The notes beneath the pieces are model-generated. The model had not been told where the DNA came from, did not search any database, and was given only the letters and a program-made list of their open reading frames with translations. 64,000 nt of DNA from a phage. Each line of letters opens with the position of its first letter. Within the stretch, counting starts at the first letter, position 1. This document shows positions 1 through 64,000 of the stretch, in pieces. The position numbers and the translations under genes are program-made. Location of the stretch: the sequence record PZ386958.1; one strand, written 5' to 3'.

Positions 1-211
1 TCTCACCATTCAGGAACCATAAAGCTTCCCCAATAACTTGCCGTGTAAACACCTGTTTAGATGTTAAGAGCGGGAAACCAGTCCTCATATCAAAACGAAA
101 CTGAGGTGGAGCAAAAGCAGAGATAACATCTCCAGTTCGTGTAGTACGCAGTTCGCCAACTGATAAAACATGGTTCAGGATATTTTTGTAACTTGAATCT
201 GCTTGTGACAT
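1..211 (-). CDS. Thymidylate synthase, N-terminal part (gene continues beyond window edge)
   Basis: Minus-strand translation from ATG (plus 209-211) gives MSQADSSYKNILNHVLSVGELRTTRTGDVISAFAPPQFRFDMRTGFPLLTSKQVFTRQVIGEALWFLNGE, matching the ThyA N-terminal pattern (RTGTGT..FG..RF.L..GFPL.T.K....I..ELLWFL.G). Not in the ORF track because truncated. Confidence 0.6.
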   Translation of the reverse strand, partial: MSQADSSYKNILNHVLSVGELRTTRTGDVISAFAPPQFRFDMRTGFPLLTSKQVFTRQVIGEALWFLNGE

Positions 212-212
212 A

Positions 213-758
213 TCAAAAGTGTCCTTTTACTTGTGGAGCATAAGTTTCAAAAGTTGCTTTACCATCCTCTGATGGTTTTGACTGTACCTTTGTAAATATA
301 CGGTTATCATACAACTTTTCAAAGAAGTTTTCAAAAGGTAAATGAACAGTAGCCTCTTCAGTAACTTTATGGAAAACTGTATGGAACACTACATCAGCAT
401 ACGGTAAAGCATTGACAAGAACACCTGCACCACCAATTACAAAGACATCTTCATCAATAGAGCTATCAAGATACTTCAAAAATGCTCCAAATGACTCTTT
501 AGTGGCCTTAGCATACATTATCTCATCTTTGTCAAATTCTATGCCTAAATACGGTACAGAGTTTGTTAAGATAAGGTTTGCACGTTCTGGTAAAGGTTTA
601 CTACCCAGAGTCTTAAAAGTCTCGTTACCCATCACTACTAAGTTGTTTTTAGTGAGTCTCTTAAACTCTTGCATATCCTGTTTATGTCGAGGCCACGGCA
701 TACCAGTTGGAGTACCAAACTCACCGTTTTCACCACTTGCAAATATTAGCTTAATCAT
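213..758 (-). CDS. Dihydrofolate reductase
   Basis: 181 aa; N-terminus MIKLIFASGENGEFGTPTGMPWPRHKQDMQEFKRLT and VIGGAGV match DHFR hallmark motifs; adjacent to thymidylate synthase as in T4 frd-td. Confidence 0.8.
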   Translation of the reverse strand: MIKLIFASGENGEFGTPTGMPWPRHKQDMQEFKRLTKNNLVVMGNETFKTLGSKPLPERANLILTNSVPYLGIEFDKDEIMYAKATKESFGAFLKYLDSSIDEDVFVIGGAGVLVNALPYADVVFHTVFHKVTEEATVHLPFENFFEKLYDNRIFTKVQSKPSEDGKATFETYAPQVKGHF

Positions 759-1015
759 TTTGTAAACCCTTTCTTAATGAACCAATTGATAACATTCTTC
801 ACAGCTTTATTGCTATGGTAGATTAAGTGTGGTGTGGGTTGATATGAACCATAAGCCCAGAAAGCAATGATTTCACTACACCCTGTGCACCTCGTACTCT
901 CTTCAGCAATATGACCGTTGACTATTTCACTCACCTCACCTTGTAAGTCTGTACACCCACAATGTGGACAACGGATAGGTGTTCCATCAGACTCATAGCA
1001 GTGTTCAATTTTCAT
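755..1015 (-). CDS. Small zinc-ribbon protein (CPHCGC ... CTGCSE)
   Basis: 86-aa ORF with two CxxC pairs; function unknown. Confidence 0.35.
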   Translation of the reverse strand: MKIEHCYESDGTPIRCPHCGCTDLQGEVSEIVNGHIAEESTRCTGCSEIIAFWAYGSYQPTPHLIYHSNKAVKNVINWFIKKGFTK

Positions 1016-1534
1016 CTATTTAACCTCAAAAACTGGCTCAAGAACCAATATAAAGTCTACACAGTCATCTTCTTCATCCAGAATACCATCAAAGTTCTTA
1101 GGAACGAAGTCGAAGAGGCTCATAACAAAGCAGTCAGAAGTAACCCTAATAGTGCCTCCCATATTCTCTACAGTCAACACTGTACGGCTTTCTTTTACCT
1201 CTCTCAGAAGATTACTCACAAAGTCATCTAAGAAGTACTTCATCAGTGACTTAAAACCTTTAGGGTAATCTGTACCAGAGTATGTTTCAATCTGAGGCAC
1301 AAGCTTAACATTTATGCTAGTCTTTGCTAATAAGAATGTGCTAGAGAATATGCTATCAGGTAGCTTGCAAACAATCTTTCCAGTACCTTCATGTTCAATC
1401 TCAACAAAACCAGCTTCATCGCCACATGTAACTATTTTAAAAGATGCTTCATTCTCACACTGTGAAGCCATAAACTTCTTAAGCATCACTTTAAGGAAAT
1501 CTGCATGAGCATCTTGTAAGTAGATATCAATCAT
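1016..1534 (-). CDS. Hypothetical protein
   Basis: 172-aa ORF, tightly packed in minus-strand operon. Confidence 0.4.
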   Translation of the reverse strand: MIDIYLQDAHADFLKVMLKKFMASQCENEASFKIVTCGDEAGFVEIEHEGTGKIVCKLPDSIFSSTFLLAKTSINVKLVPQIETYSGTDYPKGFKSLMKYFLDDFVSNLLREVKESRTVLTVENMGGTIRVTSDCFVMSLFDFVPKNFDGILDEEDDCVDFILVLEPVFEVK

Positions 1535-1547
1535 AGTTAATCACCTA

Positions 1548-1907
1548 TTATGGGAACAGACACTTAATGTCGTCGTTTTTGAAAACGAAACTTGTGTAGT
1601 TGTGACCGTCAACATCCAGCCAAACAGCCTGAACATCTACACCATCAAGATTTTGGTAAAGCTCTTTGATGAAGTGGTCTTTTACAATCTGACTGCTAGT
1701 TGTTTCCAGTTTAATATTCGAGATTGCTGAACCTACAGCCATATAACCCATGACACGTTTCTTCTCAGTATGCTTAATCTTTCCATCTTTGTAAGCCATA
1801 ATGAGATTGGAAAGAATTTTTACACCATAATACTTTTCAAGGTGAGTAGGTACACCATAAAAGCCTAATGCGAAATTTTCAGAGTGGATAATGTTTTCAC
1901 GTTTCAT
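1548..1907 (-). CDS. Hypothetical protein
   Basis: 119-aa ORF in operon context. Confidence 0.4.
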   Translation of the reverse strand: MKRENIIHSENFALGFYGVPTHLEKYYGVKILSNLIMAYKDGKIKHTEKKRVMGYMAVGSAISNIKLETTSSQIVKDHFIKELYQNLDGVDVQAVWLDVDGHNYTSFVFKNDDIKCLFP

Positions 1908-1908
1908 A

Positions 1909-2238
1909 TTAATCTGCCAACCTTAAATTGAAATTAACACCAAATTTTTCACATACTGCCAACATATACTCAAGGGAAACATTCCCAGTAAGGTGGATTA
2001 TGTTGGATACACGAGCCTGAGAGATACCACAAATTTTAGCAACTTGCTCTTGAGAAAGACCTCTGGATTTAATCTCTCTCTTAAAACGATGTGCAACGAA
2101 ATCTCTCATTTCGTCTACATCCATTGGACAAATATAACTCTCCATTTCATCCTCTCTATCAGCCTCCCAATCATCTTGTGGGGCATAAGGGTCAAAAACC
2201 TCATTCATCTTTCTTCTTCCGTTTGCGTGAAGTGTCAA
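1909..2238 (-). CDS. Helix-turn-helix DNA-binding protein (XRE-like)
   Basis: 109 aa; segment LSQEQVAKICGISQARVSNII is a typical HTH motif. Confidence 0.45.
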   Translation of the reverse strand: MTLHANGRRKMNEVFDPYAPQDDWEADREDEMESYICPMDVDEMRDFVAHRFKREIKSRGLSQEQVAKICGISQARVSNIIHLTGNVSLEYMLAVCEKFGVNFNLRLAD

Positions 2239-2413
2239 TCAACGAATCTATGTTTGTAGCCCTAACCTTTTCACGTTCATCGTTAAGATAATCATCAAGA
2301 GCCTTTTCAATCTGTGAATCATCTTGACAGATAACTGTAAAGACTGTAAAGCCATCTGTATCGTCAATTATCTTACCATAACCGCTTCTGGGATGTAACT
2401 TTTTAAGAGCCAT
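2201..2413 (-). CDS. Hypothetical small protein
   Basis: 70-aa ORF, basic C-terminus; overlaps upstream ORF end. Confidence 0.3.
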   Translation of the reverse strand: MALKKLHPRSGYGKIIDDTDGFTVFTVICQDDSQIEKALDDYLNDEREKVRATNIDSLIDTSRKRKKKDE

Positions 2414-2414
2414 A

Positions 2415-2798
2415 TCAAATACCTGTGCAGCTTCTGTTTTCTAAGAAATACTCAACACCATACATAGCTTTTTGCATCAAATCTTCTTTAAACTGGATAC
2501 GGTGGTTGAGCATCGCCTGTACATCAATATCATCATGGTGCTTCTCTTTAATGTTTGCAGATTGCAGGAAATACTCTGCAAGAACACGATACTGATAGTC
2601 AGTTACCTTATCAGTCATCTCTGTTAAAGACTCTTCAGAGATTGGTTTAAGTAACTCACCATTAGTCAAAGCAACACCTTTAACAATCTGGCAAGTGTCT
2701 TTTGGAACACCTGATAAGTCCACATTTGGAAGTTCTGTTGCATTGACTGGTAAATTCATTGCCATAACCATTGCAGCAGCTAATAAAGTCTTTTTCAT
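2415..2798 (-). CDS. Secreted/periplasmic protein with signal peptide
   Basis: 127 aa; N-terminus MKKTLLAAAMVMAMNLPVNATE looks like a Sec signal peptide. Confidence 0.45.
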   Translation of the reverse strand: MKKTLLAAAMVMAMNLPVNATELPNVDLSGVPKDTCQIVKGVALTNGELLKPISEESLTEMTDKVTDYQYRVLAEYFLQSANIKEKHHDDIDVQAMLNHRIQFKEDLMQKAMYGVEYFLENRSCTGI

Positions 2799-3080
2799 AA
2801 TGACCTCAAAGTTATATTAAATTTTGTATTACATTGAGTATAAAAATAAGCTATAACACCTGACTTGTCAACAGATTTTATAGCTTATTTGGCAGATTTT
2901 TTATAAGGCTACTGCCACCCTTCCATACCAGACCACACCATGCAAAACCAGACTTCACATCACCCGACCGTGCAATACATCACTTAAAAACCCTCTTAGA
3001 AGACTCTTAAGTGATGCTGGTGAGTACCCGTTGGTTTATGCTGCTCAGTATACTCACCAAATTTTCTATGTCAACAACTT

Positions 3081-4181
3081 TTATTCATAATCTCGTATAA
3101 CTAACCCAACAGGGAACTGTAAAGACCCCTTACGAGTCATCTTCTGGAACTGAACCGTTAAAGGTTTCCCGATAAACTCTTCAGGATGTTCAGCAAGATA
3201 CTGTTTCTTCTCGTGTGTAGTTTTCCATGAAACATCTACAAAGACGTTAGGAAGAGTCTCTACAACGAACTTACCATGACCACGCTTATCAGTCTTTACA
3301 CCAGTCACTTTAAACTCTTCAGTGTGCATCTTCTTGTGTTTAATCAAGAAGTATGAACGGTGACAACACTCATAGAAGGAGTCTTCAGAGATTGAACGGT
3401 ACATTGCACCTTCAAACTGAGCTTCAACCCACTTATCATGGGCTTCATCAAACTCTTCCCAAGAATTTACACGACGAGACTTAACAGGAACAACTTTACA
3501 GCCGTCTCTGAAGTCATTCAATGGTGAAGTCTCAATAATATCTCTACGCTCAGGCCATGTCTTAGTGCTGTCACAGATATCGTACCAGTAGAACTGGAGT
3601 AGATGTCGGTCTGGATTGTCAGCATTCTTAATCATAGACACAATGTCTTCTAAGTCCCAGCCATGAGCATAAATCTCGCCATCAAAGTCTTCAACTTGTG
3701 GATGTAATTTAAGCAACAAAAGCAAATCTGGGATTAGTTCTGCTGGAACGTTGTAAACAGTATTCTCACGAGAATAAGCCGTGAAACTAACTGTATCAGC
3801 ATCTCTTGAAATTCTACAACGGACACCATCAAGTTTTGGTTGAGCATCAGCAGGAAACTTCAGATACTTTGCATGGCTAACCTTTGCAGCATCATGAGCA
3901 AGCTGTACACCTACCTTCTCAGTATTCTGTGCAGACTCTTTTGTGTAAGCATAGCCTTTGCGGTCAATTTGCTTTTTATACTTAGCAGCAACTTCAAAGA
4001 GAGCTTGCTGTTCAGCATTACGCTCATTCTTTTTACCGATGTTTTTAGGTTCTGCTGTGTACTCTTCAAACATCATCTTGCCATTTTCTTTACCGTAGGT
4101 TGTAATAACTTTGTCACCTACAGCAACGCATGACCAGACGTTAAAAGAACCATCTTTATTTTGTTTGTACAGTGTTGTCAT
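3081..4181 (-). CDS. ATP-dependent DNA ligase
   Basis: 366 aa; nucleotidyltransferase motif I KLDGVR (adenylated lysine), motif III FDGEIY, motif IV EGAMYR, motif V LIKHKK. Confidence 0.75.
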   Translation of the reverse strand: MTTLYKQNKDGSFNVWSCVAVGDKVITTYGKENGKMMFEEYTAEPKNIGKKNERNAEQQALFEVAAKYKKQIDRKGYAYTKESAQNTEKVGVQLAHDAAKVSHAKYLKFPADAQPKLDGVRCRISRDADTVSFTAYSRENTVYNVPAELIPDLLLLLKLHPQVEDFDGEIYAHGWDLEDIVSMIKNADNPDRHLLQFYWYDICDSTKTWPERRDIIETSPLNDFRDGCKVVPVKSRRVNSWEEFDEAHDKWVEAQFEGAMYRSISEDSFYECCHRSYFLIKHKKMHTEEFKVTGVKTDKRGHGKFVVETLPNVFVDVSWKTTHEKKQYLAEHPEEFIGKPLTVQFQKMTRKGSLQFPVGLVIRDYE

Positions 4182-4384
4182 TTTCTCTTACCACCAATCT
4201 CTACGTCGATAACTTGAACATCGCCAGCAACATCAAACTTATGAATGATGCTTTCCACAGTGTAAGTACAACCATCAATGCGAACCAACTCACCTTCTCG
4301 TGGGACGATTGGGTTACGTTGAGCTACGGTTGCAGTGGAGTGAATAACATCATAACAGTAGATATAGTTTACTAGGACTTCCAT
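4178..4384 (-). CDS. Hypothetical small protein
   Basis: 68-aa ORF, translationally coupled in operon. Confidence 0.3.
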   Translation of the reverse strand: MEVLVNYIYCYDVIHSTATVAQRNPIVPREGELVRIDGCTYTVESIIHKFDVAGDVQVIDVEIGGKRK

Positions 4385-4393
4385 AGTTTTCCC

Positions 4394-4627
4394 TTAAAAG
4401 ACTAAGTCAATATCAATACGTTCACCCTTAAGTACTCCAGTACGGTCTTTTGCAATCTTCCCTTCAACAATAAGAATGTGTGCAGACCTTAAAGTGTCGC
4501 TGTTAAAGGCTTTTACGAACTTGCTAGGCATCACTACAATACACATCTCCTGAATCAACTCTGGAGTATAGCAATTGTCGTGAAGTTGCTGAATAACGTC
4601 TGCAAGTGTCATTTTTGATGTCTCCAA
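4394..4627 (-). CDS. Hypothetical small protein
   Basis: 77-aa ORF. Confidence 0.3.
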   Translation of the reverse strand: METSKMTLADVIQQLHDNCYTPELIQEMCIVVMPSKFVKAFNSDTLRSAHILIVEGKIAKDRTGVLKGERIDIDLVF

Positions 4628-4818
4628 TATTCAATATCTACAAGTTCTTGTGCAATGCTTTTTAGATTACCTTTCAAGAAAACCTTCTCAGAACCTGAAA
4701 GAGATGAATTGTCAATTAACCTGTTCATTCTCTCAAACAACTTCTGCTTACGGTTCTTGATAGTTTCCTTTGAAGCACCTTTCATCATCGCTGCATGGGT
4801 TCTTCCACGGTGGCTCAT
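4609..4818 (-). CDS. Hypothetical small basic protein
   Basis: 69-aa ORF. Confidence 0.3.
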   Translation of the reverse strand: MSHRGRTHAAMMKGASKETIKNRKQKLFERMNRLIDNSSLSGSEKVFLKGNLKSIAQELVDIEYWRHQK

Positions 4819-4879
4819 AAGCCCTCCTATACAAGATATAGTATAAGGTACTCTTCCATGAGCACCTTGTCAATACTAA

Positions 4880-5436
4880 TTAGTGTACCTCATACCAGCT
4901 TTTACCAACCTTACCAGTACCTGTAACAAGTGTTTCTTTCTTAAGACCTAAGTTCTTAGAAGCTTGTCCATAATACCAGTCAGTAACTGCTTTCACTTCT
5001 GCCGTCATACTTTCTGGACATTCCCAACTCGTCTCGTCGTGATAGGAGCACAATAAACGAGCACCTATAGCTGGCTTGCGACCGTTCAACTTCATCAAAC
5101 CTTCGTCAATCATACGACGGCAAGCAAGGTTAATTGCTTCATTCTGAACCTGTGCTTCCGAACTCATCAGGAGGTAGTTCAGTAGTTTATGTGGAGATTT
5201 GCACCATATCCATGCTCCAGCGACCCTGATATAACCACCTTTAGCAATTGAAGAGTTCTTCCCGAAAACCTCTTCCAGAGCCTTTTTAGACGCCTTAAAA
5301 TCGGCTTCTAAGCTATCAAGTAACTTCTTAATCTTTGGCAGACGCATATAGTAAGTTTGTTTAGTCAATGCACCTTCTTCCGTAGATGATGCCTTGATAG
5401 TTTTTGCAAACTTCTCGTCACCTGCACCGAACAATA
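4880..5436 (-). CDS. DNA polymerase (family A, T7 gp5-like), exon 2
   Basis: Begins (L)FGAGDEKFA = end of O-helix/motif B (T7: FLYGAGDEK); contains motif C YHDE and C-terminal GKVGKSWYEVH (T7: GKMGPNWAICH). The track's start M is a TTG codon inside the exon. Confidence 0.8.
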
Positions 5437-5704
5437 CATCTGGTCAATACACTCGCAAGGTGTACCAGTTCTCTTATGAACTTCTCCGCATTTCTACGGA
5501 GTGTCGGACTATATCACGTAGTAGTAATACTACCGTTGCACTTGGGAATGGTCATTAGCTTACCACCCTACTCTACTCAGTTCATACATTAAGTATGCTT
5601 TTCGATAGTCTCTGAACGTTTCTCTTAAGAGGCTTCGCTGCTGATTACCATATCTTTACAGACTTAGGCTTCCAGCAATTCACAACGTTTTACATGCGCC
5701 ACTG
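5437..5704 (-). ncRNA. Group I self-splicing intron (ORF-less, 268 nt) interrupting the DNA polymerase gene
   Basis: RNA strand contains group I R element GUUCAGAGACUA (plus 5606-5617) and S element GAUAUAGUCC (plus 5505-5514) that can pair as P7; internal guide GCGCAU pairs with 5' exon end AUGCGU (terminal U.G); intron ends in G; removal fuses ...AKNGIYA to LLFGAGDEK in frame. Confidence 0.75.
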
Positions 5705-7877
5705 ACGCATAAATGCCATTTTTGGCTTTCTTACGACCTTTTGTAATCTCGTGGAGAAGTTCCTCATCCTGTGTCTCCCTACAACGAACAATATCTTCTT
5801 CCTTGTTCAGACCAAAGTAAATACTGTTCAGTGTATGCGCATCAGTCCCTGTGTAGACTTCATAGAGGTCGTTCTCAGCATCATAACGAAGATACTTGTC
5901 AGTTTCTGGATTAAGATACTTATCGAGATGCTTGCAATAGTATCTGCCATCATCCTGTTTAGTGAACTCTACAAACTCTTTACCCTCAGTTACTGCTTTA
6001 GTGAACTCTTTATCACCCATAAAGTTACAAAGGAGAACTAGCTGGGCTGAGTTCATATCAACGGAGACTACGTTGGTTCCCTCCTCACAAATCCAAACCT
6101 CCCTCATCGGTGCTCCATAGACAGCAGCACCAGACGGTACGTTTACAATGCCATATTGTGTCATACGTCCAGTTGAAGTACCAAACACCATTGCACCAGC
6201 ACTAAGGCGACCATCAGGACGAATCTGGTTCAACCAACCTTTTTCATCATCCTTTGAGTTCTCAATAGTTCTGCGTCGGTGCATCAAAGTGTAGTATTTA
6301 GCAATCTTCTGTCCAAGCTCACCTTCAATCGTATCATAAGATGATTCAGTAAGTTTTGGTGAAGTACGGATTAAGCAAGGCTCAAGCAAATCTGTGTATT
6401 TCTTCACAGACCAGTTATGCTCAATGTACTGTACACCTTCATGTTCAACATAACTCAAACCACACCGCTCAACCATTTCCTGCCACTTAGGATGTTTTGT
6501 AATCATCTTTTTATTGTCTTTGAAACGACAAACTTTGACAGGACGACCATCTGAGTCTTTCTTGTAGTTCCAGTCATCTGGAATCCAACCAACTGATTTC
6601 AAGTAGTCTTTAACAACGGCTACCTGAGTCATACGAGAAACTTCAAACTCAATTGGTGTATATGGTGCATCAATCAAACCTGTGTAGCGACTTGACTCAA
6701 GTTCAAAGTGGTTAACAACGTGGCTGTTATAGTACTTCACAGTCTTGACTGTTTTTACTGGTTTCCAGTCTTTGCATTTTTTGCCAATCTTTGCATTCAA
6801 CTCGTTGCAGATTGCACGAGCATCCTTCATTGCTACAAAGCCTTCCTTGTATTCTTCACCAGTTACAGTGTTGGTTGGCGTATAGCAATTCCTTTTTTCA
6901 ATGTTAAAAATCTTTGTAGTTGGCTTACCAAATGGCTTGATTTCATATGTCTGCATCTCACCGTTACGTACCTGCTGACGATACTTTGTCTTAGGGTACT
7001 TGGTAATTCTCTTCAGTCCATCTGCGTGACCAAATGCTTCAACATACTCATTCCAAGCTTTTGCAAACTCTTCTCCAGTAACTTTACCTTTGGTCTTAAT
7101 AGTTGGAGGTAGATGTGGTTCAACCTCTGAAGCAAGCTCATTAGTCAACTTGTCAAGTTCCTTTACATGGAACTCCATAAGCTCTTTATCAGCTTTCCAA
7201 CCATTGATAGCTTGTTGACTCATCCAGAAAGATGTTTCTTTAGCTCGCATGTAGGTTTCATAAGTGTCTATGCCACACTTCTTAAGCTTGAGATACTCGT
7301 TATCAAGTGCCCGTTTAGTTTTGGCGTTAATACGGATATCTTCTACAACACGAGTGAAGATTTCTGCATTCCACACACCCCAATGCTCAATCTCTGGCTT
7401 ACGAACACCAACACGAGCACCCCATGCAGCCAAGCCATGAGCACCTTTATAACCCTTTGGAGTTGGTCTATCCATCCACTGAACACGAGACTGAATAAGA
7501 GAATCCTGAAAGAAATTACTCCACGGCTTACATTTTGGATTATCAAAGTTCCATAAATCAGGTGCAATGTGATTGAAAACCCACCAGTCATAGCCGAGAC
7601 CATTATGGATGCAAAGACGTTTTGCCTTTAACGCAAATTCAACACCTTCACGTAAGCCGCCCTTGATGTACTTGGTATACTTGTGACCGAGGATAGGCTC
7701 GTCTGTAAAGACCCATACAGGCGGCTCTTCATCGTCAGATTTATAATCTGCGAAAGCCATTACGTGCACTTTAGTGAACTCAAGGAGTAAACCATCAGTT
7801 TCTGTATCACCAACCAAATGTAAGTTTTTAAAATCTACGTTTTCCATTTTTACTCCCTCTAAAATCATTAACCACAT
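5705..7877 (-). CDS. DNA polymerase (family A, T7 gp5-like), exon 1 (3'-5' exonuclease plus N-terminal polymerase domain)
   Basis: Exo I motif DTETDGL near N-terminus; ends with O-helix RKKAKNGIY (T7: RDNAKTFIYG). The track ORF reads 13 codons into the intron before a stop. Confidence 0.8.
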
Positions 7878-7907
7878 ACATTACTGCAAAAAATTATAAA
7901 AAGCAAG

Positions 7908-7930
7908 TTGACAATGTACTTGACAAGGTG
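7908..7930. promoter_or_regulatory. Conserved tandem -35-like element TTGACAATGTACTTGACAAGGTG in divergent intergenic region
   Basis: Two overlapping TTGACA hexamers in AT-rich region between divergent operons; near-identical 23-mer recurs at 56503-56528. Confidence 0.4.
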
Positions 7931-8104
7931 TTAATCTTTGCGAAGTGGGTTTTTACTTAAAAGGTTACTTAACAGTTTAACTATACAGATACTTTAAAAC
8001 TCTTAAAAGATTATTTAATAGCTTTTAAAAAGCTTTAAAGTATAACGTATAGAATACGTTAAGATAAAAGATTAAAACTTAATAGTTACTTAAAAGAGGC
8101 TTAC

Positions 8105-8527
8105 ATGCAGAAAATGTTTGTTCACCCAGACATAGCTGACTTTGTTAGAGCTTTGCAGAAGTTGGAAGAACTTGACATTGCTGCTCAACGAGAATATGCT
8201 CACCATCACAGGAGAATGGTTGATATACAACATGAAATAGAGTTGTCTGAAAACTATGAAGATGACTTAAAATGCTCTGTGTTTGAGCATATGAAAGATG
8301 TTGCTACAGCTAGACGTAAAGCTAAAGACACAGTTGCTTTACTAGATTCTCTTAAAAAGAGGTTGCAAAGTGGTACAGACCTGTGTAATCTAGCATCACT
8401 GATTAATGATGTTGAAACTTCTTGGGATAGACACTACTATCCACGTTCTGAAAAGACACTTGACTTTTCTTCATCTGAAAACTTAAAATGTTCTAGAAAG
8501 AAACTTAACCAACTGAGAGAGAAATAA
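8105..8527 (+). CDS. Hypothetical protein
   Basis: 140-aa ORF, first gene of rightward block. Confidence 0.4.
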   Translation: MQKMFVHPDIADFVRALQKLEELDIAAQREYAHHHRRMVDIQHEIELSENYEDDLKCSVFEHMKDVATARRKAKDTVALLDSLKKRLQSGTDLCNLASLINDVETSWDRHYYPRSEKTLDFSSSENLKCSRKKLNQLREK

Positions 8528-8528
8528 T

Positions 8529-9341
8529 ATGAATATCGATGTAGAAAAGATGCTTGAAGAGAAAGGTATTGACGAAGCGTTCTTAATCAATGCCGTAGAA
8601 AGCATGGCTATGATTCTTCGTGGGAACAACTACACAGAACAGTTTATGCCTGCAAGCTATAACTTGCCTGAAGACAAGTCTGATAACGGTGCTTTTGCAG
8701 AACAGGTTAACATGATGTTGTGTGATAAAACACTTGCTTTAGCATCTATCGTTGTAGGTGTTGATGCTCTTGCAGAGTTCATTTTTTATGAGATGCAGAA
8801 AAATGACTATATTGCCATGACCTCTGAAGAAAAAGACTCGCTACTGCTCTTAGGTTATGATGAGCTAGTTAACCTATTAATTTCGTCAACGAGTGCTGTT
8901 ATGGCTGCTCTTGAGAAGCGAATGGAAGAGAAGCTGTCACGATATGAAAAGCTTGATTGGGGTGTAGAAGAGTTAAACCCACGAATCAAAGAGATTATCC
9001 AGCAAACAAAAGATTCTTTGGAAGAAGCTGTGAAAAATGATTCTGTAGCTGACATAGAGCCACTTCAGGTGAAAGTTGCATTGATGATTCCAGCCATCTC
9101 CACGATGATGAATATCGTTGCACTAATCCAGCTTTCACAGATGATGGGCACAAGCATTGAGTTCATTGAGAGTATGACTTGTGGTGTGAGTATGCAAGCA
9201 ATCAATGATGTTCTGGTGAGCATTGGTGCTTCAATCATTGAAGAGAAGCTGCGCATTAACTTTGGTGATGATTTTGTGAAGCAAATCTCAGCTATGGCTG
9301 AAAAAGAGTATTCACAGACTAATACTGACCAACTGCACTAA
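8529..9341 (+). CDS. Hypothetical protein
   Basis: 270-aa ORF, start overlaps upstream stop. Confidence 0.4.
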   Translation: MNIDVEKMLEEKGIDEAFLINAVESMAMILRGNNYTEQFMPASYNLPEDKSDNGAFAEQVNMMLCDKTLALASIVVGVDALAEFIFYEMQKNDYIAMTSEEKDSLLLLGYDELVNLLISSTSAVMAALEKRMEEKLSRYEKLDWGVEELNPRIKEIIQQTKDSLEEAVKNDSVADIEPLQVKVALMIPAISTMMNIVALIQLSQMMGTSIEFIESMTCGVSMQAINDVLVSIGASIIEEKLRINFGDDFVKQISAMAEKEYSQTNTDQLH

Positions 9342-9402
9342 GTCTTTATAAATCTTACAAGCCTCCTTAGTTGGGGGCTTTTTAGTAATTAATGGAGATA
9401 AA

Positions 9403-10146
9403 ATGAGTAATATTATCGCGTTTACTGGAAAGGCACGTTCTGGAAAGGACACCTCTTGTTCTATTGTGAAGAACATCTTAGAAGATGAATACGGCTATAA
9501 TGTTGCTGTAATGGCTTATGCAGACAACCTTAAGCTATCTGCATCAAAGATATTTGACCTGACTTGGAATGACCTGTACGGTGAAACTAAAGAGACTCCA
9601 CAGGTTTTTGATTTAACATACTCTGAACTTATGCCTAAAGTTACGGAGGCTATCGAGTTCACCTTCAGAGATGAACGTTACCATATGGACTTTAAGCTTA
9701 TGTCAGAGTTAACCGGACGATTAGTCATGGAGCTTAAGAAGGTCGCTAAACCGACTCTATTGACACGTCTAGGGTTTAGTAAAAAGTATAAATTCTCATC
9801 AAGGCAAATTCAACAGATTTGGGGTACTGAAGTCATCCGTAAAGTTATGGGTGACAAATTCTGGGCTAAAGACCTTGAAAAACGAATGGCTCGCTTCTTT
9901 GAATCTTGTTCACTTATGAATCAAGAGGGTGTTGTTTTAATCAGTGACTTAAGGTTTGACTCTGAAGCTGAGTGGCTGAGTAGATTTGCACACCAGACTA
10001 TTGAAGTAAAAAGATACAATGTGGACAAAGTTTCATCACATGTTTCAGAAAATGGGATTTCTACAAAATATGAGCGTGACATTATTCATAATAATGGTAC
10101 TCTTGCAGACCTTGAGAGCAAGCTAAGAGCTATCCTTAAAATTTAA
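9403..10146 (+). CDS. P-loop kinase, likely deoxynucleoside monophosphate kinase (T4 gp1-like)
   Basis: N-terminus MSNIIAFTGKARSGKDT resembles T4 gp1 start (LSGVKRSGKDT), Walker A. Confidence 0.5.
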   Translation: MSNIIAFTGKARSGKDTSCSIVKNILEDEYGYNVAVMAYADNLKLSASKIFDLTWNDLYGETKETPQVFDLTYSELMPKVTEAIEFTFRDERYHMDFKLMSELTGRLVMELKKVAKPTLLTRLGFSKKYKFSSRQIQQIWGTEVIRKVMGDKFWAKDLEKRMARFFESCSLMNQEGVVLISDLRFDSEAEWLSRFAHQTIEVKRYNVDKVSSHVSENGISTKYERDIIHNNGTLADLESKLRAILKI

Positions 10147-10154
10147 AAGAGAGA

Positions 10155-10355
10155 ATGAAGATGAGAGTAAAAGACAATTTTAAAGTTATTGACCACCGTT
10201 TAGTGGAACTCTCATCTCTTTCCAATGAGGTAATGATTGAACGTCTTAAGAGAGTTGAATCACGAAGGAAAGAGATTGCAGATGAAATTCATGAACTGGA
10301 CAAGATTGAAAACGGATTGAAGGCAGAACTACAACGAAGAGGTGCTAATGTCTAA
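10155..10355 (+). CDS. Hypothetical small coiled-coil protein
   Basis: 66-aa ORF. Confidence 0.3.
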   Translation: MKMRVKDNFKVIDHRLVELSSLSNEVMIERLKRVESRRKEIADEIHELDKIENGLKAELQRRGANV

Positions 10356-12333
10356 AGGTCGTAAATTGAAAGAGGCTGGTCAGTTTATTGGTCATTGTGC
10401 ATGTCCACGTTGTGGTTCATCAGATGCTGGTTCAATCTACCACCATGACGATGATTCTTATTCGATGACTTGCTTTAGCTGTAACAAAGGTTTCCCAGAG
10501 TGGGATTTTGATAAAGGACAAATCGTGAGCACTTATTCTACTGGTTCAGATAACAAAAGCCGTACTTTCCGTGGAATGGATTTAGACGATGTAAAAGAAA
10601 ACCTAGAAGCAATGGACTTGAAAGATAGGAAGATTCCTGCAAAAGTCCTTGAACGCTTAGGTATCAAGGTTGACATTGACAGTGACGGTGAAATTGATGC
10701 GCACTTCTATCCAACTTACAAACGTAATGAAGATGGTAAGCTAGAACATGTTGGCTACCGTGTTCGTCACCGTTACCCAGAAGACCATCCAAAAGAGCAC
10801 CTACGTGGTAAGCTAAAAGACTTTTCTGGTGGTGTTGGGGACATTAAAGGTGAACTGGCAATGTTCGGTTCATGGATTGCTCCAGAAGGTGGTAACCGTC
10901 TATTCATTTGGGAAGGTGAGATGGAATGTGCGACAGCAATCTATATGACTTCTCTTGCGATTAAGGACAAATCTCGTCGTAAGAATTACTGTCACGTATC
11001 TGTTCCATCAGGTGCAAACATTAAGTCTATCAAAGACAACTATCAGTACATCACATCATTTGACGAGATTTACTTGTGTTTTGATAACGATGAAGCAGGT
11101 GCTAAAGCTACCAAAGAAGCTGCTGGTATCCTACCTATTGAGAAGGTTCGTTTATTCCAGTATCCAGAGGGTGTAAAAGACCTTAACGAATGGTGGACAA
11201 AGTTTTATAAAGAGAAAGATACAGTTCTGGAAGGATTCAAGCAGCGTATCTACAATGCACCTCGTTACTGCCCTGCTGGTATCAAGAACTTTGCAGACGG
11301 TTTTGAGGCAATGAAGAATCGTGGTCAGATTCCATTGATTCCTTTCCCAGAATCTTTCGGGGATTTGAACAGACTGACTTATGGTGGTTACGGTTTAGGC
11401 GAGATTACGACTATTGCAGCACCATCTTCAGTAGGTAAGTCAGCTTACACCCGTGAGATGATTTATTCAGCTTGGAAAGAAACTGATTATAATATTGGTG
11501 TAATTCCTGTAGAAGATACCTATGAAGAGTTGATGGAGATGCTCTGTGCAATCCACCTTAGCAAGCAGATTTCTGAGATTCCTTATGATGAACGTGATTG
11601 GGATGAATTGAAGGTGGCACACGCAGAGCTATCTAAAGGTCGTCGTATCCATATCGTTGACCATCAAGGGGCAATTGACCAAGATAACCTGCTGGAGTTT
11701 GTTGACTATCTTGTTAATAGTTTAGACTGTAAGATTATTATTCTTGACCCTATTACGTTAGCTCTGTCACGTTCTGATACGGATGAAGAGGAAGTATTGT
11801 CTGAACTATTGCGTCGTTGCAAACGCTACCAGTATGCACAGGTAAACGTCTGTCACGTTCGTAAGAGTGCAGGTGGTCAGAAAGCTAACTCTGAAGGTGG
11901 AGATATCTCTGAAGAGGATATTAAGGGTTCTGGTGCGTATTTCCAGATTTCCATGAACAACATTCTGTTAATGCGTAACAAGGTTGACCCAGACCCTGTT
12001 AAGAAAAACTTGACAAAAATCAAGTTAACTAAGTGTCGTCGTCATGGTAAGTCAACAGGTATTGCTGGTCATACTTGGTACAATCCAGACACAGGGCGTC
12101 TTATCAAAGCTTCTGGGTGTGGTGTTGACATTGATGGTGCAGCAGAAAATATCCGTCAACAGTTTGGTATTGGTGAAGCTGAAGACCATTATGACGACTC
12201 TTTACCTCATTATGAGGATGAAGTGTTTGACCGTGAGACTGGTGAAGTCTATACTGAAGAACAGCGTCAAAGCTCAATGATTCCACCTGTATTAAGCGAG
12301 GATGCAGATGACTGCCCATTCGAAACTGAGTGA
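10342..12333 (+). CDS. Bifunctional DNA primase-helicase (T7 gp4-like)
   Basis: N-terminal Cys4 zinc ribbon (CACPRCGSSD ... CFSCNKG), TOPRIM-like middle, C-terminal DnaB-type helicase with Walker A GLGEITTIAAPSSVGKSAYT. Confidence 0.8.
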   Translation: MLMSKGRKLKEAGQFIGHCACPRCGSSDAGSIYHHDDDSYSMTCFSCNKGFPEWDFDKGQIVSTYSTGSDNKSRTFRGMDLDDVKENLEAMDLKDRKIPAKVLERLGIKVDIDSDGEIDAHFYPTYKRNEDGKLEHVGYRVRHRYPEDHPKEHLRGKLKDFSGGVGDIKGELAMFGSWIAPEGGNRLFIWEGEMECATAIYMTSLAIKDKSRRKNYCHVSVPSGANIKSIKDNYQYITSFDEIYLCFDNDEAGAKATKEAAGILPIEKVRLFQYPEGVKDLNEWWTKFYKEKDTVLEGFKQRIYNAPRYCPAGIKNFADGFEAMKNRGQIPLIPFPESFGDLNRLTYGGYGLGEITTIAAPSSVGKSAYTREMIYSAWKETDYNIGVIPVEDTYEELMEMLCAIHLSKQISEIPYDERDWDELKVAHAELSKGRRIHIVDHQGAIDQDNLLEFVDYLVNSLDCKIIILDPITLALSRSDTDEEEVLSELLRRCKRYQYAQVNVCHVRKSAGGQKANSEGGDISEEDIKGSGAYFQISMNNILLMRNKVDPDPVKKNLTKIKLTKCRRHGKSTGIAGHTWYNPDTGRLIKASGCGVDIDGAAENIRQQFGIGEAEDHYDDSLPHYEDEVFDRETGEVYTEEQRQSSMIPPVLSEDADDCPFETE

Positions 12334-12585
12334 TAGTTATAAAAGAGAGGGGTTTATACCCTTCTTTGAAGAAAAAAGTTTAAATAAATTTCAGGAAGAG
12401 TGTTTGACAAAGATTGATAGGTTCTATAGAATGCTCCACATGAAATGCGATGGAGAAGTTGAAATAGAACAACAGTTCCATCAAAGTATAATTACAGTCA
12501 TCATTACACTGCCTCAGCATAATATTGGTTGGCTGTTTATAATGAAAGAAAATGTGTTTGAATATCAAGTATATCGGAGAATATC

Positions 12586-12735
12586 ATGAAACACTCTAAA
12601 GCATTTGAAAAAGTTTTTGGGGATTCCTTAAAAGCCACTGCTGGTAAACCAGCAAAATACTATGAAGAGAAGCGTGTAAGAACTGGAAAAACTGCACGTA
12701 AAGCAGCTTCTAAAGATAAGCACAACTTCCAGTAA
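12586..12735 (+). CDS. Small basic protein (49 aa), not in ORF track
   Basis: ATG preceded by GGAG; MKHSKAFEKVFGDSLKATAGKPAKYYEEKRVRTGKTARKAASKDKHNFQ; fills intergenic gap. Confidence 0.3.
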   Translation: MKHSKAFEKVFGDSLKATAGKPAKYYEEKRVRTGKTARKAASKDKHNFQ

Positions 12736-12807
12736 TTAATGTTTGACAATAGAGTATCAACAAATTAGAATTGGTACTCTTCATAAATTGAGATAGAGGT
12801 TTAAATA

Positions 12808-13665
12808 ATGTCTAAAGTTGTTAAAATGAAAGCTCCGGTAGAGAAGTACAATGGTACTGAACGTCAAACTCTGCGTTACCTTCTGAAAGATGTTTGGTTT
12901 TATTACCTGAACACTTCACCACGTCCGGGAAAAGGTAAATCCATTGACAAGAAATTCCCAGGCAAAGACTGTAACTACAGTGTTTCAATTCTGGCAGAAG
13001 ATGGTAATAAACTATTTAAAGAGTTTACTAAGTCTAAGAAAAACCCAGAAGGTTGGGATAAAGTTACTACTGAAGCAGTTGATGCAGATGACTTCGAAGA
13101 GAAGTTTGGTTGCAAACCACCATTTGAAGCAGACACTTACTACATCTTGAAAGTAAGTCGTGCAGCAGCTTATAAGGATGGTGCTGTGTGGACAGCTAAA
13201 CAGTCATTCCCTGTAATGCTGATTGAAGAAGTAAATGGTAAGCGTGTAGCTGTTAAACAGCCGATGAAGAAAATCAAAGCTCAAGCATCTGATAAACATG
13301 AAGATGACAAGAACTATGATGTAATTCATCCAGATATTGCAGTTGGTAACGGTTCTTTCGGTAGTGTGATTCTCTCTACTCACTTCTACACTTTTGAGAA
13401 CAATGTTCTGACAAAACCTATTCAGGAACAGTTTATCATTGACACTCTTGTACCTTACACTGGTGGTAACGGTGCTAATGGTGAACCTGAACTGGATGAA
13501 GATGAACTGGCTATGCTTGGTCTTGATGGTGTTGAAGATAACGGTGAAATCACTGAAGAAGATGCAAAAGACCACAAACCTTCGAATGATTCTGATGATG
13601 GTGACGATGAAGACTTGCCAGACCCAGACGACGAAGAAGATGAAGACTTCGATACAGAAGACTAA
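12808..13665 (+). CDS. Single-stranded DNA-binding protein-like (T7 gp2.5-like acidic tail)
   Basis: 285 aa; very acidic C-terminus DDGDDEDLPDPDDEEDEDFDTED as in gp2.5-type SSBs; sits between helicase and exonuclease. Confidence 0.45.
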   Translation: MSKVVKMKAPVEKYNGTERQTLRYLLKDVWFYYLNTSPRPGKGKSIDKKFPGKDCNYSVSILAEDGNKLFKEFTKSKKNPEGWDKVTTEAVDADDFEEKFGCKPPFEADTYYILKVSRAAAYKDGAVWTAKQSFPVMLIEEVNGKRVAVKQPMKKIKAQASDKHEDDKNYDVIHPDIAVGNGSFGSVILSTHFYTFENNVLTKPIQEQFIIDTLVPYTGGNGANGEPELDEDELAMLGLDGVEDNGEITEEDAKDHKPSNDSDDGDDEDLPDPDDEEDEDFDTED

Positions 13666-13683
13666 TCTTTAAAAGTTACTTTA

Positions 13684-13712
13684 AAGCCCTGTACTTAGTA
13701 TGGGGCTTTTTC
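13684..13712 (+). terminator. Hairpin plus T-run (aaagccctgtacttagtatggggcttttt)
   Basis: GC stem followed by TTTTT downstream of SSB-like gene. Confidence 0.4.
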
Positions 13713-13727
13713 ATATGGAGAGCCACA

Positions 13728-14774
13728 ATGGAGAAGTACACGCTAACAAAACTTCCCGATTCAGTTACACATGTCTTTATTGACTCTGATAGTATTGCCT
13801 ATAAAGGTGCTTGTGTAGTTGAGAAAGCAAAATATAAGTATGTCAATAAACTCACAGCAGAAGAATCTGAACCATTTGATAATGCAAAAGATGCCGCAAG
13901 ATGGTTAGCAGACCAGAGAATCCTTGTAGAAGAGCTTGGCCTAGCATTTGATGAAGATGAATGGGAAAGACAGACTTGGAAAGAAGCTAAGAGTGAAAAA
14001 GAAGCTATCATGGCTACTCAGCAGGTTCTTCAGGAATGGCTTAAGGTTGTTGGTAAAGAAAGAACTTGGGTAGGTTATTTAACAGAGAAGGGTGTGCATA
14101 AACATAAAGACATTAAAGGTCTTGAGCACCAATATCAAGGTAACCGTAAAGATGCCGTCACACCAACACACTTAGTCGCTTGTCGTGAATACCTTCTGTC
14201 AAGACCAGAGTTTAAGCTGATTCTTGATGGATTTGAAGCTGACTCTATCGTAATTGCTAAAGCTGAAAAGATGGGTAAAAAGGCTGCCTTAATGAGTATT
14301 GATAAAGACCTTCGACAAGCTGAAGGTACTTACTGCATTGATATGACCTATGAAAAATCACCTTTAATTTTTATTGCTGATAACAACGTTGGTGAAATTT
14401 GGGATTGCCCAATAAAATCGACACCAAAAGCTAAGAAGACAGTTGGGGTAGGTTTTAAATTTCTTTGTTATCAAGCTGTGTCTGGTGATAATGCAGATAA
14501 CTATTTTGGTTTAAAGGGCGTTGGTAAGGTTGCTGTAATGAAAGCCCTTGAGGGTAAAACCACTTACAAAGAGTGTCTTGATGCAATTTATGAGCTTTAT
14601 GCTAAGAAAGAGTCATACACTTATGTCTCGTGGGATGGTCAAACAATTACCAGAACACCCTTAGAGCTAATGCAGCAACATTTCTGGATAGCTTATCAGG
14701 AAAGAAATAAGAAAGATGATTTCACTTTTGATAAGTATGGGTGGACACCAAATGTTAACTCAACAAACTCTTAA
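13728..14774 (+). CDS. 5'-3' exonuclease / flap endonuclease (T7 gp6 / T5 D15-like)
   Basis: 348 aa; acidic clusters VFIDSDSIAY, SIDKDL and GDNADNYFGLKGVG resemble FEN-family metal-binding motifs. Confidence 0.55.
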   Translation: MEKYTLTKLPDSVTHVFIDSDSIAYKGACVVEKAKYKYVNKLTAEESEPFDNAKDAARWLADQRILVEELGLAFDEDEWERQTWKEAKSEKEAIMATQQVLQEWLKVVGKERTWVGYLTEKGVHKHKDIKGLEHQYQGNRKDAVTPTHLVACREYLLSRPEFKLILDGFEADSIVIAKAEKMGKKAALMSIDKDLRQAEGTYCIDMTYEKSPLIFIADNNVGEIWDCPIKSTPKAKKTVGVGFKFLCYQAVSGDNADNYFGLKGVGKVAVMKALEGKTTYKECLDAIYELYAKKESYTYVSWDGQTITRTPLELMQQHFWIAYQERNKKDDFTFDKYGWTPNVNSTNS

Positions 14775-15252
14775 AGAGTACCTACACTATGACCCCGAAA
14801 CAGGGGTCTTTACTTGGTTAGTTGATAGAAAAGGTAAGGCCAAAGCTGGTTCAGTGGCAGGTGTTAAACACCATAGTGGTTATATCTATATAAAACTCCT
14901 CGGAAAAAGATATGGAGCACACAGGCTGGCCTTCTTATACATGAAAGGCTACCTCCCAAAATTTGTTGACCATAAGAATTGTATCAGGTATGACAACTGG
15001 TTCGACAATTTGAGAGAATGTAGCAGGTCAGATAATAACTGTAATGCAGTCAAAAGAAGGGATAATAAGTCTGGCGTGAAGGGTGTATACTACCACAAGC
15101 TAACAGGTAGGTGGGCTGCACAAGTTAAGCATAATAAGGTTTGCTATCATCTAGGTCTGTTTGACTCTGTTGCTGATGCTGAATCAGTTGTCAAAAAGAA
15201 AAGAGAAGAACTACATAAAGAGTTTTCAAATCACGGAGAAGCTTATGAATGA
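14752..15252 (+). CDS. HNH homing endonuclease with AP2-type DNA-binding domain
   Basis: Start chosen at MLTQQT (track ORF begins 14716, overlapping exonuclease); LKEYLHYDPETGVFTW ... SGVKGVYYHKLTGRWAAQVKHNKVCYHLGLFDSVADAESV is the HNH_3/AP2 architecture. Confidence 0.6.
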   Translation: MLTQQTLKEYLHYDPETGVFTWLVDRKGKAKAGSVAGVKHHSGYIYIKLLGKRYGAHRLAFLYMKGYLPKFVDHKNCIRYDNWFDNLRECSRSDNNCNAVKRRDNKSGVKGVYYHKLTGRWAAQVKHNKVCYHLGLFDSVADAESVVKKKREELHKEFSNHGEAYE

Positions 15253-15746
15253 AGATTAAAGGATTTGGTAATTGCCCCACCTATGGTCATTGGGTATCTT
15301 TATGTGGGGAAGTTGACCCCACTAAACATTTTGGTTTTGTCTATTTAGTACACTGTAAGAAAACCGGACAATACTATATCGGAAAGAAACAGCTTAATAG
15401 TGTGACCAAAAGAAAAGTTGCTGGCAAGACTCGGAAGAAGGTAGTCACTAAGGAAAGTGATTGGATGACTTATGAGACTTCTTCTGAGTATATTAAAAAA
15501 GATATTGAGAGCTTTGGAAAAGAATTTTTTGACTTTTACATTATTCAGACCTACTACACAAAAGGTGGTCTAGTTTATGGTGAAGCAAACCTTCAACATA
15601 AGTTCGATGTAATGACAAAAAGGATTGACTCGAAGCTCAGACTCTTCTACAATGCCAATATTGCAGCAATTAAGTTTATTACTAAAGAAACTTATGAAGA
15701 TGCTGAAAAAAGAATCCATAAGGTAATGAAAGCAAATTGTACTTGA
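15249..15746 (+). CDS. GIY-YIG-like endonuclease
   Basis: 165 aa; FGFVYLVHCKKTGQYYIGKK resembles GIY-x10-YIG motif. Confidence 0.4.
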   Translation: MKIKGFGNCPTYGHWVSLCGEVDPTKHFGFVYLVHCKKTGQYYIGKKQLNSVTKRKVAGKTRKKVVTKESDWMTYETSSEYIKKDIESFGKEFFDFYIIQTYYTKGGLVYGEANLQHKFDVMTKRIDSKLRLFYNANIAAIKFITKETYEDAEKRIHKVMKANCT

Positions 15747-15752
15747 CAACTA

Positions 15753-16016
15753 TTGAGAGAGAATAAAATGTTTAACAAAAGTAAAGCTGTGAGTCATGTA
15801 GCAAAGGTTGACAGCAAGATTGAAGAACTTGAGCGCATTCTTGCAAATGCCAGAGAGTCAATAATTAAAGAGGTTGAAGCTGTTGAATCTCAAATGCAGC
15901 ACCTAATGCTTAAACGTCAAGAACTACGTGAGCATCTAGAATATATTGAAACACGAGAGCTAAAGGTTAACAAATATTTTAAGGAGTCCGAATGTTTAAC
16001 TCAAGAGAATCAGTAA
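15753..16016 (+). CDS. Hypothetical coiled-coil protein
   Basis: 87-aa ORF. Confidence 0.3.
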   Translation: MRENKMFNKSKAVSHVAKVDSKIEELERILANARESIIKEVEAVESQMQHLMLKRQELREHLEYIETRELKVNKYFKESECLTQENQ

Positions 16017-16747
16017 AAAACTGGAACCTGCGTTGTGGAAACACTCAAAAGCAACCTTACAGTAATGAGTATTGGGAATCTTTAAAATCTCAATCTCTGT
16101 GTATGCTTGAAGAAGCAAAAGAGCTTGTAAAAGCAATTGAAGAGAAAGACCCCATTGAGACACTGGATGCTCAGGCAGATTTGCAATATGTTCTTGACGG
16201 CTTGATTTATCTGTCACAACATGACCATAACGGTGCTATGAAAGCTGTTTGCCATAATAATGACCTGAAGTACACAGATGACTATGAAGAAGCTTTAAAA
16301 CGTCTTGCAGACATTGAAAAGCGTACTGGTCAAGAGTGTATTATCAGGATGTCAGTAGTTGACGGTAAAGAGTGGTATGCGATTGTTCGTGCAGCCGATG
16401 GGAAGACTATGAAGCAATCAAATCTACCTAAAGTACAGCTTGGTGAATACATTGTAGAACTTGAAAGCCAAGAACTTTTTGTGGTAGTATCTGAGACATG
16501 CGTTATCTGCAAAGGTATTGTAGGTAGCTTAAAGGATTTGGGTGTAGATGGTTTTGTAGAAGTTAATCCAATTACCTCTAAAGCAGATAAAGACTTCTGT
16601 AAAGAGAACGGACTATGGATTGCAGATATTGTCTACTATGATGGTGAGCAGTTCCATGTAACCTCATACCCGAAACTGAATTATGATGCTAATAACCTGA
16701 AGTGCTGGTTAAAAGGGGTTGGTTATAATGGATTCACAGAACATTAA
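15992..16747 (+). CDS. Hypothetical protein, possible MazG-like NTP pyrophosphohydrolase
   Basis: 251 aa; LEEAKELVKAIEEKDPIETLDAQADLQYVLDGL resembles MazG EExxE..D motif; weak. Confidence 0.3.
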   Translation: MFNSRESVKNWNLRCGNTQKQPYSNEYWESLKSQSLCMLEEAKELVKAIEEKDPIETLDAQADLQYVLDGLIYLSQHDHNGAMKAVCHNNDLKYTDDYEEALKRLADIEKRTGQECIIRMSVVDGKEWYAIVRAADGKTMKQSNLPKVQLGEYIVELESQELFVVVSETCVICKGIVGSLKDLGVDGFVEVNPITSKADKDFCKENGLWIADIVYYDGEQFHVTSYPKLNYDANNLKCWLKGVGYNGFTEH

Positions 16748-17051
16748 TAAAGAGGGTGTGGCTCAGAAGAGCCACTTCTCAAACTACAATATCTCTATGA
16801 CGGTGTTTATGAATGACCCGTTACTTGAGAAGTATGGTGAGACTCCAGATACACTTCTGGACAATGAACAAGTTTTAAAAGCAGTTCTGTACAAATACGG
16901 GATTGATATTGAGAAAGAGTATTCTTTTGAAATCTGTCAACACAGGAATACTTTTGGTAAAGTTGTGATGGCTCCACTTTTTATGGGTGTAGAAAGGACT
17001 GACTACGGTTGGTTATATCTAAAAAGAAACTTGGAGAAATACCGTGTTTAA
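16719..17051 (+). CDS. Hypothetical protein
   Basis: 110-aa ORF. Confidence 0.3.
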   Translation: MVIMDSQNINKEGVAQKSHFSNYNISMTVFMNDPLLEKYGETPDTLLDNEQVLKAVLYKYGIDIEKEYSFEICQHRNTFGKVVMAPLFMGVERTDYGWLYLKRNLEKYRV

Positions 17052-17379
17052 AGCAAAGAAGTTAGATTACGATGCCATTATCTCTGGTGCTAAATTAGGT
17101 GTTGACAGTCTCGGACGGGACGTTAAACACGGAGACACAGTTATGTACTGTGATGACCGAAGAGGAAGAAGTTCAATCTTGTTTGGAAAAGTTGTATGTA
17201 AAATACGCGGTAATTATGTTGTTTCAGATATGGATGGCAACGTCGCACAAAAGCTCAAAATAATCATGGATAGCAAGACTCCATCATGGCTCTTAAATTG
17301 TATGCACGCTTCGTCTATCACAAAAGTAAGTGATAAGTTTTACGATATGTGGCAGAATGAGCAAATTTTCAAGATTTAA
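17044..17379 (+). CDS. Hypothetical protein
   Basis: 111-aa ORF. Confidence 0.3.
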   Translation: MFKAKKLDYDAIISGAKLGVDSLGRDVKHGDTVMYCDDRRGRSSILFGKVVCKIRGNYVVSDMDGNVAQKLKIIMDSKTPSWLLNCMHASSITKVSDKFYDMWQNEQIFKI

Positions 17380-17383
17380 ACTA

Positions 17384-17409
17384 GGGAGCCTCTTCGGAGG
17401 CTCTTTTCA
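17384..17409 (+). terminator. Intrinsic terminator (gggagcctcttcggaggctcttttc)
   Basis: Perfect stem with TTCG tetraloop and T-run. Confidence 0.6.
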
Positions 17410-17425
17410 TCTGTAGGATTCGAAA

Positions 17426-19660
17426 ATGATTAAGACAATTAAAAAATCAAATGGTACAGTAGTAAGCTTTGACCCAGAAAGACTGAATAAGTGGGCATCA
17501 TGGGCAGATAAACGTGGAATTATCTGGTCAGAAGTCACTATGGAAGCTATGAAACGTGTCTATGAGGGTTGCACTACAAAAGAGATGCACCAAGCCATGA
17601 TTGATGTTTGTGTTGATAAACAAACTCAAGAGTACTCAGATATGGCTGGACGACTGCTTTTGGGTATTATCTACAAAGAAGCCTTTGGAGGCTTTACTAA
17701 GGTTCCTACGCTGATTACCTTCGTTAAAAATATGGAGAGAGCAGGACTTTGGGAGAAGATGGATTATTCACAGGAAGAGCTTGAATACCTGCAAGGTTAC
17801 ATCGTGCACTCAAAAGATATCTCTTACGGTTATGCAGTCCTGAAACAGTTCAGAGACAAGTATGGTATCCGTGATATTAAAACGGGAAGACTTTTTGAGT
17901 CACCACAATTTATGTTTATGGGTATGGCTATGAAAGCCTTTGAGAAGCAACCAAAGCACCGTAGACTGCAAGATGTTATCAAGCTGTACACTTACCTATC
18001 TGACCTGAAGATTAATGCTCCTACGCCTTATCTGAATGGTTTAAGAGCTACTAAATCAGGTTATGCGTCATGCTGTTTGATTAAAGCGAATGATACCGCT
18101 GAATCACTTGGTATTGCTGCAAAGGTTGCTTATGATATGACTACAAAGCAAGCTGGTATTGGTATGCTGATGGAGACTCGTACTATTGGTGATGGTATCC
18201 GTCAAAACACTATTGAGCACATGGGTAAGCTACCTTATTATAAGCTTGTACGTTCATCTGTAGAGGCAAATAAACAGAAGAGTCGTGGTGGTTCAGCTAA
18301 TAACTTCTACACTGCTCTAGACCCGCAGATTGAAGATTTACTGCGTTTGAAGCACCCTACAACGGTTCCTTCTAAACGTATTAACGAGATGGACTACTCA
18401 TTCGGTACAAACGATTATTTCTGGCAGTGTGTTCAGTATGATACAGATTGGTTGCTATTCTCTTACAAAGATGCACCAAAACTTTATGATATGTTCTACA
18501 CCGCATCTGCCGATGAGTTTGCTATGGCAGTTGGTCACGCAGTACATTCTGGTGTTAAACACAGACGAGTAAAGGCTCGTGAAATTGCTAAACTGTTTAT
18601 CCAGCAACGTTATGCAACAGGTCGTGTGTATCCATTCTTCACAAATAATGCAAACACACATACACCATTTAAAGAACCTTTGAAGATGTCAAATCTTTGT
18701 ATGGAAATTGTGTTGCCAGTGTACGGCTTTGAGAAGGAGACAGACCTTTACAGAGATGATGCTGTGAAAGAGGATGGTGAGGTGGCTCTTTGCTTCCTAG
18801 CTAGTTTGGTTGCAGGGAGAATTTCAGAAGATGAATACGCTGACGTTGCTTATTATGCTCTGGCAATGGTTGATTCCGTTATTGACCTTATGGATTATCC
18901 GTATCCGTCGATGCGTAACCATGTTCAGAAGCGTCGCTCTGTTGGCATTGGCCTTACAAATGTGGCTCATTACCTTGCGAAAAACTACGTGAACTATTCT
19001 TCAAGAGCAGGTAAGACAAAGCTTCACGAACTTGCAGAGATGCACTCTTACTATCTGCATGAAGCTTCTTTAAGACTTGCTAAAGAACGTGGTGTACCTG
19101 AGTATATGCAGTTCACTAAGTACCCTGAAGGCTGGGTTCCTCCGAAGACAGCTAACAAGAAGATTGATGAAAAGCATGATGCAAAACTACGATATGATTG
19201 GGATGACTTAGCACAACGTATCAAAGAAAATGGTGGAATCCGAAACTCTGTATTAGAGGCTTACATGCCTAATGAGAGTTCTTCACTAGCAACTAATACG
19301 ACAAATGGCTTGTACCCAATTCGTGACTTTATTTTAACTAAAAAGTCTGCAACTGGTAACGTGCTGTTTATTGTTCCAGATTATGAAGAGTTGAAGTATG
19401 TCTATGAAATTGCTTGGGATATCAACACCTTTGATATGATTGATTGTTATGCAATTGTTCAAAAGTTCACTGGTCAAGCTATCTCTTCGGATTTCTATGT
19501 TGACTATGCAAAGTCTAAGAAGGTATCATTGGCTCAAGCTCTGAAGTACATGATTTATGCCAACTCGGTAGGTATGAAAACCATGTACTACCTTAACAGT
19601 CGCATTGGTGTAGGCAAATCTGCACTGCAAGATGCTTATTGCGAGGGTTGTGGTGTTTAG
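17426..19660 (+). CDS. nrdA: Ribonucleotide reductase class Ia large subunit
   Basis: 744 aa; N-terminal ATP-cone (MIKTIKKSNGTVVSFDPERL), C-terminal cysteine pair CEGCGV. Confidence 0.85.
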   Translation: MIKTIKKSNGTVVSFDPERLNKWASWADKRGIIWSEVTMEAMKRVYEGCTTKEMHQAMIDVCVDKQTQEYSDMAGRLLLGIIYKEAFGGFTKVPTLITFVKNMERAGLWEKMDYSQEELEYLQGYIVHSKDISYGYAVLKQFRDKYGIRDIKTGRLFESPQFMFMGMAMKAFEKQPKHRRLQDVIKLYTYLSDLKINAPTPYLNGLRATKSGYASCCLIKANDTAESLGIAAKVAYDMTTKQAGIGMLMETRTIGDGIRQNTIEHMGKLPYYKLVRSSVEANKQKSRGGSANNFYTALDPQIEDLLRLKHPTTVPSKRINEMDYSFGTNDYFWQCVQYDTDWLLFSYKDAPKLYDMFYTASADEFAMAVGHAVHSGVKHRRVKAREIAKLFIQQRYATGRVYPFFTNNANTHTPFKEPLKMSNLCMEIVLPVYGFEKETDLYRDDAVKEDGEVALCFLASLVAGRISEDEYADVAYYALAMVDSVIDLMDYPYPSMRNHVQKRRSVGIGLTNVAHYLAKNYVNYSSRAGKTKLHELAEMHSYYLHEASLRLAKERGVPEYMQFTKYPEGWVPPKTANKKIDEKHDAKLRYDWDDLAQRIKENGGIRNSVLEAYMPNESSSLATNTTNGLYPIRDFILTKKSATGNVLFIVPDYEELKYVYEIAWDINTFDMIDCYAIVQKFTGQAISSDFYVDYAKSKKVSLAQALKYMIYANSVGMKTMYYLNSRIGVGKSALQDAYCEGCGV

Positions 19661-19716
19661 TTTTAACAACTATGAGGGTCGTAAAAGACCCTCTAAAAAT
19701 AACTTTGGAGAGACCA

Positions 19717-19973
19717 TGAAAGATTTAATAGAAAAACATGAGCGACCTATATACTTGCTCCACAAGCCTCGGAAAACGATGTACTATGTGAGTAGCACAG
19801 ACATGATGATAAAACAAAATGATGACTCATGGGTTGCTGGTATCTCTTACATCTCTACAGCAGATGGTAAAATCTACGCAAGACCTTATGAGATGTTTAA
19901 CAAAGAAAATTGGGAAGTTTTAGACAGAAAACAAGCCTTAGAAATGATAAAGAAAGGAGAAATCACGCTATGA
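19717..19973 (+). CDS. Hypothetical small protein
   Basis: Track ORF 19632-19973 overlaps nrdA; internal start MKDLIEK at about 19717 more plausible. Confidence 0.3.
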
Positions 19974-21043
19974 TTAACCAGCACCCAATCTTTTTAGGTG
20001 GTGAGAGAAAAACTTTTGACTCACTTAATAAGCACTACCCAAAAATCTTTGAACTTTATAAACAACAAAAAGCACAAGATTGGTCAGAAGATGAGTTCCC
20101 TTTTGAACAATCACGTCTTGATTTTGAGAGTGTACCAGCATCAATGTCAGGTGTAATGCTTGAGATTCTTAAGTGGCAGTGGGAAGCAGATACTCAAGTT
20201 GCTAAGAGCTTGGCATTTGCCTTTGCACCATTTATCTCTGATGACATCTATGCAACTGCAATTATGAAGCAGTCTGAGATTGAAAACCTACATGCTCTTA
20301 CTTACTCAGAGATTGTAAGGCAATGTATTAAAAACCCTGAAACAATCTTAGATGAGATTAACCAGAATGTTGCTGTACAAGACCGATTAAAAACTGTGAA
20401 TCGTGTTCTTGAAGAATTACTGGATGAAGGTATAAACTATCGTCTGAGTTATGTGCGTGATTCACTTCTGGACAAAGACCCTTTACACTTCCATAAAGTG
20501 ATTCTGAAAGGGCTATTTGCAGTGACTGCACTTGAAGGTATATCTTTTATGGCATCCTTTGCATGTACTTTTGCACTTGATGCTCAAGATAAATTTCAGG
20601 GTATTGCTCAAGCGGTACAAAAAATTATGCTTGACGAAATCCTTCACACCAAAATTGATATTGAAGTTTTAAAAGAAACTTTAAGAGATGATGAGTGGCA
20701 GAAAGCTTTTCAACAAATTCTTCCAGAGATTAAAGTAATCTTAGATGAAGTAGTTGAAAGTGAAGAGAAATGGTCGTATTATATCTTCTCCGAAGGGCGT
20801 GCTGTAGTTGGCTTAAATACAAAGCTTCTTCATGAGTGGGTTTACTATAATGCTGCCCCACTGTATGATATGTTTGGCATTCAAAGAGATTTTGTAGCTC
20901 CTAAAGAACCACCTTTGAAGTACATGATTAAGAAGATGGAAATTGATAAAGAGCAGAATGCTAATCAGGAGCAGCAGAACGGTGCGTATTTATTGAATAC
21001 TGTTGTAGATGATTTGAATAGTGGATTTTTAGAGGTTCCTTAA
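19970..21043 (+). CDS. nrdB: Ribonucleotide reductase class Ia small subunit
   Basis: Start MINQHPIF after AAAGGAGA RBS; ferritin-like di-iron protein length; follows nrdA. Confidence 0.75.
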   Translation: MINQHPIFLGGERKTFDSLNKHYPKIFELYKQQKAQDWSEDEFPFEQSRLDFESVPASMSGVMLEILKWQWEADTQVAKSLAFAFAPFISDDIYATAIMKQSEIENLHALTYSEIVRQCIKNPETILDEINQNVAVQDRLKTVNRVLEELLDEGINYRLSYVRDSLLDKDPLHFHKVILKGLFAVTALEGISFMASFACTFALDAQDKFQGIAQAVQKIMLDEILHTKIDIEVLKETLRDDEWQKAFQQILPEIKVILDEVVESEEKWSYYIFSEGRAVVGLNTKLLHEWVYYNAAPLYDMFGIQRDFVAPKEPPLKYMIKKMEIDKEQNANQEQQNGAYLLNTVVDDLNSGFLEVP

Positions 21044-21285
21044 TGACTTATGTAATTTACTCCAAAACTGGATGCCCTCAGTGTGAGACTGCAAAGAATT
21101 TTGCAAAGGCTCGTGGTATTGACCATGTTGTGAGAATGTTAGGGCAGGATTATGAGTTATCAGACCTGATGGATATTGCACAGATGCCAGTTCGTCAGAT
21201 GCCATTCATCATGAGAACTGATGGTCAAAATCTAAAACCTGTTGGAACACTACAGAATTTTATGGCAGAGGTGAATAATGCTTAA
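21043..21285 (+). CDS. Glutaredoxin-like redoxin (NrdH/Grx)
   Basis: 80 aa; CPQC active site near N-terminus, coupled to nrdB. Confidence 0.65.
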   Translation: MTYVIYSKTGCPQCETAKNFAKARGIDHVVRMLGQDYELSDLMDIAQMPVRQMPFIMRTDGQNLKPVGTLQNFMAEVNNA

Positions 21286-21484
21286 ACGCCTTTGGGAAGG
21301 TTTGGTTGTTGATGCGCCAGCTATTGTGATTGGTATGCTTGTTGTTAACCTATTTACTGATTTTGAACAAGGTTCATTGTTTGGAGCCATGTTACTATGG
21401 GTTATCTTTGAAATATTAGAGATACAGCTAGGCATTACTGAAAAACTAAGAAAACTCGTTTCAAAGTTTTCTAAAAAGATTTAA
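21278..21484 (+). CDS. Small membrane protein
   Basis: 68 aa with hydrophobic helices. Confidence 0.3.
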   Translation: MLKRLWEGLVVDAPAIVIGMLVVNLFTDFEQGSLFGAMLLWVIFEILEIQLGITEKLRKLVSKFSKKI

Positions 21485-21491
21485 AATGAAA

Positions 21492-21514
21492 GGGTCTCTT
21501 CGGAGACCTTTTTA
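21492..21514 (+). terminator. Intrinsic terminator (gggtctcttcggagacctttt)
   Basis: Stem, TTCG loop, T-run. Confidence 0.6.
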
Positions 21515-21532
21515 GCATGTAAAGGGGCAATA

Positions 21533-23677
21533 ATGAACAAAGTACAGATTATTAAAAAGAATGGCTCACTTGAAGAACCTGATATCAAAAAAGTTTTAGC
21601 AGCAGTAACTAAGTCAGCTAACAGGGTTGGTTATAAAGAACTTCCACCAGATGTTACCCAAGCTCTTGAGTCAGCATTTATGAGGATTCTGGTAAAGTCC
21701 ACTAAGCAGAATAATTTGCTCATCTCGGTAAATGACATTCACAGTATTGTTGAGGGTGCTTTGGCAGAAGTCAACCACGAGATTTACGAGTCTTACTCAA
21801 CATATAGAAATTACCGTAAAGAGGTTGCTCAAAATTGGGATGAGCTTTACCAAAAGACTAGAGATACACTCTTCTTAGGTGACCGTGAAAATGCTAACTT
21901 TGACAGTAGTCTAATTTCTACAAAAGGTTCAATTATTCGTGGTTATCTGACTAAAGAAATCTTTAAGCAGTACCATTTAACACCAGAGGAACTTGAAGCC
22001 ATTGAAAAAGGGTTTATCTATATTCATGATTTAAGAGACCTTATTTTTGGTGGTATCAACTGTTGCCTGTTTGACATTGGTAAAGTACTAAAAGGTGGCT
22101 TTGAGATGTCTGGAATTGAATACTGTGAACCGAAGTCTGTGCTGTCAGCCTTACAGGTTATTGGTGATGTAGTTCTTTCAGCAACTGCACAGCAATTTGG
22201 CGGCTTTACTTTAGCAGAGCTTGATAAGGTACTTGTACCGTATGCTAAGAAGTCTCTACGTTACCATGCTGAGAAAGCAGCATCTTATGGTATTCCTAAA
22301 GAACATTACCATAATTATGTCATGGAGCAGCTACAGCTTGAATTGACTCAAGGTTTTCAATCACTTGAGATGAAACTAAATACTGTACCTTGCAGCCGTG
22401 GTGATTTTGCATTCACAACTTTAACATTTGGTTTACTTGACTCAGACATGTCTAATGAAGACAACCGGCTACAATACATGATTGCAAACACTATTCTTGA
22501 TGTTCGTATGAATGGACAAGGTAAGAGTAAGAAGCCTGTTGTATTCCCTAAACTGGTTTATATTTATGACCAGAAGAGACACGATGAGAATATCTGTCAA
22601 GGCCAACTGTACAGTAAAGCTATTGAGTGTTGCTCTAAAGCAATGTATCCAGATTTCTTAAGTGTATCTGGTCATGGTGCTGTAGCAGAGGCTTTTGAGC
22701 GTTCTGGCAAGGTAATTTCACCGATGGGTTGCAGAGCTTTCTTATCCCCATATCTTAACGAGAATGGAGAAGAGTTCTACGTTGGTCGTGCTAACATTGG
22801 TGCTGTATCTTTGAACTTACCAATGATTTACCAGTATTCTAAAGAGAATGGTTTAGATTTCTGGAAAGAGCTTGATAAGTACCTAGAGATGATTCGCAGC
22901 TTCCACAAGAAACGCTACGAAATGATTGCTAATATGCCAGCAAGTTCTAACCCTCTTGCATTCACACAAGGTGGTCTGTACAAAGGGACTAAGAAACCTA
23001 CTGACAAGGTTGGTTGGGATATCGTGAAGTCCTTCACAGCTTCTTTTGGGGTTACTGCGCTTGATGAGTTATCTGTTCTTGCTGAAGGTAAACGACTTCA
23101 TGAAGTTGGAAGTTCTAGTTTTGCATACGATGTTCTGGCATACATTAACATGAAAACTGAAGAGTTTAAGAATGAAGATGGCTTCCTGTATGCAGTATAT
23201 GGCACTCCAGCAGAGTCATTGTGTGGAACTCAGCTAAAACAGTTCAGAGATATGTTTGGCGTTATCAAAGGTGTTTCTGATAAGGAATACTTTACAAACA
23301 GTTTCCATATGAATGTTGCAGCAGATATCTCACCATTTGAGAAGCAGGACTTAGAAGAACCATTCTTCCATATCTGTAGAGGCGGCAGAATCCAGTATGT
23401 AAGGGTAGCTAACCCAGAAAACTTAACAGCACTTAAAAGTTGTATTACAAGAGGGATGTTGAAAGGTTTCTATCAGGGACTTAACTTTGACTTAGCAATC
23501 TGCGAACATTGTGGCAACAGACCAAAGGCTGATGTTGAAGAATGTGAGGTTTGCCATTCACATGACATCTCTGTGATTAACAGAGTGTGTGGGTATCTTG
23601 GGTGGACTAAGATTAAAGGTGAATCCCGAATGAATGATGCAAAAATTGCTGAGATTCGTGATAGGGTTTCTATGTAA
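21533..23677 (+). CDS. nrdD: Anaerobic ribonucleoside-triphosphate reductase (class III)
   Basis: 714 aa; N-terminal ATP-cone, C-terminal Zn ribbon CEHCGN..CEVCHS and glycyl-radical motif RVCGYLG. Confidence 0.85.
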   Translation: MNKVQIIKKNGSLEEPDIKKVLAAVTKSANRVGYKELPPDVTQALESAFMRILVKSTKQNNLLISVNDIHSIVEGALAEVNHEIYESYSTYRNYRKEVAQNWDELYQKTRDTLFLGDRENANFDSSLISTKGSIIRGYLTKEIFKQYHLTPEELEAIEKGFIYIHDLRDLIFGGINCCLFDIGKVLKGGFEMSGIEYCEPKSVLSALQVIGDVVLSATAQQFGGFTLAELDKVLVPYAKKSLRYHAEKAASYGIPKEHYHNYVMEQLQLELTQGFQSLEMKLNTVPCSRGDFAFTTLTFGLLDSDMSNEDNRLQYMIANTILDVRMNGQGKSKKPVVFPKLVYIYDQKRHDENICQGQLYSKAIECCSKAMYPDFLSVSGHGAVAEAFERSGKVISPMGCRAFLSPYLNENGEEFYVGRANIGAVSLNLPMIYQYSKENGLDFWKELDKYLEMIRSFHKKRYEMIANMPASSNPLAFTQGGLYKGTKKPTDKVGWDIVKSFTASFGVTALDELSVLAEGKRLHEVGSSSFAYDVLAYINMKTEEFKNEDGFLYAVYGTPAESLCGTQLKQFRDMFGVIKGVSDKEYFTNSFHMNVAADISPFEKQDLEEPFFHICRGGRIQYVRVANPENLTALKSCITRGMLKGFYQGLNFDLAICEHCGNRPKADVEECEVCHSHDISVINRVCGYLGWTKIKGESRMNDAKIAEIRDRVSM

Positions 23678-23688
23678 AACTTGACAAG

Positions 23689-23701
23689 GTGGTGTGAGTC
23701 T
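23689..23701 (+). promoter_or_regulatory. CTTGACAAGGTGG promoter-like element
   Basis: Same TTGACAAGGTG core as at 7918 and 56517. Confidence 0.3.
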
Positions 23702-23830
23702 TGATAGGCTTACATCACCTTTTTATTGGATGTTAGATATGGCAGAGAGCATCATTGGCCTGTTCATAGGTTCTGTCTTACTGGGGTTCTTTTTAGGACT
23801 CTCTTATTGTGAGTTGAGAGATAAGTTAAA

Positions 23831-24031
23831 ATGTTTAAAATATCAAAAACGTTGATATACATACTTCACATTCTAATCTTCTTCTTTGGAGTTAGTGTTA
23901 TGGTATGGGGTTTTTCAGACCCACAATGGAGTTTCACATATCATGGTCAGATGGATTTATGGTCATGCTTCAAACCATTTTTAGGGTTAGCTATAGCATT
24001 CAGTGTATTGCCAACTAAGGTGAAATTATGA
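23831..24031 (+). CDS. Small membrane protein
   Basis: 66 aa, hydrophobic N-terminal half. Confidence 0.3.
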   Translation: MFKISKTLIYILHILIFFFGVSVMVWGFSDPQWSFTYHGQMDLWSCFKPFLGLAIAFSVLPTKVKL

Positions 24032-24423
24032 TTAAGTTGAACAAAAAACAGTTAGAGTGGATTAAAGATTACGCCTCAGAGTGTGACTCTTGCGAAAAGA
24101 ATCACGTAAGATACTCAACATTCCATACGGTCTTCACATTGTACATAGGTGACAACGTTCTAAGTGATTCCGTAGAAGATGGTGTAGCGTTGCCTAATGA
24201 ATTGCTTGACAAATTAGCTATAGTCACTGGAACTTGGTCTGAAGAAGACGGTCATGAATTATTTGACAATGTTGTCTTCTACACCATTGAAAATATTATG
24301 AATCCAGAGTACATTATGCTAATGACGTGTGCACAAGACTGTGTGCCATTACAAAACTTCATTAAAGAACACTGTGAAGAATTTATTACTAAACAAGTTC
24401 CTTGTCAGGTAGTGTTTGAATGA
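24028..24423 (+). CDS. Hypothetical protein
   Basis: 131-aa ORF. Confidence 0.35.
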   Translation: MIKLNKKQLEWIKDYASECDSCEKNHVRYSTFHTVFTLYIGDNVLSDSVEDGVALPNELLDKLAIVTGTWSEEDGHELFDNVVFYTIENIMNPEYIMLMTCAQDCVPLQNFIKEHCEEFITKQVPCQVVFE

Positions 24424-24458
24424 GTAAAACAATTAAATAATATTGGTGAGGTAACGAG

Positions 24459-24944
24459 ATGAATTACATGGAGATTCGACCATTTGACACAGCTAATGGT
24501 GAAGGGGTTCGGATAAGCCTCTTCGTAGCTGGCTGTAAACATCACTGTGAAGGCTGCTTTAACAGGGAGTCTTGGAAGTTTAATGCTGGTAAAGGGTTTA
24601 CTTATGCAAACCTCTACGGCATCATTAAGTTAATGGATGATGAGGCCATAAGTGGGTTGTCAATACTCGGTGGAGAACCTCTGGATGATAGAAATATTCG
24701 AGAGGTCACCAACATTTGTAAACGTATTAAAACTGTTTACCCAGAAAAGTCTATCTGGCTCTGGACAGGTTTCCAGTTACACGAAAAAATCCACCTAGAT
24801 GTGATGAAATATGTTGACGTGGTGATTGATGGTAAGTATGATTCATCTAAACCAACAGTTAAACCATATCGTGGTTCAGACAACCAAAACTTGTGGAGAA
24901 AAGAGTATGGATGGCAAGGTGATTGTCAATGGCGAGCAGAATAA
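24459..24944 (+). CDS. nrdG: Anaerobic RNR activating protein (radical SAM)
   Basis: 161 aa; CKHHCEGC cysteine cluster; downstream of nrdD. Confidence 0.75.
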   Translation: MNYMEIRPFDTANGEGVRISLFVAGCKHHCEGCFNRESWKFNAGKGFTYANLYGIIKLMDDEAISGLSILGGEPLDDRNIREVTNICKRIKTVYPEKSIWLWTGFQLHEKIHLDVMKYVDVVIDGKYDSSKPTVKPYRGSDNQNLWRKEYGWQGDCQWRAE

Positions 24945-25284
24945 ATCTCGTCGTAAAATTGGCTACGGTAAAGGTGAGATAATGATTATCTCTTTTAATA
25001 GTGCTTTATTAGGCACTTATAAGGTCAAGACCGAACTCCTTGATGAGTGGAAAAAGTATACAAACTCACTGTTCGGTAATGTTGGAATGGAAGCTTTAGC
25101 AGAGATTGAGAAGGCGGGAACATTCGAAGTTGTTGGTAAAGGCCACTTTACAATGTTCTACAGAACAAACCTAAACGTTGGTGACAGTATTGTTGGTGTC
25201 ACTGAAGAAGAACTTAAAACATTTTGTGAAAAGATTGAGAGAGATACGAAATGGGAATCTGGAACAGTTTTAAATCAAAAATAA
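24826..25284 (+). CDS. Hypothetical protein (true start probably internal)
   Basis: 152-aa ORF overlapping nrdG 3' end. Confidence 0.3.
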   Translation: MMVSMIHLNQQLNHIVVQTTKTCGEKSMDGKVIVNGEQNKSRRKIGYGKGEIMIISFNSALLGTYKVKTELLDEWKKYTNSLFGNVGMEALAEIEKAGTFEVVGKGHFTMFYRTNLNVGDSIVGVTEEELKTFCEKIERDTKWESGTVLNQK

Positions 25285-25499
25285 AAGCAGCACTGGCATC
25301 ACTAGGTATGCTCACTGGTGTTGACGTTACTCATCTCATGCAGAACTTCAAGATGGATGAGAAACTAGCTAATGAGATTATGGAAAGCATCTACGTAGGT
25401 CGTGGAAAAGGTGGTAAAAAACAAGCACATCGACCAACTGGTGCAGCAGCAATTAAACGTGCAGCTAAGAAAGCTCGTAACCGTAAACGTAACAAATAA
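25251..25499 (+). CDS. Small protein with highly basic C-terminus
   Basis: 82 aa; C-terminus GRGKGGKKQAHRPTGAAAIKRAAKKARNRKRNK. Confidence 0.3.
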   Translation: MGIWNSFKSKIKAALASLGMLTGVDVTHLMQNFKMDEKLANEIMESIYVGRGKGGKKQAHRPTGAAAIKRAAKKARNRKRNK

Positions 25500-25510
25500 G
25501 GGTAGCTAAC

Positions 25511-25822
25511 ATGAAAAAGATTTATAACACTCGTAAGATTCAGATTGCAGTTCTGTGTCAGTTTATGGTTGAGCAACATAACGCACATTATTGTGGTACG
25601 GGATTTCTAACCTTTGGTGGTGAACACATCCCATTTAAGAAAGCTGTGAAGATGTACAATGAATCTCTTGATGGTAGTAAAGAGCTAGAACAGCTTAAAC
25701 TAACTTACAACAAGAAAGACAAGAAGATTGTATGTCTAAACCATTCTATTAAACCTACAAATTACATTATAAGCAACATTGGTGAAGAAGGATTCCTCAA
25801 AGTGTTGAAAATCTCACAGTAA
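25511..25822 (+). CDS. Hypothetical protein
   Basis: 103-aa ORF. Confidence 0.35.
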   Translation: MKKIYNTRKIQIAVLCQFMVEQHNAHYCGTGFLTFGGEHIPFKKAVKMYNESLDGSKELEQLKLTYNKKDKKIVCLNHSIKPTNYIISNIGEEGFLKVLKISQ

Positions 25823-25834
25823 GACTATATGATT

Positions 25835-25862
25835 AGGGAACTGTAAAGGTTCCCTTTTTATT
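25835..25862 (+). terminator. Intrinsic terminator (gggaactgtaaaggttcccttttt)
   Basis: Stem-loop plus T-run. Confidence 0.5.
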
Positions 25863-25876
25863 TTTATGGAGGCACT

Positions 25877-26392
25877 ATGTATCTGTCAAACCTGAAACGT
25901 TCGGCTGCAATGTCAGTTCTAAGACTCAGTTTTGAGGAACGTCAAGAGTTCATTGACTCCCACCAATACGACCCTTCTAACTCAAATCACATGATTCTTT
26001 GGAATCGTGATAACTTCCGTGAAAGAGCACTTGTCCGTTATTACCCACACTACACAATAGACAACCTGTATGAATGGTGTGTCGTGAAGAACACTATTGC
26101 AACACTGAACAATCTTTGCAGGTATACAGGTAAGCAAACATTCACACTAGGCCATCATAAACCTGTTACAAAAGGTGGTGAGCATCACTGTGCGAACTGG
26201 TTTATCCAAACTAAAGCTGATAACCAGAAGCAAGGAGATAACCTCCTAAGCACTCCTAAGATGACCTATGAAGAGCAAGAGAAATATATCAAAAATAATA
26301 TGCCAGATGTGCTTGACAACAACTATACAGATTTGGCAATATCTCTCCTGTTGAAGTTCGAGACAGTTTATAGGGCAACTTACAATGGCTAA
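25877..26392 (+). CDS. HNH endonuclease
   Basis: 171 aa; LGHHKPVTKGGEHHCANW resembles HNH motif. Confidence 0.45.
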   Translation: MYLSNLKRSAAMSVLRLSFEERQEFIDSHQYDPSNSNHMILWNRDNFRERALVRYYPHYTIDNLYEWCVVKNTIATLNNLCRYTGKQTFTLGHHKPVTKGGEHHCANWFIQTKADNQKQGDNLLSTPKMTYEEQEKYIKNNMPDVLDNNYTDLAISLLLKFETVYRATYNG

Positions 26393-26663
26393 AGAGAAGT
26401 GGGAGATTTTACCACTAGTCAGTGAGGGTGGGAATGGTTGTGAAATGTACATAATACGTGGTCATGTTCCAGAACCAATTGCACTTGAGATGATAAACAA
26501 TTTTACAGATGGTTCTTACAAAGATTTAGGAGAGCCAACTATAAAGCATCAATGGGTCAAACCTGTACCAGACAGCACAGGTAACTGTAGTGTACTTTAT
26601 CACGTTGTAGACCCTGCAAAATGCAAATCTGCAATGGCAGTAACAAACATAACCTTTGATTGA
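26385..26663 (+). CDS. Hypothetical protein
   Basis: 92-aa ORF. Confidence 0.3.
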   Translation: MAKEKWEILPLVSEGGNGCEMYIIRGHVPEPIALEMINNFTDGSYKDLGEPTIKHQWVKPVPDSTGNCSVLYHVVDPAKCKSAMAVTNITFD

Positions 26664-27556
26664 GAGAGAAAACTATGAAAACTGTTATTGAAGTCGTTGT
26701 CACCGCACAAGAGAAATTCTTCCACACAGAAAAATTTAATATCATCCAATTCCCATCTGGAGAAATTGGTGGAAACTTCTCTGAAGATTTTGTTAAGTTT
26801 ACTGAGCGTAATGCTGGTAAGGTTGACAATGTTATACTTACTGTGCAGGGATATGATAAAGATACACTGTTTGCATTAGCTTTGGCTAAGGATGCCGTTG
26901 ACAGTCTTGTCCCACATAAATCAGCGATGAAAACCGTTGTTTTCGGGTTCTTACCGAATGCTCGATATGACCGACATATGTTCAAAGGTGATTCAGCAGC
27001 ACTGAAAGCTTTTGCCAACCTCGTTAATGCAATGGGCTTTGATGCAGTATGTGCTCTTGACCCTCACAGTAATGTTGCAGAAAACTTATTTAAGTGCTTT
27101 CAGAGCATGAAGCAAAAAGATGTGGCAGTACACTTTGCAAGTGACCCGCGCATTGATTTCTTGGTAGCCCCAGATGCAGGTGCAGCTAAGAAGACTGAAG
27201 AGACTGCTAAAGAGGTGGATAAACCATACATCACAATGACTAAAATGCGTAACCTTAAGACTGGTGAAATTACTGGTATGCGAATCCTTGATGATGTTGA
27301 TTTGACCGATAAAACTGTTATGATTCTCGACGATATCTGTGATGGTGGTCGAACCTTCATAGAAGCAGCTAAACATCTTCGTGAAGCAGGTGCAAAACGT
27401 GTGGAACTCTATGTAACTCATGGCATTTTCTCTAAAGGTGTTGAAAGCTTACTTGACAATGGCATTGACCATATCTACACTACAAACACTTTAGGTGAAG
27501 CTAAAGACCGTGGCTTAACACATTATGGCCAAGTTACTGTAGCAACCATTGATTAG
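26660..27556 (+). CDS. Ribose-phosphate pyrophosphokinase (PRPP synthetase)-family protein; candidate ADPR-pyrophosphate synthetase
   Basis: 298 aa; PRPP-binding loop VMILDDICDGGRTF and RVELYVTHGIFS resemble Prs (VDDMIDTGGT ... RVFAYATHPIFS). Confidence 0.7.
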   Translation: MREKTMKTVIEVVVTAQEKFFHTEKFNIIQFPSGEIGGNFSEDFVKFTERNAGKVDNVILTVQGYDKDTLFALALAKDAVDSLVPHKSAMKTVVFGFLPNARYDRHMFKGDSAALKAFANLVNAMGFDAVCALDPHSNVAENLFKCFQSMKQKDVAVHFASDPRIDFLVAPDAGAAKKTEETAKEVDKPYITMTKMRNLKTGEITGMRILDDVDLTDKTVMILDDICDGGRTFIEAAKHLREAGAKRVELYVTHGIFSKGVESLLDNGIDHIYTTNTLGEAKDRGLTHYGQVTVATID

Positions 27557-27564
27557 GTAACAGT

Positions 27565-28056
27565 ATGAATAAGGGTTATTTTGAAAAATACCTAATATAT
27601 GAACCAGATACAGGTTTATTAATTTGGAGAGTAACCCTTTGCAGTACCGCTATTGCTGGTAATGTGGCTGGCACAAGGTCTAAGAAGGGTTATATCCAAG
27701 TCCAGATAAATAAGAAGAGGTACTATGCACATAATATTGCATGGATTATGTCTGGAGGTGAGATACCAAGTGGATATGAGGTAGACCACATAGACCTTGA
27801 TAAAGCTAATAATAAGTTGGAGAACTTAAGACTTAGCACAAAGTCACAAAATCAGAGGAATAGAGGTATATACAAGAATAATAAAACTGGTGTGAAGGGT
27901 GTAAGTTTTTGTAAACAAACAGGTCTTTACAAAGCAAGAGTCATGCTTTACCATAAAGAATACTTTTGTGGAAGATTTAAAACGGTAGAAGAAGCAAAAG
28001 AAGCTGTAATTAAAAAGCGAATAGAACTTCATGGTGAGTTTGCAAGACATAACTAA
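27565..28056 (+). CDS. HNH homing endonuclease with AP2-type domain
   Basis: 163 aa; paralog of 14752-15252 (YEPDTGLLIWRV ... TGVKGVSFCKQTGLYKARV); inserted between Prs-like and NAMPT-like genes. Confidence 0.6.
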   Translation: MNKGYFEKYLIYEPDTGLLIWRVTLCSTAIAGNVAGTRSKKGYIQVQINKKRYYAHNIAWIMSGGEIPSGYEVDHIDLDKANNKLENLRLSTKSQNQRNRGIYKNNKTGVKGVSFCKQTGLYKARVMLYHKEYFCGRFKTVEEAKEAVIKKRIELHGEFARHN

Positions 28057-28070
28057 GAGAGAGATAAAAT

Positions 28071-29852
28071 ATGAGTAAGTCACTTTACGCAGTACCAGCA
28101 GGTCTTAATGCAGATGCTTACAAGGCATCACATATATATCAGTATCCAGATGCTACGCAATATCTTATGTTGAACCTGACACCACGTAGTGACAAATGGT
28201 TTAACAGTCCCTTAGCAATTGATGGTGTAGTGGCTTTTGGTATTCAACGTTTTGTTAAAGATTACTTGATAGACCACTGGAATACCACCTTCTTTGAACG
28301 TGACAAAAAAGAAGCAATTGACGAAATCTTAGAAGTCATGAATGGTGTTCTGGGTAAAGATGCTATTGGTCGAGAACATTGGGAAGCACTTCACGACTTA
28401 GGTTATCTACCAGTTGAAGTATACGCTGTAGAAGAAGGCACAGTTGTCCCTATGCGTGTACCAATGATTGTCTTCCAGAACACTGTTTCGGGTTTCCATT
28501 GGGTAGCGGGGTATCTGGAAGATGCTTTCTCTGCTGAGATTTGGAAGGCTTGTACCATTGCAACTATTGCATTGCACTACAAACGTATCTGTAAGAAGTG
28601 GGCTGACCTTACTTGTGACAACGCCTTACATTTACCTTACCAGTGCCATGACTTTGCCATGCGTGGTATGTCTGGCTTTACTGATGACGCATTTAACGCT
28701 GTAGGTCACTTAACCAGCTTTAAAGGGACTGATAGCTTCCCTGCTGTGTATACAGCTAAACGCATCTATGGACAGTCCTACCCAATCTCTGATATTGGTA
28801 GTTCTGTACCAGCCACTGAACACTCTGTAATGTGTGCAAACATTGCTTGGGAAGGTGGTAACGAGTTGATTGAAGAAGAAAGACGCTTTAAAGGTGAGTT
28901 ACAAACCTTCCGTCGTTTCTTAACAGAGACTTACCCGACTGGTATTGCAAGTGTTGTTTCAGACACTTATAACTTCTGGAGAACTGTATCAGTCATATTA
29001 CCAGAACTCCGTAAAGAGATTATGGAACGTGATGGAAAACTGGTAATTCGTCCTGACTCTGGAGACCCTGTACATATTGTCACAGGCTATAAAGCAATCC
29101 ACTTAGAGTGTGCTAAAAAGGCTTATTACGAACACCTAAGCAAGCTGGAAGCCAGCGACACAATGTTGAATGCTGTTCTGAACATGAAGCTTGAAAACAT
29201 CAATTATGGTATTGCTGGATGGCTATTGTCAGAAGGCTACGAAATGGTTGTTGACAGAGAAGACTTTGAAGTTGCTGATACAGTGCTGTTGAAAAATGCT
29301 TATATGGTTGGTTCTGCAAACGTTGTAACACGTCCTGTAGCGGAGATTGATGGAGCTATCAAGACACTGTATAACATCTTTGGAGGAACTATCAACGCTA
29401 AAGGTTTTAAAGTACTGGATGAGCATATCGGACTTATTTATGGTGACTCTATCACGTTGGAACGTGCAAACGAAATCCTGAAGCGTTTGTATGAAATGGG
29501 TTTTGCAAGCTCTAACGTAGTGTTTGGTGTAGGTTCTTACACTTACCAGTACATGACTCGTGACACCTTTGCATTTGCTGTCAAAGCAACTCTTGCAAGC
29601 ATTGGTGGTAAAGAGATTATGCTTGCAAAAGACCCTAAAACAGATAGCGGTGTTAAGAAGTCTGCTTTTGGTGGTGTAGCACCTATGTGGGATGGTGATA
29701 AACTGAAAGCTGTAGATGGCTATGGATTCCAGAGCTTTGCAGATGTGCTTGAACATCCAGCTTGTGCTTTACGTTTAGTCTTTAGCGACTCTGAGCAGTT
29801 CGGTTACACAACTCTTGGTGATATTCGAAATAATATTGACAAGCAACTTTAA
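28071..29852 (+). CDS. Nicotinamide phosphoribosyltransferase (NAMPT)-family protein
   Basis: 593 aa; N-terminal YKASHIYQYPD..T and overall architecture resemble NAMPT/NadV; longer than typical. Confidence 0.65.
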   Translation: MSKSLYAVPAGLNADAYKASHIYQYPDATQYLMLNLTPRSDKWFNSPLAIDGVVAFGIQRFVKDYLIDHWNTTFFERDKKEAIDEILEVMNGVLGKDAIGREHWEALHDLGYLPVEVYAVEEGTVVPMRVPMIVFQNTVSGFHWVAGYLEDAFSAEIWKACTIATIALHYKRICKKWADLTCDNALHLPYQCHDFAMRGMSGFTDDAFNAVGHLTSFKGTDSFPAVYTAKRIYGQSYPISDIGSSVPATEHSVMCANIAWEGGNELIEEERRFKGELQTFRRFLTETYPTGIASVVSDTYNFWRTVSVILPELRKEIMERDGKLVIRPDSGDPVHIVTGYKAIHLECAKKAYYEHLSKLEASDTMLNAVLNMKLENINYGIAGWLLSEGYEMVVDREDFEVADTVLLKNAYMVGSANVVTRPVAEIDGAIKTLYNIFGGTINAKGFKVLDEHIGLIYGDSITLERANEILKRLYEMGFASSNVVFGVGSYTYQYMTRDTFAFAVKATLASIGGKEIMLAKDPKTDSGVKKSAFGGVAPMWDGDKLKAVDGYGFQSFADVLEHPACALRLVFSDSEQFGYTTLGDIRNNIDKQL

Positions 29853-29865
29853 AAGTATATGATAA

Positions 29866-29889
29866 GAGGCTCCTACGGGAGCCTTTTTA
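29866..29889 (+). terminator. Intrinsic terminator (gaggctcctacgggagccttttt)
   Basis: Stem-loop plus T-run. Confidence 0.6.
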
Positions 29890-29905
29890 ATTTCTGGAGA
29901 AGATT

Positions 29906-30241
29906 ATGAAAATCAAAGAGATGAACATCAACATTGTCTTAGAAGAACGTTGGGAGAACATCAAGAAGCCTGAAGATGGTCATAAGTTCCTTAACAAAAT
30001 CTTGGTAGCAGCTAAAGAAGAACTGACTGGCAAGGTCTCAGCAGCAATCACAATAAAGGTCTGCGTAAAAGGTCTTCCGCAACATCACCAATTTGCACTT
30101 GACGAGTTTAAAGAGAGCTTCTATAATCCAAACAAACAGATGCTTGAAAGTAACTTTGCAGTGTCTACAAGTATCGTCCATGACAGAAGCTTTATCCTTT
30201 ACAAAAATATGAGAGGTGAGTCATGCAAGCATATTGGATAG
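29906..30241 (+). CDS. Hypothetical protein
   Basis: 111-aa ORF. Confidence 0.35.
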   Translation: MKIKEMNINIVLEERWENIKKPEDGHKFLNKILVAAKEELTGKVSAAITIKVCVKGLPQHHQFALDEFKESFYNPNKQMLESNFAVSTSIVHDRSFILYKNMRGESCKHIG

Positions 30242-30399
30242 AAATTTTACTGTCACTTGGTAGTGTAGCAGTATTTGTTTACCTTCTTTGCAAGTACTAT
30301 GCAGAACACAAAAAATGTGACTTCTGTAATGGGGAAGGTTATACAAGAGCAGGTTGCTGCCCTATGTGTGGTGGTTCTGGTAAAATGTTTAATAAGTAA
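30223..30399 (+). CDS. Small membrane-anchored zinc-finger protein (58 aa), not in ORF track
   Basis: MQAYWIEILLSLGSVAVFVYLLCKYY then CDFCNGEGY...CCPMCGGSG (DnaJ-type CxxCxGxG repeats). Confidence 0.3.
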   Translation: MQAYWIEILLSLGSVAVFVYLLCKYYAEHKKCDFCNGEGYTRAGCCPMCGGSGKMFNK

Positions 30400-30427
30400 T
30401 TTAACAGTAAACTAAGAGGAAAGTATT

Positions 30428-32794
30428 ATGCGCATGGTAAACGACCACGCAGAAGTGATTAAGAGTTCAACTTCTTTAGAGACGTCTCAAGCACAGATTA
30501 CAATGACACCTGAAATGTTCAGCCTTTTGAGTTCTGGTGTATATACCTTTAAAGAAAGGGCAGTGATTCGTGAACTGTCATGTAACGCAGTAGATGCTCA
30601 GAAAGAAGCTGGAAAAGAGAATATTCCGTTCCATGTGCATTTACCTACTCGTTTTGAACCTTACTTTGAAGTCCGTGATTTTGGAACTGGATTGACTCAT
30701 GATAAAGTTATGAGTTTGTACCTAAACTACGGGGCTTCTACGAAGAATGACTCTAATGACTACATTGGTGCAATGGGTATCGGCTCAAAATCACCATTTG
30801 CAATTGCTCAGTCATTCACAGTGTCTAGCTATGTTGACGGTGTTGTTAATAAGTACTCTGTTTATCTTGAGAATGGTATCCCTCAAGTAACTAAACTGAC
30901 CACTAACCCAACAAAAGAACCTAATGGTTTAGCTGTACGTGTAGCAGTTGCTGACCACCGTATCTCAAAGTTCTTTGAAGAAGCTGGTCATGTATACTCA
31001 TACTTTGCTGTAAAACCAGAAAGTAATATCGAGTATGATGATGTATTAGCAGATATGAATGTCATTGCCCGTGAAGAAGGTGTTTATGATGCCATGATTC
31101 ATAAGCAAAGCTGGCGTTCTAGTGGTAACAGGACAGAGTTTAACGTGGTAATGGGTAACATTGCCTATCCAGTGAATATGGAAGCATTACTTGGTGATGA
31201 TTTCTTCAAAGTATTGCCAGAATTTTTCCGTAGGAGCGTAGACCTTGTAAACATATACATGCCTATTGGTTCAGTTGCTATCGCAGCTTCTCGTGAAGCA
31301 TTGCAGATGAATGACACGACAAAAAATGTTATCATCGAGGCTACTAAAAAGATAACTGAAGCAATTACAAAGGATGTTATCAAGAAAGTTAACAGTCAAC
31401 CTACACTCATGGATGCTGCACAGGCTTATGCTGAGTTACGTTTGAACTCACGAGAGATGTTTAATGCTGTGTGTCCAAAGCTAGAGTGGGGAGGCGTTAA
31501 GCTTGATTCTCTGGAAGAAGAATTGCTAAACATTCGTCGTGGAATTATCTACGCAGAAGACGGCTCAGTCATCTATGAACGTGATGGTAAGGGTAATATT
31601 AAGGTTGACAGCAAAGGAAACAATATCCCTAAAGTTGACTACCTATACAATCCAGTTGCTTATGTTAAGTTTAACTCTTTAGAGAGTAAGATTCGTGCAA
31701 CAGCACTTTCCTACACTCAAGAGGCGAGCATGTTCAATATCTTTGGTGCAATGCGTAAAAGCCAAATTGAACAGTTTTTGTTCGTGATTAATGACCGTCG
31801 CAATAAAAACGGTACTGAGAAGACTGTAGGCCGCAATCAGATTCTGCGTGGTGCATGTCGAGACTACGCCAGTGAGTCCAGTCTGTTTCACAGATATAAT
31901 GGTATTGTGTTTGTATTCTCGACTGAAAAAGAGTTAGATGATTTAATCAATCTACACAAACTTGATAAAAGCTTGCTAAAGATTGTGAAAATGTCTGATA
32001 AGGAACACCATTACCAGCGTAAAGAAGCTGTAAGAGGTGTTGTAAAACTCTGGAAAGCTGTTCCAGCAGAAGGTGTAGCCTCCTACAAAGAGGTGTCAGA
32101 GGACTTAGACACAATTGAAGAACCTCAGCTTTACATTAAGGCAATTGGTGACACAGTTGATGGTGAATGTTTTTGCTCATCCCCAGAAGATGTAGCTAAG
32201 TCAGTTGCTAATGTTATTGGAAAGACAGTCTATGTTTTCCGAAAAGCAAATTGGAAAAAGATACCAGAAGACTGGATTGAAGTAGATGAGAAGCTCTTGA
32301 ACGACAGCTTAACTGATGTTCATTGGATTAATCATAACAGGTATATGACACGCATCTACATGAATGGTGTTCTTGACCTTACAAGTAGCTGGATTATTGC
32401 CAGAAACTTTACATTCAATAATAGGAAGATTTCTCGTGGTTATTGCTATTCACGGGATACAAACAAAACTATCTTCCTAGAAGGTAATGAAGAGGCTGTA
32501 GAGGCAATGTTCGGTAAAATCCAATACGTTGCTGCACCGTTTGCATACACTTACACTGTTAGTAGATTGCAAACTTTGAAAGAATGCCTTGACAATGATA
32601 CAAAGCTGTACAAGAAAATTAAGAAAGCTGGTGACCGTATGGTCATTAAGGTGACAAACTATCTTTCAAAAAGAAAACAAGAAAACTTCTTGCTTTCTCA
32701 TTTAGATTGGAATAAAGTGTCACCCATCGAAGTGAGTAAGTTCTTAGGTTTTGATGTGAAGTGTGTTCCAGAGGGGACTACAATTTACGATTAA
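30428..32794 (+). CDS. rIIA-like protein (GHKL ATPase-fold N-terminus)
   Basis: 788 aa; PEMFSLLSSGVYTFKERAVIRELSCNAVDAQ, RDFGTGL and SNDYIGAMGIGSKSPF parallel T4 rIIA N-terminal motifs as recalled. Confidence 0.65.
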   Translation: MRMVNDHAEVIKSSTSLETSQAQITMTPEMFSLLSSGVYTFKERAVIRELSCNAVDAQKEAGKENIPFHVHLPTRFEPYFEVRDFGTGLTHDKVMSLYLNYGASTKNDSNDYIGAMGIGSKSPFAIAQSFTVSSYVDGVVNKYSVYLENGIPQVTKLTTNPTKEPNGLAVRVAVADHRISKFFEEAGHVYSYFAVKPESNIEYDDVLADMNVIAREEGVYDAMIHKQSWRSSGNRTEFNVVMGNIAYPVNMEALLGDDFFKVLPEFFRRSVDLVNIYMPIGSVAIAASREALQMNDTTKNVIIEATKKITEAITKDVIKKVNSQPTLMDAAQAYAELRLNSREMFNAVCPKLEWGGVKLDSLEEELLNIRRGIIYAEDGSVIYERDGKGNIKVDSKGNNIPKVDYLYNPVAYVKFNSLESKIRATALSYTQEASMFNIFGAMRKSQIEQFLFVINDRRNKNGTEKTVGRNQILRGACRDYASESSLFHRYNGIVFVFSTEKELDDLINLHKLDKSLLKIVKMSDKEHHYQRKEAVRGVVKLWKAVPAEGVASYKEVSEDLDTIEEPQLYIKAIGDTVDGECFCSSPEDVAKSVANVIGKTVYVFRKANWKKIPEDWIEVDEKLLNDSLTDVHWINHNRYMTRIYMNGVLDLTSSWIIARNFTFNNRKISRGYCYSRDTNKTIFLEGNEEAVEAMFGKIQYVAAPFAYTYTVSRLQTLKECLDNDTKLYKKIKKAGDRMVIKVTNYLSKRKQENFLLSHLDWNKVSPIEVSKFLGFDVKCVPEGTTIYD

Positions 32795-32876
32795 AAATGT
32801 TTGACAAGGGGCTTCAAAGCCCCTTAGAATAACCTCACAAAATGATTTATTAACTAACAAAAGAGAGAGTAACAAG

Positions 32877-33986
32877 ATGACTACTAAAACTAAAGCACAG
32901 ATTGACGCAGAAATTTACAAACTGGTTAAAGAAGGCAAGCTGACTAAAACAGCTATTGCACAGAAGTTCAATACTTCAACCCGTTCAGTTGGTCGTGCTG
33001 TAGAGCGTCATGAAGCAACCTTAAAGGGTAAGAAAAAGGCAACTTCTACACCAGCTACGAAGACTTTGAAACAAGTTGCTAAGACTTTTAAAAAGAAAGC
33101 TGGCAAACCAGTTGAAAAGGTTGTTAAAGATGCTGTACAGAAAGCTCCAGTAAATAAACTGCATGAAGCTATGCAGAATGGCGACCAGATTGAGTACATG
33201 ATTACTGGTGACTCTGTTATCATGACTTTCGGTGCAGATTCTGAAATTGTTGAATCTACCCATCCGAACTACAAAGAAATCGTGATGGCTGTTGTATCCG
33301 GTGAGTATAAGAAAGCTTTCGAACTGATGAACATTCGTAAGTCTATCGAAAACTTCACTCAGGGTGCTATCACCATCAAAGGTGACAAGTTATTCTACGG
33401 TGCTGTTGAGATGCGTTCTACTCTGGTTGACCGTATTCTTCACATGATGAAGACTGGAGATAAAGGTTTTGAACGCCTTGTGATGTTCTTCGAAAAACTG
33501 ATGGAAAACCCATCTAAAGATTCTGTAGAACAACTTTGGGGATTCGTATCTCACCTTGATGTTGAAATTGATGAAGAAGGTTACATCATTGGTTGGAAGA
33601 AAGTCTCTACTCATGAAGGCAAGCTGGTTGACTCCCACACCTACAGAGTACCTAATGATTTGGGTAACATTGTAGAAATGCCACGTTGGATGGTTGATAA
33701 TAACCGTAACGTGACTTGCTCTCAGGGTCTTCACGTTGGTGCTTGGGATTATGTTCGTTGCTTCTCAGGTGATACAATCCTGAAGGTTCGTGTCCATCCA
33801 CGAGATGTTGTATCTGTTCCAACTGATTACAACGATATGAAGATGCGTTCGTCTCGTTATGAAGTTGCAGCAATCGTTGATAATCAACGTAAAGTGCTGA
33901 AAGAATGGGATGGCAAGACTGAAGCTTTGCATGTCATCGTTGGCACTGCTGGTGAACTAATCTCCCAACGTAAACGTGAAATCTAA
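32877..33986 (+). CDS. rIIB-like protein (by position after rIIA; lysine-rich N-terminus)
   Basis: 369 aa; assignment mainly by synteny. Confidence 0.35.
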   Translation: MTTKTKAQIDAEIYKLVKEGKLTKTAIAQKFNTSTRSVGRAVERHEATLKGKKKATSTPATKTLKQVAKTFKKKAGKPVEKVVKDAVQKAPVNKLHEAMQNGDQIEYMITGDSVIMTFGADSEIVESTHPNYKEIVMAVVSGEYKKAFELMNIRKSIENFTQGAITIKGDKLFYGAVEMRSTLVDRILHMMKTGDKGFERLVMFFEKLMENPSKDSVEQLWGFVSHLDVEIDEEGYIIGWKKVSTHEGKLVDSHTYRVPNDLGNIVEMPRWMVDNNRNVTCSQGLHVGAWDYVRCFSGDTILKVRVHPRDVVSVPTDYNDMKMRSSRYEVAAIVDNQRKVLKEWDGKTEALHVIVGTAGELISQRKREI

Positions 33987-34002
33987 TAAGTAATTTCTTA
34001 AA

Positions 34003-34027
34003 AGGCTGCTTCGGCGGCCTTTTTTAT
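34003..34027 (+). terminator. Intrinsic terminator (aaaggctgcttcggcggccttttttat)
   Basis: Stem, TTCG loop, T-run. Confidence 0.6.
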
Positions 34028-34086
34028 TTGTATTTTGTGCAGAGTGCTGTATAATTGTTGTCACGATAAACTAAACAGGAGAACCA

Positions 34087-34635
34087 ATGAAGAAATTGAT
34101 TCTAGGTTTGTGCTTAATGTTTACAGCACACTTATCTTATGCAGTTGACTGCCCAGAGCTATCAATTAGTCAAAAAGTAAACATGTTAAAAGCTTACCAG
34201 TATGGTGAGAATAACATGGGCAAAGGTTGGGGTATCACTCTAGCTGCTATAGCCTTACAAGAGTCAGAGTTAGGTCTGAAGGTAGAGAATAAAAAGACAC
34301 ATGATTATGGTATTTTCCAGAATCACTTGAAGACTGTTGTAAAGCGTAACAAAATTAGTCCTAATGTGGCTAAAAAGAAACTTTTAAAAGACTTTGACTA
34401 TGCTGCGAAGGAAACCCACAAAGAACTTGAGTTTTGGACAAAGGTGCATGGTCAGCCAAAGTCAAAGAAAACTTTACAAAAAGTTTTAGCATCATATAAT
34501 GCTGGGTATTCGTACAGAATCCCTAAAGCTAAGAAATATTCTCAAGATGTTTATAACAACATGAAAGTTATTGCCCAATGTGAATTTGCAACAAACATTT
34601 CTAAGGTAAACCATGAAAAAATTAAGAAAGTCTGA
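34087..34635 (+). CDS. Secreted protein, possible lytic transglycosylase-like
   Basis: 182 aa; signal peptide MKKLILGLCLMFTAHLSYA; ALQESELG...YGIFQ resembles SLT catalytic region; weak. Confidence 0.35.
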   Translation: MKKLILGLCLMFTAHLSYAVDCPELSISQKVNMLKAYQYGENNMGKGWGITLAAIALQESELGLKVENKKTHDYGIFQNHLKTVVKRNKISPNVAKKKLLKDFDYAAKETHKELEFWTKVHGQPKSKKTLQKVLASYNAGYSYRIPKAKKYSQDVYNNMKVIAQCEFATNISKVNHEKIKKV

Positions 34636-35308
34636 TGAAGTATTGTGCCATGCTTATGACTTGCATCCTCATGAGTTAGGTCTTGATTCCTGTGTATGGA
34701 CTCCAGAACAGTGTAGGGATTTTGAAGACACCGCAAGAGAAGTTGTATGCTCACTTGAAGAGTTCCACACATCAGAACCAATTGTGAACGTTGTGGACAA
34801 AGAGACTGGACAATCCATAGGTGTAAAACGTGACAGTTTAGTCATAGTCAATAAAGACCTTGTAGAAAAAGGGAATCTTATCTTAGCAGATATTGATGGT
34901 GTTCTTACAAATTTTAATCACGAAGATTGTTCAACAGAATTGACTGATGGTTCATTTTCACAGTACACTAATCTTCTTGACTCTGTAAGAGCAAAACCAA
35001 CGTATGTTTTCAATATCATTGATGCAATTGCTAATCATGCTGCTGTTGGACTCTTGACAGCCAGAGGTGATTCTCAGAGAATACCTACTGAGATGTTCTT
35101 GAGGCACAATATAGAGCATGATTACATGCTTTTTATGCGTGGTTTTGGAACTAACTCTCTAAGTGCAGAAAGTTTAAAAGTGAGGATGATTCAGTCTTGC
35201 ATTCTTCCTTACTTTAATATAGTATGTTTTATAGAAGATACAGAGAAGAATGTTCAGAAGGTAAACAGAATCCTTCCACACATCAAAACCATGTTAGTTA
35301 AACATTGA
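34613..35308 (+). CDS. HAD-superfamily hydrolase-like protein (possible nucleotidase)
   Basis: 231 aa; LADIDGVLTNFN resembles HAD motif I DxDGxL. Confidence 0.35.
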   Translation: MKKLRKSDEVLCHAYDLHPHELGLDSCVWTPEQCRDFEDTAREVVCSLEEFHTSEPIVNVVDKETGQSIGVKRDSLVIVNKDLVEKGNLILADIDGVLTNFNHEDCSTELTDGSFSQYTNLLDSVRAKPTYVFNIIDAIANHAAVGLLTARGDSQRIPTEMFLRHNIEHDYMLFMRGFGTNSLSAESLKVRMIQSCILPYFNIVCFIEDTEKNVQKVNRILPHIKTMLVKH

Positions 35309-35318
35309 GAGAAAACTT

Positions 35319-35783
35319 ATGAACAATATCATTACGGTAGCACTGGACGTTACGGAAAACAAATCTGAAGTAGTTCGTAACATTATCAAGAGCAACTTTG
35401 AGGGTAAAATCTTCCGCGCTGTCAATGTAAAAGCAGACGGCAATATCCGAGAGTATCGTGCTCTTCTGAATGTTAAGAAACACGTCAAAGGTGCTGGTTC
35501 AACGACAGCACACAAAGAAAATTTGATGACAATCTATGATATGGGTATGGCTTCAGAGTTAGGTGCTGAAGGTATCGTTAAAGAAGGTGCTCCGTATCGC
35601 TCTTTCAATCTGGAAACTGCTCTTATGCTTTCCTTTACAAGTGGTTCTAAAACAACTACTTATCTCTTTACTGATGCTGCAACGGTATCTGCTATTAAGG
35701 ATAGCACTGTCAAAGCTGGGGTAGCTGCTGCTGCAAAAGCTTCTTCGATGGCTGCAAATGTCCTTGCTAAAGTCCTCAGTTAA
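35319..35783 (+). CDS. Hypothetical protein
   Basis: 154-aa ORF. Confidence 0.35.
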   Translation: MNNIITVALDVTENKSEVVRNIIKSNFEGKIFRAVNVKADGNIREYRALLNVKKHVKGAGSTTAHKENLMTIYDMGMASELGAEGIVKEGAPYRSFNLETALMLSFTSGSKTTTYLFTDAATVSAIKDSTVKAGVAAAAKASSMAANVLAKVLS

Positions 35784-35794
35784 GGTTAAGATAC

Positions 35795-35817
35795 AGGCTC
35801 CTTCGGGAGCCTTTTTA
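35795..35817 (+). terminator. Intrinsic terminator (caggctccttcgggagccttttt)
   Basis: Stem, TTCG loop, T-run; same hairpin recurs at 37549. Confidence 0.6.
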
Positions 35818-35834
35818 AATTTCAAGGAGTATTA

Positions 35835-36719
35835 ATGAAACCAATGTTCAAATATCTTGGTGGTAAAACAAGAATATTAAAAGAGTATGAGCGTTTAGGT
35901 GTCTTTCCAGACAACTGTAAAAACTTCTATGACCTGTTTTCAGGTGGTGGTTCAGTAGCTATCTGGGCTTATAACAGATACCCAGAGGCAAAAGTGTTTA
36001 TTAATGAGATAAATAAACATATTATAGGTCTTTACACAACTTTCAGAGATGACTATGAAAACTTCATGGAAGAATTTGAGTACTTGTCAAAGAGGTACTT
36101 AGCCTTACCTATGCAGGAAGAGTATGCCGTGAAAGGCCAGCGTCATAACCGTCTACGCTATAAAATGTATTACAGTGTAAGAGAAGAACTTCTTTTGCTT
36201 GGTGAAGAAGGAACATATGACTACAGGTACTATGCCAGACAGTTTTTCCTTCAAAAACTAAGTTTTGGTGGAGTATGGCAGACTACTAAAGAGATGAGAG
36301 GTCACTATGCAACACCTTGTGGGTATTTACTGGAAGAAGAGATTTTCTTCACAAAAACTAAAAAATCACTATCCGAGTTTTACAGTTTTATCACCGATGA
36401 AAGGGTAATACTTAGCAGTGAACCTTATGACAGGGTTGACATAAAACATGGAGAAGACACAGTTATTTACTGTGACCCTCCATATATCAACACCAACCAG
36501 AAATATGGTGTAAAGTTTGACATTGAGATGTCTGTAAAATTATGCGAAGATATGGTTTCTTGGGGGGAGTTAGGCTCTAAAGTTTTGATGTCAAACTCTC
36601 AGTGGGATGGATGGGCAAACCTAATTCCTGAAAATTTTAACTTGACAGAGGTTAGTCATTCATACACAATACATGCACAGAGAAGCAAAGATATTAGCGA
36701 AGTAATTATTCACAACTAA
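35835..36719 (+). CDS. DNA N6-adenine methyltransferase (Dam-like)
   Basis: 294 aa; N-terminal FKYLGGK and catalytic DPPY (VIYCDPPYINT). Confidence 0.65.
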   Translation: MKPMFKYLGGKTRILKEYERLGVFPDNCKNFYDLFSGGGSVAIWAYNRYPEAKVFINEINKHIIGLYTTFRDDYENFMEEFEYLSKRYLALPMQEEYAVKGQRHNRLRYKMYYSVREELLLLGEEGTYDYRYYARQFFLQKLSFGGVWQTTKEMRGHYATPCGYLLEEEIFFTKTKKSLSEFYSFITDERVILSSEPYDRVDIKHGEDTVIYCDPPYINTNQKYGVKFDIEMSVKLCEDMVSWGELGSKVLMSNSQWDGWANLIPENFNLTEVSHSYTIHAQRSKDISEVIIHN

Positions 36720-36730
36720 GGTATCAAGTT

Positions 36731-37543
36731 ATGGCAAACAGCATCAATGTAGCACTGAATGGCAAGGTTGTTAAAATTCACACTAAGATTATCAGTGTCG
36801 AGGATTTTCTTAATGAAAAACGTTACAAAGAAAACCCTCGTCAACGAAATACACTTAAGCGTCTGAAAAGCAAACACCTTAATGGTGACGTATCACCAGA
36901 CCAAACAGTAGTTCATGTGGCTAAGTTCGGTAGTTCACTGTTCATCATTGATGGGCACTCACGTCGAGAGGCATGGAAAGTTGGTAACCTGACACGACCA
37001 GAAAACTTGATTGCAGTTATATACCATGTGAACTCCATATTGGATGTCACAGATTTGTACACTCATTTTGACTCTGAGTTAGCAAGAGAAAAACCTTCAG
37101 AAGTTTATTACGGAAATATGAAGATGATTTCTTTCAACCCAGAGTCAGAACTGATGAAAGCATCTTGGGCAACTGCTATTAAGTATGTTGCTGCATATTA
37201 CGGTGTGCAACAAGTCTCTAACACTGAAACAGTTAAATACCTTAATGACTTTAAAAATGAGCTGGAACAAATTGATTCTCTTGAAGTACAGCTTAAAGGT
37301 GTAGTAAACGCAAAACGGAAGTATTCTTCTGGGATTCGTGCAGCAATGTTAATTACACTACGCCTATATGGTGATGCTGCATTTTCCTTTTGGGAAGACT
37401 ATAATGACTACTGTGAAGGTATGTCTAACAAATATGTTACAGAGGCATACCAACTTGCATTACAAGCTGGTCGCGGAGCACAGGCTGATAAGTTGTTGAT
37501 GAATCAAGCGATTTCACTTGTCAACTATTACAGTCAAGAATAA
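36731..37543 (+). CDS. ParB/Srx-like nuclease domain protein
   Basis: 270 aa; FIIDGHSRREAW resembles ParB-type DGxHR motif. Confidence 0.4.
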   Translation: MANSINVALNGKVVKIHTKIISVEDFLNEKRYKENPRQRNTLKRLKSKHLNGDVSPDQTVVHVAKFGSSLFIIDGHSRREAWKVGNLTRPENLIAVIYHVNSILDVTDLYTHFDSELAREKPSEVYYGNMKMISFNPESELMKASWATAIKYVAAYYGVQQVSNTETVKYLNDFKNELEQIDSLEVQLKGVVNAKRKYSSGIRAAMLITLRLYGDAAFSFWEDYNDYCEGMSNKYVTEAYQLALQAGRGAQADKLLMNQAISLVNYYSQE

Positions 37544-37548
37544 TACAC

Positions 37549-37571
37549 AGGCTCCTTCGGGAGCCTTTTTC
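37549..37571 (+). terminator. Intrinsic terminator (caggctccttcgggagcctttttc)
   Basis: Stem, TTCG loop, T-run. Confidence 0.6.
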
Positions 37572-37589
37572 ATTTCAGGAGATTGTTAA

Positions 37590-37937
37590 ATGACATTTAA
37601 AGAGTTCTGTCAAGCTACTTTCATAATTGTTTTCTTAGTTGGTGCAGGTGTCTGGGGAGGATACTCTTACAGAGACTATCAAGTTGCTGAAACTGAGCTA
37701 AACAATCAAAAGCTCATAAGTGTTGCTAAAGATGCTTATCAGGAAGGATTAGTTACACTGAGCACCAATTACAAAAATGATTTGAAAGATGTGCTTGCTA
37801 AGAATAAGCATACAAAAGAGGTACTAACATATGAAAAAACTAAGCCAGAGTTTTATAATGTTTGTGTTACTGATAACTATGTCAGGGTGTTCAACGAACA
37901 AAGTGAGCAGTACATTCAAAAACTCCCAAGTAAGTGA
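37590..37937 (+). CDS. Membrane-anchored protein (N-terminal TM helix)
   Basis: 115 aa; FIIVFLVGAGVWGG hydrophobic segment. Confidence 0.35.
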   Translation: MTFKEFCQATFIIVFLVGAGVWGGYSYRDYQVAETELNNQKLISVAKDAYQEGLVTLSTNYKNDLKDVLAKNKHTKEVLTYEKTKPEFYNVCVTDNYVRVFNEQSEQYIQKLPSK

Positions 37938-38100
37938 GAGCGATAAGTACACTCAAGAAGAATCACGGTATATCATCAAAGGCAACACAGGCAGCGATGT
38001 AGCAGCAGCCCTTGAGTTCTATCGTGACGGCTTTTACCAGTGCACAATCAAAGCTAATAACCTTATTGATATGATTTTATTAGGAAACAAACAGCAATGA
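37831..38100 (+). CDS. Putative lipoprotein (overlaps preceding gene in another frame)
   Basis: 89 aa; signal and lipobox-like LITMSGCS. Confidence 0.35.
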   Translation: MKKLSQSFIMFVLLITMSGCSTNKVSSTFKNSQVSESDKYTQEESRYIIKGNTGSDVAAALEFYRDGFYQCTIKANNLIDMILLGNKQQ

Positions 38101-38366
38101 CAGAGAATGAAGACACTTTCTATGTAGAAGGGTACTTACTGCTACCACGACCAAAAGAAACTTATATGCGGTTTGATTTCTCACCAACCATTATGGATAA
38201 TGTGATGTGTCATATCTTTATGCAAGGTGTCACAGCACAGCTTAAGCATGTTGGTAAAGAGTGCAAAATAAAGGTTGACACTCATCCAGAAATCAAAGAG
38301 AATCACTACACATGGTTCTTACCAGACTCTAAAGAAATCTTAGCAGTTCTAAAAACGAGGAAGTAA
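38097..38366 (+). CDS. Hypothetical small protein
   Basis: 89-aa ORF. Confidence 0.3.
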   Translation: MTENEDTFYVEGYLLLPRPKETYMRFDFSPTIMDNVMCHIFMQGVTAQLKHVGKECKIKVDTHPEIKENHYTWFLPDSKEILAVLKTRK

Positions 38367-38368
38367 CT

Positions 38369-38692
38369 ATGCAGATTAATGGAAGAGACTTTGTAGCCGT
38401 TTACTATGAGAACGATAAAGAAGTTGGTGTAGCACAGGTAACCTATGGCAATGGTAAGTGGCTATATGGAACAATCGCAGTAGTTGGAACAAGAAGTGAT
38501 ACAAAAACTTTTAAAGATTGTGTTGACCTTCTTGAAGAATCCATCCACAATCATTGGTGTCTGATATGGATGACTGATAACGAAGTGATAGAACGCTTCA
38601 AAAAGATTGGTATCAACATTGATAGCATTGAGCATGTTGATTTGTATGAGCTAACTGAGAAGGTAAGCTATGAAAGCTCTAGAGGTAATTGA
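38369..38692 (+). CDS. Hypothetical small protein
   Basis: 107-aa ORF. Confidence 0.3.
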   Translation: MQINGRDFVAVYYENDKEVGVAQVTYGNGKWLYGTIAVVGTRSDTKTFKDCVDLLEESIHNHWCLIWMTDNEVIERFKKIGINIDSIEHVDLYELTEKVSYESSRGN

Positions 38693-38897
38693 CAAAGATA
38701 CTGGAGAAGTCACGTCAGCATGTGTTTTCGTGAGTCACGACACAGTGATACCATTTTACAGCCTCGACAGTTTTAGTTTTACAGGGACAACTCCAGAGGA
38801 ATACTTTGAAGACCTCACCTTTGCCAGAATCTCTATAGACACATTCTATAAATGCTTCTATGATGAAGGTAAAGAATTACGAGAAACTGAACTATAA
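38670..38897 (+). CDS. Hypothetical small protein
   Basis: 75-aa ORF. Confidence 0.3.
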   Translation: MKALEVIDKDTGEVTSACVFVSHDTVIPFYSLDSFSFTGTTPEEYFEDLTFARISIDTFYKCFYDEGKELRETEL

Positions 38898-38909
38898 GGT
38901 GTATATTAT

Positions 38910-39110
38910 ATGGCTGACTTCTGCAAAGACTGTTCTATCGAAATGTTCGGACGTGATACAGGTGACTTAAAAGGTCTCATCACTGAAGATGACTTTAAAG
39001 CTGGTTATGCAATGCCAGTAATCTGTGAAGGTTGCGGGTGTATCTGGGTAGACCACGAAGGACAACGTGTAAAACCTTCAGAAGATAAAGAATCTTGGGA
39101 GAGATGTTAA
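38910..39110 (+). CDS. Small cysteine-containing protein
   Basis: 66 aa; CKDC ... CEGCGC. Confidence 0.3.
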   Translation: MADFCKDCSIEMFGRDTGDLKGLITEDDFKAGYAMPVICEGCGCIWVDHEGQRVKPSEDKESWERC

Positions 39111-39896
39111 ATGGGTATTGTAAAAATCATCAATGGGGATATCTTCTCCGCATTTGATAAAGGTAAGTTTGATATCATTGGTCACGGTTGCAACTGTATG
39201 AACTTAATGGGTTCAGGTATCGCTGACAAGATTTCTAAACTTTACCCAAAAGTGTATGATACTGACACAGAAGTTTACCTGTTTGCAGGCGGCATTCGTC
39301 ACAAACCCTGTGAAAATTTACTAGGTAATTTATCTGTAGCACGTTTAAAACAAGGTCGTATAGCTAACCTTTACACCCAACTTCATACTGGTAAAGATGC
39401 CCGATATAGTGCTTTAGAGTCATCTTTGAAACAGCTTAACAGATACTGTGAAGTCAATCAGTTGAAGAAAGTCGGGTTACCTATGATTGGTGCAGGCATC
39501 GGTGGGCTAGACCCTCAAGCCGTCACAGTTATCATTAATCAAGTGATGAAGAGTGTAGATGTGTATCTGTATGTCTATGAAGGAGAGATGTACCACAAGT
39601 TACGCTCAGGTTGGAAGAACTACTGTGAACCAGAATACTTTGCAGGTGTAGTAACGTTCACAGACAATACAGTTACCCTCTTCAGACGAAGAAAAGGTAA
39701 GATACATCAAAGTAACCCTCCGGTTGAAAAGATGTCTCTTAGTAACGCTCTAGTTACCCACCTGTCGAAGAGCAATCACAGGATTGCAGTAACATTTGGT
39801 AGTGATGCAGACACTTATATCTATGCAAGAACTGATGAGGATATCGAGACAGTTTTCTCTTCGCCAGAAGTTACCTTCTTAGACGCAAAGAACTAA
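39111..39896 (+). CDS. Macrodomain protein (TARG1/OARD1-like ADP-ribose hydrolase fold) with C-terminal extension
   Basis: 261 aa; GDIFSAFDKGKFDIIGHGCNCMNLMGSGIADKI parallels the TARG1-type segment (EGDLF...LAHCIS.DC.MGAGIA). Confidence 0.5.
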   Translation: MGIVKIINGDIFSAFDKGKFDIIGHGCNCMNLMGSGIADKISKLYPKVYDTDTEVYLFAGGIRHKPCENLLGNLSVARLKQGRIANLYTQLHTGKDARYSALESSLKQLNRYCEVNQLKKVGLPMIGAGIGGLDPQAVTVIINQVMKSVDVYLYVYEGEMYHKLRSGWKNYCEPEYFAGVVTFTDNTVTLFRRRKGKIHQSNPPVEKMSLSNALVTHLSKSNHRIAVTFGSDADTYIYARTDEDIETVFSSPEVTFLDAKN

Positions 39897-39974
39897 GAAA
39901 CTCTGTAGAGTATTCACAATAGACTAAGCCTTTCTTATCTGGTAAATTTTTCAGGTAAGGAGGGCTTTTTCATT

Positions 39975-40180
39975 TCAGGATTGTGCAGGTAGAGTTCTGT
40001 AGAGAAATCTGTAGAGAGAATTTTGAACTCCAAAGAGAAAATTCATTTTCAAACTGTGCAGGTAATCTCCAAAGAGCTTTTTCATTTTCAAAACGTGCAG
40101 ACCCCGCTCAGGTCGGGCAAGAAAAATCATTTTAGAATTGTGCAGGTAGGTGGGTGCAGGTGGGGATGTCGCCATTTCTC
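39975..40180. repeat. Direct-repeat (iteron-like) cluster: about 4 copies of TCATTTTCA(A/G)(A/G)N(T/C)GTGCAGGTA plus TCTGTAGAG triplet
   Basis: Visible at about 39962-39995, 40043-40075, 40080-40105, 40125-40170 inside a 508-bp gene-free region. Confidence 0.5.
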
Positions 40181-40379
40181 ACAAGGCTACCACATCTGGA
40201 AATAAAAGTCAACAGAAAAATTTGTAGTGGATTGAAAAATAATTCTTGATTGTAGTTCTGTTTTGTGGTAGTCGCGCGCACCCGTTTCATTACAATCTTT
40301 GCAAAAAATATTTTTAAAATTCCTATTGACTCTTTGAGTATGGTTATCTAATATTTGCATCAGACGGGCAATCAAGCCC

Positions 40380-40404
40380 ACTTCCTAAACTGGAGAATCT
40401 AAAA
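40380..40404 (+). promoter_or_regulatory. Conserved translation-initiation module CCTAAACTGGAGAATCTAAAAATG (first copy)
   Basis: Same 3' module as the cassette-array repeat units. Confidence 0.4.
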
Positions 40405-40611
40405 ATGCTTTACAGTCGCGAATTGATGGTTACAACTAACGTTAACACAAAGGCAAAACGTTTTTACATGCAAATCTGTGGCGTATGGTCCAGAATATCA
40501 GAAGCTGACTATTGCAACTATGTAGAAACGGCTATTAATTCTAATTGCTATCTGACAAGAAATACAAGAAAGTACATAAGACAGACAGCAATTTACTACT
40601 ACGATAAATAA
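40405..40611 (+). CDS. Cassette-array small protein
   Basis: 68 aa; followed immediately by repeat unit. Confidence 0.4.
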   Translation: MLYSRELMVTTNVNTKAKRFYMQICGVWSRISEADYCNYVETAINSNCYLTRNTRKYIRQTAIYYYDK

Positions 40612-40697
40612 AGTACTTTACAATGGGCTTATAGTTCGATAAAGTAAGCCCCAGATAAAGAGCTTTACCACTCAATCCTAAATTGGAGAACTAAAAA
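40609..40697 (+). repeat. Cassette repeat unit, class A (hairpin GGGCTTAT..ATAAGCCCC plus RBS)
   Basis: TAAAGTACTTTACAATGGGCTTATAGTTCGATAAAGTAAGCCCCAGATAAAGAGCTTTACCACTCAATCCTAAATTGGAGAACTAAAAA; begins at stop codon of upstream gene. Confidence 0.7.
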
Positions 40698-41078
40698 ATG
40701 GCATATCGTGCACCTAAATTCATCAACAAAGACAACTTTCGCAACGCACTGGAGAAGTCACTTGATGAAAATTTTAAAGGTAACATTATTGTTGTTCACT
40801 CGTTTAATTTCAAGTATGATATCAACGGGAATAGAATCAACCATTACACGGCAACCATGTTAGATGGCACACTATCAAGTGAAAAAGCCGTACTGAATGC
40901 ACTTGCTGGACGTGGTAAAAACCTGATAAAATGCGATAAGAGACGTTATCAGGGTGGCGCATATGGTTATGATGATGCTGTTTATCATCTTGAAAATATG
41001 GGCTATCAAGTAGAAAAAGCTGGAGTGTCTCAAATAATCGGTAGTGATGGTTATGTAACAATCTTCAAAATTAAATAA
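40698..41078 (+). CDS. Cassette-array small protein
   Basis: 126 aa. Confidence 0.4.
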   Translation: MAYRAPKFINKDNFRNALEKSLDENFKGNIIVVHSFNFKYDINGNRINHYTATMLDGTLSSEKAVLNALAGRGKNLIKCDKRRYQGGAYGYDDAVYHLENMGYQVEKAGVSQIIGSDGYVTIFKIK

Positions 41079-41164
41079 AGTACTTTACAAGGGGCTTATA
41101 GTTCGATAAAGTAAGCCCCAGATAAAGAGCTTTACCACTCAATCCTAAATTGGAGAACTAAAAA
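41076..41164 (+). repeat. Cassette repeat unit, class A
   Basis: Near-identical to 40609-40697. Confidence 0.7.
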
Positions 41165-41422
41165 ATGGCTATTATCAAAAACGTTGTAATTGCTGCAAAA
41201 ACTCGTGATGACGCTCGCGTTATGGCTAAAAAGTTATGCGGAAAAGTGGTTGACAACGGAAAACAATCTGCTGTAAGGTGGGGCGTGAAGGCTGATAAAC
41301 AGTTAACTTTAAAACGCAGTTCAAACAACCTTTTTAAAGGTGTAAAATCACTCGGTAAAGTGAACGTTTTTACCAAAAAAGGCTATAAAATGCACTTATC
41401 ATTAACTGGCAATTTAATCTGA
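41165..41422 (+). CDS. Cassette-array small basic protein
   Basis: 85 aa. Confidence 0.4.
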   Translation: MAIIKNVVIAAKTRDDARVMAKKLCGKVVDNGKQSAVRWGVKADKQLTLKRSSNNLFKGVKSLGKVNVFTKKGYKMHLSLTGNLI

Positions 41423-41510
41423 TAAAGTACTTTACAAGGGGCTTAAAAGTTGATATCTTAAGCCCCAGATAAAGAGCTTTACCACTAAATCCTAAACTGG
41501 AGATTCAAAA
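41420..41510 (+). repeat. Cassette repeat unit, class A variant
   Basis: Hairpin GGGGCTTAAAAGTTGATATCTTAAGCCCC then CAGATAAAGAGCTTTACCACTAAATCCTAAACTGGAGATTCAAAA. Confidence 0.65.
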
Positions 41511-42023
41511 ATGAAAACTGTAGACGCTACCTTTGAAGTTGTAAAAGAAAAATTCACCATTATTTATGAAGCTGTCAATTGCTTTGAAGCAAGCCATAAT
41601 CTTGATAATTGGAAGTTTACAGATGACCATCAAGGCGGTGTGACGATTAAAAATCCTAACTGTCAGCGTAATGATTTTAAATATGCAATTCCTTTAAATT
41701 ATAGCCTTAAGCAGCTTTCTAGTGACTATGCAAAACAAGGCCGGGAAAACCCATCAAAAGAGGCTTATATCAGCTTACAGAAAGAACTAGAAAGAGATTT
41801 AGAGGCTTCAGAGTACAACCTTGCCGCGAAAGTTGTGGATGCAAACGGTAACACGGTTTTAGAAAGTTTTTATCTTGGTTATGCTTTCGATTGGTGCTAT
41901 CGTGACGGCGATGATTTAGAGGATAGACTAAAAGAAGAGGTGAGCAATTCAGACGCAGAAACTGAAGTATTAGAACGTTTGGAATCGTTGAAAGACTCAG
42001 TGATGAATATCTTTAAGAACTAA
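41511..42023 (+). CDS. Cassette-array protein (acidic)
   Basis: 170 aa. Confidence 0.4.
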   Translation: MKTVDATFEVVKEKFTIIYEAVNCFEASHNLDNWKFTDDHQGGVTIKNPNCQRNDFKYAIPLNYSLKQLSSDYAKQGRENPSKEAYISLQKELERDLEASEYNLAAKVVDANGNTVLESFYLGYAFDWCYRDGDDLEDRLKEEVSNSDAETEVLERLESLKDSVMNIFKN

Positions 42024-42115
42024 ATAGATTTCTTTACACGGGGCTAACAAGCTGATATAATAGCCCCAGATAAAGAGATTTATCAAATAAAACCCTTAAA
42101 CTAGGAGATTCTAAA
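42021..42115 (+). repeat. Cassette repeat unit, class A variant
   Basis: Hairpin GGGGCTAACAAGCTGATATAATAGCCCC then CAGATAAAGAG...CTTAAACTAGGAGATTCTAAA. Confidence 0.6.
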
Positions 42116-42412
42116 ATGAAATTATCAAATCAAGTGCGTGAAAATCTGAGCAAATTACTCAACAAAATTGATTTCATTGAAACATCAAGAAATAGTCATG
42201 ATGTTATGGAATGGTTACACGGCAAAATAAAAGGCCGTCGTGTAGTGATTTGTTTATGGAATAGTTGCAGGGAGTATAAAAAACCTGTATTGCAAGTAAA
42301 TATTTATGATGATACTTTTAAAAGTCCAGTAAAGTCTAAAAGCGATTTATTAGAATCCTATGAGATAACTTTAAATGGCAAAGTATCACGTAAAGAGGAA
42401 ACACCATGTTAA
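42116..42412 (+). CDS. Cassette-array small protein
   Basis: 98 aa. Confidence 0.4.
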   Translation: MKLSNQVRENLSKLLNKIDFIETSRNSHDVMEWLHGKIKGRRVVICLWNSCREYKKPVLQVNIYDDTFKSPVKSKSDLLESYEITLNGKVSRKEETPC

Positions 42413-42738
42413 TGACTGGTATCACTGCAATCATTGCCATTTTCGCGCTATATAAGGCATATAAAGCCTATAATCTAGCAAATAAGGCAATCACACAGCA
42501 GGTTAGCAATAACCTTGTAGAAAGCTTTCTAGGGCGCCTCAGTGATGAGCAAATAAAGCGGCTAGAGATGAGCTTTAGATTTAAAGCGAAAACCTATCAG
42601 ATTAGTGACATTTTCAAAGATGACTATCAACTTATTGATGATTATAATTCACTGATAAACGCTTTAAATATCAGTGACTTAAAAGACTACTACGCTGTAA
42701 TTGTTCAAGAATTGAGCAAACGAAAACAAAGTGTTTGA
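42406..42738 (+). CDS. Cassette-array small membrane protein
   Basis: 110 aa; N-terminal hydrophobic helix; overlaps previous stop. Confidence 0.4.
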   Translation: MLMTGITAIIAIFALYKAYKAYNLANKAITQQVSNNLVESFLGRLSDEQIKRLEMSFRFKAKTYQISDIFKDDYQLIDDYNSLINALNISDLKDYYAVIVQELSKRKQSV

Positions 42739-42827
42739 CACTGATTTTTAGATAGGCTAAATTACACATCAACGGGGAGGGAATGACCTTCCCCACTAAA
42801 TAAAGTCCTAAACTGGAGATTCTGAAA
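42736..42827 (+). repeat. Cassette repeat unit, class B (TTGACA box plus GGGGAGGGAATGACCTTCCCC hairpin plus RBS)
   Basis: TGACACTGATTTTTAGATAGGCTAAATTACACATCAACGGGGAGGGAATGACCTTCCCCACTAAATAAAGTCCTAAACTGGAGATTCTGAAA. Confidence 0.7.
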
Positions 42828-43100
42828 ATGTATACTACTAACAACGGTCGCACCTTAAATGTCACCTTGCGTCACTATGTAGACGGTGTGATGTGCTTTG
42901 AAGATTTACGGGCTGAGCAACACATCTTAAATTGGCAAGTTGCAGGACTCCAAAAAACTGCTACAGGATACGGGAAAAAGATTCCAACCAGTTGGAAAGT
43001 ATACTACGAAGGACGTTTGCGCAGAATTTATCAGGATGTGCAAAGCAATAGTGCATCTAGTTACATCATAGTAAAAGGTAAAAAGCTGCATTTAGTATAA
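42828..43100 (+). CDS. Cassette-array small protein
   Basis: 90 aa. Confidence 0.4.
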   Translation: MYTTNNGRTLNVTLRHYVDGVMCFEDLRAEQHILNWQVAGLQKTATGYGKKIPTSWKVYYEGRLRRIYQDVQSNSASSYIIVKGKKLHLV

Positions 43101-43186
43101 AGTACTTTACAAGGGGCTTATAGTTCGATAAAGTAAGCCCCAGATAAAGAGCTTTACCACTCAATCCTAAATTGGAGAACTAAAAA
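43098..43186 (+). repeat. Cassette repeat unit, class A
   Basis: Near-identical to 40609-40697. Confidence 0.7.
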
Positions 43187-43591
43187 ATGGCTATTAATAA
43201 CCGTGAATTATCAATTTTAAAAGCACGTTTGACCGTTAACCGGATTAATGTTATCACATCATCAGCACCAGATAAAACACTGCAAAACATTATTGGGAAG
43301 ATTCAAAGTGTTATCTTAGACGTTGAAAGCGTAAAAAATTCATTGGCTGACGTTGCAGCAGGTATCACACTAGACGGTGCGCAATATGAAATGTCCGACA
43401 TGTTAGGCAAATCTAAGGTAATGAATATAGAGTTAGATTTGAAAATGTTCCGATTTGCTGTTAAAGTGTGGCTATCTGTCGAGTATGATGCTAACTTTGC
43501 AATCGCTGACTTTTTCGCCACTTGGTTGCAGCGTAATTTGACTAATCATGACTTCCGCGATATCTGTGATGCAATTTATGCAGAACTCTAA
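43187..43591 (+). CDS. Cassette-array protein
   Basis: 134 aa. Confidence 0.4.
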   Translation: MAINNRELSILKARLTVNRINVITSSAPDKTLQNIIGKIQSVILDVESVKNSLADVAAGITLDGAQYEMSDMLGKSKVMNIELDLKMFRFAVKVWLSVEYDANFAIADFFATWLQRNLTNHDFRDICDAIYAEL

Positions 43592-43699
43592 AAAAAAAAA
43601 AATTTTGTTGACACTGATTTTTAGATAGGCTAAATTACACATCAACGGGGAGGGAATGACCTTCCCCACTAAATAAAGTCCTAAACTGGAGATTCAAAA
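43589..43699 (+). repeat. Cassette repeat unit, class B (preceded by A13 run)
   Basis: Identical core to 42736-42827. Confidence 0.7.
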
Positions 43700-43903
43700 A
43701 TGGCTATTATTAATGGTTTAACCATTGAAACTACACACATCAAAGATGTCAAAGTTGGTGATATAGTCCTTTCCCACGGCGTAGAAAAAACTGTCACTGC
43801 AAAGGATATCAAAGAGGATTCTTTCATGGGTAGGACTCTCTTCGGTGATTCTTATTGCTTAGGCTATCTTGCAGTTTTAAAAGTTGTCAAAAATAACAAA
43901 TAA
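43700..43903 (+). CDS. Cassette-array small protein
   Basis: 67 aa. Confidence 0.4.
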   Translation: MAIINGLTIETTHIKDVKVGDIVLSHGVEKTVTAKDIKEDSFMGRTLFGDSYCLGYLAVLKVVKNNK

Positions 43904-43990
43904 AGTACTTTACAAGGGGCTTATAGTTCGATAAAGTAAGCCCCAGATAAAGAGCTTTACCACTCAATCCTTAAACTAGGAGATTCAAAA
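43901..43990 (+). repeat. Cassette repeat unit, class A
   Basis: Near-identical to 40609-40697 (3' part CCTTAAACTAGGAGATTCAAAA). Confidence 0.7.
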
Positions 43991-44239
43991 ATGATGAACT
44001 ATTTCAATATCCCTGATACCTGCCGACTGTTGACACAAGAAGAAAATTTGGGTAAACCTTTTCTTTACCACATGCCAGATAGCACACCAAAAACTTATAG
44101 TTACAATGTTAACCGTTTTACCGCATACGCTGCAAAGAACGGTTATAAGTTGGTTACTCAAAAAGTAATGCTGGTTACAAGCGCTGACGAGATTCCTACG
44201 GTTGCAGTTAAACTAATTTTCTCAAAGAAAGTTAAATAA
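43991..44239 (+). CDS. Cassette-array small protein
   Basis: 82 aa. Confidence 0.4.
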   Translation: MMNYFNIPDTCRLLTQEENLGKPFLYHMPDSTPKTYSYNVNRFTAYAAKNGYKLVTQKVMLVTSADEIPTVAVKLIFSKKVK

Positions 44240-44326
44240 AGTACTTTACAGGGGGCTTATAGTTCGATAAAGTAAGCCCCAGATAAAGAGCTTTACCACT
44301 CAATCCTTAAACTAGGAGATTCAAAA
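44237..44326 (+). repeat. Cassette repeat unit, class A
   Basis: Near-identical to 43901-43990. Confidence 0.7.
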
Positions 44327-44868
44327 ATGAAATGTTTTCACGGTACTACTCAAGAAAATTTCCTCAACCTTATTAATAACGGTGATAAACCATCAGGCGC
44401 ATGGAATTGTTCTGATATGGATGGGAATTTTTACGTTTACCAGAGAATAAAATCTATGGCGACGATGAGGAAGAAATAATCTTTGAAGGTATCCAGCAAG
44501 CTCTGGGCAATGCCACTATCACCGCAGCTTTTCAGATGAAAACTCAAAACATTGTTATCTTGGAACTTGAGATTCCAGAAGATGAGCTAAACGATGATTA
44601 TTCTTGTGATAATATGTCGAGCGTGGCAAGTTTTACAGAATATTTCGATTTAAATTGGATTAAAAAGGTTTACATCACTGAATTTAATGCTATGTATTCG
44701 CCTTTTTGTCTTCCTTCACTGGATAACCCAAATATGAATTATCTTGATGAGACATTAGAACTACTTGCTAAAAGTGTTCAACAATCGGACAGTATTCAGG
44801 TTTTTTGTGACATCATGGACACACTAACGGAAAACATCGCAGAAGAGGATTTAAAGAGCTTTTTCTAA
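44327..44868 (+). pseudogene. Cassette gene split across two frames (frameshifted gene or programmed -1 frameshift candidate)
   Basis: ATG at 44327 opens a 50-codon frame (MKCFHGTTQENFLNLINNGDKPSGAWNCSDMDGNFYVYQRIKSMATMRKK) that stops at 44479; the -1 frame is open from about 44393 to the stop of the track ORF 44536-44868; no repeat unit between the parts. Confidence 0.4.
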
Positions 44869-44899
44869 AAACCTATGCAATCACCTTATAAACACTATT

Positions 44900-44920
44900 C
44901 AGCCCCTTGTAGGGGCTTTT
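44900..44920 (+). terminator. Hairpin (cagccccttgtaggggctttt)
   Basis: GC stem followed by T-run. Confidence 0.45.
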
Positions 44921-44934
44921 AAGAGGCTTAAATC

Positions 44935-45168
44935 ATGCTTACAACCGTTTATCTTATCCTTTCTATATGTAATGGTCATTCATGCGATTTTAAAGGGCTT
45001 GAAGAGTTTACAGGAAGTAAAGAAAATGCTATTCAAGTTTGCCAGATAGCGAGACAAGACTACCCCGCCAGTGATGACATACAATGCTACTTTAAGACAG
45101 AAGATGAAGACGGTATCTATTTCGATAGTGTAGATGGTCAATATGAAATAATTATAGAAAAAGACTAG
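44935..45168 (+). CDS. Cassette-array small protein
   Basis: 77 aa. Confidence 0.4.
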   Translation: MLTTVYLILSICNGHSCDFKGLEEFTGSKENAIQVCQIARQDYPASDDIQCYFKTEDEDGIYFDSVDGQYEIIIEKD

Positions 45169-45257
45169 ACAAGCCTGATAAAAATCTGTAAATTATCAAT
45201 CAACGGGGAGGGGATGACCTTCCCCACTAAATAAAATCCTAAACTGGAGATTCTAAA
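45166..45257 (+). repeat. Cassette repeat unit, class B variant
   Basis: ...ATCAATCAACGGGGAGGGGATGACCTTCCCCACTAAATAAAATCCTAAACTGGAGATTCTAAA. Confidence 0.65.
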
Positions 45258-45599
45258 ATGGCTTATGTAACTGTAATTACCAATAAAGAAAATTCATCTT
45301 GGTCAACTCAAGTCAGTGATAAGATGTCACCTATGCAGTGCCTAAAATACTTTGAGCAGTGGAACAAAGGCGAGGATGTCAGCCCCTTTCAAGTAATGCA
45401 GATTATCCATACAGATAACGAAGGAAACAAAACGACACTTAATAGCGAGTATTACGCAAATCGTTTTGAGAGTCGAGTTGAAACGATGAAGGGGCTGCGT
45501 GAGGCCGGATATGGGCACATTGCCGCCTTGTTATGGGATAGCCTGCTAAAAAATCAGCGTATCAGCTATGTAAAACCTGAAAAAATATTCATCAGTTAA
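45258..45599 (+). CDS. Cassette-array protein
   Basis: 113 aa. Confidence 0.4.
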   Translation: MAYVTVITNKENSSWSTQVSDKMSPMQCLKYFEQWNKGEDVSPFQVMQIIHTDNEGNKTTLNSEYYANRFESRVETMKGLREAGYGHIAALLWDSLLKNQRISYVKPEKIFIS

Positions 45600-45628
45600 T
45601 CAACAACTTACAAAAAACTTTTAAAAAA

Positions 45629-45665
45629 GTGTTGACAATACCCCTTGACATTGGTAACTTTGTTC
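45629..45665 (+). promoter_or_regulatory. Promoter-like tandem TTGACA boxes (gtgttgacaataccccttgacattggtaact)
   Basis: Two -35-like hexamers in intergenic region. Confidence 0.35.
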
Positions 45666-45749
45666 GAGGGGGTTTATCTAAAAGGGATTCACTTAAAAGA
45701 TTCTTTATAGATAAGCTCAAAAAATTACTTGCAATCAACTATCAAAACA

Positions 45750-45819
45750 AGTAAATTACTAATCAACGGGGAGGGATAACCTCCCTACTAAGTAAAGTCC
45801 TTAAACTAGGAGATTCAAA
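45750..45819 (+). repeat. Cassette repeat unit, class C (GGGGAGGGATAACCTCCC hairpin plus RBS)
   Basis: GTAAATTACTAATCAACGGGGAGGGATAACCTCCCTACTAAGTAAAGTCCTTAAACTAGGAGATTCAAA. Confidence 0.65.
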
Positions 45820-46350
45820 ATGAACAAGTTCAAAGCTATCAACTTCATTCGTTCAAATGCTGTAATGTCAAAGCCTGTTAAAGATACCTATGAATTTCGT
45901 TGCAATGGTGTACACTTTGCAACCATCACTAAATCAGAAAACGGGGCTTATTACGTCCATCGTCGTAATGTTTCTACTGTTGTAGTTTCTCATTTTATGC
46001 AAGCTGTCGCGGAACTTCTCCCGATGTTTTTAGGTCTTTACTTAGATGAGTGTAAAAACGTTCACAACCACGTTAAAAACCTTTTAAACGGTTATAAAAT
46101 GGCTTATGAACGTTCTATCAAGTCACTAAACAAGTTTTACAATGCACCTGAAAATACTGTATCAATAGCCTATGCTGCAAATGGTGAGATGGTAAACTTA
46201 TCCAATGTGGAAGAAATCAAGCTGCATGATTTACGCCCTAGCGGTTACTCTAAGACTCTCGGTGAAGGTTTAACGTTCAATATCAAGAACTTAGAGAAAA
46301 CTTTAAAAGATATTGAAAAAGATATTGACGAGACAACCAAAAATCTGTAA
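45820..46350 (+). CDS. Cassette-array protein
   Basis: 176 aa. Confidence 0.4.
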   Translation: MNKFKAINFIRSNAVMSKPVKDTYEFRCNGVHFATITKSENGAYYVHRRNVSTVVVSHFMQAVAELLPMFLGLYLDECKNVHNHVKNLLNGYKMAYERSIKSLNKFYNAPENTVSIAYAANGEMVNLSNVEEIKLHDLRPSGYSKTLGEGLTFNIKNLEKTLKDIEKDIDETTKNL

Positions 46351-46416
46351 ATTGTCAATCAACGGGGAGGGAATGACCTTCCCCACTAAATAAAGTCCTA
46401 AACTGGAGTTATCAAG
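46346..46416 (+). repeat. Cassette repeat unit, class B
   Basis: CTGTAAATTGTCAATCAACGGGGAGGGAATGACCTTCCCCACTAAATAAAGTCCTAAACTGGAGTTATCAAG. Confidence 0.65.
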
Positions 46417-46680
46417 ATGGAAAACGTAGAATTAACCACACTTTTACAAATTGCAACCGATAAAGAAGACGTAGCTTTATTTCACCGCATCGAAAGTGAT
46501 TTGTTCAATGGTGAAATCATCAAAGAATCTTACGAAGTTGTCGGATTCAAAGACGGTAAAGCGTTTGGCTTTTTTGACCTCGACAAAGGCAAAGCGGTTA
46601 CAAAATATGATGTTTTATCTTGTGAAATTCTGACAAAATACAACGAAAAAAGGCTTGCAACATACGCCAATATGCAGTAA
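46417..46680 (+). CDS. Cassette-array small protein
   Basis: 87 aa. Confidence 0.4.
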   Translation: MENVELTTLLQIATDKEDVALFHRIESDLFNGEIIKESYEVVGFKDGKAFGFFDLDKGKAVTKYDVLSCEILTKYNEKRLATYANMQ

Positions 46681-46746
46681 ATTACTAATCAACGGAGAGG
46701 GATAACCTCCCTACTAAGTAAAGTCCTTAAACTAGGAGATTCAAAA
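46678..46746 (+). repeat. Cassette repeat unit, class C
   Basis: Near-identical to 45750-45819. Confidence 0.65.
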
Positions 46747-46995
46747 ATGGCAACTATCCGCGCAACTGTCAATGCTTATGGCTGTTATACTCTGGATGTT
46801 AAATTCGATATTGGTGGGACTGACGAGTGTTTTTCATTAGTGAAGACAGTTATCAAGCAAGTTATCCCAGATTATAACCCTACTGATGACTTCTGGAAAG
46901 ACGCCGTAAAAGAGGCATTAAACGACGAGCATCACTATCATTACTGGGGTGACTTGATTATCTCACTGTACTACAATAAACAAGGTTACAACTAA
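46747..46995 (+). CDS. Cassette-array small protein (last gene of rightward block)
   Basis: 82 aa. Confidence 0.4.
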   Translation: MATIRATVNAYGCYTLDVKFDIGGTDECFSLVKTVIKQVIPDYNPTDDFWKDAVKEALNDEHHYHYWGDLIISLYYNKQGYN

Positions 46996-47002
46996 TCGAC
47001 GC

Positions 47003-47060
47003 AGCGGGGCTAAATAGCCCCAGATACCTGAACAGCCCCTATTTAAAGGGGCTTTTTTAC
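47003..47060 (+). terminator. Tandem hairpins ending in T-run (cggggctaaatagccccag ... cagcccctatttaaaggggctttttt)
   Basis: Two GC-rich stem-loops, second followed by TTTTTT. Confidence 0.55.
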
Positions 47061-48720
47061 GTCTATGTAATAACCTCTATACAATCCCTTTCCTTTCCTT
47101 TCCAGAATCTATCCCACTAATTCGATAGAATCTATCTCGTACCTTAAAAAGCAATAACTCTATAGTCTACTCTATAACCTTTTATCAAATCAACTTAAAT
47201 ATAAGCCCATAACCCGAAAGGGAAGGGCAACCGTTTAAACGCTCTATAAAGCCCTATAACAGCCTTATCAACCTAACTTAAGGGATTGCATTAACTCACC
47301 CTTAAAAGCTCTTTACAGGGCTTTATAGAGGCTTAAAAGAATCTTATAAGGTTATAAGCTTTATTATCTCGTTAGTATCTTGTGAATATCTAAAAAGGGC
47401 TTGTTAGTGTCTTAAAAGTATGTTATAGGGGCTTAAAAGTTACTTTGAAGTAGCTTAAAAGTTACGTAAAAGGGGCTATAAAGTTACGTAAATACTAGCC
47501 CCCTTAACATTTTCTTAACAATTTCTTAACAAACCCTACATAGTTATACTTTTAAGGCACTTGTTAGCAACTTGTTAGCCCCTTGTTAAATCTCTGTTAA
47601 GACCACGTAAAAGCCTTGTAAGAGTCTTTGACATAGCCTTTAAAGCTCCTGTAAAGCCCTATAAAGAGCTTTCTTCATAGTTGGGGTGTAATTACTAGGA
47701 AGAGGCTTAAAAGAGCTTACAAAGAGCTATAGAGAGCTTTTAAGAGGTATGTTTAGAGAATCACTAAGAGGGAAAGGGAACGATAAGAAAAGAGATAGTG
47801 ACCATGTTAACAGCTTGTTAAAAAGATTAAACACTTGTTAGAAACTTGTTAATTATCTTAATTGGTATTGTTACCAATCCCTACAAAATAACTCTTAAAA
47901 ATTAACTTGTTAGCTCTTGTTAGTCATCTGTTAAGATTCTGTAAAGACTATGTATCAACTGTTAAGAAACTGTTACACCCTTGTTAGTTCTGTTAAGAAT
48001 CTGTTAAGACCTTTGAAGAGTTGTTAAGAAGGTGTGAGAACTGTTAAGAGATTGTTAATGATATTTTAAAATTTTGCAAAGGGGGTGTTAAGGAGCTGTT
48101 AAGGGCTACCAAGCAGATATACATCTTCTACAGATATTTTTCAGTTCCTTCAAAGACCATAAAAAATGACTTGACAGTCTTATTTTATAAAAATTTTAAG
48201 ATTCTGAATAATTACCTATACAGTCTTTCAAAAATACAGGTAGGAACAGGCTTATAAGATACCTTGTTAGTACCGTGTTAGACCTTGTGAGATAAGGTCT
48301 GTAAAGATATTCCTGTTAAGTTTATTAAAACAGTCTATATAGAGGCTTAGTAATACCTAGTGAACAACTATAGAGAGTCACATAGCTAACCTAATGGGTT
48401 ACTGTTAAGTAACACAGGTAACCTAGAGATTAAGAGGTGTATAGGAGCTTCTAAGAGGCTATAGAGAGATGGTTAAGGTGATTGTATAGGTTGTTAAGAA
48501 GGCTTGTTAGAGGGCTTGTTAGAAGGGTTATACAGAGGGCTATTAAGACCACTAGATAGCTACTAAGATACTATATAGTACTATATAACTATATAGAGAG
48601 TAAGATTAAGAAGGTTGTTAAGAAGGATAGATATTTTGTTCACATATGATGGTGACCCAGAGGTTGGGACAACCGATAAAATTTTATAAAAAATATAAAT
48701 TTCGTAAATTTTACTCAATA
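47061..48720. repeat. Non-coding repeat-dense region: 30 or more degenerate copies of (C/T)TGTTA(A/G) plus purine-rich AGAG/TAAGAG and TATATAG runs
   Basis: No ORF of 60 aa or more on either strand; motifs CTTGTTAG, CTGTTAAGA, GGGCTTAAAAGTTAC recur throughout, often in tandem. Confidence 0.6.
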
Positions 48721-48754
48721 AAAAGCCCCCAATTAAGGAGGCTCTTAAGATATT

Positions 48755-49348
48755 TTAAATCAGTGTTTCCAGAACTGTTTTTAGGGATGACTTAGTTGTC
48801 TGATAAAAATGAGTAAAGCCATTGTTGTTATCAAATACCTGCATCATGATATCATCTCCCTTGATTGGGTACACTCGGATATCATAGTGAAAACCACTAA
48901 AGACAGTAGAACCATTACAGAACACACTAAAATCACTTGCTGAGATATACTCTTCATGACCTGTGATTTTTATACAGACACCTTTACTCGGTCTCTTAGG
49001 GTTGATATCTTCCATAATAGACATACTCTGTCCACCAAGAGATACCATAGTGACCACTTTACGGTTCTTCTGTTTAAAGTACATTTTAACTTTCTGTAAA
49101 GTACCTTCATAGAACGGATAAGACTTCTCTACAAAGATTCCTTCAAGTGGCTCTTTACCATTTTTAACTTCTCTGATATGTCTTACTGAGAAGACAAGCT
49201 GCTCTAGTATGTCAAGGCTTTCTTTGGATAATGCTTCTCGAACATCACTCCAGTCAAGGACTAGGTAGTTACCTTCAACTTCTTTTAAGTTATCTTTTTC
49301 CATATCTATCACACCATTATCGTAAAACTTGGTAAGCTGGTACTGCAA
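48755..49348 (-). CDS. Hypothetical protein
   Basis: 197-aa ORF; last gene of leftward block. Confidence 0.4.
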   Translation of the reverse strand: MQYQLTKFYDNGVIDMEKDNLKEVEGNYLVLDWSDVREALSKESLDILEQLVFSVRHIREVKNGKEPLEGIFVEKSYPFYEGTLQKVKMYFKQKNRKVVTMVSLGGQSMSIMEDINPKRPSKGVCIKITGHEEYISASDFSVFCNGSTVFSGFHYDIRVYPIKGDDIMMQVFDNNNGFTHFYQTTKSSLKTVLETLI

Positions 49349-49781
49349 ACTTGTTGCTATTGTTCCTAATAAGGTCTTCTTCTGTTACTAAGAATGTAAT
49401 CCCACATAAGTGCGTATAGTGGCTGTCATACTCGAATATTTTAAGTAAGTATTTACCATCATGATAAACAGATTCTACTACACCTTTTGCAACAATCTTT
49501 CCAGTCTTGAAGTCTTTAAGAGGGTATGTATTACCAATTTTAGGGACTGTTTTCATCTCAGGTTCTTTTAGTTTCTCACCAGCTTCTACATCACCTAGTA
49601 AGTGAGAACTTTCAAATGCTACATATTGCATATAAGCTTCTGAGCATTCCCAAATAAAGCAATGTACAAGAACCTTAGCAGCATGTCTTGAACAGTTCAA
49701 CTTATCACAAATTTCTGTGTACATTTCATCTTTAGTTGAGTTGTCAAGCATTGCTTTTTGGACTACTTCTTTAATTTTCAT
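49317..49781 (-). CDS. Hypothetical protein
   Basis: 154-aa ORF. Confidence 0.4.
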   Translation of the reverse strand: MKIKEVVQKAMLDNSTKDEMYTEICDKLNCSRHAAKVLVHCFIWECSEAYMQYVAFESSHLLGDVEAGEKLKEPEMKTVPKIGNTYPLKDFKTGKIVAKGVVESVYHDGKYLLKIFEYDSHYTHLCGITFLVTEEDLIRNNSNKFAVPAYQVLR

Positions 49782-50199
49782 AAGCTCTCCGAATAACCCT
49801 ATTAAGCATCTCTAAAGTCAGCTTTCCAGACTCTAAATGTGGCATAACAAGCTTTAAAGCTTTTTCAACATCATGCACAACATCTATTATACCTTCTTCA
49901 TAGGCTTCTACAAGGATATCTTTTACGTTTTGTGGATTACCTTTTTGTGGTATCACTAGGCACATATCAAACTCATTTGCTTGAGGATGGTTCTTACCTT
50001 GCCAATAACCGTCTTTGTTAAAGCTGATGTAGTCACCGTGGTAAAAGTGTACACCATTAGCTTTAAACTTCTCCAGCACAAGGCATTGAATTGGGTATTC
50101 AGTATTCCACTCCCTGACTCCTATAACCTTCACTGTTGCGATGTACTCCTGTGTTTTTGCATCTATGATGTCAAGTTCTTGACCAGCTATGATTTGCAT
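49771..50199 (-). CDS. Hypothetical protein
   Basis: 142-aa ORF. Confidence 0.4.
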   Translation of the reverse strand: MQIIAGQELDIIDAKTQEYIATVKVIGVREWNTEYPIQCLVLEKFKANGVHFYHGDYISFNKDGYWQGKNHPQANEFDMCLVIPQKGNPQNVKDILVEAYEEGIIDVVHDVEKALKLVMPHLESGKLTLEMLNRVIRRAYEN

Positions 50200-50253
50200 A
50201 TTCGCTACCTTCTAAGTTTCTACAAAGGGGCTATCAAGTAACCCCTCAAGTTA

Positions 50254-50478
50254 TTACTCAGACTTTTCAGTCTTCTTATCGGATTTCTTACTAGTCTTCT
50301 TCTCAGCTTTCTGCTCAGGTTCCTTCTCAGAAGTTGCCTTGATAACCATATCAAGAAGTTCTGATAAGTCACTCTTCAGTAAAGTAACAGGCTGCTCATT
50401 ATAGAAGTTTTTGTCAAGATAATCTTTGAACTCTTCTATAGAAGGAAATCCAAAAATTGGTACAGGTGTCTTAATCAT
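50254..50478 (-). CDS. Hypothetical small protein with lysine-rich C-terminus
   Basis: 74-aa ORF. Confidence 0.3.
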   Translation of the reverse strand: MIKTPVPIFGFPSIEEFKDYLDKNFYNEQPVTLLKSDLSELLDMVIKATSEKEPEQKAEKKTSKKSDKKTEKSE

Positions 50479-50554
50479 TACTTAGTCTCTCCATAGGCAT
50501 CTTTTAAGATTGCCTTGTTAATCATTTCAGCTATTGCAAAACGAACACATACAG

Positions 50555-51088
50555 CTATAATTGTAGGTTGCATTCTTTACTTACCTCTTCAAGTTTAACC
50601 TCAGAATCCTTAAGTCGTTTCTTATGAACTCTGAACCTTATTAGTGAGATGATGATAACAGCTAAAGGAACAGCATACAAGTACCAAACATCATATACCT
50701 TTGCAGTAATCTGTGTAATTGTCAAATCTTGAGCTATGCAGCTAATTGCTGATACTGCCAGTAGCATTGCTAAGAAGAACGCCAGTACCATAACAATACT
50801 TAGGCATCCTCTAGTATGGTGTTCATGCTTAATGCACTTATTCTTTTCGTCAACAACCCTGTTGTAGTCGTTTGTAAAGTCTCTGTAGAAAGCTTTCAAG
50901 TATTCTTTATTGTAGCCTTCAAAGCAACCTGTACCGTACCAATAATCACCACCAAAATGTGCTATGATACCGGTATCTCCATTTGGTTTAGTTACTCTCA
51001 AAGATGTGTGATGACGAGTATCTTGATAGTCTATTTTGTATCTTTCTTCGTAAATCATTTCCCAACCCCTCTCAATCGTTTGTTCCAT
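50555..51088 (-). CDS. Membrane protein (two predicted TM helices)
   Basis: 177 aa; hydrophobic stretches LSIVMVLAFFLAMLLAVSAISCIA and VWYLYAVPLAVIIISLI. Confidence 0.4.
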   Translation of the reverse strand: MEQTIERGWEMIYEERYKIDYQDTRHHTSLRVTKPNGDTGIIAHFGGDYWYGTGCFEGYNKEYLKAFYRDFTNDYNRVVDEKNKCIKHEHHTRGCLSIVMVLAFFLAMLLAVSAISCIAQDLTITQITAKVYDVWYLYAVPLAVIIISLIRFRVHKKRLKDSEVKLEEVSKECNLQL

Positions 51089-51273
51089 TCAAGGTCAACA
51101 AATCTTTGCAGGACTTTCCCTCTAGGTGTTACACCTTTTAAATCTGCATCGTAACAATGGTAAAAATCACCTTCAGCGTGCTTACCATAGCATTTTCTGA
51201 TGTTCTGACTCCTACGATACTGCTCTAATAGGGAGAGTCTGTAGTAATCTTCAACTGTAGTTAACTTTTTCAT
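51055..51273 (-). CDS. Hypothetical small protein
   Basis: 72-aa ORF. Confidence 0.3.
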   Translation of the reverse strand: MKKLTTVEDYYRLSLLEQYRRSQNIRKCYGKHAEGDFYHCYDADLKGVTPRGKVLQRFVDLEWNKRLRGVGK

Positions 51274-51935
51274 TCTTTCACCGTAGCATTTCTGAACTGA
51301 CGTTGAGTTTCTCTTGTAATTTCGTCTGGAGTAAACCCTGCTTTCAGCATATCTCTGAAAAGAACTTCTAAATGGTTCCTCTCAATGATGTAAATGGCAT
51401 TCTGAATAGCTGTTTTGCGCTCCTTCAGGTCACTACTAATCTCTTCGCACTTACTGGTAAGTTCTGTGTCAGTTTTCTTATAGACTGGCATAACATGTGC
51501 GTAGCAACCTTTATTAGTCTCCATGAAAAATTTAAAAGATTCCTCAGAGTCCTTTAAAGCAATACCTATAAAGTTCTTGTAAGCACCTGTGAAAGATAAG
51601 GACTCAATCTCAGCAGTCGAGTATACAGTTCCAGCACACAGTCTTGCAGAAGTACTAAATGTGTGGTTTGGTGTTGTGTCAAAGTCTAAGTTCTTCAGTG
51701 GCCTGAAATAAACAATACCGTTGTGTGAGATATGTGTTACAACAGCCTCAACACTCTTTGACGGATTCTGTTTAACGTACAAAATTATTTTATCTTTTTC
51801 TTTCACTGTAGCCATATATTCTCCAGAAACTAAAAAGGGAACTACCTCTCGATAGCTCCCATCATAATCAATATTGTATACTCGGTCAAGAGTATTTTTT
51901 AGGCAGTAATGCGCTACGCTTGTTACTCTCTTCAC
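51270..51935 (-). CDS. Hypothetical protein
   Basis: 221-aa ORF. Confidence 0.4.
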   Translation of the reverse strand: MKRVTSVAHYCLKNTLDRVYNIDYDGSYREVVPFLVSGEYMATVKEKDKIILYVKQNPSKSVEAVVTHISHNGIVYFRPLKNLDFDTTPNHTFSTSARLCAGTVYSTAEIESLSFTGAYKNFIGIALKDSEESFKFFMETNKGCYAHVMPVYKKTDTELTSKCEEISSDLKERKTAIQNAIYIIERNHLEVLFRDMLKAGFTPDEITRETQRQFRNATVKE

Positions 51936-52467
51936 TCAATAGTGCGATAAATTCATCACCTTTCCCTTTCCACGGACTGAATGTAGGGATGTGCTCTCTG
52001 ATAGCCTCAATCACTGTTTTCAGGGCATTGTTCTTTAACCACCAATCAGACACTGCCGAAGCTACGATGTAGTAAGCACCGTCATCTGTGAAGATTGGCT
52101 CAGAGATACATGGTGAAATCATAGTGGTGATGATAGAGCCATTATTCATGTAATATGTTCTTTTTTCAACCTTATCAAGAAGCTTGTGAAGGTCTGCAAA
52201 GAGACTTACCACCTCTTTATGGTCAATATCTTTTTCAAGATTTGCTCTATACTTTAATAGTGCAGCATCAACCTCTTTATCATTAAATTTGAAGTACTGG
52301 ACTTCTTCATTCACACATACACTGATGTTGTTGGTGTTTATCGTCAATTTGCACAGTTTGACTGGAGAGTTAATGTTGGTCTGAAAAAGTGCTACACAGC
52401 CTTCTACATTCCCGAAATGTTTGACTAATGTAACTTCTGGTTGGATGTGCTCATGTTCTTCTGACAT
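51886..52467 (-). CDS. Hypothetical protein
   Basis: 193-aa ORF. Confidence 0.4.
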   Translation of the reverse strand: MSEEHEHIQPEVTLVKHFGNVEGCVALFQTNINSPVKLCKLTINTNNISVCVNEEVQYFKFNDKEVDAALLKYRANLEKDIDHKEVVSLFADLHKLLDKVEKRTYYMNNGSIITTMISPCISEPIFTDDGAYYIVASAVSDWWLKNNALKTVIEAIREHIPTFSPWKGKGDEFIALLSEESNKRSALLPKKYS

Positions 52468-52811
52468 TATAGTTTCCTCATTAAATACTTTTTAAGTTGT
52501 GTGTTAGGTTTCTCAAAAACTTCTATAGAAGATATCTTGACAGATTCACCACGCATACCTGTATGTTTGAATATATAGTACTCTAACATCCCTATGGACT
52601 TTGCTGGTAAGTCATGCTTGACATACACCGTTACAGAATCTTCAAATTCAACAACTTTTGTACCATCTTTGTAGTTGAACTCTTTAGGATGGTCGTAGTT
52701 GTCGATATCGTACATTAAAAAGAGTCTTTTCCGTTGCATGTCAAGCTTATTGGTTAAAGACTCTTTGATGTCTGAGAAGTTTTTGTACACTGTGACATGG
52801 AGCTTACTCAT
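52467..52811 (-). CDS. Hypothetical protein
   Basis: 114-aa ORF. Confidence 0.35.
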   Translation of the reverse strand: MSKLHVTVYKNFSDIKESLTNKLDMQRKRLFLMYDIDNYDHPKEFNYKDGTKVVEFEDSVTVYVKHDLPAKSIGMLEYYIFKHTGMRGESVKISSIEVFEKPNTQLKKYLMRKL

Positions 52812-53097
52812 CGTTAAACTCTCTGACGAAGAAATAGTTGACTTTGTTATTACCTACCATAAGGTCAAAGCAGGTATTCTCAAAAGGCTTGTTGTAGGCA
52901 TCGTATGAAGTGTACGTATCAGCTACTTGTTTAGTGTTGAGCTTTTTACTTGATGGATTTAAGAGGCCACCATACAGTTTCTTGATAGCCTCTTCTACAA
53001 CAGACCAGATAATTTCGTCAGTAATTTCTTCGTACAGGTCAAGTTCACGCTCTAGTGAGAAGTCACAAATAGGGAATACAACCTGTACTTTGCTCAT
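52804..53097 (-). CDS. Hypothetical protein
   Basis: 97-aa ORF. Confidence 0.35.
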   Translation of the reverse strand: MSKVQVVFPICDFSLERELDLYEEITDEIIWSVVEEAIKKLYGGLLNPSSKKLNTKQVADTYTSYDAYNKPFENTCFDLMVGNNKVNYFFVREFNDE

Positions 53098-53492
53098 TAA
53101 CGAATAACCTGTGAGACTTGAATTGCTTCGGTTACTGACAAGTCACCTACTTTCTCTTCTTTGATAAAAGTGAAGGTAAGTTCAACAGGTTCTTGCTCTT
53201 CTTGCTCAACCGGAAGAGCATTAAGCTCATCAAAGATTGCTTGGGTAGTCCAGTCTTCCCCACCATCTGGATAATGGATTGCGTAAAGTGGAAACTCTAA
53301 ATTATACCAAGCAAAAACAGGGCAACCATCTGCATCATCTCGACATCTGTGGAGATATGTGTTTGTACCTTCAAAATGCAAATGGAGGTTACCATTCTTC
53401 TCAAAGAGAAGAGCATCTTTCAGGTCTAGTTCCTCATTTTTGCTGTAACGGCTGACATCAACTTTAACGTGAATATGACTGTTATTATTCAT
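53097..53492 (-). CDS. Hypothetical protein
   Basis: 131-aa ORF. Confidence 0.35.
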   Translation of the reverse strand: MNNNSHIHVKVDVSRYSKNEELDLKDALLFEKNGNLHLHFEGTNTYLHRCRDDADGCPVFAWYNLEFPLYAIHYPDGGEDWTTQAIFDELNALPVEQEEQEPVELTFTFIKEEKVGDLSVTEAIQVSQVIR

Positions 53493-53883
53493 AAAAACCT
53501 CTCTCTGCTTGTTCGATTTTCGCTTTTAGAACTTCACACCGTTCAATGTGATATCTGGCTTCATGTTCATGTGTCGCCAAAGTTCTTTCAAGAATGGTTT
53601 TATAGTAACCTGCAAGTTGCTCTCTTGTCAATGGGTTCTCTGAAATAATATCAAGACCACTTTCACCTAGAGTATTAAATTGCCCATGCTCATTTACATG
53701 ATAAGTCTCAAACTTGAATAAACCGTTATTAGCAGATTCAATAGATGATAGTTCAACCAACTCAACAGTGAACATTGTATGCACCCTATCACCAACTGTA
53801 ACAATGTTACTTCCAATGATGCGTACAAGCGAACCATTACGAGTGTACTTAAAAGTTCCAAAGTCACTAGCCCAAAGTTTCAT
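53485..53883 (-). CDS. Hypothetical protein
   Basis: 132-aa ORF. Confidence 0.35.
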   Translation of the reverse strand: MKLWASDFGTFKYTRNGSLVRIIGSNIVTVGDRVHTMFTVELVELSSIESANNGLFKFETYHVNEHGQFNTLGESGLDIISENPLTREQLAGYYKTILERTLATHEHEARYHIERCEVLKAKIEQAERGFYE

Positions 53884-53896
53884 AGTTTTCTCCTTA

Positions 53897-53925
53897 GAAA
53901 ATAAAAAGGCTCCCGAAGGAGCCTA
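53897..53925 (-). terminator. Intrinsic terminator on minus strand (ggctccttcgggagcctttttatttt)
   Basis: Reverse complement of plus 53897-53925 gives stem, TTCG loop, T-run. Confidence 0.55.
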
Positions 53926-53933
53926 TGAAGATA

Positions 53934-54398
53934 TTACTTTGGGTATACACTGTCAAGATAAATGTCAGCTTCCATTCTACGTCTGTTTTTCAGTCCGTTT
54001 GAAGTGACCTTCTGACCTTTGACTGTAACCTTGTTCCACCACTGCATAGCTTCTGCACAACCTACCTTATTACCAGCGTTGTGGCGCTTGATAAATGTAG
54101 AGTCCTGCATAGCTGTGATACCAATGTTGTATGTTTCACTTACAAGTGCATCAAACTCGTTCTGAGAAGTTGGAACCTTGATGGCTTTGTTCACTGCTGC
54201 AACGAACTTTTCAACATCTGCGAGAAGATACTGTTCAGCTTGTTCAGCCGTGATTCTCATACCCATCTTAACAGGTTTACCAGCAATACGGATTGTTCCA
54301 TACCCAATTGTAGGGATTCCAGCAGAATCTTCGTAAGCCTCTAGCTTAAGACCTTCAAAGAACTTAATAGCTTCTAAACCTTTTCTTGAGAGTTGCAT
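53934..54398 (-). CDS. Lysozyme (T4 e-type, glycoside hydrolase family 24)
   Basis: 154 aa; FEGLKLEAYEDSAGIPTIGYGT matches catalytic E..D..T region of T4 lysozyme. Confidence 0.75.
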   Translation of the reverse strand: MQLSRKGLEAIKFFEGLKLEAYEDSAGIPTIGYGTIRIAGKPVKMGMRITAEQAEQYLLADVEKFVAAVNKAIKVPTSQNEFDALVSETYNIGITAMQDSTFIKRHNAGNKVGCAEAMQWWNKVTVKGQKVTSNGLKNRRRMEADIYLDSVYPK

Positions 54399-55030
54399 TA
54401 TGCCCCTCCTACTGGACTAACTGTAACTGTTGCTGCATTGGATGTTACAGAGCCACCTGCACCAGTAACTACACAGGTGTAGCTTCCTGAATCAGCAGCA
54501 GTTGCACCTTCTTTGGTGTAAGTTGCAGTAGTTGCATCGAGGATGTCTTCCTCACCTTTCTTCCATTGGTAACCTGTCGCACCTGTTGCAGCCACTACCA
54601 AGTTGATGTTTCCACCCTCATTGACTGTTTGACCTGTTGGTTGCTGAGTAATTGCTGGTGGCTTAATAGCATCCTTCAACTTAGCATTCAACATTGAGAA
54701 CGGCTTAACTCTTGCCAACCATTCACAGTAAATTGTGTCAACATCTTTACCATTGATGATTGCATACTGCAAATCCATGAAGAAATCAGCAGTTCTCATC
54801 TGTGCACCAACACTGTAAAGCAATTCATCACTAAATGGAACTTTGTAGTCTGGTTTGTAGTCAAACTTCTCAACTTCTGCAATATCAGCTTCAGGCCAAT
54901 ACGAACTATAGGTGAGTGGTAAAATAATCTCTTGATATGTTCTAAAATCATATCTCTTACCAGCTTTTACGTTTGCAATGAAGCCCTTCACAAACTCTTT
55001 GAAGTCTGGGTAAGTCTTTGCTTTAATCAT
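54398..55030 (-). CDS. Hypothetical protein with C-terminal Ig-like domain; paralog of next gene
   Basis: 210 aa; N-terminal 120 aa alignable to 55027-55398 product; C-terminus PPAITQQPTGQTVNEGGNINLVVAATGATGYQWKKGEEDILDATTATYTKEGATAADSGSYTCVVTGAGGSVTSNAATVTVSP is Ig-like. Confidence 0.4.
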   Translation of the reverse strand: MIKAKTYPDFKEFVKGFIANVKAGKRYDFRTYQEIILPLTYSSYWPEADIAEVEKFDYKPDYKVPFSDELLYSVGAQMRTADFFMDLQYAIINGKDVDTIYCEWLARVKPFSMLNAKLKDAIKPPAITQQPTGQTVNEGGNINLVVAATGATGYQWKKGEEDILDATTATYTKEGATAADSGSYTCVVTGAGGSVTSNAATVTVSPVGGA

Positions 55031-55398
55031 TTCTTTTTAGCCTCTAAATGTGCGTTTAGTCTAAAATAACCTTTGTGGTGTGGAGATACATCACCAACAA
55101 CAACACCTTTAACCTTATAACCTTTACCAATTACATACTGGATATCCATAAGGAATCTACCAAGACCAACAATATGGAACATTGGATATAATAGATTCTC
55201 AGAGTCTGGAATATTGATTTCAGGTTTGTAGGTGCGTTGTTCGATTGTTGGTGTAATATCTTCTTCAGGCCATTTACTGAGTCTCCATGTCAAAGGTGTT
55301 GGGATAACATCATTAAGGTTGTACCTTTCACCATTTTTCACGGAATTGATATAGGATTGTAGGAAGCAATAAAAGTCTTTTGCACTCTTAGCTTTCAT
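55027..55398 (-). CDS. Hypothetical protein (paralog of 54398-55030 N-terminal domain)
   Basis: 123 aa; shared pattern KxKxxxDFxxFxxxxIxxVKxGxRY ... WPEEDI ... YKP. Confidence 0.4.
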   Translation of the reverse strand: MKAKSAKDFYCFLQSYINSVKNGERYNLNDVIPTPLTWRLSKWPEEDITPTIEQRTYKPEINIPDSENLLYPMFHIVGLGRFLMDIQYVIGKGYKVKGVVVGDVSPHHKGYFRLNAHLEAKKK

Positions 55399-55445
55399 TA
55401 AATATCCTTATAAATAGTTAAAGGGGCATCAGCCCCTATTCACAC

Positions 55446-56036
55446 TTAAGCTTTTGTCTTAAGTAGGTTCTTAAGTTTTTTAAGATTCATACTCTCATCA
55501 AACTTAAAACCAAATCCATTGACATAATCAATGAACTCGGATTTCTTACTTAGTGACAATGCGTAACTCATATCAAAGTTCTTACTTGTTTCTGCGTCTG
55601 GACTAGAGTTCACATCAAATGAAATTTCTGTAGGCTCTTGCTTGCTGCTTCTCATATTATCAATTAATAGGCATGTATAGTTCGCTGGATAGAAGTTTGC
55701 ACTGCCATCAACATACCCATACTTATTGTTGTGAATAAGGTTTGAAAATACCTTAAGAAATGTTTCTGAGTCGTGGCATACAAGTTTGAATTGACTGCAC
55801 TCTCCAAGAGCCACTAAAGAGTAAGGACTTTCACTATCAAAGTCATAATTTGGATTCGATGACGTCACTGTTACACGCATCAAGTTATTAGCAATAGTCT
55901 TCTGTTTAAAAGAATTTGAAACATAGTGAAGACCTCTATTGCACTGATTGACTAGCTCTTTAAGTAGGTCATTTGCATATGGTGAGTTAATTGATACAGA
56001 GCCATCACTATTGTAATTAAAACTTACTGTTAACAT
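55446..56036 (-). CDS. Hypothetical protein
   Basis: 196-aa ORF. Confidence 0.4.
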   Translation of the reverse strand: MLTVSFNYNSDGSVSINSPYANDLLKELVNQCNRGLHYVSNSFKQKTIANNLMRVTVTSSNPNYDFDSESPYSLVALGECSQFKLVCHDSETFLKVFSNLIHNNKYGYVDGSANFYPANYTCLLIDNMRSSKQEPTEISFDVNSSPDAETSKNFDMSYALSLSKKSEFIDYVNGFGFKFDESMNLKKLKNLLKTKA

Positions 56037-56263
56037 TTTTCAGTTCTCCTGCGATTTATAATTTTGCTGCAATAGAGAAACGAAGTAAACTCACTGGAAG
56101 AAACCATTAAGTGTTGTTCACTAGATTGAGCCATTGCCCTGAAATACATTCCAGTCAAAGCATCATAGTGACTATTCTTTCCAATTGAGGTTATATAGCC
56201 ATGACTCTTTGCAGTTTGATATAAATCTATAATATCTGCGATTTCTAATTGGGAACTACACAT
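56030..56263 (-). CDS. Hypothetical small protein
   Basis: 77-aa ORF. Confidence 0.3.
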   Translation of the reverse strand: MCSSQLEIADIIDLYQTAKSHGYITSIGKNSHYDALTGMYFRAMAQSSEQHLMVSSSEFTSFLYCSKIINRRRTEKC

Positions 56264-56502
56264 AGATAATCCTCTTGTCTTCTGTAATTTTGAAAGAACA
56301 GGTACAGACCAATTTCAGAGGATGAATAGTAGATTAACTCTACCCTTTTTGATTCCTTACAGTGATTGGTATTCTTACCTTTCTTCGGTTTATTTGATTT
56401 TCTCATTAAGTCTCCTTTGTAGAACAAGGCAGACCTACAGCTTTAAGTAAGATGGTACAGTAATCCATACAACAAGTCAAGAACTATTGCAAGTTAAAAA
56501 AG

Positions 56503-56528
56503 TTGTTGACAAAGTACTTGACAAGGTG
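56503..56528. promoter_or_regulatory. Conserved tandem -35-like element TTGTTGACAAAGTACTTGACAAGGTG in divergent intergenic region
   Basis: Near-identical to 7908-7930. Confidence 0.4.
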
Positions 56529-56655
56529 TAGGCTTATAAATACTTAGAAGATAACTTAAAAGGTTCCTCTAAAAAGGCTATTTAAACAGATATCTTTCTG
56601 GATATCTATCTTTTATCTTAAAAGCCTTTTAAGAGGTCTTATAAGAGGCATACCA

Positions 56656-57027
56656 ATGAAAAACAGAACAAACAAAGGCCAGTTTAAAAAAGGCCAGTCT
56701 GGAAACCCATCTGGAAGACCAAAAGGCTCTCGTAACAAAAGCTCACTCGTAAAAGCTCAACTGACCATTGATAATTCTGCTGAGTTTGCTGCAAAGTTGT
56801 TTGAAGCGATTGTTACAAGGGACGCTGCTAAGCTTGCAGAGTTCGGTTTGACGACTGACGATGTAAACCTGAAGTCGATGATGGAAGCTGGTAAAACTAT
56901 CATGACCCACTCAGCAGGTGAGATGAAAGCAATTGCAGCAGACACTAAGAAGACCCCTGATAATGGTGGTCAGTCTCAGACAGATAACAAACCAACGTTC
57001 TCTGCTGTAGCGACTCTCAAAAAATAA
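56656..57027 (+). CDS. Small protein with AT-hook-like motif (KGQSGNPSGRPKGSRNK)
   Basis: 123 aa; GRP core in basic, glycine-rich N-terminus. Confidence 0.4.
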   Translation: MKNRTNKGQFKKGQSGNPSGRPKGSRNKSSLVKAQLTIDNSAEFAAKLFEAIVTRDAAKLAEFGLTTDDVNLKSMMEAGKTIMTHSAGEMKAIAADTKKTPDNGGQSQTDNKPTFSAVATLKK

Positions 57028-57109
57028 TTTTAAAAGGTGTTGACAGACTCTACAAAGTTGCTCTAAAGTCTGTCACATCAACAAACAAAATGAGAGAAGA
57101 GAGTAAAAT

Positions 57110-58486
57110 ATGAGCGAATTATTTAAACATGCGCACCTTCATGCAGGTCGAACTGAAAATGGTGCTGTAAACCATACTTCATCAATGTCTGCTCTTGTAG
57201 ACTTTTACAAAGCTGCTGGTTCAAGCCGTAGCAACGTAGAAATCTTACCAGACCTGTTCTACAAAGCTTTGCGTGAGGATGTTGATGTTGCAGTTCGTAT
57301 TTTGCTTCATATGCGAGATGTGCGAGAAGGTATGGGTGAGCGTAAAGCCTTCAGAACTGTTTTGCTTCAAGCAATTGAAGATAAAGTTTTAGAGCCTACA
57401 CAGGTTCTTCGCATTATGGATAAGATTGCAGAACTTGGTCGTTTTGATGACTTCAAAATCTTCGTAGGTACTCGTTTCGAGACGGATGCCTTCAAACATT
57501 TAGAAGCAGCATTACTAGACCCTGCAACAGCAGGTTTGGCAGCTAAGTGGTTACCACGAGTCAAACCACGTCATAAGCAGTTTGTAAAACGTTTCTGCAA
57601 GTTTGCCAACTTGAGTGAGAAAGAGTACCGCACACTGTTATCTGCACTGTCTGATACAGTTGAGCAAAAAATCTCTGCTAATGAGTTTGGTAAGATTGAC
57701 TACAGCAAGATTCCTTCACTTGCTGCTGCACGTTACCAAAAACTGTTTAACCGTAAAGATGGAGAACGCTACAAAGCTTATATTGAGTCTTTATCAAAAG
57801 GTGAGGCTAAGATTAACGCTGGTGCTGTTTACCCATACGATGTGATTAAGTCTATCAAGCATGGTAATGCAGATGTTGCCAATGAGCAGTGGAAAGCACT
57901 ACCAAACTGGATGGCAGAAGGTGAGAACATCTTGTGTATGACTGATGTTTCAAGCTCAATGTCTTGGGTGAATCTTGGCTCAATCACCGCCCTTGATATT
58001 GGTGTATCACTTGCCTTGTATGTAGCAGAACGCAATACAGGCTGCTTTAAGAATGAGTTAATGGTTTACTCAACAAACCCTCACTTCATCGAACTGAGTG
58101 GTGATTTACGAAATCGTCATCGTCAGGTGATGCGACACGTTGAATATGGTTCAACTAACTTACAAGCAGCTTTTGACCGCATTCTTGAGGTAGGTAAGAG
58201 AAACAACTTGACTCAGAAAGATATGCCAAGTAAGCTTATTATCTTCTCTGATATGGAGTTCAATCAGGTTGATGGTGCAAATGGTCGTACAAACTTTGAA
58301 GCAATTCAGAGTAAGTACAAAAAAGCTGGATACGAAATGCCTCAACTGGTATTCTGGTACTTAGCAAACCGTAATGGTACTTGCGAAGTGTCTGTTAAGG
58401 ATAACGGTGTAGCAATGGTATCAGGGTTCTCTCCAGCCACTTTAAAAGCTCTGCTTGGTGGTGAGAAGTTTGACCAATCAGCGTAA
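57110..58486 (+). CDS. von Willebrand factor A (vWA) domain protein with N-terminal helical domain (possible TROVE/Ro60-like or DUF2828-like)
   Basis: 458 aa; MIDAS motif DVSSS in LCMTDVSSSMSW; N-terminal 270 aa helical; directly upstream of tRNA cluster. Confidence 0.45.
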   Translation: MSELFKHAHLHAGRTENGAVNHTSSMSALVDFYKAAGSSRSNVEILPDLFYKALREDVDVAVRILLHMRDVREGMGERKAFRTVLLQAIEDKVLEPTQVLRIMDKIAELGRFDDFKIFVGTRFETDAFKHLEAALLDPATAGLAAKWLPRVKPRHKQFVKRFCKFANLSEKEYRTLLSALSDTVEQKISANEFGKIDYSKIPSLAAARYQKLFNRKDGERYKAYIESLSKGEAKINAGAVYPYDVIKSIKHGNADVANEQWKALPNWMAEGENILCMTDVSSSMSWVNLGSITALDIGVSLALYVAERNTGCFKNELMVYSTNPHFIELSGDLRNRHRQVMRHVEYGSTNLQAAFDRILEVGKRNNLTQKDMPSKLIIFSDMEFNQVDGANGRTNFEAIQSKYKKAGYEMPQLVFWYLANRNGTCEVSVKDNGVAMVSGFSPATLKALLGGEKFDQSA

Positions 58487-58540
58487 TGCTCAAAGCAGTA
58501 ATGATTGACCGTTATATCTGGTAAAAAGTTTTAAAAAGGG

Positions 58541-58575
58541 TATTGACAATGTGTTTAATACCCTTTAATATGTTC
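58541..58575 (+). promoter_or_regulatory. Promoter-like element (gggtattgacaatgtgtttaataccctttaatatg)
   Basis: TTGACA then TAATAT-like box at appropriate spacing upstream of tRNA cluster. Confidence 0.35.
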
Positions 58576-58689
58576 TACATAGAAACGAAATGAGAGCTTT
58601 TCTAAGATACTGAAAAATATTTTAAAAAAGTTCTTGACAACCACTAAAAAATAATGTTAAAGTGGTTACATAGAGTTTGAAAAGTTTAT

Positions 58690-58766
58690 CTCTGTTTAGC
58701 TCAGCTTGGTAGAGCGTTCCGTTTGGGGCGGTAAGGCCGGAGGTTCAAGTCCTCCAACAGAGACCA
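58690..58766 (+). tRNA. tRNA-Pro (anticodon TGG)
   Basis: Acceptor CTCTGTT/AACAGAG, T-arm GGAGG-TTCAAGT-CCTCC, loop TTTGGGG, 3' CCA encoded. Confidence 0.6.
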
Positions 58767-58773
58767 AATTAAT

Positions 58774-58851
58774 GTTCCAGTAGACAAAATGGTATAGTCA
58801 CCACTCTTTCAAAGTGGATATCTGAGGGTTCAAATCCCTTCTGGAACGCCA
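58774..58851 (+). tRNA. tRNA-Glu (anticodon TTC)
   Basis: Acceptor GTTCCAG/CTGGAAC, anticodon stem CCACT/AGTGG loop CTTTCAA, T-loop TTCAAAT, CCA encoded. Confidence 0.6.
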
Positions 58852-58857
58852 GTTTTG

Positions 58858-58931
58858 ACAGAAGACCAATTACAGCAAACTTAATCTTATTCATCTGAAG
58901 GTAAATCGGACAAAGAAGAGATTTGGTCTGG
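58858..58931 (+). ncRNA. Bracket stem-loop element a (ACAGAAGACCaatTACAGCAA ... tTTGGTCTGG)
   Basis: 5' AGACCAA pairs with 3' TTGGTCT; conserved TACAGCAA; one of four copies with compensatory changes. Confidence 0.45.
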
Positions 58932-58942
58932 TCATTAAGAAT

Positions 58943-59019
58943 TGCGGGTATAGAGAAAGGGCGTCTCACATGTCTCATTAGCATGGTATCGGCAGGTTCG
59001 ACTCCTGCACCCGCCTCCA
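58943..59019 (+). tRNA. tRNA with CAT anticodon (Met or Ile-lysidine)
   Basis: Anticodon stem CATGT/GCATG loop CTCATTA; T-arm GCAGG-TTCGACT-CCTGC; 1-72 mismatch; CCA encoded. Confidence 0.5.
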
Positions 59020-59024
59020 AATTT

Positions 59025-59090
59025 ACAGAAGACCGTTTACAGCAATATTTATTAAATTTTTAGCGGAAAAATTGAAAGATACGGTCTGGT
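59025..59090 (+). ncRNA. Bracket stem-loop element b
   Basis: ACAGAAGACCGTTTACAGCAA ... ACGGTCTGG; AGACCGT pairs with ACGGTCT. Confidence 0.45.
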
Positions 59091-59102
59091 AATACTAAAC
59101 AT

Positions 59103-59179
59103 GGTTAGGAAGCACATAAGGTATGTGCGGTCGCCTGTTAAGCGAATGGCACAGGGTTCGAATCCCTGACTAACCGCCA
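59103..59179 (+). tRNA. tRNA-Asn (anticodon GTT)
   Basis: Loop CTGTTAA; T-arm CAGGG-TTCGAAT-CCCTG; acceptor 3' ACTAACC-G-CCA. Confidence 0.55.
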
Positions 59180-59248
59180 AATTTAGGAGAGAAGCGATTG
59201 CTCACCGATTTGTAAGGTGCAAGTCCTTAGCCTGAATAGAAATTAAAT

Positions 59249-59336
59249 GTGTCGTTATCCCGTAGATGGTAGCGGTGGGGACTGTAAATCCCTTGTCATT
59301 GAGACTCGGTAGGTTCTACTCCTACACGGCACACCA
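59249..59336 (+). tRNA. tRNA-Tyr (anticodon GTA), long variable arm
   Basis: 88 nt; anticodon stem GGGGA/TCCCT loop CTGTAAA; acceptor GTGTCGT/ACGGCAC; CCA encoded. Confidence 0.55.
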
Positions 59337-59341
59337 ATAAA

Positions 59342-59419
59342 GGTTATGTAGTTTAATTTGGTTAAAATACTCCCCTGTCACGGGAGATGATGAGGGTTCA
59401 AATCCCTTCGTAACCGCCA
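59342..59419 (+). tRNA. tRNA-Asp (anticodon GTC)
   Basis: Anticodon stem CTCCC/GGGAG loop CTGTCAC; T-arm GAGGG-TTCAAAT-CCCTT; CCA encoded. Confidence 0.6.
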
Positions 59420-59450
59420 ATTTTGAGAGGGCTATTTAGCCCCTCCCTTA

Positions 59451-59478
59451 AATGGTTCTTACGAGTATCCTTTAAAGG
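59451..59478 (+). ncRNA. Conserved small hairpin GGTTCTTACGAG(T/A)(A/G)TCCTT(T)AAA (copy 1)
   Basis: Second copy at 62447-62474. Confidence 0.3.
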
Positions 59479-59480
59479 AG

Positions 59481-59553
59481 CAGAAGACCAAATACAGCAA
59501 GAACGTATGAAATTTCAAGCCAATTTAATTTTGAAAATTTAAACTTGGTCTGG
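59481..59553 (+). ncRNA. Bracket stem-loop element c
   Basis: CAGAAGACCAAATACAGCAA ... CTTGGTCTGG. Confidence 0.45.
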
Positions 59554-59565
59554 CTCAACAAATTT

Positions 59566-59698
59566 ACAGAAGACCGTCTACAGCAAAACTTAAACAATCT
59601 ATTTCTCCGGTAAAGAAAAGGCGAAGGTTCGATTCCTTCACTCGGCAGATGTCGAGTTGGTGTAATGGTAGCACTTAAGATGATAAACAACGGTCTGG
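59566..59698 (+). ncRNA. Bracket element d enclosing a permuted tRNA-like module (T-arm, acceptor-like hairpin, D-arm); candidate Y-RNA-like ncRNA
   Basis: Closing stem AGACCGT(C)/ACGGTCT; inside: GAAGG-TTCGATT-CCTTC, hairpin ACTCGGC-AGAT-GTCGAGT, then TGGTGTAATGGTAGCAC; no anticodon arm. Confidence 0.45.
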
Positions 59699-59701
59699 TA
59701 A

Positions 59702-59841
59702 TTATCTTTGTAGATAAGTTATTAAGCTTACCTGTGAGTATGCGACCACAAAGGGTGAAAGGGTAAATTCTAGATTTAAACCCAAAAAGGCACATCGCTA
59801 CAGACCTTAAGCAAGTCTGGGTAGCTTATCTACAAAGATAA
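59702..59841 (+). ncRNA. Structured element closed by a perfect 17-bp inverted repeat (TTATCTTTGTAGATAAG / CTTATCTACAAAGATAA)
   Basis: Enclosed ~106 nt has internal hairpins (CAGACCTTAAGCAAGTCTG; AGCTTACC...GGTAGCTT); no ORF. Confidence 0.4.
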
Positions 59842-59847
59842 TTTAAT

Positions 59848-59923
59848 GGAAGTGTAGCAGAATGGTGATGCGGCAGACTTTTAATCTGACAGGCGATGGG
59901 TTCGAATCCCTCCACTTCTACCA
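59848..59923 (+). tRNA. tRNA-Lys (anticodon TTT)
   Basis: Acceptor GGAAGTG/CACTTCT; D-loop AGCAGAATGGTGATGC; loop CTTTTAA; T-loop TTCGAAT; CCA encoded. Confidence 0.55.
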
Positions 59924-59927
59924 AAAT

Positions 59928-60004
59928 GGTTCAGTCGCAGATAAGGTAATGCAGGGGTCTCATAAGCCCTATGAATGTGGGTTCGATTCCCATCTGAACC
60001 TCCA
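59928..60004 (+). tRNA. tRNA with CAT anticodon (second copy; Met or Ile-lysidine)
   Basis: Acceptor GGTTCAG/CTGAACC; anticodon stem GGGGT/GCCCT loop CTCATAA; T-loop TTCGATT; CCA encoded. Confidence 0.5.
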
Positions 60005-60006
60005 AT

Positions 60007-60081
60007 TGTGGGTTAGCATAAATGGTAATGCAAACGGCTGATAACCGTTAGAAGAGGGTTCGATACCCTCACCTACAACCA
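60007..60081 (+). tRNA. tRNA-Ile (anticodon GAT)
   Basis: Anticodon stem AACGG/CCGTT loop CTGATAA; T-arm GAGGG-TTCGATA-CCCTC; CCA encoded. Confidence 0.6.
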
Positions 60082-60095
60082 ATTTCAATAAAGTT

Positions 60096-60130
60096 GTTGA
60101 CATTAAGATGTGACTACTTTATAGTAACCT
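60096..60130 (+). promoter_or_regulatory. Sigma70-like promoter inside tRNA cluster (gttgacattaagatgtgactactttatagtaacc)
   Basis: TTGACA - 17 nt - TATAGT. Confidence 0.5.
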
Positions 60131-60328
60131 TAGTTTTCGTTGCGTAGCGTCTATTTTGCAAATTTAAAATAAATGCAAACGACAATGTTTTTCTGGCAGT
60201 AGCTTGATAGGCTAAACACCAGTGAGGTCTTCCAATCCCTCATCAAAGAATTTGGCGTACTCGCCCACGGTATGATTAATAAGGTGGGCATCTTTAAGGG
60301 CTTTCTAAGAGAGTCTTTAAAGATTAAT

Positions 60329-60403
60329 GCTCCGTTAGTCTAAAGGATAGGCATCTGTCTTCTAAACAGATTGATATAGGTTCGAGTCCTATACGGAGTG
60401 CCA
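60329..60403 (+). tRNA. tRNA-Arg (anticodon TCT)
   Basis: Acceptor GCTCCGT/ACGGAGT; anticodon stem TCTGT/ACAGA loop CTTCTAA; T-loop TTCGAGT; CCA encoded. Confidence 0.6.
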
Positions 60404-60519
60404 TATTTAGAGTGTCTCCAAATGGAGGTGGTCTGTATCTCATGTTTTCCAGAACATGTAAATAATCTGAGAAGGGGCTTTACAGTGTTGAGATAATACG
60501 GTAAGCTTCGAATTATAAT

Positions 60520-60602
60520 ATGGGACGATGTTAAGACTCTAAGGCATGAGCAACGGCTTCCAACACCGTTTCAAAGGGGTTCAACTCCTCCGTCCCATGC
60601 CA
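60520..60602 (+). tRNA. Atypical 83-nt tRNA (possible anticodon CCA, Trp) or tRNA-like gene
   Basis: Acceptor ATGGGAC/GTCCCAT and T-arm AGGGG-TTCAACT-CCTCC clear, CCA encoded; D/anticodon region too long and folds ambiguously. Confidence 0.35.
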
Positions 60603-60615
60603 AAGTCTTATTAGG

Positions 60616-60703
60616 GGTAGGTAGCGGCTAATGGTAGCCAAACTGTCTTGAAAACAGTTGCCACTGTAGAGATACGGTGAGGGTTCGACTCCTTTACTTA
60701 CCG
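60616..60703 (+). tRNA. tRNA-Ser (anticodon TGA), long variable arm; CCA apparently not encoded
   Basis: Anticodon stem ACTGT/ACAGT loop CTTGAAA; long extra arm; T-arm GAGGG-TTCGACT-CCTTT; acceptor 3' ACTTACC-G then CCT. Confidence 0.45.
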
Positions 60704-60859
60704 CCTAATAAGATTTTAAAGCCAAGCTTCATTCGGATGTTGCTTTGGCATCCCTCGTGTTGTCGTACACACTAATAAAGCACCTAGTAGGTGTCATGGA
60801 GAAGAGATAATATCAAGCTCTCCAAAGGTTCTAGTCACCGGATTAAACAAGACTATGCA

Positions 60860-60880
60860 AAGACCAATTTAGGTCTTTTT
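60860..60880 (+). terminator. Hairpin plus T-run (aagaccaatttaggtcttttt)
   Basis: Stem AGACC/GGTCT followed by TTTTT within tRNA cluster. Confidence 0.45.
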
Positions 60881-60959
60881 AGAGGGCTTCTAAGGTTATT
60901 ACAGCTTGTTGTGGAACCTTGTTGCTTAGGTTCTTAGAAGTTCTCTAAAAAGATTTAAT

Positions 60960-61036
60960 GCACCTATAGCCCAACTGGTAGAGGCAGCAGACTTAGAATC
61001 TGCTCAGTGTGAGTTCGAATCTCTCTAGGTGTACCA
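60960..61036 (+). tRNA. tRNA with anticodon TAG (Leu-decoding), short variable arm
   Basis: Acceptor GCACCTA/TAGGTGT; anticodon stem GCAGA/TCTGC loop CTTAGAA; T-loop TTCGAAT; CCA encoded. Confidence 0.45.
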
Positions 61037-61043
61037 AATTAAT

Positions 61044-61119
61044 GCAGGTGTAGCAGAATGGTGATGCGGCTGACTCTTAATCAGTAAGACGATGGGTTCA
61101 ATTCCCTCCACCTGTACCA
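61044..61119 (+). tRNA. tRNA-Lys (anticodon CTT)
   Basis: Paralog of 59848-59923; loop CTCTTAA; acceptor GCAGGTG/CACCTGT; CCA encoded. Confidence 0.55.
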
Positions 61120-61125
61120 AACATT

Positions 61126-61201
61126 GGGGATGTAGTTTACATGGTTAAAACATAAGTTTTGCAAACTTAAGTACAGGGTTCAATTCCCTGCTTCTCCACC
61201 A
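61126..61201 (+). tRNA. tRNA-Ala (anticodon TGC)
   Basis: Anticodon stem TAAGT/ACTTA loop TTTGCAA; G3:U70 wobble in acceptor; T-arm CAGGG-TTCAATT-CCCTG; CCA encoded. Confidence 0.55.
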
Positions 61202-61207
61202 ATTAGT

Positions 61208-61282
61208 GCATCCATAGTTTAAACGGGAAAATTACAGTCTTCCAAACTGAGGTTGAGGGTTCGATTCCCTCTGGATGCTCCA
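61208..61282 (+). tRNA. tRNA-Gly (anticodon TCC)
   Basis: Acceptor GCATCCA/TGGATGC; loop CTTCCAA; T-loop TTCGATT; CCA encoded. Confidence 0.6.
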
Positions 61283-61288
61283 AATAAA

Positions 61289-61365
61289 GCTGCTTTCGTA
61301 TAATTGGCTATTACACATCCCTTGTAAGGATGGAAATGCAGGTTCGAGTCCTGTGAGCAGCACCA
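61289..61365 (+). tRNA. tRNA-Thr (anticodon TGT)
   Basis: Acceptor GCTGCTT/GAGCAGC; anticodon stem CATCC/GGATG loop CTTGTAA; T-loop TTCGAGT; CCA encoded. Confidence 0.6.
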
Positions 61366-61367
61366 AT

Positions 61368-61455
61368 TCAGAGGTCAAGTGAAAGACCGCTGGTGTCAAC
61401 TGAAGACCGTAACAAATTCCACGGAGTTGAGTTAGCGGCACAACTTCAGACCTCT
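61368..61455 (+). ncRNA. Structured non-tRNA element with nested stems (CAGAGGTC...GACCTCT outer stem)
   Basis: Inner pairs TCAACT/AGTTGA and CCGCTG/AGCGG; contains bracket-like GAAGACCG; no ORF. Confidence 0.35.
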
Positions 61456-61460
61456 TTCAC

Positions 61461-61541
61461 ACTCGCTTAGTTTATATGGTAAAACATCACCCTTACAAGA
61501 TGAAGATGAAGAAAAAGGTTCAAGTCCTTTAGTGAGTACCA
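61461..61541 (+). tRNA. tRNA-like gene, atypical (possible anticodon TAC, Val) with enlarged variable region
   Basis: Acceptor ACTCGCT/AGTGAGT, T-arm AAAGG-TTCAAGT-CCTTT, CCA encoded; anticodon stem has a C-A mismatch. Confidence 0.35.
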
Positions 61542-61542
61542 T

Positions 61543-61620
61543 GTTCCAGTATCCCAATTGGCAGAGGATGCAAGCTCAAACCTTGTATTAGTGACGGTTC
61601 GAATCCGTCTTGGAACACCA
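61543..61620 (+). tRNA. tRNA with anticodon CAA (Leu-decoding), short variable arm
   Basis: Acceptor GTTCCAG/TTGGAAC; anticodon stem GCAAG/CTTGT loop CTCAAAC; T-loop TTCGAAT; CCA encoded. Confidence 0.45.
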
Positions 61621-61638
61621 ATTTAAAGAGGCTATTTA

Positions 61639-62196
61639 ATGAGATATTTGAAGTACGCTTCATGGATTTTCTTAGCTTTACTAGACCCAATTGCAGCAAC
61701 CCTAGCAGTTATCTTAGCACCTTTCGTAGTTCCATTCTACAGTGAAAAGAAAGGACACTTACCTTTTGGATTCAGATGGATGGAGACTTATGACAACCCG
61801 ATTGATGGTGATGAAGGCCACGTTAAAAGATGGGCTAAGATTAGAAAGATTGGTAAGCTTGGTGTCTACATGCAGAGAGTTGGATGGCTCTGGAGAAACA
61901 AAGCTTATAACTTCTCTTACCATGTATTAGGAAGAGATGTAAAAGATGTTACTAAGTGGAAAGGTAATATCAACGTAAGTTCTAACCCTGAAGATAATCA
62001 GACTGGTTATCTCCTAATGTGGAACAGTAATGCTTGGGGATTATTCGCTTTTATCCCATCAATTAAAGTCTTTGGTAAACAGTTTTACTGGAGAATTTAT
62101 ATTGGATGGAAACTAAAAAGTGTTGTCCCAGAAGAAAGAGCATTCTCAAGGGAAAGAGTTATGTTGGCATTCTTTATTCATCCACTGAGAAAGTAA
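61639..62196 (+). CDS. Membrane protein embedded in tRNA cluster
   Basis: 185 aa; hydrophobic N-terminus WIFLALLDPIAATLAVILAPFVVPF; flanked by tRNA genes. Confidence 0.45.
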   Translation: MRYLKYASWIFLALLDPIAATLAVILAPFVVPFYSEKKGHLPFGFRWMETYDNPIDGDEGHVKRWAKIRKIGKLGVYMQRVGWLWRNKAYNFSYHVLGRDVKDVTKWKGNINVSSNPEDNQTGYLLMWNSNAWGLFAFIPSIKVFGKQFYWRIYIGWKLKSVVPEERAFSRERVMLAFFIHPLRK

Positions 62197-62204
62197 AGAT
62201 TTAA

Positions 62205-62280
62205 AGGGGATTAGTTTACAAGGTTAAAACCTCGGTCTTTGAAATCGAAGAAGTTGGTTCAATTCCAACATCCCCCGCCA
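62205..62280 (+). tRNA. tRNA-Gln (anticodon TTG)
   Basis: Anticodon stem TCGGT/ATCGA loop CTTTGAA; T-arm GTTGG-TTCAATT-CCAAC; 1-72 mismatch; CCA encoded. Confidence 0.5.
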
Positions 62281-62282
62281 AT

Positions 62283-62361
62283 GCTCCATTACTCCAATTG
62301 GCAGAGAGGCCAGACTTAAAATCTGTGTTATGTATCGGTTCGAATCCGATATGGAGTACCA
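62283..62361 (+). tRNA. tRNA with anticodon TAA (Leu-decoding), short variable arm
   Basis: Acceptor GCTCCAT/ATGGAGT; loop CTTAAAA; T-arm ATCGG-TTCGAAT-CCGAT; CCA encoded. Confidence 0.45.
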
Positions 62362-62366
62362 AATTT

Positions 62367-62442
62367 AGCGGTATAGCATAACTGGCAATGCAGCAGTCTC
62401 TGAAGCTGTCTTATTAAGGTTCAAATCCTTATGCCGCTGCCA
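62367..62442 (+). tRNA. tRNA-Gln (anticodon CTG)
   Basis: Acceptor AGCGGTA/TGCCGCT; loop CTCTGAA; T-arm TAAGG-TTCAAAT-CCTTA; CCA encoded. Confidence 0.5.
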
Positions 62443-62446
62443 CTTC

Positions 62447-62474
62447 TAAGGGTTCTTACGAGAGTCCTTAAATG
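62447..62474 (+). ncRNA. Conserved small hairpin TAAGGGTTCTTACGAGAGTCCTTAAATG (copy 2)
   Basis: Stem TAAGG/CCTTA; same loop as 59451-59478. Confidence 0.3.
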
Positions 62475-62549
62475 TGGCCTTATCATAAATGGTAATGACC
62501 CATGCTGTGAACATGGTCTATACGGGTTCAAATCCCGTAGGTCACCCCA
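62474..62549 (+). tRNA. tRNA-His (anticodon GTG)
   Basis: Acceptor GTGGCCT/AGGTCAC; anticodon stem CCATG/CATGG loop CTGTGAA; T-arm ACGGG-TTCAAAT-CCCGT; CCA encoded. Confidence 0.6.
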
Positions 62550-62554
62550 ATTTA

Positions 62555-62631
62555 TAGTCCAAGTAGCTTATATGGTTAAAGCGCGTGTCTGAAAAACATG
62601 AGAAGAGGGTTCAAATCCCACTGGACTACCA
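62555..62631 (+). tRNA. tRNA-Phe (anticodon GAA)
   Basis: Anticodon stem CGTGT/ACATG loop CTGAAAA; T-loop TTCAAAT; acceptor AGTCCAA/CTGGACT (one mismatch); CCA encoded. Confidence 0.5.
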
Positions 62632-62647
62632 ATTTCAAAGGTGCTTA

Positions 62648-63382
62648 ATGAAAGAGATGACAGAACAAGGTAAGGAGATTTTTAATCTCTTAAAAACCGG
62701 TAGAGGGTTTTCTAATCCCCTTATTACTGGTGCAGCAGTTCTAGGTGGAACCGTGGCTGCCTCTACATCACTTGTAAGCTCTATTAGCTCTGTAACAGAC
62801 CCTACAATAAAGGATAAACTTATTGCTGCTGGACTTACAACAGTTCTGCTTAATAGCTTTACAACGAGTCTGACAAGCACTACATCAACTACTAAGACCC
62901 TAACAGACTATGGTCAAAAGTCTATTGATGAGTTTTCATCACGTATGCAGGTAGCAAAGGGATACTCCAATGTTATGGGTGCAGCAGGAGAACAAGTCGG
63001 TTGTACACCATTCAGTGGTATTATGGGTGTTGCTACAGAGTATGGTCAAAAAGCTATTGATATGATTAACAGTGCACTAGACGGTGTTAATGATGTATTA
63101 AGTGACTTACAAGACGCTATTGACAAAGGTCTTGATACTATTTCTGATTTAGCTAACCAAGCTGTTAGTAAGATTAATGAAGGTATCTCGAAGATTACAG
63201 CTTATGCAGATGAAGTTGTGCAGATGATTGAAGAAGAAGCTGCCCTTATTGCAGAGTACCTTAAAACGAATATCAATGGGTTCTTAGCAGGTATCTTACC
63301 AGACTGGTTTGATGATGCTTGTAAAACTGGTGTAATTGATACTATTGCAACACCAGAAATGAAGAACGCATTACAGAAATAA
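62648..63382 (+). CDS. Hypothetical protein embedded in tRNA cluster (Ser/Thr-rich N-terminal region)
   Basis: Start MKEMTEQGKE chosen downstream of tRNA-Phe (track ORF 62585 would overlap the tRNA); about 244 aa. Confidence 0.45.
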   Translation: MKEMTEQGKEIFNLLKTGRGFSNPLITGAAVLGGTVAASTSLVSSISSVTDPTIKDKLIAAGLTTVLLNSFTTSLTSTTSTTKTLTDYGQKSIDEFSSRMQVAKGYSNVMGAAGEQVGCTPFSGIMGVATEYGQKAIDMINSALDGVNDVLSDLQDAIDKGLDTISDLANQAVSKINEGISKITAYADEVVQMIEEEAALIAEYLKTNINGFLAGILPDWFDDACKTGVIDTIATPEMKNALQK

Positions 63383-63383
63383 T

Positions 63384-63476
63384 GGAAGATTAACCCTAAA
63401 AGGTAAGGGAGCAGTTTGCTAAACTGCCAGTAGCTGAGAAATCGGTGTACCAGTTCAAGTCTGGTATCTTCCTCCA
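63384..63476 (+). tRNA. tRNA-Ser (anticodon GCT), long variable arm
   Basis: Acceptor GGAAGAT/ATCTTCC; anticodon stem GCAGT/ACTGC loop TTGCTAA; long extra arm; T-arm ACCAG-TTCAAGT-CTGGT; CCA encoded. Confidence 0.55.
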
Positions 63477-63480
63477 ATTT

Positions 63481-63556
63481 GAATCCGTGACAGAAATGGC
63501 TATGTGCCTGTCTGCAAAACAGGTTTATAAGGGTTCGAGTCCCTTCGGATTCTCCA
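63481..63556 (+). tRNA. tRNA-Cys (anticodon GCA)
   Basis: Acceptor GAATCCG/CGGATTC (perfect); anticodon stem CCTGT/ACAGG loop CTGCAAA; T-arm AAGGG-TTCGAGT-CCCTT; CCA encoded. Confidence 0.6.
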
Positions 63557-63593
63557 ATTTATTTTACTCTCTCTCAATTAAAATAATAATAAT

Positions 63594-63653
63594 GCCCTGC
63601 TATAAGTATTCTTCCTTTCGCTACCGAAGAGTATTTTTAGACAGGGCTTTTTT
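63594..63653 (+). terminator. Long hairpin terminator (GCCCTG ... CAGGGC + TTTTTT) ending the tRNA cluster
   Basis: Outer stem GCCCTG/CAGGGC followed by TTTTTT. Confidence 0.5.
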
Positions 63654-63778
63654 ACAGAGTTATACTTTATAGGAAGACTTATACAGTATGTCTCTGACGT
63701 ACATTGTGGTTTCTCCTTGACGGTCTCTGTGCCGTCTTTTTTAAGGGGAAACAATATTAATTATTTGGAGAAAACATA

Positions 63779-63979
63779 ATGAGCGAGAACGTTTATAAAG
63801 AACTTTATGAAGCTAACAAGAAGCTAGAGTTTATGCAGAATACTATCATGGCAATTGCAGACAGACTATCTGTAGCAACAGGTATTGATATTAAAGAAGC
63901 ATCTATGGATGCACTTCTTGATGCTGTTGATGCAAAGTTCGAAGTTAAGAAAGAAGAGACTGCTACAGACTCTGAATAA
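63779..63979 (+). CDS. Hypothetical small acidic protein
   Basis: 66-aa ORF preceded by GGAG. Confidence 0.4.
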   Translation: MSENVYKELYEANKKLEFMQNTIMAIADRLSVATGIDIKEASMDALLDAVDAKFEVKKEETATDSE

Positions 63980-64000
63980 TTCTATTTGCGGAGGTGCTTA

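What the first reader, a model, noticed from the sequence alone, without database searches (positions are those of the whole stretch)
58858..59698. Four bracket stem-loop elements with compensatory base changes inside the tRNA cluster
Four elements share a 5' motif ACAGAAGACC-NNN-TACAGCAA and a 3' motif NNN-GGTCTGG separated by 30-110 nt. The variable trinucleotides co-vary to keep pairing: AGACCAA/TTGGTCT, AGACCGT/ACGGTCT, AGACCAAA/CTTGGTCT, AGACCGTC/ACGGTCT. Compensatory change across copies is the signature of a selected stem, so these are structured RNA or DNA elements, not random spacers. Possible roles are processing signals, small RNAs or protein-binding sites between tRNAs.
Basis: seen in the sequence. 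Interest (0 to 1): 0.6.

Follow-up and report, generated by a model that had tools for sequence, protein, structure and literature searches.

The report
Y-like RNAs beside phage Ro gene
The four repeats are small structured RNAs, one of them a tRNA mimic. They belong to a widespread RNA family I could not find described, which sits next to a phage gene for a Ro60-like RNA-binding protein, so they are most likely that protein's "Y RNA" partners.

Summary
Four co-oriented elements lie in the tRNA cluster of a Felixounavirus: E1 58856-58934, E2 59023-59092, E3 59478-59556 and E4 59564-59701.

Each has the same closing structure:
- a 3-4 bp lower stem;
- an AGA/G internal loop;
- a 7 bp upper stem;
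- a single-stranded UACAGCAA, followed by a variable interior.

Pairing is kept by compensatory and G·U changes across Ounavirinae and a Yersinia phage: 98% of cells are paired and 8 of 11 pairs change on both sides. This points to an RNA made from the + strand.

E4's interior is a tRNA-like module with V, T, capped-acceptor and D arms in the order seen in Salmonella YrlA.

A covariance model built only from close relatives finds the same motif next to DUF2828 genes in distant phages, including Listeria, Staphylococcus, Bacillus, Enterococcus and Mycobacterium phages. All 78 hits are on the gene's strand, and most lie within 300 nt of the gene.

Rfam has no such family, and the canonical Ro-binding CGAA motif is replaced by CNGCAA.

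Verdict: a new variant of the Ro60/Y-RNA system. Binding and expression are untested.

The parts
57110..58486 (+). Gene for a Ro60-like protein (DUF2828 N-terminal helical domain plus C-terminal vWA domain), the proposed protein partner. It reads 458 aa here but 471 aa in relatives, because a 1-nt deletion in a C-run near 58473 shifts the frame.
58543..58663 (+). Two sigma-70-like promoter matches (58543-58571 and 58634-58663) ahead of tRNA-Pro. They are the likely start of the polycistronic tRNA/Y-like RNA transcript.
   Evidence: Consensus scan: 10 of 12 matches each, and no + strand terminator-like site before the next promoter-like site at 60097. These are consensus matches only.
58856..58934 (+). 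E1, short form. Lower stem 58856-58859/58931-58934, loop AGA 58860-58862, upper stem 58863-58869/58923-58929, unpaired G 58930, conserved UUACAGCAA 58870-58878. It fills the spacer between tRNA-Glu and tRNA-Met.
   Evidence: Model R1 64 bits, E 1.4e-10. Covariation.
59023..59092 (+). E2, short form. Lower stem 59023-59026/59089-59092, loop AGA 59027-59029, upper stem 59030-59036/59081-59087, unpaired G 59088, CAGCAA 59040-59045. It fills the spacer between tRNA-Met and tRNA-Asn.
   Evidence: R1 83 bits. In phage Mushroom the 3' strand reads GUGGUCU, which gives two G·U wobbles.
59478..59556 (+). E3, short form. Lower stem 59478-59481/59553-59556, loop AGA 59482-59484, upper stem 59485-59491/59545-59551, unpaired G 59552, CAGCAA 59495-59500.
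   Evidence: R1 68 bits.
59564..59701 (+). E4, long form. Lower stem 59564-59567/59698-59701, loop AGA 59568-59570, upper stem 59571-59577/59690-59696, unpaired G 59697, CAGCAA 59581-59586. The interior is a tRNA-like module.
   Evidence: R1 48 bits, E 4e-7. Seven-helix structure 95.3% paired across 7 distinct orthologues.
59589..59679 (+). tRNA-like module of E4:
- connecting helix 59589-59592/59676-59679;
- V hairpin 59602-59618;
- T arm 59623-59639, with loop UUCGAUU;
- acceptor-like hairpin closed by the loop AGAU, 59640-59657;
- D arm 59660-59674, with loop AAUGGUA.
   Evidence: RNAfold MFE and centroid. Partial Rfam tRNA alignment, 23 bits, covering the V, T and 3' acceptor parts. The acceptor-like stem covaries: ACUCGGC/GUCGAGU here, ACACGUU/GGCGUGU in SUSP2 and Sf13, ACCCUUC/GAAGGGU in Moogle. 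The order V-T-AS-D is that described for YrlA (PMC4201824).
59700..59843 (+). An adjacent fifth structured RNA candidate with a 22-24 bp closing stem. It holds the hairpin CAGAC-CUUAAGCAA-GUCUG, which resembles the E motif. Its relation to E1-E4 is not established.
   Evidence: Inverted repeat I1. MFE -47.9 kcal/mol, z -6.4, 0 of 200 shuffles fold as well. Conserved with compensatory changes in SUSP2, Moogle and Sf13. Not hit by models R1 or R2.

Best explanation
E1-E4 are small non-coding RNAs of the Y-RNA kind, the dedicated RNA partners of the Ro60-like ring protein encoded just upstream.

Shown:
- They form a conserved closing helix: lower stem, AGA/G internal loop and a 7-bp upper stem. 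The base of the upper stem is a near-invariant A-U, G-C followed by a 3' G, and the helix is topped by a conserved single-stranded UWCNGCAA.
- The interior is free to vary.
- One copy (E4) carries a tRNA-shaped module whose acceptor stem is capped.
- The motif travels with the DUF2828/vWA gene, always on the same strand, across very distant phages.
- The protein is predicted to have the Ro60 fold.

Inferred:
- The RNAs are transcribed with the tRNAs from the promoters at about 58543 and 58634.
- They are cut out by the tRNA-processing enzymes. RNase P acting at the next tRNA's 5' end, together with 3' trimming of the previous tRNA, would leave them with 3-10 nt tails.
- The protein recognises the helix base plus the CNGCAA strand, as Ro60 recognises the GGUCCGA/GNCGAA strand of Y RNAs.
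- The variable module (hairpins in E1-E3, the tRNA mimic in E4) gates the ring or tethers it to other enzymes, such as an exonuclease like PNPase, or tRNA-binding or repair enzymes.
- The resulting particle acts on damaged or structured RNA during infection. This is one way to account for the Ppl counter-defence phenotype of the 98%-identical Bas63 gp130.
For: Structure:
- Sequence-based alignment A2: 98.1% of cells paired, 8 of 11 pairs with double changes, slid controls 21-42%.
- G·U variants in Mushroom and Moogle.
- All four copies give the same MFE architecture.

Family and linkage:
- Model R1, built only from Ounavirinae and Yersinia copies, gives 50 of 51 hits (E<=5) on the gene's strand in 76 distant DUF2828 loci, four of them at E<0.01. 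It finds only E1-E4 in the 64-kb window.
- Model R2 gives 78 of 78 hits on the + strand. 45 of 76 loci are hit, and 49 of 74 hits lie within 300 nt of the gene.
- In alignment A5 the upper helix is 96.6% paired and all 7 pairs covary.
- The core CNGCAA occurs at 5.3 per kb in the first 150 nt after the stop codon, against about 1 per kb elsewhere.
- The same tandem elements occur in Listeria, Staphylococcus, Bacillus, Enterococcus and Cronobacter phages and in mycobacteriophage LeBron.
- The T5 tRNA cluster, which lies in a stretch with no DUF2828 gene, has no hit among its tRNAs.

tRNA mimicry:
- E4 has V-T-AS-D arms, with covariation in the acceptor-like stem.
- A T-loop-like motif occurs in 7 of 22 long hits against 1 of 56 short hits.
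- Rfam YrlA hits the LeBron long form at 39.8 bits.

Protein:
- Ro60 fold.
- 98% identical to Bas63 gp130, and Bas63 carries the four elements unannotated.
- gp130 counters Ppl, and the authors only guessed that some of the tRNA genes are Y RNAs (preprint 10.1101/2024.10.10.617714).

Precedent:
- Y RNAs next to Ro genes in bacteria and phages (PMC4201824).
- phiLo Ro60 binds Yrl1 and Yrl2 (PMC12135203).
Against: - There are no expression or binding data for these RNAs in any Felixounavirus.
- The canonical Ro-binding motif (GNCGAAN0-1G / CGAA) is absent. Its one occurrence in E4, GGCGAAG, lies inside the T stem and is not kept in the Yersinia copy.
- Rfam YrlA and Y_RNA models do not match E1-E4 even at E<=10.
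- The protein has no sequence-level TROVE match. A profile search against PDB sequences gives Ro60 only at E 0.7-1.1.
- Folding energies of the four elements are not exceptional (z -0.7 to -1.8), so the case rests on covariation and linkage.
- 31 of 76 distant loci gave no R2 hit at E<=1. Many of these show variant cores by eye.
- Alignments A3 and A5 are fitted to the model, which inflates their pairing counts.
- In this window the partner gene carries a C-terminal frameshift.
Confidence: 0.75

Rival explanations
1. The elements are cis-acting processing or stability elements of the polycistronic tRNA precursor, for example RNase III, E or P guide hairpins. They would separate tRNAs and have no function of their own.
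For: They fill inter-tRNA spacers almost exactly, with 3-10 nt linkers. No + strand terminator-like site was found within the unit. Their folding energies are modest.
Against: The same motif directly follows or precedes the DUF2828 gene where no tRNA flanks it. In the L013-L032 group it starts 10-20 nt after the stop codon. In Listeria phage there are three tandem copies behind a TTGACA promoter-like hexamer. In LeBron there are three copies ending in a terminator-like hairpin. The T5 tRNA cluster lacks the motif, and most tRNA spacers in this window lack it. A processing hairpin would not need a conserved single-stranded CNGCAA or a tRNA-shaped module.
Confidence: 0.08
2. The elements are cis-regulatory sites on the Ro-like gene's own transcript. 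The protein would bind its own UTR for autoregulation, or the elements would act as an attenuator, rather than as trans-acting RNAs.
For: In many distant loci the first copy starts within 40 nt of the stop codon or lies within 300 nt upstream of the start codon. That is compatible with location in a UTR.
Against: In this window the copies lie 370-1200 nt downstream, beyond two promoter-like sites and interleaved with six tRNAs. There are up to four copies with different interiors, one of them a tRNA mimic. Copies occur up to several kb from the gene. Co-transcription with the Ro gene is also the rule for genuine Y RNAs, as reported for the Salmonella rsr-yrlBA-rtcBA operon (PMC7790460; I saw only the abstract).
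Confidence: 0.07
3. E4 is a circularly permuted or degenerate tRNA gene, and E1-E3 are its decayed copies. On this view they are remnants of tRNA-cluster rearrangement.
For: E4 contains a T arm, a D arm and a 7-bp acceptor-like helix whose halves are in permuted order. Rfam tRNA gives a partial match of 23 bits. Another tRNA remnant lies at 59216-59246.
Against: The acceptor-like helix is capped by a 4-nt loop and has no free CCA end. ARAGORN calls no tRNA there, and the Rfam score is below the gathering threshold of 29. The outer bracket and the acceptor-like stem are maintained by compensatory changes across genera, which decay would not do. Capped-acceptor tRNA-like modules recur inside the same bracket in unrelated phages.
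Confidence: 0.03
4. The elements are a small self-cleaving ribozyme or another catalytic RNA that processes the tRNA transcript.
For: They have a compact conserved core, with invariant purines in an internal loop plus a conserved single strand. They are repeated between tRNAs in a phage, a setting where ribozymes are known from the literature (my own knowledge; I did not check this here).
Against: No Rfam ribozyme family matches at E<=10. The interior is freely variable in length and sequence. Strict linkage to a Ro-fold RNA-binding protein is better explained by a ribonucleoprotein.
Confidence: 0.03
5. The elements act at the DNA level, as inverted-repeat sites for a recombinase or homing endonuclease, or as MITE-like repeats.
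For: The closing stems are terminal inverted repeats. HNH endonuclease genes are inserted in this region in some relatives.
Against: Several variants pair only as G·U on the + strand, which would be A·C mismatches on the other strand or in a DNA cruciform. Orientation relative to the gene is fixed in 78 of 78 hits. Copies differ by compensatory substitutions rather than by the uniform ends expected of mobile repeats.
Confidence: 0.02

Closest known systems
Salmonella YrlA and YrlB with Rsr (bacterial Y RNAs; Rfam RF02553)
   Same: - Encoded beside the Ro-type gene on the same strand, in several copies.
- The 5' and 3' ends pair into a stem.
- A short conserved purine-rich motif sits on the 5' strand just above that stem.
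- One long form has a tRNA-like domain in the order V, T, capped acceptor-like stem, D (E4). Short forms lack it (E1-E3, like YrlB).
   Different: - The conserved strand is UWCNGCAA, not GNCGAAN0-1G.
- The helix base A-G...C-U-G and the AGA/G loop are specific to this family.
- The Rfam model does not detect E1-E4. A LeBron relative reaches only 39.8 bits against a gathering score of 69.
- The partner protein is DUF2828, not TROVE, at the sequence level.
- The RNAs are embedded in a tRNA operon.
Thermus phage phiLo Ro60 with Yrl1 and Yrl2 (PMC12135203)
   Same: A phage-encoded Ro-fold ring protein with two or more small stem-bulge-stem RNAs next to its gene. Binding and a PNPase complex have been shown experimentally there, which sets the precedent for the mechanism proposed here.
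Metazoan Y RNAs with Ro60
   Same: Terminal helix with an asymmetric interruption (a 1-nt and a 3-nt bulge) and conserved bases that the ring protein reads. A variable loop region serves other partners.
   Different: Here the 3-nt side of the interruption is on the 5' strand and the 1-nt side on the 3' strand, which I recall (not checked here) is the reverse of Y RNAs. The sequence differs (GGUCCGA/UUGACC in Y RNAs). Those are eukaryotic Pol III transcripts.
Deinococcus radiodurans Yrn1
   Same: A Ro partner with tRNA-like features. Yrn1's T and D arms are oriented the other way round relative to the RNA ends than in YrlA. At least one distant member of the present family (L059 3726-3840) also has D, anticodon-like and T arms in normal tRNA order inside the bracket.
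   Different: No sequence or model match. Yrn1 tethers Rsr to PNPase, which is untested here.

Membership tests
Bacterial/phage Y RNA of the YrlA type | Encoded within a few kb of the Ro-type gene, on the same strand | tested here: met
   E1 starts 370 nt after the ORF's stop codon and E4 ends about 1.2 kb after it, all on the + strand. Across distant loci, 78 of 78 model hits are co-oriented with the gene and 49 of 74 lie within 300 nt of it.
Bacterial/phage Y RNA of the YrlA type | 5' and 3' ends pair into a stem that carries the protein-binding site | tested here: met
   A two-part closing helix is supported by covariation (98.1% paired, 8 of 11 pairs with double changes). That it is the binding site is inferred.
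Bacterial/phage Y RNA of the YrlA type | Conserved Ro-binding motif GNCGAAN0-1G (CGAA) near the 5' end | tested here: not met
   The corresponding position holds UWCNGCAA in all copies and relatives. The only GGCGAAG, in E4, lies inside the T stem and is absent from the Yersinia orthologue.
Bacterial/phage Y RNA of the YrlA type | tRNA-like domain with V, T, acceptor-like (AS) and D stem-loops | tested here: met
   Met for E4 only. E1-E3 have a simple hairpin interior, as described for YrlB.
Bacterial/phage Y RNA of the YrlA type | Reaches the Rfam RF02553 gathering score | tested here: not met
   No RF02553 or RF00019 hit on E1-E4 at E<=10, and none in 7 distant loci. The LeBron long form scores 39.8 bits against the threshold of 69.
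Bacterial/phage Y RNA of the YrlA type | Physically bound by the Ro-type protein; carries tRNA-type modifications or is an RNase P substrate | not testable with these tools
   Needs RIP/CLIP, EMSA and modification mapping.
Ro60 (TROVE + vWA) protein family, for the partner ORF | Helical-repeat ring followed by a vWA domain (fold) | tested here: met
Ro60 (TROVE + vWA) protein family, for the partner ORF | Sequence match to the Pfam TROVE domain or to Ro60 sequences | tested here: not met
   Pfam gives only DUF2828 and DUF7788. phmmer against the PDB finds nothing. A profile search gives Ro60 at E 0.67-1.1.
tRNA gene (including permuted tRNA) | Cloverleaf with free acceptor ends, detected by tRNA finders | tested here: not met
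   ARAGORN finds no tRNA in 59420-59847. Rfam tRNA scores 23 bits against 29 and matches only part of the model. The acceptor-like helix is closed by the loop AGAU.
Intrinsic terminator | G+C-rich hairpin followed by a U run | tested here: not met
   There is no + strand terminator-like site between 58600 and 60400. The stems are followed by GGU(A/C), not by U runs.
Known ribozyme or other curated RNA family (Rfam 15) | Covariance-model match | tested here: not met
   Only chance-level hits, namely Dictyostelium Class I RNA at 20 bits with E 4-5.
DNA-level inverted-repeat element | Strand-symmetric complementarity and no dependence on transcript orientation | tested here: not met
   G·U-only pairs occur in Mushroom E2 and in Moogle E1 and E4. 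Orientation relative to the gene is fixed.

The most novel reading that the evidence does not exclude
These RNAs and the DUF2828 ring protein form a phage-specific counter-defence particle. The tRNA-shaped member (E4) and its hairpin-bearing siblings would act as decoys or adaptors. They would either steer a host nuclease or repair enzyme, or sequester the effector of a defence system such as Ppl or a tRNA-targeting nuclease. This would make them an RNA-based anti-defence module shared by phages of Gram-negative and Gram-positive hosts and mycobacteria. It would use a protein-RNA recognition code (helix base A-G/C-U-G plus CNGCAA) distinct from that of classical Ro60 and Y RNA.
Probability: 0.3. 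Interest if true: 0.85.

Novelty: new variant of a known kind. Interest (0 to 1): 0.72.

Why it matters
Ro60/Y-RNA particles are known from animals, some bacteria and a few phages. The large DUF2828 branch of Ro-like proteins had no identified RNA partner. This branch is found in 710 of about 50,700 phage records, including relatives of Felix O1, P100/A511 and Twort.

Two recent papers could only guess. One suggested that 'some tRNA genes' of Bas63 are Y RNAs. The other suggested that abundant unannotated transcripts of a P100-like phage might be.

The four elements give that guess concrete sequences, a consensus structure and a working covariance model. This has several consequences:
- The open question becomes directly testable by RIP, EMSA, and deletion of E1-E4 in Bas63 on a Ppl host.
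- Spurious small ORF calls on the opposite strand can be corrected, for example bas63_0137 and bas63_0138.
- A second, independent RNA recognition motif for the Ro fold is suggested.

Tried and rejected
- A generic 'best stem near a CNGCAA core' statistic did not separate real sites from shuffled sequence. 56% of sites near the gene reached a score of 7 or more, against 38% of shuffles. In AT-rich DNA a 6-7 bp stem within 200 nt is common, so I dropped this test in favour of covariance models and sequence-based alignments.
- A loose hand-written descriptor gave only about 3-fold enrichment near the gene.
- Folding energy alone is uninformative for E1-E4 (z -0.7 to -1.8 on either strand).
- Rfam searches of the window region, of E4 alone and of seven distant loci found no known family on the motif. 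The weak Dictyostelium Class I hits are chance matches to a stem plus a conserved strand.
- My first idea was that E4 is a permuted tRNA gene. I set it aside once the capped acceptor stem and the YrlA-like arm order were clear.
- I tried to map the most highly transcribed non-coding region of Listeria phage CKA15 onto the Y-like cluster. It maps instead to a ROOL RNA about 0.7-1.2 kb upstream. That paper therefore gives no direct expression evidence for the Y-like RNAs. Coordinates for its two other unannotated hot regions were not in the passages I read.
- The supplementary tables of Chen et al. 2014 were not available. I therefore could not check whether any DUF2828 phage was in their list.
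- Literature searches for DUF2828 and for phage Y RNAs found no description of this motif. The library holds open-access papers only.
Full report
**What the window is.** The region is about 99% identical to Felixounavirus genomes (Felix O1-like myophages). 341 phage records match it, and 238 of them cover 80% or more of the query. ARAGORN finds 25 tRNA genes on the + strand between 58690 and 63556. The finding lies in the first part of this cluster.

**Checking the observation.** AGAAGACC-NNN-TACAGCAA occurs exactly four times, all on the + strand, at 58860, 59027, 59482 and 59568. 0 of 100 shuffles reach the observed count. The complete bracket has an expectation of 0.00, and each copy is followed by GGTCTGG.

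All four copies give the same architecture:
- a lower stem of 3-4 bp that differs between copies (UGAC/GUCA, UUAC/GUAA, GAGC/GCUC, UUAC/GUAA);
- an asymmetric internal loop, 5' AGA against 3' G;
- a 7-bp upper stem, AGACC+AA or AGACC+GU;
- a single-stranded (U)UACAGCAA;
- a variable interior.

The third 'variable' base does not pair, so the 8-bp stems claimed for E3 and E4 are wrong. Folding energies are unremarkable (z -0.7 to -1.8). The minus strand folds about as well. Thermodynamics therefore proves nothing here.

**Is the pairing selected, and on which strand?** The four elements are present at the same places in Suspvirus, Mooglevirus and other Felixounavirus genomes. Informative variants:
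- Mushroom E2 has GU in place of AC on the 3' strand, giving two G·U wobbles.
- Moogle E1 has AGGCC, giving a G·U pair.
- Moogle E4 has AGACU, giving a U·G pair.

All of these pair only as RNA from the + strand.

Yersinia phage P778, whose Ro-like protein is only 53% identical, has copies with different stems in the same frame: GGACUGU/ACAGUCC, GGAUUC/GAAUCC and GGACUC/GAGUCC.

A MAFFT alignment of 14 short copies, made from sequence alone, keeps both ends in register. On it, 98.1% of cells pair, 8 of 11 pairs change on both sides, and 0 of 500 shuffles reach the covariation score. Sliding the partner by 1-3 columns drops pairing to 21-42%.

**The fourth copy is a tRNA mimic.** Inside E4 the MFE and centroid structures contain, in this order:
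- a 4-bp connecting helix;
- a 5-bp hairpin with a 7-nt loop (V);
- a T arm, GAAGG-UUCGAUU-CCUUC;
- a 7-bp acceptor-like helix closed by the loop AGAU;
- a D arm, GUGU-AAUGGUA-GCAC.

Rfam's tRNA model aligns the V, T and 3'-acceptor part at 23 bits, below threshold. ARAGORN calls nothing there.

Across seven distinct orthologues the seven-helix structure is 95.3% paired. The acceptor-like stem is rebuilt with different sequences in SUSP2/Sf13 and in Moogle.

The order V-T-AS-D inside a helix formed by the RNA's ends is how Chen et al. (2014) describe YrlA, the tRNA-like Y RNA of Salmonella. Their YrlB is a shorter RNA that shares only the protein-binding end (PMC4201824). E4 therefore looks like a YrlA, and E1-E3 look like YrlB.

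**The neighbouring gene.** The ORF 57110-58486 ends 370 nt before E1.
- Pfam sees only DUF2828 and DUF7788, a vWA domain.
- PHROGs calls it an 'RNA-binding protein'.
- Mycobacteriophage homologues are annotated 'Ro-like RNA binding protein'.
- No sequence search links it significantly to Ro60.
- An AlphaFold2 model built from 45 homologues is confident, with pLDDT 88.4 and pTM 0.87.
- The eight best Foldseek hits in the PDB are all Ro60 or TROVE-domain entries (E 8e-9 to 2e-6, TM about 0.6).

The protein is 98% identical to Bas63 gp130. Bas63 carries the four elements at the same positions, unannotated, and two of them are overlapped by small minus-strand ORF calls.

A preprint reports that deleting g130 cripples Bas63 on hosts carrying the Ppl defence system, and that gp130 resembles Ro60. 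[quoted passage not shown]

**Does the RNA travel with the gene?** I fetched 75 distant loci (39-48% protein identity) from viral contigs, each oriented with the gene on the + strand. With the Yersinia locus they make the 76 distant loci used below.
- By eye, most have a stem-forming segment plus UWCNGCAA starting within about 100 nt of the stop codon.
- The core CNGCAA occurs at 5.3 per kb in the first 150 nt after the stop, against about 1 per kb elsewhere and 0.8 per kb on the other strand. 46 of 76 loci have it there.
- Model R1, built only from the 14 close copies, gave 51 hits at E<=5 when run on the window plus the distant loci, both strands. 50 were on the gene's strand and four distant hits had E<0.01. 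The window had only E1-E4.
- Model R2, rebuilt from the 28 best hits, gave 78 hits at E<=1, all on the + strand. They fell in 45 of 76 distant loci, and 49 of 74 lay within 300 nt of the gene, 31 just downstream and 18 just upstream.

The aligned hits show the consensus (A)A-A-G-R-NNNN, 1-3 nt, UWCAGCAA ... NNNN-Y-C-U-G. The inner base pairs use all four Watson-Crick types. The upper helix is 96.6% paired and all seven pairs covary, against 30-48% in slid controls. These alignments are fitted to the model, so the counts lean towards it. The strand and position biases do not depend on that fitting.

The family also appears next to the DUF2828 gene in named phages:
- three tandem copies behind a TTGACA promoter-like hexamer in Listeria phage LMTA-57;
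- copies in Staphylococcus, Bacillus, Enterococcus and Cronobacter phages;
- a short/long/short trio ending in a terminator-like hairpin after gp53 of mycobacteriophage LeBron, where the long copy again has T, capped-acceptor and D arms.

Long hits carry a T-loop-like motif in 7 of 22 cases, against 1 of 56 short ones.

As a negative control I searched an 18-kb stretch of phage T5 that holds its tRNA cluster and no DUF2828 gene. It gave one weak hit inside a coding sequence and none among the tRNAs.

**Comparison with what is known.** Phage Ro60 proteins with adjacent Y-like RNAs are established, in mycobacteriophages (Chen 2014) and in Thermus phage phiLo, where binding and a PNPase complex were shown (PMC12135203). 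The present RNAs work like those in every feature that could be tested. They fail two membership criteria:
- The conserved strand is CNGCAA, not GNCGAA/CGAA.
- Rfam's YrlA and Y_RNA models do not find E1-E4, nor the motif in distant loci. Only the LeBron long form reaches 39.8 bits against a gathering score of 69, mainly through its tRNA-like part.

The partner is Ro-like by fold only. I therefore file this as a new variant of the Ro60/Y-RNA system and not as members of the YrlA family. I found no description of the motif in the searchable literature, which holds open-access papers only.

**Mechanism, and what is shown versus inferred.**
- Shown: the structure, its selection at the RNA level, the tRNA mimicry of E4, the linkage to the gene, and the predicted fold of the protein.
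- Inferred from the promoter scan and the layout: the RNAs are made as part of the tRNA precursor and released by tRNA-end processing.
- Inferred by analogy with Ro60 and Y RNA: the ring protein binds the conserved helix base and the CNGCAA strand, and the variable module gates or tethers the protein.
- Inferred from one published phenotype of the protein alone: the particle serves counter-defence or RNA repair. Supporting context is that an RtcB-type ligase gene lies 1.3 kb from the gene in Listeria phages, and that LeBron also encodes a predicted RNA ligase and a polynucleotide kinase.

**Rivals.** I considered five alternatives: a pure processing signal, a cis-regulatory UTR element, a permuted or decayed tRNA, a ribozyme, and a DNA-level repeat. 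The evidence against each is given in the rival explanations. Together I give them about 0.25.

Noticed in passing
window 58470-58486: The Ro-like ORF has a 1-nt deletion in a C-run: GACCAATC here, GACCCAATC or GACCCTATC in all 10 relatives checked. It therefore ends after 458 aa instead of 471 aa and loses the conserved C-terminal PISVMLKAVMIDRYIW. This could be a homopolymer sequencing error or a real truncation.
   Followed up: yes
window 59700-59843: A fifth strongly structured element lies directly after E4 and before tRNA-Lys. It has a 22-24 bp closing stem, MFE -47.9 kcal/mol and z -6.4, and is conserved with compensatory changes in SUSP2, Moogle and Sf13. It contains the hairpin CAGAC-CUUAAGCAA-GUCUG, which resembles the E motif, but the covariance models do not hit it.
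   Followed up: partly
window 59472-59795 (- strand ORF); L099 10749-11023: A 107-aa minus-strand ORF overlaps E3, E4 and the fifth element. In Bas63 the same stretch is annotated as two small minus-strand 'hypothetical proteins' (bas63_0137 and bas63_0138). These are probably spurious calls over non-coding RNA genes.
   Followed up: partly
window 59185-59248: The spacer between tRNA-Asn and tRNA-Tyr holds a degenerate T-arm-like segment (GGTGCAAGTCC at 59216-59226, in repeat family D1). It looks like a tRNA remnant.
   Followed up: no
window 60024-60328, 60404-60615, 60706-60959: Other long unannotated spacers lie in the tRNA cluster. Rfam gives sub-threshold permuted-tmRNA (33 bits) and tmRNA (16 bits) hits at 60024-60328. 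A strong promoter-like site (11 of 12 matches) sits at 60097-60125.
   Followed up: no
L087 428-979 (Listeria phage LMTA-57): A ROOL RNA (RF03087, 88.5 bits, E 6e-18, just under the gathering score) lies about 1 kb upstream of the DUF2828 gene. By coordinate mapping it is the region that the CKA15 transcriptome paper reports as the most highly transcribed and tentatively called possible Y RNAs or sRNAs.
   Followed up: partly
L087 4808-5407; L089 (LeBron): RNA-repair genes accompany the Ro-like gene. An RtcB-type 'tRNA-splicing ligase' lies 1.3 kb downstream in Listeria phages. LeBron encodes a predicted RNA ligase (gp85) and a polynucleotide kinase (gp74), and both are toxic on overexpression together with gp53. 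This echoes the Salmonella rsr-yrlBA-rtcBA operon.
   Followed up: no
L092 3896-4138 (Cronobacter phage S13): Two annotated 'tRNAs' of 121 and 113 nt carry inserts of about 45 nt in the anticodon region that contain UAUUCAGCA. They are followed at 4147-4295 by a long tRNA-like member of the family.
   Followed up: no
PMC12282133 (CKA15_055): The DUF2828 protein of the P100-like Listeria phage was detected in purified virions by mass spectrometry (57% sequence coverage). This raises the possibility that the Ro-like protein is packaged and injected.
   Followed up: no

What the first reader, a model, noticed from the sequence alone, without database searches (positions are those of the whole stretch)
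59702..59841. Perfect 17-bp inverted repeat closing a ~106-nt structured, non-coding segment
TTATCTTTGTAGATAAG (59702-59718) and its exact reverse complement CTTATCTACAAAGATAA (59825-59841) flank a segment with further internal hairpins. A 17-bp perfect stem is far longer than needed for a terminator and is unusual in an AT-rich phage genome. It sits between bracket element d and tRNA-Lys. Candidates are a stable small RNA, a processing substrate or a protein recognition site.
Basis: seen in the sequence. Interest (0 to 1): 0.45.

Follow-up and report, generated by a model that had tools for sequence, protein, structure and literature searches.

The report
Long-stem RNA beside phage Ro60 gene
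The inverted repeat is real and closes a conserved ~144-nt structured non-coding RNA in the tRNA cluster of a Felix O1-type phage, 1.2 kb downstream of a phage Ro60-like gene, so it is most likely one of that protein's previously unidentified Y-RNA-like partners.

Summary
The perfect repeat is 19 bp (59700-59718 / 59825-59843) and extends to a 24-bp RNA helix using three G.U pairs that exist only on the + strand, the strand of all 25 tRNAs. None of 100 shuffles of the window gave a 17-mer inverted repeat within 200 nt.

The window is a Felixounavirus. The same architecture occurs in seven lineages, down to 53% protein identity in the neighbouring gene. Each has a 22-25-bp closing stem of unrelated sequence and a 94-126-nt variable interior. 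The last internal hairpin has a 9-nt YYUNNGCAA loop flush against the 3' arm. Each lies 0-10 nt upstream of tRNA-Lys(UUU).

That hairpin is a minimal copy of the "bracket" repeat core. The core motif sits next to DUF2828-type genes in 44 of 82 divergent phage loci, on the gene's strand (87 hits against 3 on the other strand). The gene at 57110-58486 has the Ro60/TROVE+vWA fold. Bracket d has the architecture of the tRNA-mimicking Y RNA YrlA.

Best reading: a Y-RNA-like RNA excised from the tRNA precursor (confidence about 0.45). Main rival, not exclusive: an RNase III processing stem. Expression and protein binding are untested.

The parts
59700..59723 (+). 5' arm of the closing helix (AAUUAUCUUUGUAGAUAAGUUAUU). 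The first 19 nt form the perfect inverted repeat.
   Evidence: covariation
59820..59843 (+). 3' arm of the closing helix (GGUAGCUUAUCUACAAAGAUAAUU). The last 19 nt form the perfect repeat. It ends 4 nt before tRNA-Lys.
   Evidence: 8 of the 22 stem pairs (10 of all 27 scored pairs) show changes on both sides, 99.4% of cells paired, 0/500 shuffles reach this
59728..59758 (+). Internal hairpin 1. It is predicted only, and its sequence differs between the type A and type B versions.
59761..59783 (+). Internal hairpin 2. AUUCUAGAUU is invariant in types A and B. It contains the palindrome UCUAGA at 59771-59776; lineage L188 has ACUAGU instead.
59801..59819 (+). 'Mini-bracket' hairpin CAGAC-CUUAAGCAA-GUCUG, the last internal hairpin, flush against the 3' arm. 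It is a minimal copy of the bracket core (AG..helix, ..GCAA loop, ..CU-G).
   Evidence: helix covaries GC to AU and AU to UA; ten copies in six of the seven lineages pair this hairpin with an outer duplex of -29 to -31 kcal/mol; the two chance hits give -16 to -17
59848..59923 (+). tRNA-Lys(UUU), 4 nt downstream. RNase P cleavage at its 5' end would define the 3' end of the element (inferred).
   Evidence: adjacency of 0-10 nt in all seven lineages
59565..59702 (+). Bracket d, directly upstream. It is a stem-bulge-stem enclosing a tRNA-like domain in the order V hairpin, T arm, capped acceptor stem, D arm, which is the YrlA-type architecture.
57110..58486 (+). Ro60-like protein gene (DUF2828 + DUF7788; TROVE-like helical ring plus vWA domain). 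It is the proposed protein partner.
   Evidence: Bas63 gp130

Best explanation
The inverted repeat is the 24-bp terminal helix of a ~144-nt structured non-coding RNA (59700-59843, + strand). It is co-transcribed with the phage tRNAs. It belongs to a set of Y-RNA-like RNAs encoded just downstream of the phage's Ro60 homologue.

Proposed working, with each step marked:

(1) The RNA is made as part of the tRNA precursor that starts at the promoters near 58.55-58.66 kb (inferred from promoter and terminator scans).

(2) RNase P cleavage at the 5' end of tRNA-Lys, 4 nt downstream, sets its 3' end. A cut between it and bracket d, or RNase III within the stem, sets its 5' end (inferred).

(3) The long helix joins the two ends, as in Y RNAs, and shields the RNA from 3'-to-5' exonucleases (inferred).

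(4) The last internal hairpin stacks directly on that helix. It is a minimal copy of the motif that accompanies DUF2828-type Ro60 homologues across many phages, and it is the docking site for the Ro60-like protein. The gene-motif association is shown; binding is inferred.

(5) The variable 75-nt interior is the lineage-specific effector part (inferred).
For: A real, selected RNA structure on the + strand:
- The helix is 24 bp with three G.U pairs that would be A.C mismatches on the other strand.
- In 13 alignable sequences 99.4% of cells are paired and 10 of 27 pairs show compensatory double changes. 0/500 shuffles reach this, and slid controls give 29-45% paired.
- Three further lineages (L105, L189, L190) have unrelated stem sequences but the same architecture and position.

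Context:
- All 25 tRNAs are on the + strand. No promoter or + strand terminator is predicted between 58.66 and 60.08 kb.
- The ORF at 57110-58486 is DUF2828+DUF7788 and PHROG 850 'RNA-binding protein'. Its AF2 model (pLDDT 80) finds Ro60/Rsr/phage Ro60 as the 12 best PDB matches (E about 1e-8, TM 0.5-0.66). Mycobacteriophage relatives are annotated 'Ro-like RNA binding protein'.
- The bracket core AG(N4-6)..CAGCAA..(N4-6)CU-G lies on the gene's strand in 44 of 82 divergent loci. That is 87 hits against 3 on the opposite strand, clustered within about 600 nt of the gene.
- The mini-bracket in the element keeps the AG start, the GCAA loop end and the CU-G end.
- Bracket d has the V-T-AS-D order of YrlA, and its acceptor stem covaries.
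- Erwinia phage Omen, in the same subfamily, lacks the Ro60-like gene, the brackets and the element together.
- Y RNAs lie within 4 kb of Ro60 on the same strand (PMC4201824). A preprint already suspected Y RNAs among the Bas63 tRNA genes.
Against: - There is no evidence of expression, of the RNA's ends, or of binding.
- The long stem lacks the Y-RNA motif GNCGAAN0-1G / CGAA.
- The mini-bracket loop (AAGCAA, UAGCAA or AUGCAA) departs from the CAGCAA of the full brackets.
- The element family is much narrower than the protein family. It is absent from L113-L187 and L191, so it is not an obligatory partner.
- Bas63 gp130 alone protects T7 from the ppl defence system, so at least that activity does not need these RNAs.
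- At 144 nt it is slightly above the usual 80-130 nt of Y RNAs.
- The co-absence in Kolesnikvirus is a single phylogenetic event.
Confidence: 0.45

Rival explanations
1. The helix is a pure processing signal. It is an RNase III substrate of about two helical turns that cuts the polycistronic precursor, separating the upstream Y-like RNAs from tRNA-Lys/Met/Ile. The excised interior has no function of its own. This reading is compatible with, and may coexist with, the best explanation.
For: Stem length is held at 22-25 bp in every lineage while its sequence is free, as expected for length-dependent recognition of double-stranded RNA. The position is always flush with a tRNA 5' end. A second long-stem element (60868-60958, about 29 bp) also sits directly before a tRNA, tRNA-Leu at 60960. 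Established knowledge: E. coli RNase III cleaves helices of about 20 bp or more that flank rRNAs and phage T7 early RNAs.
Against: A bare processing stem does not explain two conserved features. One is the mini-bracket hairpin with its loop sequence, conserved in all seven lineages. The other is the invariant AUUCUAGAUU inside types A and B. Other tRNA junctions in the same cluster need no such stem, with spacers of only 3-10 nt. RNase III cleavage itself was not tested.
Confidence: 0.25
2. It is a stable structured RNA whose function is tied to tRNA-Lys(UUU) rather than to the Ro60-like protein. Examples are a leader that controls tRNA-Lys maturation, or a decoy or shield against host nucleases that attack tRNA-Lys.
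For: The element stays linked to tRNA-Lys(UUU) in all seven lineages while its upstream neighbour changes: tRNA-Asp plus brackets in some, tRNA-Ala plus tRNA-like RNAs in others. From general knowledge, tRNA-Lys(UUU) is a known target of host anticodon nucleases, and phage tRNAs are thought to counter them.
Against: Synteny among related phages can explain the linkage. Phages L113 and L191 carry tRNA-Lys(UUU) and the Ro60-like gene without the element. Erwinia phage Omen carries tRNA-Lys genes without it. The element contains no tRNA-Lys-like sequence.
Confidence: 0.2
3. It is a DNA-level element: terminal inverted repeats of a miniature mobile element, a recombinase or homing-endonuclease site, or a cruciform.
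For: There is a perfect 19-bp DNA palindrome pair. Homing endonuclease genes do insert in this tRNA region in relatives such as CRP22.
Against: In type B the exact DNA repeat shrinks to 14 bp while the RNA helix stays at 23 bp through G.U pairs. Each genome has one copy at a fixed site (198 places in 195 records; no second copy in the window). There is no target-site duplication, and no empty site was found among the relatives examined. Stem sequences drift by compensatory changes.
Confidence: 0.04
4. It is an intrinsic transcription terminator or attenuator.
For: It is a strong hairpin-type structure inside a transcription unit.
Against: The helix is AU-rich with a 96-nt interior, and no U tract follows it (UAAUGGAAG). 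The terminator scan does not list it. Three tRNA genes follow with no promoter before 60097.
Confidence: 0.02

Closest known systems
Bacterial and phage Y RNAs (YrlA/YrlB of Salmonella and mycobacteriophages, PMC4201824; Yrl1/Yrl2 of Thermus phage phiLo, PMC12135203)
   Same: It is encoded within 4 kb of a Ro60 homologue on the same strand. Its 5' and 3' ends pair into a long stem that closes a large internal loop. It has a stem-bulge-stem module. The neighbouring RNA (bracket d) mimics tRNA in the YrlA order V-T-AS-D.
   Different: The protein is the DUF2828 type, not a Pfam TROVE hit, and was recognised only by fold. The conserved RNA motif is AG..CAGCAA..CU-G, not GNCGAAN0-1G / CGAA. In this element the motif is a separate hairpin stacked on the stem rather than part of the stem. 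The RNAs sit inside a tRNA operon. No binding has been shown.
Phage T4 stable RNAs rnaC (species 1) and rnaD (species 2) in the T4 tRNA cluster
   Same: They are small, stable, structured RNAs of 119-139 nt of unknown function, encoded among phage tRNA genes and presumably cut out of the tRNA precursor.
   Different: There is no similarity in sequence or fold. rnaC ends in a T-arm and acceptor-like stem, and neither RNA has a 24-bp terminal helix or the GCAA hairpin. No Ro60-like gene lies in the 4 kb fetched around the T4 tRNA cluster (annotation).
RNase III processing stems (flanks of 16S/23S rRNA, T7 early RNA sites)
   Same: A helix of about two turns is formed by sequences that flank a functional RNA within a polycistronic precursor.
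   Different: The enclosed RNA is only 96 nt. Cleavage has not been shown. The conserved internal hairpin is not expected for a mere processing site.

Membership tests
Y RNA (general definition, PMC4201824 / PMC12135203) | Encoded close to (within about 4 kb of) a Ro60 orthologue, on the same strand | tested here: met
   The element starts 1.2 kb downstream of the stop of the Ro60-fold ORF 57110-58486, on the same strand.
Y RNA (general definition, PMC4201824 / PMC12135203) | 5' and 3' ends pair into a long stem that closes a large internal loop; size 80-130 nt | tested here: met
   A 24-bp terminal helix encloses 96 nt and is supported by covariation. The size of 144 nt is slightly above the usual range.
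Y RNA (general definition, PMC4201824 / PMC12135203) | Ro60-binding motif GNCGAAN0-1G / CGAA in a bulged part of the stem near the 5' end | tested here: not met
   Neither arm contains CGAA or GNCGAA. The related brackets carry C-A-GAAG, which has one extra A. The element carries only the mini-bracket CAGAC..GCAA..GUCUG.
Y RNA (general definition, PMC4201824 / PMC12135203) | Bound by the Ro60 protein in vivo or in vitro | not testable with these tools
   This needs RIP/CLIP or EMSA with the gp130-type protein.
YrlA (tRNA-mimicking Y RNA) | T-arm and D-arm look-alikes with an acceptor-like stem-loop between them | tested here: not met
   The element 59700-59843 has no tRNA-model match and no D/T pair. 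The neighbouring bracket d (59565-59702) does have this layout.
RNase III substrate | Continuous double-stranded RNA of about 20 bp or more | tested here: met
   The window has 24 bp without a bulge, and the six other lineages have 22-25 bp.
RNase III substrate | Staggered cleavage by RNase III | not testable with these tools
   This needs an in-vitro cleavage assay, or mapping of RNA ends in rnc mutants.
Intrinsic terminator | Short G+C-rich hairpin followed by a U tract | tested here: not met
   The scan does not list it, and the downstream sequence is UAAUGGAAG.
Miniature inverted-repeat mobile element | Several copies, target-site duplication, and presence/absence polymorphism | tested here: not met
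   There is a single copy per genome at one site, no flanking duplication, and the stems evolve by compensatory change.
Any Rfam 15 family | Covariance-model match | tested here: not met
   Nothing overlaps 59700-59843 at E <= 10.

The most novel reading that the evidence does not exclude
The brackets and this long-stem RNA together define an undescribed class of phage Y-like RNAs of the 'AG..CAGCAA..CU-G' type. These RNAs partner with DUF2828-type Ro60 homologues in dozens of unrelated phage lineages. The long-stem member is an Ounavirinae-specific variant that physically couples the Ro60 particle to the maturation or protection of tRNA-Lys(UUU), a tRNA that host anticodon nucleases target.
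Probability: 0.3. Interest if true: 0.75.

Novelty: new variant of a known kind. Interest (0 to 1): 0.58.

Why it matters
A Ro60-like protein of a Felixounavirus (Bas63 gp130) was recently shown to counter a bacterial defence system. Its authors could only guess that some neighbouring 'tRNA genes' might be Y RNAs (10.1101/2024.10.10.617714).

This analysis supplies concrete candidates with coordinates. There are four bracket RNAs, one of them a YrlA-type tRNA mimic, plus this long-stem RNA. It also supplies a short conserved hairpin motif that tracks DUF2828-type Ro60 genes across many phages.

That makes the question 'what RNAs do phage Ro60 proteins use, and for what?' directly testable by RIP-seq, EMSA and small deletions. 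It would also extend Y-RNA biology to a motif and an operon context not described before.

If the element is only an RNase III processing stem, it is of modest interest.

Tried and rejected
- Rfam 15 at E <= 1 over 58000-64000 and at E <= 10 over 59420-59850 gave nothing on the element or on the brackets. The only hit was a partial tRNA match inside bracket d.

- Self-cleaving ribozyme: I compared the bracket by eye with the hairpin ribozyme. It did not fit and there was no Rfam hit, so I dropped the idea.

- Permuted or two-piece tmRNA reading of bracket d plus the element. ARAGORN found no tmRNA. The open frame inside the element is not conserved between types A and B, which differ by indels and stops.

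- Protein coding: only short ORFs overlap the element, and none is conserved. The FelixO1 'ORF94' on the minus strand overlaps tRNA-like sequence.

- T4 rnaC and rnaD were fetched and folded. They are not similar.

- A PDB sequence search with the neighbouring protein found nothing. Only the fold search was informative.

- Covariance model R1, built from types A and B, found L188 (71 bits) and weakly L189 (E 0.09). It missed L105 and L190, which were recognised by position, folding and the hairpin-plus-duplex scan.

- The alignment made by the model search (A3) mixed in antisense hits and was not used.

- The supplement of PMC4201824 with YrlA sequences is not held, so no direct model comparison with YrlA was possible.

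- Literature searches for Felix O1 non-coding RNA or transcriptomes found nothing relevant.

Full report
**Observation.** The repeat finder reports arms 59700-59721 and 59822-59843 at 95% complementarity. My own scan shows that the exact repeat is 19 bp, 59700-59718 against 59825-59843. It is the only 17-mer inverted repeat within 200 nt in the whole 64-kb window. None of 100 dinucleotide-preserving shuffles produced one.

Folded as RNA, the + strand gives -48.3 kcal/mol (z = -5.9). It forms a 24-bp closing helix and four internal hairpins. The minus strand folds less well (-44.8 kcal/mol, z = -4.3). The inner five pairs of the helix include three G.U pairs, which would be A.C mismatches on the other strand.

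**Where it lies.** The window is a Felixounavirus. The element is 100% identical to Salmonella phage Felix O1 and is present at 95% identity or more in 190 phage records. It sits in a cluster of 25 tRNA genes, all on the + strand, 4 nt upstream of tRNA-Lys(UUU). Two good promoter-like sites lie at 58543-58663 and the next good one at 60097. No + strand terminator-like site lies between them. The element is therefore most likely part of a polycistronic tRNA precursor. That is an inference; no transcript data were found.

**It is not a known RNA family, a gene or a terminator.** Rfam 15 gives nothing at E <= 10. Only short ORFs overlap the element, and none is conserved. The helix is AU-rich, encloses 96 nt and is not followed by a U tract.

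**Conservation and covariation.**
- A diverged 'type B' version occupies the same site in Salmonella phage Seyj1-1, Escherichia phages JLBYU32 and CRP22, Citrobacter phage Mordin (Mooglevirus) and several IMG/VR contigs.
- A third version is in contig L188.
- On 13 alignable sequences, the 27 pairs of the closing helix and the last hairpin are paired in 99.4% of cells. Ten pairs show changes on both sides. 0 of 500 shuffles reach these values. Sliding the partner by 1-3 columns drops pairing to 29-45%, with at most two such pairs.
- In type B the exact DNA repeat is only 14 bp, yet the RNA helix remains 23 bp through G.U pairs.
- Three more distant phages have stems with no sequence resemblance to the Felix O1 stem: Yersinia phage P778 = L105, plus L189 and L190. 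Their neighbouring protein is 53-56% identical to the window's.
- All seven lineages share the same plan: a 22-25-bp closing helix, a 94-126-nt interior, and a final hairpin of 5-6 bp with a 9-nt loop YYU[ACU][AUG]GCAA. That hairpin abuts the 3' arm, and the whole element ends 0-10 nt before tRNA-Lys(UUU).
- A scan for that hairpin with a strong flanking duplex recovers ten copies from six of the lineages, including the window (-29 to -31 kcal/mol), plus two weak chance hits (-16 to -17) in about 0.9 Mb. Types B (Mordin, Seyj1-1) were outside this scan and came.

The structure is therefore under selection as RNA on the + strand.

**The neighbourhood gives the lead.**
- an outer helix of 3-4 bp;
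- a 3-nt by 1-nt internal loop;
- a 7-bp helix AGACCnn/nnGGUCU;
- a loop that begins UWCAGCAA and then holds a variable insert.

They lie at 58857-58933, 59024-59091, 59479-59555 and 59565-59700. In bracket d the insert is a complete tRNA-like domain in permuted order: a variable-arm-like hairpin, a canonical T arm, an acceptor stem capped by a short loop, then a D arm. Its acceptor stem covaries between Felix O1 (GUCGAGU/ACUCGGC) and Mordin (GAAGGGU/ACCCUUC). This is the V-T-AS-D architecture reported for YrlA, the tRNA-mimicking bacterial Y RNA that binds the Ro60 orthologue Rsr (PMC4201824).

**The neighbouring protein.** The ORF directly upstream of the tRNA cluster, 57110-58486 on the same strand, matches Pfam DUF2828 and DUF7788 and PHROG 850 'RNA-binding protein'. 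Evidence that it is a Ro60 homologue:
- A sequence search of the PDB finds nothing.
- An AlphaFold2 model from a 30-sequence alignment (mean pLDDT 80) has Ro60 proteins as its twelve best Foldseek matches, over the full length. These are D. radiodurans Rsr, Xenopus and human Ro60, and Thermus phage phiLo Ro60 (E about 1e-8, TM 0.5-0.66).
- The family occurs in 710 phage records, including mycobacteriophage proteins annotated 'Ro-like RNA binding protein'.
- A preprint on the Felixounavirus Bas63 reports that its gp130 resembles Ro60 and lies directly upstream of the tRNA genes. It counters the ppl defence system, and 'some tRNA genes ... are possibly Y RNAs'. No such RNA was identified there.

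**The bracket core tracks this protein family.** In 82 loci around homologues of 39-63% identity from many phage types, I searched for the pattern AG(N4-6), 2-4 nt, CAGCAA, up to 240 nt, the complementary (N4-6)CU, then G. It occurs 87 times in 44 loci on the gene's strand, against 3 times in 2 loci on the opposite strand. Most hits lie within about 600 nt of the gene. The helix sequence differs in nearly every lineage while AG/CU-G and CAGCAA stay fixed. This is strong comparative evidence that the brackets are the RNA partners of these Ro60 homologues. They differ from canonical Y RNAs, whose motif is GNCGAAN0-1G or CGAA.

**How the element relates to the brackets.** Its last hairpin is C-AGAC-CUUAAGCAA-GUCU-G in the window, AGACC-CUUUAGCAA-GGUCU-G in type B, and AAGUC-CCUUAGCAA-GACUU in P778. 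It has the AG start, the GCAA loop end and the CU-G end of the bracket core, but no insert. Its helix is continuous on the 3' strand with the 24-bp closing helix. The element can thus be read as a bracket with three changes. The outer helix has grown from 4 to 24 bp. The small 5' bulge has become a 75-nt structured domain. The apical insert is gone. [quoted passage not shown]

**Co-occurrence.** Erwinia phage Omen belongs to the same subfamily (genus Kolesnikvirus). It has a similar tRNA cluster but lacks the Ro60-like gene (whole-genome tblastn, best E 0.16). It also lacks the brackets and the element.

**Explanation.** I favour (0.45) a Y-RNA-like small RNA that is cut out of the tRNA precursor. 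RNase P cleavage at tRNA-Lys would set its 3' end. The long helix would join and protect the two ends. The mini-bracket hairpin would dock it to the Ro60-like protein.
- Shown: the structure, its strand, its conservation, the Ro60 fold of the neighbouring protein, and the gene-motif association.
- Inferred: transcription, processing, stability, binding and any downstream function.
- Against: the canonical Ro60 motif is absent. The mini-bracket loop is not CAGCAA. The element family is far narrower than the protein family. gp130 alone rescues T7 from ppl.

**Rivals.**
It is supported by the conserved helix length, by the flush position before a tRNA, and by a second long-stem element at 60868-60958 directly before tRNA-Leu. 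It does not explain the conserved internal hairpin.
- A function tied to tRNA-Lys(UUU) (0.2). It is suggested by the invariant linkage while the upstream neighbours change.
- DNA-level readings and a terminator are unlikely (0.04 and 0.02) for the reasons given in their entries.

**Comparison with known systems.** The closest are bacterial and phage Y RNAs. The element works like one in layout and genomic context, but it fails the sequence-motif criterion and binding is untested. I therefore do not file it as a proven member. T4 rnaC and rnaD share only the context. I rate it a new variant of a known kind.

**Interest.** 0.58. The repeat alone would be a modest curiosity. It leads, however, to a concrete and testable set of candidate Y-like RNAs for a phage Ro60 anti-defence protein, and to a motif that generalises across many phages.

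Noticed in passing
window 57110-58486 (+): The ORF directly upstream of the tRNA cluster (DUF2828 + DUF7788, PHROG 850) has the Ro60/TROVE+vWA fold. Its 12 best PDB matches are all Ro60 proteins. It is the homologue of Bas63 gp130, a reported counter of the ppl defence system.
   Followed up: yes
window 58857-58933, 59024-59091, 59479-59555, 59565-59700 (+): Four 'bracket' RNAs share one plan: outer helix, 3x1 internal loop, helix AGACCnn/nnGGUCU, then a loop starting UWCAGCAA with a variable insert. The core motif lies on the gene's strand next to DUF2828 genes in 44 of 82 divergent phage loci (87 hits against 3 on the other strand). They are candidate Y-like RNAs.
   Followed up: partly
window 59590-59678 (+), inside bracket d: A circularly permuted tRNA-like domain: V hairpin, canonical T arm GAAGGUUCGAUUCCUUC, an acceptor stem capped by AGAU, then D arm GUGUAAUGGUAGCAC. 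This is the YrlA architecture. The acceptor stem covaries in Citrobacter phage Mordin, where GCCA follows it.
   Followed up: partly
window 60868-60958 (+): A second long-stem element (about 29 bp, -37.6 kcal/mol) ends 1 nt before tRNA-Leu(UAG) at 60960. Its interior contains UUACAGC, reminiscent of the bracket loop.
   Followed up: no
window 60520-60603 (+): A tRNA-like gene that ARAGORN does not call at default settings. It has an 8-bp acceptor stem, a T arm GGGGUUCAACUCCUCC, a 3' GCCA, and an anticodon-like arm with a 9-nt loop containing CCA. It has no normal D arm. It could be an odd tRNA-Trp or another tRNA mimic.
   Followed up: no
window 60024-60328 (+): Weak sub-threshold Rfam hits to permuted tmRNA (33 bits, E 5e-4) and to tmRNA (16 bits). 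They span tRNA-Ile and a 250-nt gap that holds the best promoter-like site of the region (TTGACA-17-TATAGT at 60097-60125). ARAGORN finds no tmRNA.
   Followed up: no
window 59771-59776 (+), within 59761-59783: The palindrome UCUAGA, within the invariant AUUCUAGAUU, sits at the tip of internal hairpin 2 in types A and B. Lineage L188 has the different palindrome ACUAGU at the same place. This could be a kissing-loop or dimerisation site.
   Followed up: no
window 59423-59478 (+): Two conserved hairpins lie right after tRNA-Asp (GAGGGCUAUUUAGCCCCUC and a 13-bp AU-rich one). They are also present in Mordin, Seyj1-1 and L188, just before bracket c.
   Followed up: no
window 59180-59248 (+): The spacer between tRNA-Asn and tRNA-Tyr contains a T-arm-like piece (GGUGCAAGUCC), possibly a decayed tRNA or tRNA-like RNA.
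   Followed up: no
L105 (Yersinia phage vB_YenM_P778) 9010-9165 and 9233-9390: Two tRNA-like RNAs have normal acceptor and T arms but insertions of 60-100 nt. They lie between tRNA-Ala and the P778 version of the long-stem element.
   Followed up: no
L006 (Erwinia phage Omen) 2187-2366: An 18-bp near-perfect inverted repeat (AAAACUUUAAUGGUCUGG / CCAGAGCCAUUAAAGUUUU) encloses about 140 nt between tRNA-Ala and tRNA-fMet. This phage has no Ro60-like gene. The stretch is annotated as a 53-aa hypothetical protein.
   Followed up: no
L005 (Escherichia phage CRP22) 660-1148: An HNH homing endonuclease gene is inserted between tRNA-Tyr and tRNA-Asp. The tRNA cluster is a target for mobile endonucleases.
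   Followed up: no
records GU169904.1 (Staphylococcus phage SA1) and MG065664.1 (Campylobacter phage A132): Both records carry 97-99% identical Felix O1-type tRNA-cluster sequence. This looks like contamination or chimeric assembly in the deposited genomes.
   Followed up: no
window 58523-58549 and 58614-58640 (+): A duplicated 27-nt block ending in TTGACAA gives two tandem promoter-like sites 91 nt apart, upstream of the first tRNA.
   Followed up: no
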